Shown here: positions 1 through 660 of the stretch, in pieces | Layout: every line of letters starts with the position of its first letter | Position numbering within the stretch: position 1 is the stretch's first letter | DNA from: Escherichia coli | Lineage (GTDB): Bacteria; Pseudomonadota; Gammaproteobacteria; Enterobacterales; Enterobacteriaceae | Length of the DNA: 660 nucleotides | Assembly (NCBI RefSeq): GCF_003334255.1 | Contig: NZ_QOWU01000201.1 | Direction: 5' to 3' (one strand) | Notes under the pieces: generated by a model | Database searches by the model: none | Seen by the model: the letters and a program-made list of their open reading frames with translations, nothing else | Told to the model about the DNA's origin: nothing | Position numbers and translations under genes: made by a program

Positions 1-660
1 CCCTCATCCTCGCTGCGGATAAGTTTGCCGGTCAGGTCGTGGTGATAACGCTGTGTGCGGCCGTCAAAGCCGGTTTCCTGTATCAGCCGGTCGAGTACAT
101 CGTAACGGAAGGTGGTGTGGCTGCCGTTTTCACTGGTCAGGCGGATGACCCGTCCGGCAGCATCGTATTCCATACTGCGCGTCAGCCCGCCCTGCGTGGT
201 ACAGATGGCCTTTCCCCACGCATCGTACTGTGTCCCGTTTCTGCTGCCGTCCGGGGCAATGACGGCGGTCAGGTCACCGGCGATGTTGTATTCATACCGC
301 GTTTCATGGCCCTGCGTGTCTTTCACGGCAATTAACTGTCCACGGCTGTCGTATGCGCGGTACTGACTCAGCCCTTCCTCGCGGTGCACCGCCGTCATCT
401 GCCCGAAGCGGTCATGGTCATAACGGGTTACATAACCGGAACAGTCGGTGAAGCTCAGCAACTGACCGTAACGGCTCCACGTCATGGTTTTCCGGCTGCC
501 GGTGGCATCTTCCGTTGCGCAGGGTAAGTCACTGTGTGGATTATCATAACGGTAGCGGGTGATATCGCCGTCAGGGGCAGTTTCCTGAATCAGACGGCCC
601 AATTCATCATATTCCCGGCGCAATTCCAGCCCGTCAGGCCCGGTGGCTGACGTTAACTGG
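1..660 (-). CDS. rhs: Rhs-family core protein (YD-repeat region), internal fragment truncated at both window edges; RhsA/B/C-type enterobacterial core
   Basis: Seen in sequence: the reverse complement read from window position 659 gives 219 consecutive sense codons with no stop, ending at position 3. Translation begins QLTSATGPDGLELRREYDELGRLIQETAPDGDITRYRYDNPHSDLPCATEDATGS and ends SHTTFRYDVLDRLIQETGFDGRTQRYHHDLTGKLIRSEDEG. It contains repeated YD dipeptides in the Rhs/YD-repeat context (xYxYDxxGRL(I/V), spaced about 21 residues). Established knowledge: this matches, from memory, the conserved core of E. coli-type Rhs proteins; no database search was run. Paralog (rhsA, rhsB, rhsC etc.) cannot be assigned because the cores are near-identical, so the symbol is the family designation only. 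Absent from the ORF track because it runs off both edges. Confidence 0.94.
36..611 (-). repeat. Tandem array of about ten YD (Rhs) peptide-repeat units encoded on the minus strand, period about 63 nt; protein-level repeats, not identical DNA repeats
   Basis: Seen in sequence: the codons for the Y-D (or degenerate) dipeptide fall at plus-strand coordinates 606..611 (EYD), 543..548 (YRYD), 465..470 (degenerate YG), 417..422 (RYDHD), 348..353 (YRAYD), 285..290 (degenerate YEYN), 222..227 (QYD), 162..167 (EYD), 99..104 (RYD) and 36..47 (degenerate YHHD). Spacing is 60 to 69 nt. On the plus strand the recurring hexamer is atcgta or atcata, the reverse complement of tacgat or tatgat. Confidence 0.85.

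Follow-up and report, generated by a model that had tools for sequence, protein, structure and literature searches.

The stretch of Escherichia coli DNA analysed here (the window) is 660 bases long with a G+C content of 58.6%, and it almost certainly lies midway along the core, conserved and rich in G+C, of an rhsA/B/C(/F) gene, read on the minus strand and encoding what would be the mid-wall of the Rhs cocoon. The feature occupies the whole of positions 1..660 on the minus strand as an internal segment of the core open reading frame of the E. coli RhsA/B/C subfamily, and the evidence for it comes from the open frame itself, from DNA identity to annotated genes, from the match to the NCBIfam profile NF041261 and from the dN/dS ratio. 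The rhs core has been known from E. coli K-12 since the 1980s and is annotated routinely by PGAP; it is part of a repeated gene family that ranks among the longest known in E. coli and that carries annotation in thousands of genomes. The core segment in the window is already known and is entirely ordinary. The practical value of the analysis lies in annotation, as ORF lists that are limited to a window conceal genes that span the whole of it.

Reading frames on the two strands

On the minus strand, the frame that runs from position 659 down to position 3 comprises 219 codons, and its translation contains no stop; the remaining five frames contain 4, 5, 11, 14 and 15 stops. The preliminary description had claimed that the minus strand is open across the full window in one frame, and re-translation of this frame for stops found none. 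It had also called the window 100 percent coding. In an identical annotated copy, the bases outside the whole codons also belong to the gene, base 660 as part of codon 472 and bases 2-1 as part of codon 692, and this figure is therefore correct. A G+C content of 58.6% lowers the frequency of stop codons, which is what would favour reading the open frame as an accident in non-coding DNA rich in G+C. In mononucleotide shuffles of the window, however, the minus frame is open in just 9 of 20,000 cases (any of the six frames in 68 of 20,000), the expectation for independent and identically distributed bases being 4.5e-4. The translation also matches a family profile with an E-value of 6.6e-129, and annotated genes contain the identical DNA, which together leave a chance frame with a negligible probability.

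The mechanical ORF list for the window tells a different story. It holds eleven short ORFs, only two of which are at least 60 aa long, and both of these lie on the plus strand: one of 98 aa at 39..335 and one of 84 aa at 112..366, each with a GTG start. The minus-strand frame is missing from this list because the listing leaves out ORFs that run off either end of their source. The preliminary description had stated that the ORF track shows two plus-strand ORFs only, which holds for ORFs of at least 60 aa, and had warned that annotating from the track alone would mis-call the locus. This warning was well founded, as the real gene is hidden and two antisense artefacts are displayed in its place.

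Purifying selection is shown to act on the minus frame. K-12 rhsD served as the comparison sequence in this test, since codon-position counts for K-12 rhsA and rhsB, which give 3-4 differences, are uninformative. Between the window and rhsD (75% amino acid identity), the minus frame has a dS of 0.85, a dN of 0.17 and a dN/dS of 0.20; 82 of the 155 differences fall at codon position 3 of this frame, and its pN/pS is 0.30. Four of the five other registers have a pN/pS of about 1.24-1.32 against the same sequence, and the fifth has 0.52. Taken by strand, two of the plus-strand registers lie at about 1.25-1.32 and the third is the one at 0.52. This low value is a mirror of the sense signal, because the third positions of that register coincide with the sense third positions.

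These values bear directly on whether one or both of the plus-strand ORFs could be real overlapping genes, a reading that draws on their being the sole listed ORFs of at least 60 aa and on the plus-strand register with a pN/pS of 0.52. Yet this register mirrors the selection on the sense strand, and the signal of the minus frame is the stronger one by both measures (pN/pS 0.30, dN/dS 0.20). Furthermore, an NCBIfam scan of the two ORFs gave no match, and no gene matching them is annotated in any of the E. coli rhs locus records examined; the ORF at 39..335 lies wholly within the annotated rhs coding sequence, and none of the plus-strand registers shows an independent coding signal. Opposite G+C-rich genes, chance alone should produce long antisense ORFs. 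We thus hold it highly improbable that either is a real gene: both ORFs are spurious, antisense artefacts of a G+C-rich gene.

An Rfam scan of both strands of the window at E<=1 gave no match, and therefore no structured RNA explains the region. A DNA repeat search of the window found no direct repeats; the YD repeats that it encodes are too diverged to be visible as DNA repeats. The window also contains one weak inverted repeat with 18-nt arms at 252-269 and 388-405, which are 83% complementary and separated by a 118-nt spacer. This pair is probably a chance similarity within repeat-coding sequence.

Profile matches and repeat units

The preliminary description had proposed that the window encodes Rhs core, or YD-repeat, sequence, and a search of the 219-residue translation against Rhs and YD-repeat profiles gave the same answer, with very strong matches to NF041261, TIGR01643 and PF05593. 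First of all, the translation aligns collinearly with positions 481-699 of the 1261 positions of NF041261 (RHS_core, the RHS element core protein) at 431.7 bits and an E-value of 6.6e-129. NF041261 is an equivalog model with a whole-protein cutoff of 2000 bits over its 1261 positions, and the 431.7 bits of the window piece fall below this cutoff, as those of any 219-aa piece must. Against RHS_core, the full-length genes in which these 660 bases recur unchanged reach 2647 and 2648 bits, over model positions 1-1261. The cutoff is thus passed through the full-length identical genes, and for the gene to which the window itself belongs this holds on condition that its copy is intact. Second, the YD repeat model TIGR01643 matches the translation at 96.1 bits, against a cutoff of 15.8, with an E-value of 6.5e-28 and in five YD_repeat_2x stretches, the best of which covers aa 103-140. 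Third, the Pfam model PF05593 (RHS_repeat) matches six times, with i-Evalues from 1.1e-10 to 1.4e-04, and the translation contains nine Y[DEN] sites in the typical context xxGxxxRYxYDxxGRL(I/T).

The six PF05593 matches place RHS/YD repeat units along the minus-strand frame. The first unit, aa 1-32, lies at 564..659 (i-Evalue 4e-07) and is overlapped by a partial unit, aa 17-39, at 543..611 (i-Evalue 7.8e-06). These are followed by a unit at 372..476 (aa 62-96, i-Evalue 1.1e-07) and by one at 243..353 (aa 103-139, i-Evalue 3.9e-10), which TIGR01643 also detects. The last two units, at 120..227 (aa 145-180, i-Evalue 1.4e-04) and at 54..167 (aa 165-202, i-Evalue 1.1e-10), complete the series, all of them on the minus strand.

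Copies of the window and the whole gene

In a megablast search of complete E. coli genomes, the window sequence was matched in 3897 of 5426 genomes, at a median of 4 and a maximum of 7 places per genome. By identity, 1420 of the matching records stand at 99% or above and 2458 at 95-99%, and three records, of the human faecal isolates G1/2, G6/7 and G8, are 100% identical. The features under the matches listed are annotated as rhsA, rhsB, rhsC or 'RHS element core protein'. Plasmids, not chromosomes, carry 6 of the 16,622 matching places. The exact matches of G1/2, G6/7 and G8 are in genes at the rhsB and rhsA loci. In G1/2, the matching DNA lies in an intact, annotated rhsB of 1411 aa, located between nikR and yhhH, with 100% identity over codons 473-691, and the translation corresponds to residues 473-691 of its product. 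In G6/7, the exact sequence occurs twice, once in the gene at the rhsA locus (1377 aa, between yibF and yibA) and once in rhsB.

In K-12 MG1655, the DNA identity to the window is 99.5% for rhsB, 99.4% for rhsA, 97.9% for rhsC and 78% for rhsD. All 660 bases align without gaps to K-12 rhsB (b3482) and rhsA (b3593), in the same register (codons 473-691), and these alleles differ from the window by 3-4 nucleotides. K-12 RhsD (b0497), of the rhsDE subfamily, has a collinear core with 75% amino acid identity over the 219 residues (RhsD aa 477-695), but its DNA identity of just 78% marks a different subfamily. By this pattern of identities the window belongs to the rhsABCF subfamily, clade I of Jackson et al. 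2009 (PMC2935791).

Placement within the subfamily goes no further than this. From nt 82 to nt 3467, or over about 3.4 kb, the gene at the rhsB locus of G1/2 is identical to that at the rhsA locus of G6/7 (6586-10821 and 6586-10719 of the extracted loci L001 and L002), and past the PxxxxDPxGL motif at aa 1238 the two diverge completely. As the window falls within this stretch of identity between paralogs, it is not assignable to rhsA, rhsB or another copy, and its assignment to any one rhs paralog was rejected, exact copies being present at both the rhsA and the rhsB loci. The same pair of genes is a clear example of homogenized cores with swapped tips. For practical purposes, a 660-bp core read is not mappable to one rhs paralog, and assemblies and variant calls are error-prone in such a multi-copy stretch.

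The identical copies also allow the window to be set within a whole gene. The preliminary description had called the window part of an Rhs core fragment and had suggested extending it in both directions. Extension was carried out through the identical public copies, which supply an rhs gene of 4.1-4.2 kb with its start, its stop, the PxxxxDPxGL motif and a variable toxin tip. The Rhs core part of the earlier wording stands; 'fragment' fits the window and not the gene, as the identical copies are intact and full-length. From the N-terminus, the full-length protein has a DUF6531 domain at aa 46-123 (Pfam, E 6.2e-18), then the long core, and then the Rhs-associated core domain (TIGR03696, Rhs_assc_core) at aa 1170-1247, and Pfam RHS (PF03527) also matches in these genes. 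Unrelated tips come after the PxxxxDPxGL motif (aa 1238): one of 130 aa at the rhsA locus and one of 164 aa, with a DUF4329 domain, at the rhsB locus. The core has a G+C fraction of 0.618, the window one of 0.586 and the tip one of 0.374, and this contrast between core and tip matches the G+C-rich core and A+T-rich extension that are a described feature of rhs genes (PMC2935791).

Small genes stand in the immunity position at both loci, yhhH downstream of rhsB and yibA downstream of rhsA, and this gene order of tip and small gene fits a putative toxin-immunity pairing, such as has been shown for the toxic tips and immunity proteins of the Dickeya Rhs-CT/RhsI pairs (PMC3150448). Further downstream at the rhsA locus, orphan 'RHS repeat-associated core' fragments, which derive from core ends, lie among small genes (G6/7, 11612-14185 of L002; K-12, 7222-10147 of L004), including yibG, a frameshifted Imm57 gene and yibV in K-12, an arrangement that would suit toxin tips displaced along with putative immunity genes of their own. 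Beyond the rhsB locus lies yhhI, a transposase of the ISAs1 family (H-repeat).

Damaged rhs copies do occur in this species, and the window could in principle come from one of them, its open frame being a remnant of a disrupted or pseudogenised copy that gene conversion has kept close to the intact paralogs. The gene at the rhsA locus of G1/2 (6408-10531 of L008) is annotated as frameshifted, K-12 rhsE is a pseudogene, and rhsA is followed by partial pseudogenes of the 'RHS repeat-associated core' type. The frame of the window, on the other hand, is intact through all 219 codons, and the exact matches examined are all in intact genes (G1/2 rhsB, the G6/7 rhsA-locus gene and G6/7 rhsB). Compared with the intact allele of the sister strain G6/7, the G1/2 rhsA-locus gene has deletions of 2, 2 and 6 nt and one mismatch; both 2-nt deletions lie near gene nt 1241-1257, and the 6-nt deletion, at gene nt 1837-1842, removes bases that are present in the window at 233-238. 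The gene could be truly inactivated, or the frameshift could stem from a faulty assembly or consensus of multi-copy sequence. K-12 rhsE gives no match to the window and is without that part of the core, and the orphan core fragments downstream of rhsA do not contain it either. A disrupted origin is thus unlikely. We keep to the reading of the window as rhs core, an identification that nothing contradicts; the intactness, locus, expression and delivery of the window's own gene copy are not readable from the 660 bases alone.

Probable cocoon architecture and presumed delivery

Our current picture of what the window encodes comes from matches to solved structures. Among the cocoon walls of solved type VI Rhs effectors, the translation matches the sequence of Tse5 (PDB 8CP6) over chain residues 397-600 with an E-value of 1.6e-48 and that of P. 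protegens RhsA (PDB 7Q97) over residues 601-810 with an E-value of 3.5e-37; further matches are to 8QJA-D (Salmonella and other Rhs cores), Tse15 and Tre23, and teneurin chains match more weakly (E 2e-15 to 9e-05). The 219 residues comprise about six YD repeats, and from these matches we infer that the repeats fold as antiparallel beta-hairpins in the mid-wall of the Rhs beta-cocoon. As the window consists of mid-core YD repeats, it would therefore belong to the structural wall or scaffold, and not to a catalytic, toxic, variable or specificity-determining part.

The cocoon, the encapsulation and the autoproteolysis of Rhs proteins have been described (PMC8765631), and the E. coli gene may be expected to work along similar lines. 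In such a scheme, YD repeats would build the wall of a closed, hollow beta-cocoon, which in the full-length protein would enclose the toxin tip, the variable part at the C-terminus. At the core's end, an aspartyl autoprotease would cut just after PxxxxDPxGL and so free the tip inside the cocoon, and an immunity protein encoded directly downstream would neutralize the tip in the producer cell. The complex would then be carried into neighbouring bacteria by a type VI secretion spike, as in the characterized systems. At the level of the DNA, near-identical cores between paralogs serve as a substrate for RecA-dependent recombination among rhs loci; RecA-dependent unequal crossover between rhsA and rhsB gave the family its name, 'rearrangement hot spot' (PMC2935791; PMC3150448).

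Delivery requires a separate judgement. The preliminary description had called the family often associated with type VI secretion, which stands at the level of the family; for the rhsA/B/C clade, vgrG is not found nearby and the PAAR match is non-significant. In the flanks fetched at the rhsA, rhsB and rhsC loci (roughly 2-6.5 kb on the upstream side and 3.5-6 kb on the downstream side), no vgrG, hcp, Eag chaperone, separate PAAR gene or T6SS cluster is annotated. A T6SS encoded elsewhere may still deliver these proteins. Likewise, an in-silico study of EHEC describes rhsA-D as 'orphan genes' outside vgrG islands, and reports that the long rhs genes of EDL933 carry a PAAR domain (PMC7216683). 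In the full-length protein studied here, aa 2-20 match positions 51-69 of the 70 positions of Pfam PAAR_motif with a non-significant E-value of 0.22. The N-terminus of RhsB (G1/2, 6586-6645 of L001), MSGKPAARQGDMTQYGGSIVQGS..., matches only the last 19 of the 70 Pfam PAAR positions.

The term 'Rhs core protein' is thus a tested membership, while 'T6SS effector' is a family-level expectation for the rhsA/B/C clade, and delivery of this clade by T6SS is presumed in strains that have one. Alternatively, the delivery or the function of clade I cores might lie outside the canonical PAAR-VgrG T6SS route, for example in a T6SS-independent role or in a purely recombinational or immunity-reservoir one. 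The context for such a reading is that about 72% of complete E. coli genomes retain near-identical clade I cores, with about 4 copies in each, that no nearby vgrG is seen at the loci examined and that the N-terminal PAAR match is non-significant. The window's 660 bases hold nothing in its favour, and we consider it very unlikely; presumed T6SS delivery remains our working view.

The closest structural parallels are Pseudomonas aeruginosa Tse5 and P. protegens RhsA, whose mid-cocoon wall aligns end to end with the window peptide. In addition, the DUF6531/plug region at the N-terminus of the full-length E. coli protein aligns with Tse5 at the beginning of its chain and with P. protegens RhsA at residues 235-340. 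Both are distant homologues from other genera for which PAAR- or prePAAR-mediated T6SS export has been demonstrated, and in this the E. coli clade is unlike them, with its non-significant PAAR match and no neighbouring vgrG. More remote is the similarity to the TcB/TcC cocoon of Tc toxins and to metazoan teneurin, which have the same YD-repeat shell as the window (comparison in PMC8765631) but differ from it in domain context and delivery.

Follow-up and report, generated by a model that had tools for sequence, protein, structure and literature searches.

The analysed stretch of Escherichia coli DNA, in the following called the window, comprises 660 nt. Frame 1 of the minus strand spans the full 660 nt as 219 codons without a stop; 4–15 stops were counted in each of the other five frames. 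The window translation on this strand (QLTSATGPDGLELRREYDELGRL...GKLIRSEDE, 219 aa) contains six RHS_repeat matches (PF05593, Pfam) with E-values from 1.1e-10 to 1.4e-4. Very probably, the window represents codons 472–692 of a full-length Rhs polymorphic-toxin gene of the E. coli RhsA/B/C subfamily, located on the minus strand. Codons 473–691 are complete at window positions 659 down to 3, and the partial codons 472 and 692 form the edges. A scan of the whole window against Rfam yielded 0 matches at E ≤ 1. The features of the window are listed in Table 1.

Table 1 Features of the 660-nt window
Feature	Position	Strand	Basis
Internal segment of an E. coli RhsA/B/C-type Rhs core gene	1..660	-	Sole open frame; 100% matches; NF041261; PDB relatives
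Flagged edge, codons 673–692, ...RTQRYHHDLTGKLIRSEDE-G	1..60	-	Frame exits the window toward the C-terminus
RHS repeat, best-scoring (window-translation aa 165–202)	54..167	-	PF05593, E 1.1e-10
RHS repeat (window-translation aa 103–139)	243..353	-	PF05593, E 3.9e-10
RHS repeat (window-translation aa 62–96)	372..476	-	PF05593, E 1.1e-07
RHS repeat (window-translation aa 1–32)	564..659	-	PF05593, E 4e-07

In PDB sequence alignments the window translation is colinear with the mid-cocoon of Tse5 (8cp6, residues 397–600, E 1.6e-48). It also aligns with RhsA of P. protegens (7q97, residues 601–810) and with the Rhs protein of S. bongori (8qja, residues 1180–1397). From these alignments the window is predicted to encode the central stretch of the YD-repeat wall of the beta-cocoon in Rhs effectors.

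An earlier note on this DNA had drawn attention to positions 1–60, regarded position 1 as the C-terminal side of the fragment and placed the variable parts of the system beyond it. The orientation is correct, as the minus-strand frame leaves the window at position 1 and is colinear with solved Rhs proteins. Positions 1–60 themselves are an ordinary YD-repeat stretch, of significance as the exit of the frame only, and in homologues the variable tip lies beyond position 1, as the note had supposed, at a distance of about 1.6 kb. In rhsB of genome G1/2 (L001) the protein continues beyond position 1 as ...GLVTHWHYDEADRLTHRTVKGE..., with more YD repeats.

A mechanical list of open reading frames also contains a plus-strand ORF of 98 aa with GTG start at positions 39–335. 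The possibility that the gene of the flagged region is in fact this ORF or one of the other antisense frames is practically negligible. ORF 39–335 is wholly antisense to the 219-codon open frame with its strong family matches, and rhs is the sole RefSeq gene annotated across the region. Antisense open frames are frequent in coding DNA with 59% G+C, and ORF 39–335 is probably an artefact of such a coding sequence. The plus-strand ORFs of the window, lying opposite the family-supported rhs frame, were rejected as antisense artefacts.

Copies of the window in E. coli genomes

Among the complete E. coli genomes searched by megablast (5,426), the window was matched in 3,897, at 16,622 places (median per genome, 4). 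The matched places are annotated as rhsA, rhsB, rhsC or "RHS element core protein". Identity of 100% was found for three records among the matches listed, in which each record is represented by its one best place: G1/2 (rhsB), G6/7 (rhsA) and G8 (rhsA). The Rhs proteins of these three genomes are identical, and gene order is near-identical at both loci. The 100%-matching proteins are an RhsB of 1,411 aa and an RhsA of 1,377 aa, and the window corresponds to codons 472–692 in both. With the 100%-matching RhsB the NCBIfam model NF041261 (RHS_core) reached 2647 bits, compared with a cut-off of 2000, and covered aa 1–1247. TIGR03696 also matches the 100%-matching full-length Rhs protein.

The exact 660 nt are present twice in G6/7, in rhsA (L002) and in rhsB (L004), which by the record coordinates are located about 140 kb apart. 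Between the two cores 0 differences were counted from core nt 82 to 3467 (about 3.4 kb). Recent gene conversion between these distant paralogues of G6/7 is suggested. The original discovery of Rhs elements came about through unequal crossing-over of rhsA with rhsB, which was dependent on recA (Jackson et al. 2009, PMC2935791). The core differences in G6/7 are confined to the first 81 nt and to the last approximately 270 nt ahead of the tip (L002 8586–12326; L004 17077–21312, minus strand).

Since the cores of the paralogues are homogenised, a 660-nt core window carries no information on the tip that follows. Sequence identity was rejected as a means of assigning the window to a single locus, as rhsA and rhsB of G6/7 are both exact and rhsC is one base off.

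The rhsA gene of G1/2 (L003 14408–18531) is annotated as frameshifted. Compared with rhsA of G6/7 it carries deletions of 2, 2 and 6 nt and one substitution, and the 6-nt deletion sits within the window-homologous region. These indels could be assembly errors or real mutations.

Core boundary, toxin tips and immunity genes

In the 100%-matching loci the motif PxxxxDPxGL is located at aa 1238–1247, as the tail of a hyperconserved DPxG-(18)-DPxG motif at aa 1221–1246. From position 1 it is 546 codons (1,636 nt) to the start of PxxxxDPxGL and 1,666 nt to its end. The distance to the motif was 1,636–1,637 nt in 11 copies, and the same residues were found in two more, so that all 13 homologous copies agree with the statement of the earlier note that the core ends at this motif "several hundred codons" further on. 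The identity of RhsA and RhsB drops from 50/50 per block to about 9/50 past the motif, and the G+C content changes from 0.60–0.66 in the core to 0.33–0.36 in the tip. A G+C-rich core with an A+T-rich core extension of 130–177 aa has been described for these elements (PMC2935791).

A complete AT-rich tip of 130–164 aa with an adjacent small immunity gene (yibA, yhhH or ybfB) follows the motif in 12 of the 13 homologous copies, again in line with the earlier proposal, and the orphan fragments expected downstream are present at the rhsA and rhsC loci. The exception is the nikR-side Rhs of strain 58-3 (window identity 99.5%). Here an IS1 element is inserted 20 aa past DPLGL (L014 5001–5773), and neither the remainder of the tip nor yhhH is present. 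This copy is a natural core without toxin/immunity module. Thus, the case named in advance as refuting, a core without usable tip and immunity module, does occur, in one of the 13 copies; the other 12 speak against it.

That the source copy of the window is itself truncated or pseudogenised in this way, lacking a functional tip or immunity module, is considered very unlikely. Besides the loss in 58-3, one IS3-interrupted copy (H48) was found, and rhsA of G1/2 as well as rhsC of N18-04097 and D9 are annotated as frameshifted. However, assembly indels could lie behind the frameshift annotations, as the short deletions in rhsA of G1/2 lead us to infer. The module is complete in the 12 copies mentioned, and 3,893 of 3,903 matching genomes have a copy that covers at least 80% of the 1,666-nt core continuation.

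Three unrelated tips of 130, 150 and 164 aa follow copies of at least 99.7% identity. The RhsA tip (130 aa) belongs to Ntox34 (PF15606, E 3.6e-43), and its GNVAD and WNCRH correspond to the signatures GNxxD and WxCxH. The HEAT-repeat protein YibA (NF007244, E 2.9e-140) is encoded directly behind this tip. The RhsB tip (164 aa) was assigned to DUF4329 (PF14220, E 2.6e-39) and shows the signature HTH...SGKD (HTHGADSHGEYWDEIFSGKD). YhhH, directly after this tip, has an NTF2 fold and matches Imm-NTF2-2 (PF15631, E 1.2e-24). The RhsC tip (150 aa) is cysteine-rich, and the small, hydrophobic membrane protein YbfB comes next. YibA, YhhH and YbfB are putative cognate immunity proteins, assigned at the family level. 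The Ntox34/HEAT module would be relevant only if the window is an rhsA copy, and the DUF4329/NTF2 module only if it is an rhsB copy.

The Pfam run for the RhsC tip, the two orphan tips (rhsC and rhsA loci), YbfB, YbfC, YibG and YhhH was carried out on one GS-linked concatenate, in which YhhH alone matched significantly; this procedure is unorthodox, but the per-domain E-values should hold. An NCBIfam search with the RhsA, RhsB and orphan tips, the neighbours of the tips, YhhH and YibG gave YibA as the sole useful match. In the PDB sequence search, matches to the RhsA and RhsB tips were at chance level (E > 0.5).

Both combinations, Ntox34 with Imm-HEAT and Tox-JAB-2 (DUF4329) with Imm-NTF2, are listed for RHS proteins by Zhang et al. 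(2012, PMC3482391). H[ST]H...S..D is the signature in the family definition of Tox-JAB-2/DUF4329, and for JAB-type toxin domains a role as nuclease rather than peptidase was suggested in that study (PMC3482391). According to the account of Vlazny and Hill (1995) given by Poole et al. (2011, PMC3150448), the C-terminal region of RhsA blocks recovery from stationary phase and yibA neutralises this effect.

No significant Pfam match was obtained for the RhsC tip, for the orphan tips of the rhsC and rhsA loci or for YbfB, YbfC and YibG. The 150-aa RhsC tip, YbfB and the orphan with YbfC would lie beyond position 1 if the window originated from rhsC or another paralogue of the RhsA/B/C/F type. This origin appears unlikely: the 100% matches are all rhsA or rhsB, and no exact rhsC is found among the matches listed, with one best place per record. 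On the other hand, the rhsC copies of N18-04097 and D9 are only 1 and 2 bases off, the homogenised cores make locus calls from 660 nt unreliable, and the rhsC-locus products, as stated, are without significant Pfam match.

The RhsB tip with yhhH was found in 2,684 genomes with at least 80% query cover. For the RhsA tip with yibA 3,142 genomes match, of which 1,757 have at least 80% cover. A further set of genomes retains yibA but not the tip. In the four partial matches listed, yibA is kept together with the last approximately 32 nt of the tip, so that the immunity gene is present and the rest of the Ntox34 tip is lost.

The earlier note had hoped for a novel toxin/immunity pair at this locus. 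This hope was not borne out by the 100% matches, which carry the Ntox34/Imm-HEAT and DUF4329/Imm-NTF2 modules catalogued in 2012. An undescribed pair on a conserved core in the source genome is highly improbable. The exchangeable tips on near-identical cores, with three unrelated tips behind copies of at least 99.7% identity, the RhsB-type tip at the yibF-side locus of strain 503440, and C-terminal displacement as a published mode of diversification (PMC2935791) would allow for it. Against it, one of three K-12-type tips was present in all 13 copies examined, the exact-match genomes contain known tips only, and the RhsB-type and RhsA-type modules are as widespread as given above. A very low probability is assigned to the more general expectation that either a pair outside the three K-12-type modules or an RhsC-type tip lies 1.64 kb beyond position 1.

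The rhsA locus adjoins yibF and consists of the Ntox34 tip, YibA, an orphan core/tip fragment with YibG, a second degenerate fragment and an Imm57 pseudogene. The orphan fragment (L002 14088–15041) carries PVINVDPQGL and a 162-aa tip and is followed by yibG; the Imm57 gene downstream of the second fragment is frameshifted. In one RefSeq record the orphan fragment bears the label DUF8616. The rhsB locus adjoins nikR and has the DUF4329/Tox-JAB-2 tip, YhhH, a yibA remnant and ISEc1, with no further orphan than the yibA remnant. The rhsC locus, adjoining ybfA, is composed of the tip, ybfB, an orphan fragment and then ybfC (L005/L008). The rhsC orphan tip follows a degenerate motif, PVQYIDSMGL. 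The tip, the orphan tip, YbfB and YbfC of the rhsC locus are known K-12 sequences, as is the orphan tip of the rhsA locus; no significant NCBIfam match was obtained for them either. With the 3' part of the core as query, 24,378 places were matched (median 7 per genome), whereas the window itself was matched at 16,622 (median 4). Orphan 3'-core fragments would account for such an excess.

At the rhsB locus, the HEAT pseudogene that follows yhhH (L001 13177–13631) is a remnant of yibA with 111 of 117 aa identical. At the DNA level it is 96.8% identical to a stretch beginning within the final 32 nt of the rhsA tip. The yibF-side locus of strain 503440 has the RhsB-type tip, then yhhH and then yibA in intact form (L015 5949–6895). 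We infer from sequence comparison that the DUF4329/yhhH module probably replaced an Ntox34 tip at the rhsB locus and left the immunity gene of the latter behind. C-terminal displacement is a published mode of rhs diversification (PMC2935791). Because 503440 has an RhsB-type tip at the yibF-side locus, the flanking genes do not fix the tip.

N-terminal region and gene neighbourhood

In homologous copies the start of the gene lies outside the window, some 1.4 kb past position 660. The genes upstream are nikABCDER for rhsB, yibF-selAB for rhsA and ybfA-kdpFAB for rhsC. At the loci examined no vgrG, eagR (DUF1795) or PAAR gene was present within 6–10 kb upstream. The vgrG or PAAR neighbours suggested in the earlier note are therefore absent from this range at the homologous loci. 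Of the linkage to vgr that is otherwise usual, Jackson et al. (2009, PMC2935791) state that it "is not true in E. coli", and "neighborless" Rhs-CTs in E. coli were described in a review (PMC6730261). The same review states that K-12 and B laboratory strains possess these genes and no type VI system (PMC6730261). The local gene context is without support for type VI delivery.

[quoted passage not shown] A complete PAAR domain was not found: PF05488 (PAAR_motif) matched with E 0.22 over model positions 51–69 of 70 (19/70), and the PAAR proteins 9rce_c (E 0.022) and 4jiv_D (E 0.58) from the PDB aligned with their last approximately 28 residues only. The N-terminus MSGKPAARQGD... contains one PAAR-like segment (KPAARQGD...), which is vestigial (L001 8586–8730, aa 1–48). 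GH|PVNP at aa 46–51 aligns with the mapped N-terminal cleavage site H304|P305 of P. protegens RhsA (PMC8765631). By this alignment, the E. coli Rhs would release an N-terminal piece of only about 47 residues.

Proposed architecture and related systems

In the homologous loci the core runs 546 more codons to DPxG-(18)-DPxGL, and the same arrangement is predicted for the source copy, with a tip of 130–164 aa and then an immunity gene. The 100% matches offer two alternatives for the region beyond position 1, which may be of the rhsA type (Ntox34/YibA) or of the rhsB type (DUF4329/YhhH). By analogy to related Rhs proteins, the YD-repeat cocoon would enclose the toxin tip, the C-terminal aspartyl autoprotease would cleave the tip by DPxGL, and the N-terminal plug (DUF6531) would seal the opposite end of the cocoon. 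The closed cocoon, the autoprotease and the plug are known from published Rhs structures (PMC8765631). The toxin may be delivered to neighbouring cells, probably via the type VI secretion system where a strain has one, and would be freed upon delivery. The producer would be protected by the cognate immunity protein.

The closest known relatives are the Rhs elements RhsA, RhsB and RhsC of K-12, from the work of Hill and colleagues (rhsABCF subfamily, clade I, Jackson et al. 2009). K-12 rhsB is 99.5% identical to the window (3 mismatches) and K-12 rhsA 99.4% (4 mismatches), the latter count being inflated as the record is annotated as frameshifted. The matched loci share with K-12 the flanks, the tips (Ntox34, DUF4329) and the downstream yibA, yibG, yhhH and ISEc1. 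In contrast to the lineage of G1/2, G6/7 and G8 with identical cores over about 3.4 kb, rhsA and rhsB of K-12 differ at internal core sites.

With the Rhs effectors of type VI systems (Tse5 8cp6, P. protegens RhsA 7q97, S. bongori 8qja, Tse15, Tre23) the full protein shares the cocoon, with E-values from 1.6e-127 to 3.7e-38. The DUF6531 plug and the C-terminal DPxGL autoprotease region are common to both. However, the E. coli Rhs has 47 residues ahead of GH|PVNP and is without a full PAAR domain, prePAAR motif, transmembrane region and adjacent vgrG or eagR; its toxin tips are unrelated.

Tc toxins (TcB/TcC; YenC2 4igl, TccC2 6l7i) and teneurins are distant relatives. They share the Rhs-associated core at aa approximately 1147–1249 (E 1e-6 to 5e-4) and the YD shell, but their N-terminal closure is another one, and Tc toxins are delivered through TcA. 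Teneurins neither cleave nor enclose a toxin (PMC8765631). Contact-dependent inhibition (CDI) by CdiA-CT/CdiI with the VENN motif follows the same logic of conserved delivery part, short boundary motif, swappable tip, adjacent immunity gene and arrays of orphan tip/immunity modules (PMC3150448). CDI proteins are an unrelated family exported by two-partner secretion, and the likeness is one of working, not of membership.

In general, a 660-nt piece of the multi-copy Rhs core is a repeat without distinctive content, from which the following toxin cannot be inferred. The Rhs core and the modules on its best matches are already known biology of E. coli K-12.

Follow-up and report, generated by a model that had tools for sequence, protein, structure and literature searches.

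Register of the YD repeats in an internal segment of an Escherichia coli rhs toxin gene

Introduction

The YD repeats of Escherichia coli rhs genes were described decades ago, and many solved structures have settled their role as hairpins in the shells of Rhs proteins, Tc toxins and teneurins. The solved Rhs shell nearest in sequence to the segment analysed here is that of Pseudomonas aeruginosa Tse5 (PDB 8cp6), whose barrel is made of 40 β-hairpins with the consensus YDxxGRLV; DXXGR forms the turn and its Gly is highly conserved (PMC10684867). Within the motif, the cavity-facing Tyr commonly gives way to His, Arg, Trp or Phe, and the Asp is often exchanged too, for Asn and Ser among others (PMC10684867). 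Hairpin, turn and substitution rules have also been laid out elsewhere (bioRxiv 10.1101/2024.02.26.582050). The same YD-repeat β-hairpin shell architecture is found in the TcB/TcC (BC) cocoons of Tc toxins and in the YD shells of teneurins, which have other delivery systems and biological roles.

We analysed a 660-nucleotide stretch of E. coli DNA, referred to below as the window, in which a preliminary description had noticed YD repeats. The window is a member of the group of E. coli RhsA, RhsB and RhsC (NF041261), with no feature that sets it apart. It was also like E. coli RhsD (K-12 b0497), to which its translation aligned without gaps at 75% amino acid identity; the order of the ten units was preserved, as were W-S and Y-N, but at the places of His82 and His207 (YDHD and YHHD in the window) RhsD carries Tyr (YEYD and YHYD). 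Tse5 matched at E = 1.6e-48 (amino acids 16–218 against Tse5 397–600) and shares with the window the hairpin consensus and the substitution of Tyr by Trp or His and of Asp by Asn or Ser; unlike the window, it comes from another genus, has another N-terminal domain and toxin, and carries W-N and YDYD at units 3 and 4. Identity to the Tc cocoons and teneurins was only 13–20%, with Foldseek matches to 4igl, 6suf and teneurins at E = 1e-9 to 1e-7 and phmmer matches to teneurins at E = 2e-15 to 9e-5. The YD repeats of the window are thus correctly recognised and real, but ordinary and already known.

Results

Identity of the window

The window was covered by one open frame, which read from base 659:

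1–659, minus strand: open reading frame fragment of 219 codons with 0 stops, running off both window ends; residues 473–691 of a 1411-aa E. coli Rhs core protein

This frame was stop-free over all 219 codons, and the remaining five frames held 4–15 stops each. Because the real frame exits the window at both ends, a list of complete open reading frames contained only short antisense or out-of-frame ones. The translation was 100% identical to residues 473–691 of the 1411-aa RhsB of strain G1/2, and at the DNA level three E. coli genomes contained rhs genes that matched the window at 100%. When complete E. coli genomes were searched, the 660-nt window was matched in 3897 of 5426, with a median of 4 copies per genome. 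The matching genes were annotated rhsA, rhsB, rhsC or 'RHS element core protein', and in the matched records the rhs gene was followed by yhhH, yibA or ybfB, at the place where a cognate immunity gene would be expected.

Family models gave the same assignment. NF041261 (RHS element core protein) placed the window at model positions 481–699 with E = 6.6e-129; the window alone scored 431.7 bits against a full-length cut-off of 2000, since only positions 481–699 of the 1261 in the model were covered, and the full gene at the identical locus of G1/2 scored 2647 bits, above that cut-off. This full gene also contained the Rhs-associated core domain TIGR03696 at amino acids 1170–1247 and, at 1238–1247, the sequence PISDIDPLGL, a PxxxxDPxGL-type motif, followed by a 164-aa variable C-terminal tail. 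Within the window, the YD-repeat model TIGR01643 matched five stretches with 96.1 bits (cut-off 15.8) and Pfam RHS_repeat (PF05593) matched six domains (E 1e-10 to 1e-4), and Rfam returned no match on either strand. The window itself is without start, stop, toxin domain, flanking gene, plug or cleavage site. Collectively, these data indicated that the window lies within an ordinary rhs toxin gene of E. coli, encoded on the minus strand and with a core of the RhsA/B/C type.

The G+C content of the window was 58.6%, rising to 67% at third codon positions. The E. coli genome averages about 51%, well below these values; rhs cores have long been known for their high G+C content.

Incomplete rhs copies are often found beside rhs genes, and we considered whether the window could derive from such a decayed or orphan fragment, a pseudogene whose repeats would survive as a vestige without being expressed as a shell. 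Copies with 99.8% identity were indeed found in genes annotated as frameshifted, namely rhsC of N18-04097 and rhsA of ETEC1720. However, the 219 codons of the window are intact, its three 100% matches lie in genes without a pseudogene flag, and the two such genes that were inspected, with 1411 aa in G1/2 and 4134 nt in G6/7, have their full length, so that a pseudogene origin appears unlikely. The frameshifted rhsA of ETEC1720 (3263–7070 of its extracted locus) adjoins an IS1 element, and rhsC of N18-04097 lies at 2882–7074 of its extracted locus.

Register of the repeat units

The preliminary description had listed ten repeat motifs, seven of them canonical YD and three degenerate. All ten were present when the reverse complement was translated: in the minus-strand frame, YD occurs at 606–611, 543–548, 417–422, 348–353, 222–227, 162–167 and 99–104, YG at 465–470, YN at 285–290 and YHHD at 36–47. 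All ten lie in the single frame from base 659, and the other five frames are without YD. Measured from these motifs, the units are spaced by 21, 26, 16, 23, 21, 21, 20, 21 and 19 aa; anchored on the turn Gly, the spacing becomes 21, 23, 21, 21, 21, 21, 20, 21 and 21 aa. The family motif in full is Y-x-Y-D-x-x-G-(R/Q/K)-L. As the motif has this Y-x-Y-D-x-x-G-x-L form, a count of YD dipeptides puts units in the wrong place, and anchoring on the turn Gly or on a hidden Markov model (HMM) yields the true and far more regular register. The units in this register, with the motif pair of each, are as follows.

612–659, minus strand: tail of a further unit, aa 1–16, QLTSATGPDGLELRRE, its YD lying beyond the window; the unit HMM places aa 1–10 at model 6–15 and Pfam places aa 1–32 at model 6–37
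549–611, minus strand: unit 1, aa 17–37, 21 aa, Y17-D18 (YDELGRL), canonical; Pfam and unit HMM; strand end at Y17
480–548, minus strand: unit 2, aa 38–60, 23 aa, Y38-D39, canonical; Pfam match 17–39 with Y38-D39 at model 22–23; loop 38–47 in the structural model
417–479, minus strand: unit 3, aa 61–81, 21 aa, W61-S62 (window 474–479), degenerate; Pfam aa 62–96 at model 2–36; G65 at HMM position 5; strand end at W61
354–416, minus strand: unit 4, aa 82–102, 21 aa, H82-D83 (window 411–416), degenerate; YEYD in RhsD and YDYD in Tse5; D83 at HMM position 2; strand end at H82
291–353, minus strand: unit 5, aa 103–123, 21 aa, Y103-D104 (YDSRGQL), canonical; Pfam, unit HMM and structural model
228–290, minus strand: unit 6, aa 124–144, 21 aa, Y124-N125 (YNIAGDL), degenerate; unit HMM and family alignment (N12 S5)
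168–227, minus strand: unit 7, aa 145–164, 20 aa, Y145-D146 (YDAWGKA), canonical; Pfam, unit HMM and structural model
105–167, minus strand: unit 8, aa 165–185, 21 aa, Y165-D166 (YDAAGRV), canonical; Pfam, unit HMM and structural model
42–104, minus strand: unit 9, aa 186–206, 21 aa, Y186-D187 (YDVLDRL), canonical; unit HMM, alignment and structural model
3–41, minus strand: unit 10, aa 207–219, cut by the window end, H207-D208 (window 36–41), degenerate; YHYD in RhsD; D208 at HMM position 2; strand end at H207

The count of ten units therefore stood, while the identities of two did not: YG and the YD at 417–422 are out of register, and instead of seven canonical units and three degenerate ones there are six canonical and four degenerate (WS, HD, YN and HD). 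The turn Gly is present in eight of the ten, and the units follow the YD-repeat consensus (Y)DxxG(R)L(I/T). The YG at 465–470 forms the final x-G in W-S-x-x-G and sits three residues downstream of the motif pair W-S. The YD at 417–422 forms the leading Y-x in Y-x-Y-D; it sits two residues upstream of the motif pair H-D and belongs to the end of unit 3. Similarly, YHHD at 36–47 reads as Y-x-H-D, that is, Y-x-Y-D with the second Tyr changed to His; the family residues at this pair were Y5 H3 W3 and D9 S2.

We weighed this register against the one in which YG and the YD at 417–422 are themselves motif positions and the seven canonical and three degenerate units are irregularly spaced. Both dipeptides exist at those places, and their Tyr residues are fairly well kept among enterobacterial relatives (Y64 in 11/17 and Y80 in 16/17), but the reading needs spacings of 26, 16 and 23 aa, against 23, 21 and 21 in the alternative. 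The Pfam coordinates also oppose it. Four Pfam matches start with Tyr at model position 1 (Y17, Y103, Y145 and Y165), and in the match covering unit 3 the first residue is S62, which sits at model position 2, so that W61 fills the Tyr column. A unit HMM derived solely from the six units common to the two registers placed G65 in the turn-Gly column and D83 and D208 in the Asp column. Unit 2 was not recognised by this six-unit HMM and was placed by Pfam coordinates, its YD and the AlphaFold model only.

Homologous proteins pointed the same way. In the gapless alignment with K-12 RhsD, RYEYDRFGQM and RYHYDLTGKL stand opposite RYDHDRFGQM and RYHHDLTGKL of the window; in the Tse5 alignment, EWNRFGLL stands opposite TWSRYGQL, the unit 3 motif being W-N there, and RYDYDNEGRL opposite RYDHDRFGQM. 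Both RhsD and Tse5 thus have Y-D at positions 82–83. A family alignment of 17 sequences, reaching down to about 34% identity, was compiled from homologues that were partial proteins of at most 384 aa, trimmed to the matching region; P0027, part of which was unalignable and frameshift-like, was left out. Here position 61 was W12/R3/F2 and position 62 S12/N5, position 82 was Y14/H3 and position 83 D14/N3, and position 81, the Asp of the displaced YD, was variable (E9/D3/Q3/R1/S1). The predicted strands described below end at W61 and H82. It is extremely unlikely that the originally reported register is correct. At the level of sequence comparison, the corrected register rests on five independent lines, namely Pfam coordinates, the unit HMM, RhsD, Tse5 and the family alignment.

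The claim that degenerate positions are normal in this family was borne out, as W-S, H-D and Y-N match the kinds of substitution reported for Tse5 (PMC10684867). The Asp position of unit 6 is Asn or Ser throughout the 17 sequences (N12 S5). Since the conservative replacements W-S, H-D, Y-N and H-D are position-specific and conserved in relatives, they represent old features of individual repeats and not recent decay. Two units depart from the consensus at the turn: in unit 9 the turn Gly is replaced by Asp, and in unit 2 the turn is atypical, with NPHSDL in place of a Gly-containing turn (YDNPHSDLP), followed by a long loop. AlphaFold gave a 10-residue loop in unit 2, and three distant relatives add a 5-residue insertion there.

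We also observed that TDCSG at aa 71–75 (window 435–449), in the second turn of unit 3, was the most conserved stretch of the window. It was invariant in 17/17 family members, down to about 34% identity, and was present in the Tse5 alignment as well; P. protegens RhsA has D-C-S-G.

Predicted structure of the segment

An AlphaFold run on the single sequence gave a pLDDT of 61, too weak for assigning the register, so the 17-sequence alignment was supplied in a second run. The second model, a prediction for the isolated fragment, had a mean pLDDT of 93.5 with no residue below 70. The model was all β, with 21 strands, two per unit. Ten of its strands end at residues 17, 37, 61, 82, 103, 124, 145, 165, 186 and 207, each before a turn, and the next strand starts 5–6 residues later, or 10 later in unit 2. 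In this predicted structure, the strand ends fit the corrected register but do not fit motifs at Y64 or Y80.

Foldseek comparison of the model with the PDB revealed Tse5 (8cp6_B) with a query-normalised TM of 0.89, an rmsd of 2.1 Å and 37% identity, and P. protegens RhsA (7q97) with a TM of 0.86. Further down were the Rhs cores of Advenella and Salmonella bongori, Tc toxin BC components and teneurins. Together with the sequence match to Tse5, the TM of 0.89 supports the earlier proposal that the repeats correspond to the β-strand repeats of the Rhs shell.

Periodicity in protein and DNA

A periodicity of about 63 nt had been attributed to the YD repeats. When the translation was compared with itself using BLOSUM62, the autocorrelation rose to one sharp maximum, at a lag of exactly 21 aa (63 nt; z = 9.4), with harmonics at 42 aa (z = 6.7) and 62 aa (z = 5.2); in 5000 shuffles, the highest z across all lags reached 4.9. 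Seven YD dipeptides were seen against 1.34 expected from the Tyr and Asp content, and at least seven arose in only 3 of 100,000 residue shuffles. With this peak and the Pfam RHS_repeat and TIGR01643 matches, the periodicity proved real.

At the DNA level, a lag of 63 was again the top lag, with a z of only 4.2 against codon shuffles, and Tandem Repeats Finder reported nothing on the window DNA because the units are too diverged in nucleotides. A direct-repeat search of the window returned only two weak pairs. In the first, 45 nt long with 76% identity, window 60–104 and 567–611 correspond to units 9 and 1 at an offset of 507 nt (eight units), and both copies encode YD..(G/D)RLIQET..DG; this was the sole sizeable trace of the repeat in the DNA. 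The second was a 24-nt pair 60 nt apart. The strong period in the protein and the faint signal in the DNA indicate an old protein-level repeat and not a DNA tandem array.

The notion that the periodicity is a product of chance or composition, or a property of a gene on the plus strand, can be dismissed as having practically no probability: shuffles never came near the observed autocorrelation and, although plus-strand open reading frames of 98 and 84 aa exist, the plus frames hold 4–11 stops and no YD, the inspected records annotate no such gene here and Rfam was blank on both strands.

Plus-strand genes were rejected as candidates on the grounds of no annotation, no homology evidence and stop-filled frames. 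The two antisense open reading frames just mentioned have GTG starts, and probably arise as a side effect of the high G+C content of the coding strand facing them:

39–335, plus strand: antisense open reading frame, 98 aa
112–366, plus strand: antisense open reading frame, 84 aa

Relation to the rhs paralogs

We compared the window with the rhs genes of K-12 and found 3 nucleotide differences from rhsB, 4 from rhsA and 14 from rhsC, none of them on a motif position. K-12 rhsA and rhsB differ from each other at one synonymous site in this segment. K-12 rhsD had 78% nucleotide identity to the window, and rhsE, an annotated pseudogene of about 2 kb that is shorter than a full rhs gene, gave no match. 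The identical 660 nt occurred at the nikR-rhsB-yhhH locus of G1/2 and at the yibF-rhs-yibA (rhsA) locus of G6/7, and the copy at the ybfA-rhsC-ybfB locus of N18-04097 had one mismatch; within the extracted loci these copies lie at 8001–8660 (G1/2), 5001–5660 (G6/7) and 5001–5660 (N18-04097). Since the same 660 nt occupy different rhs loci, a piece of rhs core of this length is unassignable to a paralog.

The suggestion that the degenerate units would be the most informative ones for telling paralogs apart was not upheld. Besides the sharing of the same 660 nt between rhsA and rhsB loci, divergence from K-12 rhsD peaked in the canonical units 1 and 2 (38–41% of nucleotides), compared with 35% in the leading partial unit and 21–23% in the degenerate units, and in the 17-sequence alignment the degenerate units did not exceed the others in mean column entropy. 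Among the motif residues, discriminating value was confined to H82 and H207: RhsA/B/C-type cores carry His at both places, and RhsD and most relatives carry Tyr.

Discussion

The window almost certainly contains ten YD units of 20–23 aa (mode 21 aa, 63 nt), together with the tail of an eleventh, that form hairpins of the wall of an Rhs shell. Our analysis turned up no evidence against this explanation. Each unit would be a β-hairpin in which the first strand ends at the aromatic motif residue (Tyr, here also Trp or His), D-x-x-G-(R/Q/K) makes a tight turn, and the second strand follows. The hairpins are expected to stack side by side into a spiralling β-sheet that makes up the shell wall, of which the window would be a mid-wall segment. 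By analogy with homologues, the closed shell of the full protein may enclose the variable C-terminal toxin until delivery, and the toxin would be released after autoproteolysis at the DPxGL motif. The roles suggested here for single motif residues are likewise drawn from the literature on homologues.

We also considered the two His residues. The positions equivalent to H82 and H207 face the inner cavity in the Tse5 structure (PMC10684867), and one might imagine that they adapt the interior of the shell in this lineage, to a cargo toxin or to pH-dependent release, for instance. We hold this to be very unlikely; neutrality is much more likely because the Tse5 paper counts His among the common replacements of Tyr.

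The occurrence of identical and near-identical copies at rhsA, rhsB and rhsC loci fits sequence exchange between rhs paralogs. Divergence from rhsD was uneven along the window, amounting to 35–41% of nucleotides in the first ~60 codons (window 480–659) and 8–23% in the rest (3–479), with the lowest value, 8%, in unit 7. This unevenness suggests a mosaic history of the core.

Follow-up and report, generated by a model that had tools for sequence, protein, structure and literature searches.

An internal 660-base stretch of an Escherichia coli clade I Rhs core: near-identical copies, probable exchange between loci, and breakage in draft assemblies

The Rhs core protein is the YD-repeat shell of a polymorphic toxin. 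The hot-spot part of the family name reportedly goes back to Lin, Capage, and Hill in 1984 and is said to have meant, in its original sense, an unequal crossover between rhsA and rhsB that duplicated the interval between them. By the classical definition an Rhs gene consists of a G+C-rich core followed by an A+T-rich extension, as described by Jackson et al. (2009, PMC2935791), who regard the family as an ancient one in the Enterobacteriaceae and attribute the expansion of clade I within E. coli to transposition. Kilobase-long, near-identical copies that undergo recA-type unequal crossover, give amplifications, and break contigs are likewise known from rRNA operons and IS elements. In contrast to those two classes of repeats, Rhs cores are protein-coding, are not self-mobile, and have copies that differ at scattered sites.

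The window, by which we mean the whole 660-nucleotide stretch of DNA analyzed here, resembles most closely the RhsA-B-C-F subfamily (clade I, Jackson et al. 2009; NF041261). Its DNA is 99.4 to 100% identical to rhsA and rhsB and 97.9% identical to the rhsC gene of K-12. The loci are the same, namely nikR-rhsB-yhhH, yibF-rhsA-yibA, and ybfA-rhsC-ybfB, and so is the combination of a GC-rich core with an AT-rich tip. We found no difference of substance from this subfamily, the window carrying strain-specific alleles at core nucleotides (nt) 1866 to 1893. The RhsD/E subfamily is alike in architecture and in its YD repeats, and rhsD aligns over the window at 78%. However, the DNA divergence of about 22% is too great for efficient homologous exchange, and this portion of the core is missing from the rhsE pseudogene. 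Taking the evidence below together, we put at about 95% the probability that the window is an internal 660-base stretch of the 3.7-kb core of an E. coli clade I Rhs gene (RhsA/B/C subfamily) that holds about five YD repeats and to which an account of multicopy recombination and assembly breakage applies. A multicopy, GC-rich Rhs core, recombination between its copies, and the breakage of assemblies within it are all textbook knowledge already.

Among the six reading frames of the window, only minus-strand frame 1 is free of stop codons, and its 219 codons run open at both window ends. The window corresponds to sense-strand nt 1416 to 2075 of the gene, read antisense. An Rhs core had been recognized here in a preliminary description made from the sequence, and this identification was borne out by the profile searches. 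The translation covers positions 481 to 699 of the 1,261-position NCBIfam profile NF041261 (RHS_core) with an E value of 6.6e-129 and 431.7 bits. Six matches to the Pfam family RHS_repeat (PF05593) were found in the 219 amino acids, all with E<=1.4e-4, and TIGR01643 matched at E=6.5e-28. The features placed on the window are as follows.

3..659, minus strand: open reading frame segment, codons 473 to 691 of an RhsA/B-type RHS element core protein (core nt 1417-2073).
564..659, minus strand: YD/RHS repeat, residues 1 to 32 of the window translation (PF05593, i-E 4e-07).
372..476, minus strand: YD/RHS repeat, residues 62 to 96 (PF05593, i-E 1.1e-07).
243..353, minus strand: YD/RHS repeat, residues 103 to 139 (PF05593, i-E 3.9e-10), coinciding with the best TIGR01643 stretch, residues 103 to 140.
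54..227, minus strand: two overlapping YD/RHS matches, residues 145 to 180 and 165 to 202 (PF05593, i-E 1.4e-04 and 1.1e-10).
601..623, minus strand: paralogue-variable sites at core nt 1453, 1455, and 1475, where core-only draft contigs recurrently start (nt 1456).
234..239, minus strand: six bases, AACGGG in the sense direction, absent from rhsA of strain G1/2 and present in every other copy compared.
183..210, minus strand: cluster variable between paralogues and strains, core nt 1866, 1870, 1873, 1890, and 1893, from the variable-site table of eight cores.

At the cluster of core nt 1866 to 1893 the window has the alleles of rhsA and rhsB of the G strains and of rhsC of strain N18-04097, which differ from those of K-12 rhsA and rhsB. 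Beside it, core nt 1872, 1890, and 1899 are end points of several partial-protein fragments from draft assemblies. Open reading frames on the plus strand, up to 98 amino acids long, were dismissed as antisense artifacts, the minus-strand frame being the only one without stops and matching Rhs along its full length. A search of both strands of the window against Rfam at E<=1 gave no match, and a repeat search found no direct repeats within it. The single inverted repeat in the window, a weak one of 18 nt with 83% complementarity, was taken as chance.

The genes that contain sequence 100% identical to the window score 2647 and 2648 bits on NF041261 over profile positions 1 to 1261, the curated cutoff for this RHS_core equivalog being 2000 bits. 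Their Rhs-associated core domain, TIGR03696, lies outside the window at residues 1170 to 1247 (E=1.4e-23). RhsB has DUF6531 at its N terminus and, at its C terminus, PF03527 (E=5.1e-16, beyond the window) and the DUF4329 tip; the variable, AT-rich tip, also outside the window, is 37.3% G+C. Small genes lie downstream, with yhhH overlapping the end of rhsB and yibA following rhsA, and these are candidate immunity genes. The defining features of a clade I Rhs gene that were examined are thus all present: YD repeats, a full-length core score, the core domain, a tip with a small gene, and a core that occurs at several loci. The rhsB and rhsC loci are also followed, a short way downstream, by ISAs1-family (H-repeat) transposase genes together with HEAT-repeat or Rhs tip remnants (L001 7753-9380 and L009 168-2228). 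This arrangement is the classical Rhs composite structure, and the DNA in these two regions is 31 to 47% G+C.

Comparison with solved structures, made through sequence homology, links the window translation to Tse5 (8cp6; E=1.6e-48) and to an Rhs protein (7q97; E=3.5e-37). Over the T6SS-associated Rhs toxins as a group (Pseudomonas Tse5 8cp6, 7q97, Tse15 8uxt, and Tre23 7pq5), the alignment to the shell takes in all 219 residues, with E values between 1.6e-48 and 4.5e-24. Teneurin YD shells match the window less well, at 2e-15 or weaker, and precomputed PF25023 (TEN_YD-shell) matches exist on the draft fragment proteins. Residues 473 to 691 are accordingly predicted, from homology and from established structural work, to form part of the YD-repeat beta-sheet shell, or cocoon, around the toxin; this shell would enclose the variable C-terminal toxin until its delivery into a neighboring cell. 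The solved T6SS Rhs proteins are attached to the spike via PAAR/VgrG, whereas RhsB here begins with DUF6531, and the PAAR_motif match at its N terminus is nonsignificant (E=0.23 over 19 residues). The DNA within 12 kb of rhsB and the part of the rhsA region that was covered contain neither vgrG nor hcp.

Several near-identical copies per genome had been expected for a core of this kind, and the searches showed them. By megablast against 5,426 complete E. coli genomes, the window was located at 16,622 places in 3,897 genomes, nearly all of them chromosomal, with a median of 4, a maximum of 7, and a minimum of 1 place per matching genome. Matches of 100% identity lie at two different loci, one being rhsB of strain G1/2, between nikR and yhhH, and the other, in strain G6/7, the Rhs gene that occupies the rhsA locus between yibF and yibA. 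Strain G1/2 has five copies of the window, of which two were placed, the K-12 loci standing in for the other three. Among the matches listed, genomes with a 100% or 99.8% match have it at 4 to 6 places each. Other strains have matches of 99.7 to 99.8% in genes that carry the names rhsA, rhsB, or rhsC, one of which was confirmed to lie at the kdp-ybfA (rhsC) locus. The chromosomal loci of the core are conserved, with rhsA beside yibF, rhsB beside nikR, and rhsC beside ybfA. Within K-12 MG1655, identity to the window is 99.5% for rhsB, 99.4% for rhsA, 97.9% for rhsC, and 78.3% for rhsD, and the window segment is absent from the truncated pseudogene rhsE. The K-12 cores are themselves 99.2% identical between rhsA and rhsB over 3,713 nt and 97.0% identical between rhsA and rhsC over 3,744 nt. 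Uninterrupted identity between rhsA and rhsB extends over at most 1,811 nt in K-12 (core nt 82-1892), a stretch that includes part of the window only, and over at most 3,386 nt in G6/7 (core nt 82-3467), a stretch that spans the window entirely.

These counts bear on the alternative that the segment is a single-copy YD-repeat gene of background composition. A single-copy source is possible in principle, about 28% of complete genomes being unmatched and the lowest count being one per matching genome. However, the 4 to 6 places in every listed genome with a 100% or 99.8% match and the 100% identity at two loci in the best-matching strains contradict a single copy, and a G+C content 5.5 points above that of the flanks contradicts background composition, so that we regard this alternative as highly improbable. 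The multicopy core is the reading retained, and one of its consequences had been anticipated in the preliminary description, which held that copy number and context could not be read from the window. Indeed, because the window is 100% identical at both the rhsA and the rhsB loci, its chromosomal locus is not inferable from its sequence.

Two further observations concern the distribution and naming of these genes. No megablast match to this core segment was obtained in 1,529 of the 5,426 complete E. coli genomes (28%), and a considerable share of the species therefore either lacks the clade I core or has it in strongly diverged form. The names rhsA, rhsB, and rhsC follow protein similarity rather than locus, as seen in the ybfA/kdp-adjacent gene of NZ_CP069926.1 (L012 1-2771), which is named rhsB, and a gene name is therefore no guide to chromosomal position.

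Differences between the copies were studied in an alignment of eight cores: K-12 rhsA, rhsB, and rhsC, rhsA and rhsB of G1/2, rhsA and rhsB of G6/7, and rhsC of N18-04097. Variable columns number 137 of 3,700 and are arranged in blocks. The rhsA gene of G6/7 is of the rhsA type up to nt 81 and again from nt 3468 on, and between these points it is identical to the rhsB gene of the same strain. The rhsC gene of N18-04097, at the kdp-ybfA locus, has ends of the rhsC type and is of the rhsA/B type at about nt 954 to 1866 and at nt 2235 to 2407. Runs tests reached the observed clustering in none of 100,000 shuffled site orders (p<1e-5). Such block mosaics are the signature of nonreciprocal exchange between loci. 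As a mechanism, core copies that are 97 to 100% identical would act as long dispersed direct repeats, and RecA-type homologous recombination between them would produce gene conversion that keeps the copies alike and yet block-mosaic. Candidate conversion tracts extend up to about 3.4 kb and comprise the stretch of nt 82 to 3467 in which rhsA equals rhsB in G strains, as well as the rhsA/B-type tracts in rhsC.

Mosaics of this kind might also arise as artifacts, if short-read polishing or mis-joining had copied bases between paralogues in assemblies labeled complete. The cores of the complete genomes do contain suspicious lesions, rhsA of G1/2 and rhsC of N18-04097 both being annotated "frameshifted," and G1/2, G6/7, and G8 share a source, a country, and probably a pipeline. 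However, the finished reference K-12 MG1655, to which the polishing account does not apply, also has the long exact stretch between rhsA and rhsB described above, within cores that are 99.2% identical; the mosaic blocks are sharply bounded and leave the 5' and 3' ends locus-specific; and homologous exchange between rhsA and rhsB has been seen experimentally as 139-kb amplifications (PMC4340650). We therefore consider an artifactual origin unlikely. Exchange between the loci is the reading that we prefer, and we lean toward the view that ectopic gene conversion between distant Rhs loci is both frequent and ongoing in natural E. coli. If that is true, the published view that rhs loci are no recombination hot spots in nature would need to be qualified, and the break points of core-only contigs in public draft assemblies could be used to map, at population scale, where the paralogues differ at present.

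Reciprocal exchange is a separate matter. Unequal crossover under laboratory selection leads to tandem amplification of the interval of about 140 kb between rhsB and rhsA. An amplification of 139 kb between these genes was found in five evolved isolates, was ascribed to unequal crossover at the 3.7-kb homologies, and was called frequently observed (PMC4340650); another, of 147 kb, was bounded by rhsB and rhsA (PMC3588905). The core had been described beforehand as a recombination substrate and a rearrangement hot spot. The first part of that description stands, on the block mosaics and on these amplifications, whereas a natural hot spot is disputed, with no natural chromosomal rearrangement via rhs published and the hot-spot phenotype regarded as an artifact of selection (Jackson et al. 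2009, PMC2935791). A role in reciprocal rearrangement is, on that account, documented in the laboratory only. The K-12 rhs genes that were examined are all on the plus strand of the record. Reciprocal exchange between such direct repeats would duplicate or delete long intervals and would not invert them stably, and the direct-repeat layout could explain why transient amplifications alone are seen.

The two frameshifted genes carry different kinds of lesions. Relative to its sister in G6/7, rhsA of G1/2 (L002 14408-18531) has one substitution and deletions of 2, 2, and 6 bases, none of them in a homopolymer, and these point to a genuine inactivation in the recent past or else to an error of polishing within repeated DNA. 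The rhsC gene of N18-04097 (L009 3882-8074) has one A missing from a run of five at core nt ~1234, which is typical of a long-read homopolymer error and not of a true pseudogene.

A hand count in the preliminary description had put the first 180 bases at about 60% G+C, and exact computation gave a similar figure of 58.9%, with 58.6% for positions 1 to 660 and 55.8 to 62.5% in sliding windows of 120 bases. The whole 3,713-base rhsB core is 61.8% G+C. On average, the E. coli genome has a G+C content of about 50.8%. Non-Rhs flanks totaling 65.6 kb are about 53.1% G+C, and comparison with this background places the window 5.5 points higher. The claim of GC richness relative to the host thus holds for the core, and for the window it needs to be tempered. 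Flank windows of 660 bases average 53.2%, and 9.3% of them reach 58.6%, so that the window alone is no strong outlier; by comparison, not one of the 300 windows of core length (3.7 kb) taken from the flanks reaches the 61.8% of the core, their maximum being 58.7%. The unusual feature is the sustained G+C content over the full core, not that of the 660-base window. By codon position, the G+C contents are as follows.

Window, codon positions 1, 2, and 3: 60.3%, 47.9%, and 67.1%.
Whole core, codon positions 1, 2, and 3: 64.7%, 48.1%, and 72.7%.
Sixteen neighboring genes, codon positions 1, 2, and 3: 59.2%, 41.0%, and 62.0%.

Because positions 2 and 3 are both raised, the excess is partly driven by amino acids and partly synonymous. 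Substitutions among the eight clade I cores, polarized with rhsD as the outgroup, comprise 63 S>W and 41 W>S changes (p=0.039), and the per-site rates imply an equilibrium of about 51% G+C, far under the present value. Such a bias would fit a core that is slowly decaying from a higher past G+C content, although this reading is not decisive, since bacteria in general show more S>W than W>S among their recent changes. GC-biased gene conversion was considered as a cause of the high G+C content and is not supported, since the substitutions run in the opposite direction.

A horizontal origin had been drawn from this composition, and it is the least secure part of that interpretation. It is weakly supported by the G+C excess, and the family has been described as ancient in the Enterobacteriaceae (Jackson et al. 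2009, PMC2935791). It is a real possibility, if one somewhat short of an even chance, that the high G+C content instead reflects a protein and codon constraint intrinsic to Rhs cores wherever they occur, with no foreign origin, in which case the inference of horizontal origin would be unwarranted. Second codon positions lie 7 points above those of the 16 neighbors, pointing to amino acid composition. The core is also richer than the tip in Serratia, at 67.7% versus 46.4% (Jackson et al., PMC2935791). There is likewise no sign of recent interspecies transfer, the nearest proteins from outside Escherichia/Shigella among the 50 matches listed being only 62 to 72% identical. However, third positions are raised as well, and the S>W excess with its low equilibrium is what would be expected of decay from a GC-richer past, common though such an excess is in bacteria.

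The hazard of misassembly from short reads, also foreseen, is evident in the many tiny core-only contigs and in "plasmid" records that end inside the core. A protein search with the window translation listed 50 matches, mostly "partial" and on contigs with about three times as many nucleotides as the protein has residues, as with a protein of 369 amino acids on a contig of 1,106 nt. The 50 listed matches include no full-length Rhs protein and are biased for estimating how frequently assemblies break. Some of the clusters among them are large, with 4,345, 3,793, 3,069, and 2,609 member sequences. Three clusters that overlap the window region were examined, with 4,345, 3,069, and 365 members (about 7,800); all 45 of their listed members are partial, and 44 of the 45 are on core-only contigs of 240 to 1,267 nt. 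Contig DADKMQ010000130.1 of GCA_017134875.1, 1,106 nt long, consists entirely of core nt 1006 to 2111. When 58 high-identity fragments were mapped on RhsB, nt 955 was the start of six of them and nt 982 and 1456 also recurred as starts, and the recurrent ends were nt 2157, in six fragments, and nt 1899. Of the fragment ends, 34.5% fall no more than 3 nt from a site at which the paralogues vary, versus 17.5% for random positions (binomial p=9e-6), the fragments being nonindependent and the variable sites being drawn from eight sequences.

Where identical stretches exceed short-read and insert lengths, assemblers would merge or break the copies, and the assembly graph would fork at paralogue differences, giving breaks there. 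Copies are broken or merged where paralogues differ because the identical stretches outlast reads and inserts. Since the copies differ at scattered sites, Rhs assemblies split into sub-kilobase pieces and not into one collapsed contig. The practical caution is that a read or contig from this core region has no assignable locus, rhsA being equal to rhsB in some strains, and that short-read variant calls inside the Rhs core are unreliable. A discrepant, false Illumina single nucleotide polymorphism in rhsC has been described in the typing of a Shiga-toxigenic E. coli (STEC) outbreak (PMC6703438). Stray core fragments are present in draft assemblies and even in records labeled as plasmids.

A plasmid collection contained the core in ten records, of which five are 2.3 to 19 kb, one is 280 kb, and four are 1.0 to 4.8 Mb. 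Plasmid carriage was considered as a route of transfer and was rejected: all ten records are typed as nonmobilizable, those of 5.2 and 10.2 kb have no annotated plasmid functions, and four are chromosome-sized. The smaller of these two, NZ_CP069926.1, "Klebsiella oxytoca plasmid unnamed17" (L012 1-5191), is linear, 5,191 bp long, and reads kdpA-kdpF-ybfA-rhs, ending within the core. Its protein accessions WP_000424924.1 and WP_001272653.1 are annotated in an E. coli genome too. This suggests that the record is E. coli DNA in a Klebsiella assembly, a stray repeat-bounded contig labeled as a plasmid. The other, CP088628.1 (L013), is a circular "plasmid" of 10,245 bp from E. coli C17EC0098 with the core at 6716 to 7375, at 96.2% identity, in a place where no gene is annotated. 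Its only annotated genes are short open reading frames of 37 to 105 codons that encode a YbbC/YhhH family protein, a DUF6258 family protein, and a pentapeptide repeat-containing protein, and the molecule could be an excised or mis-circularized Rhs locus.
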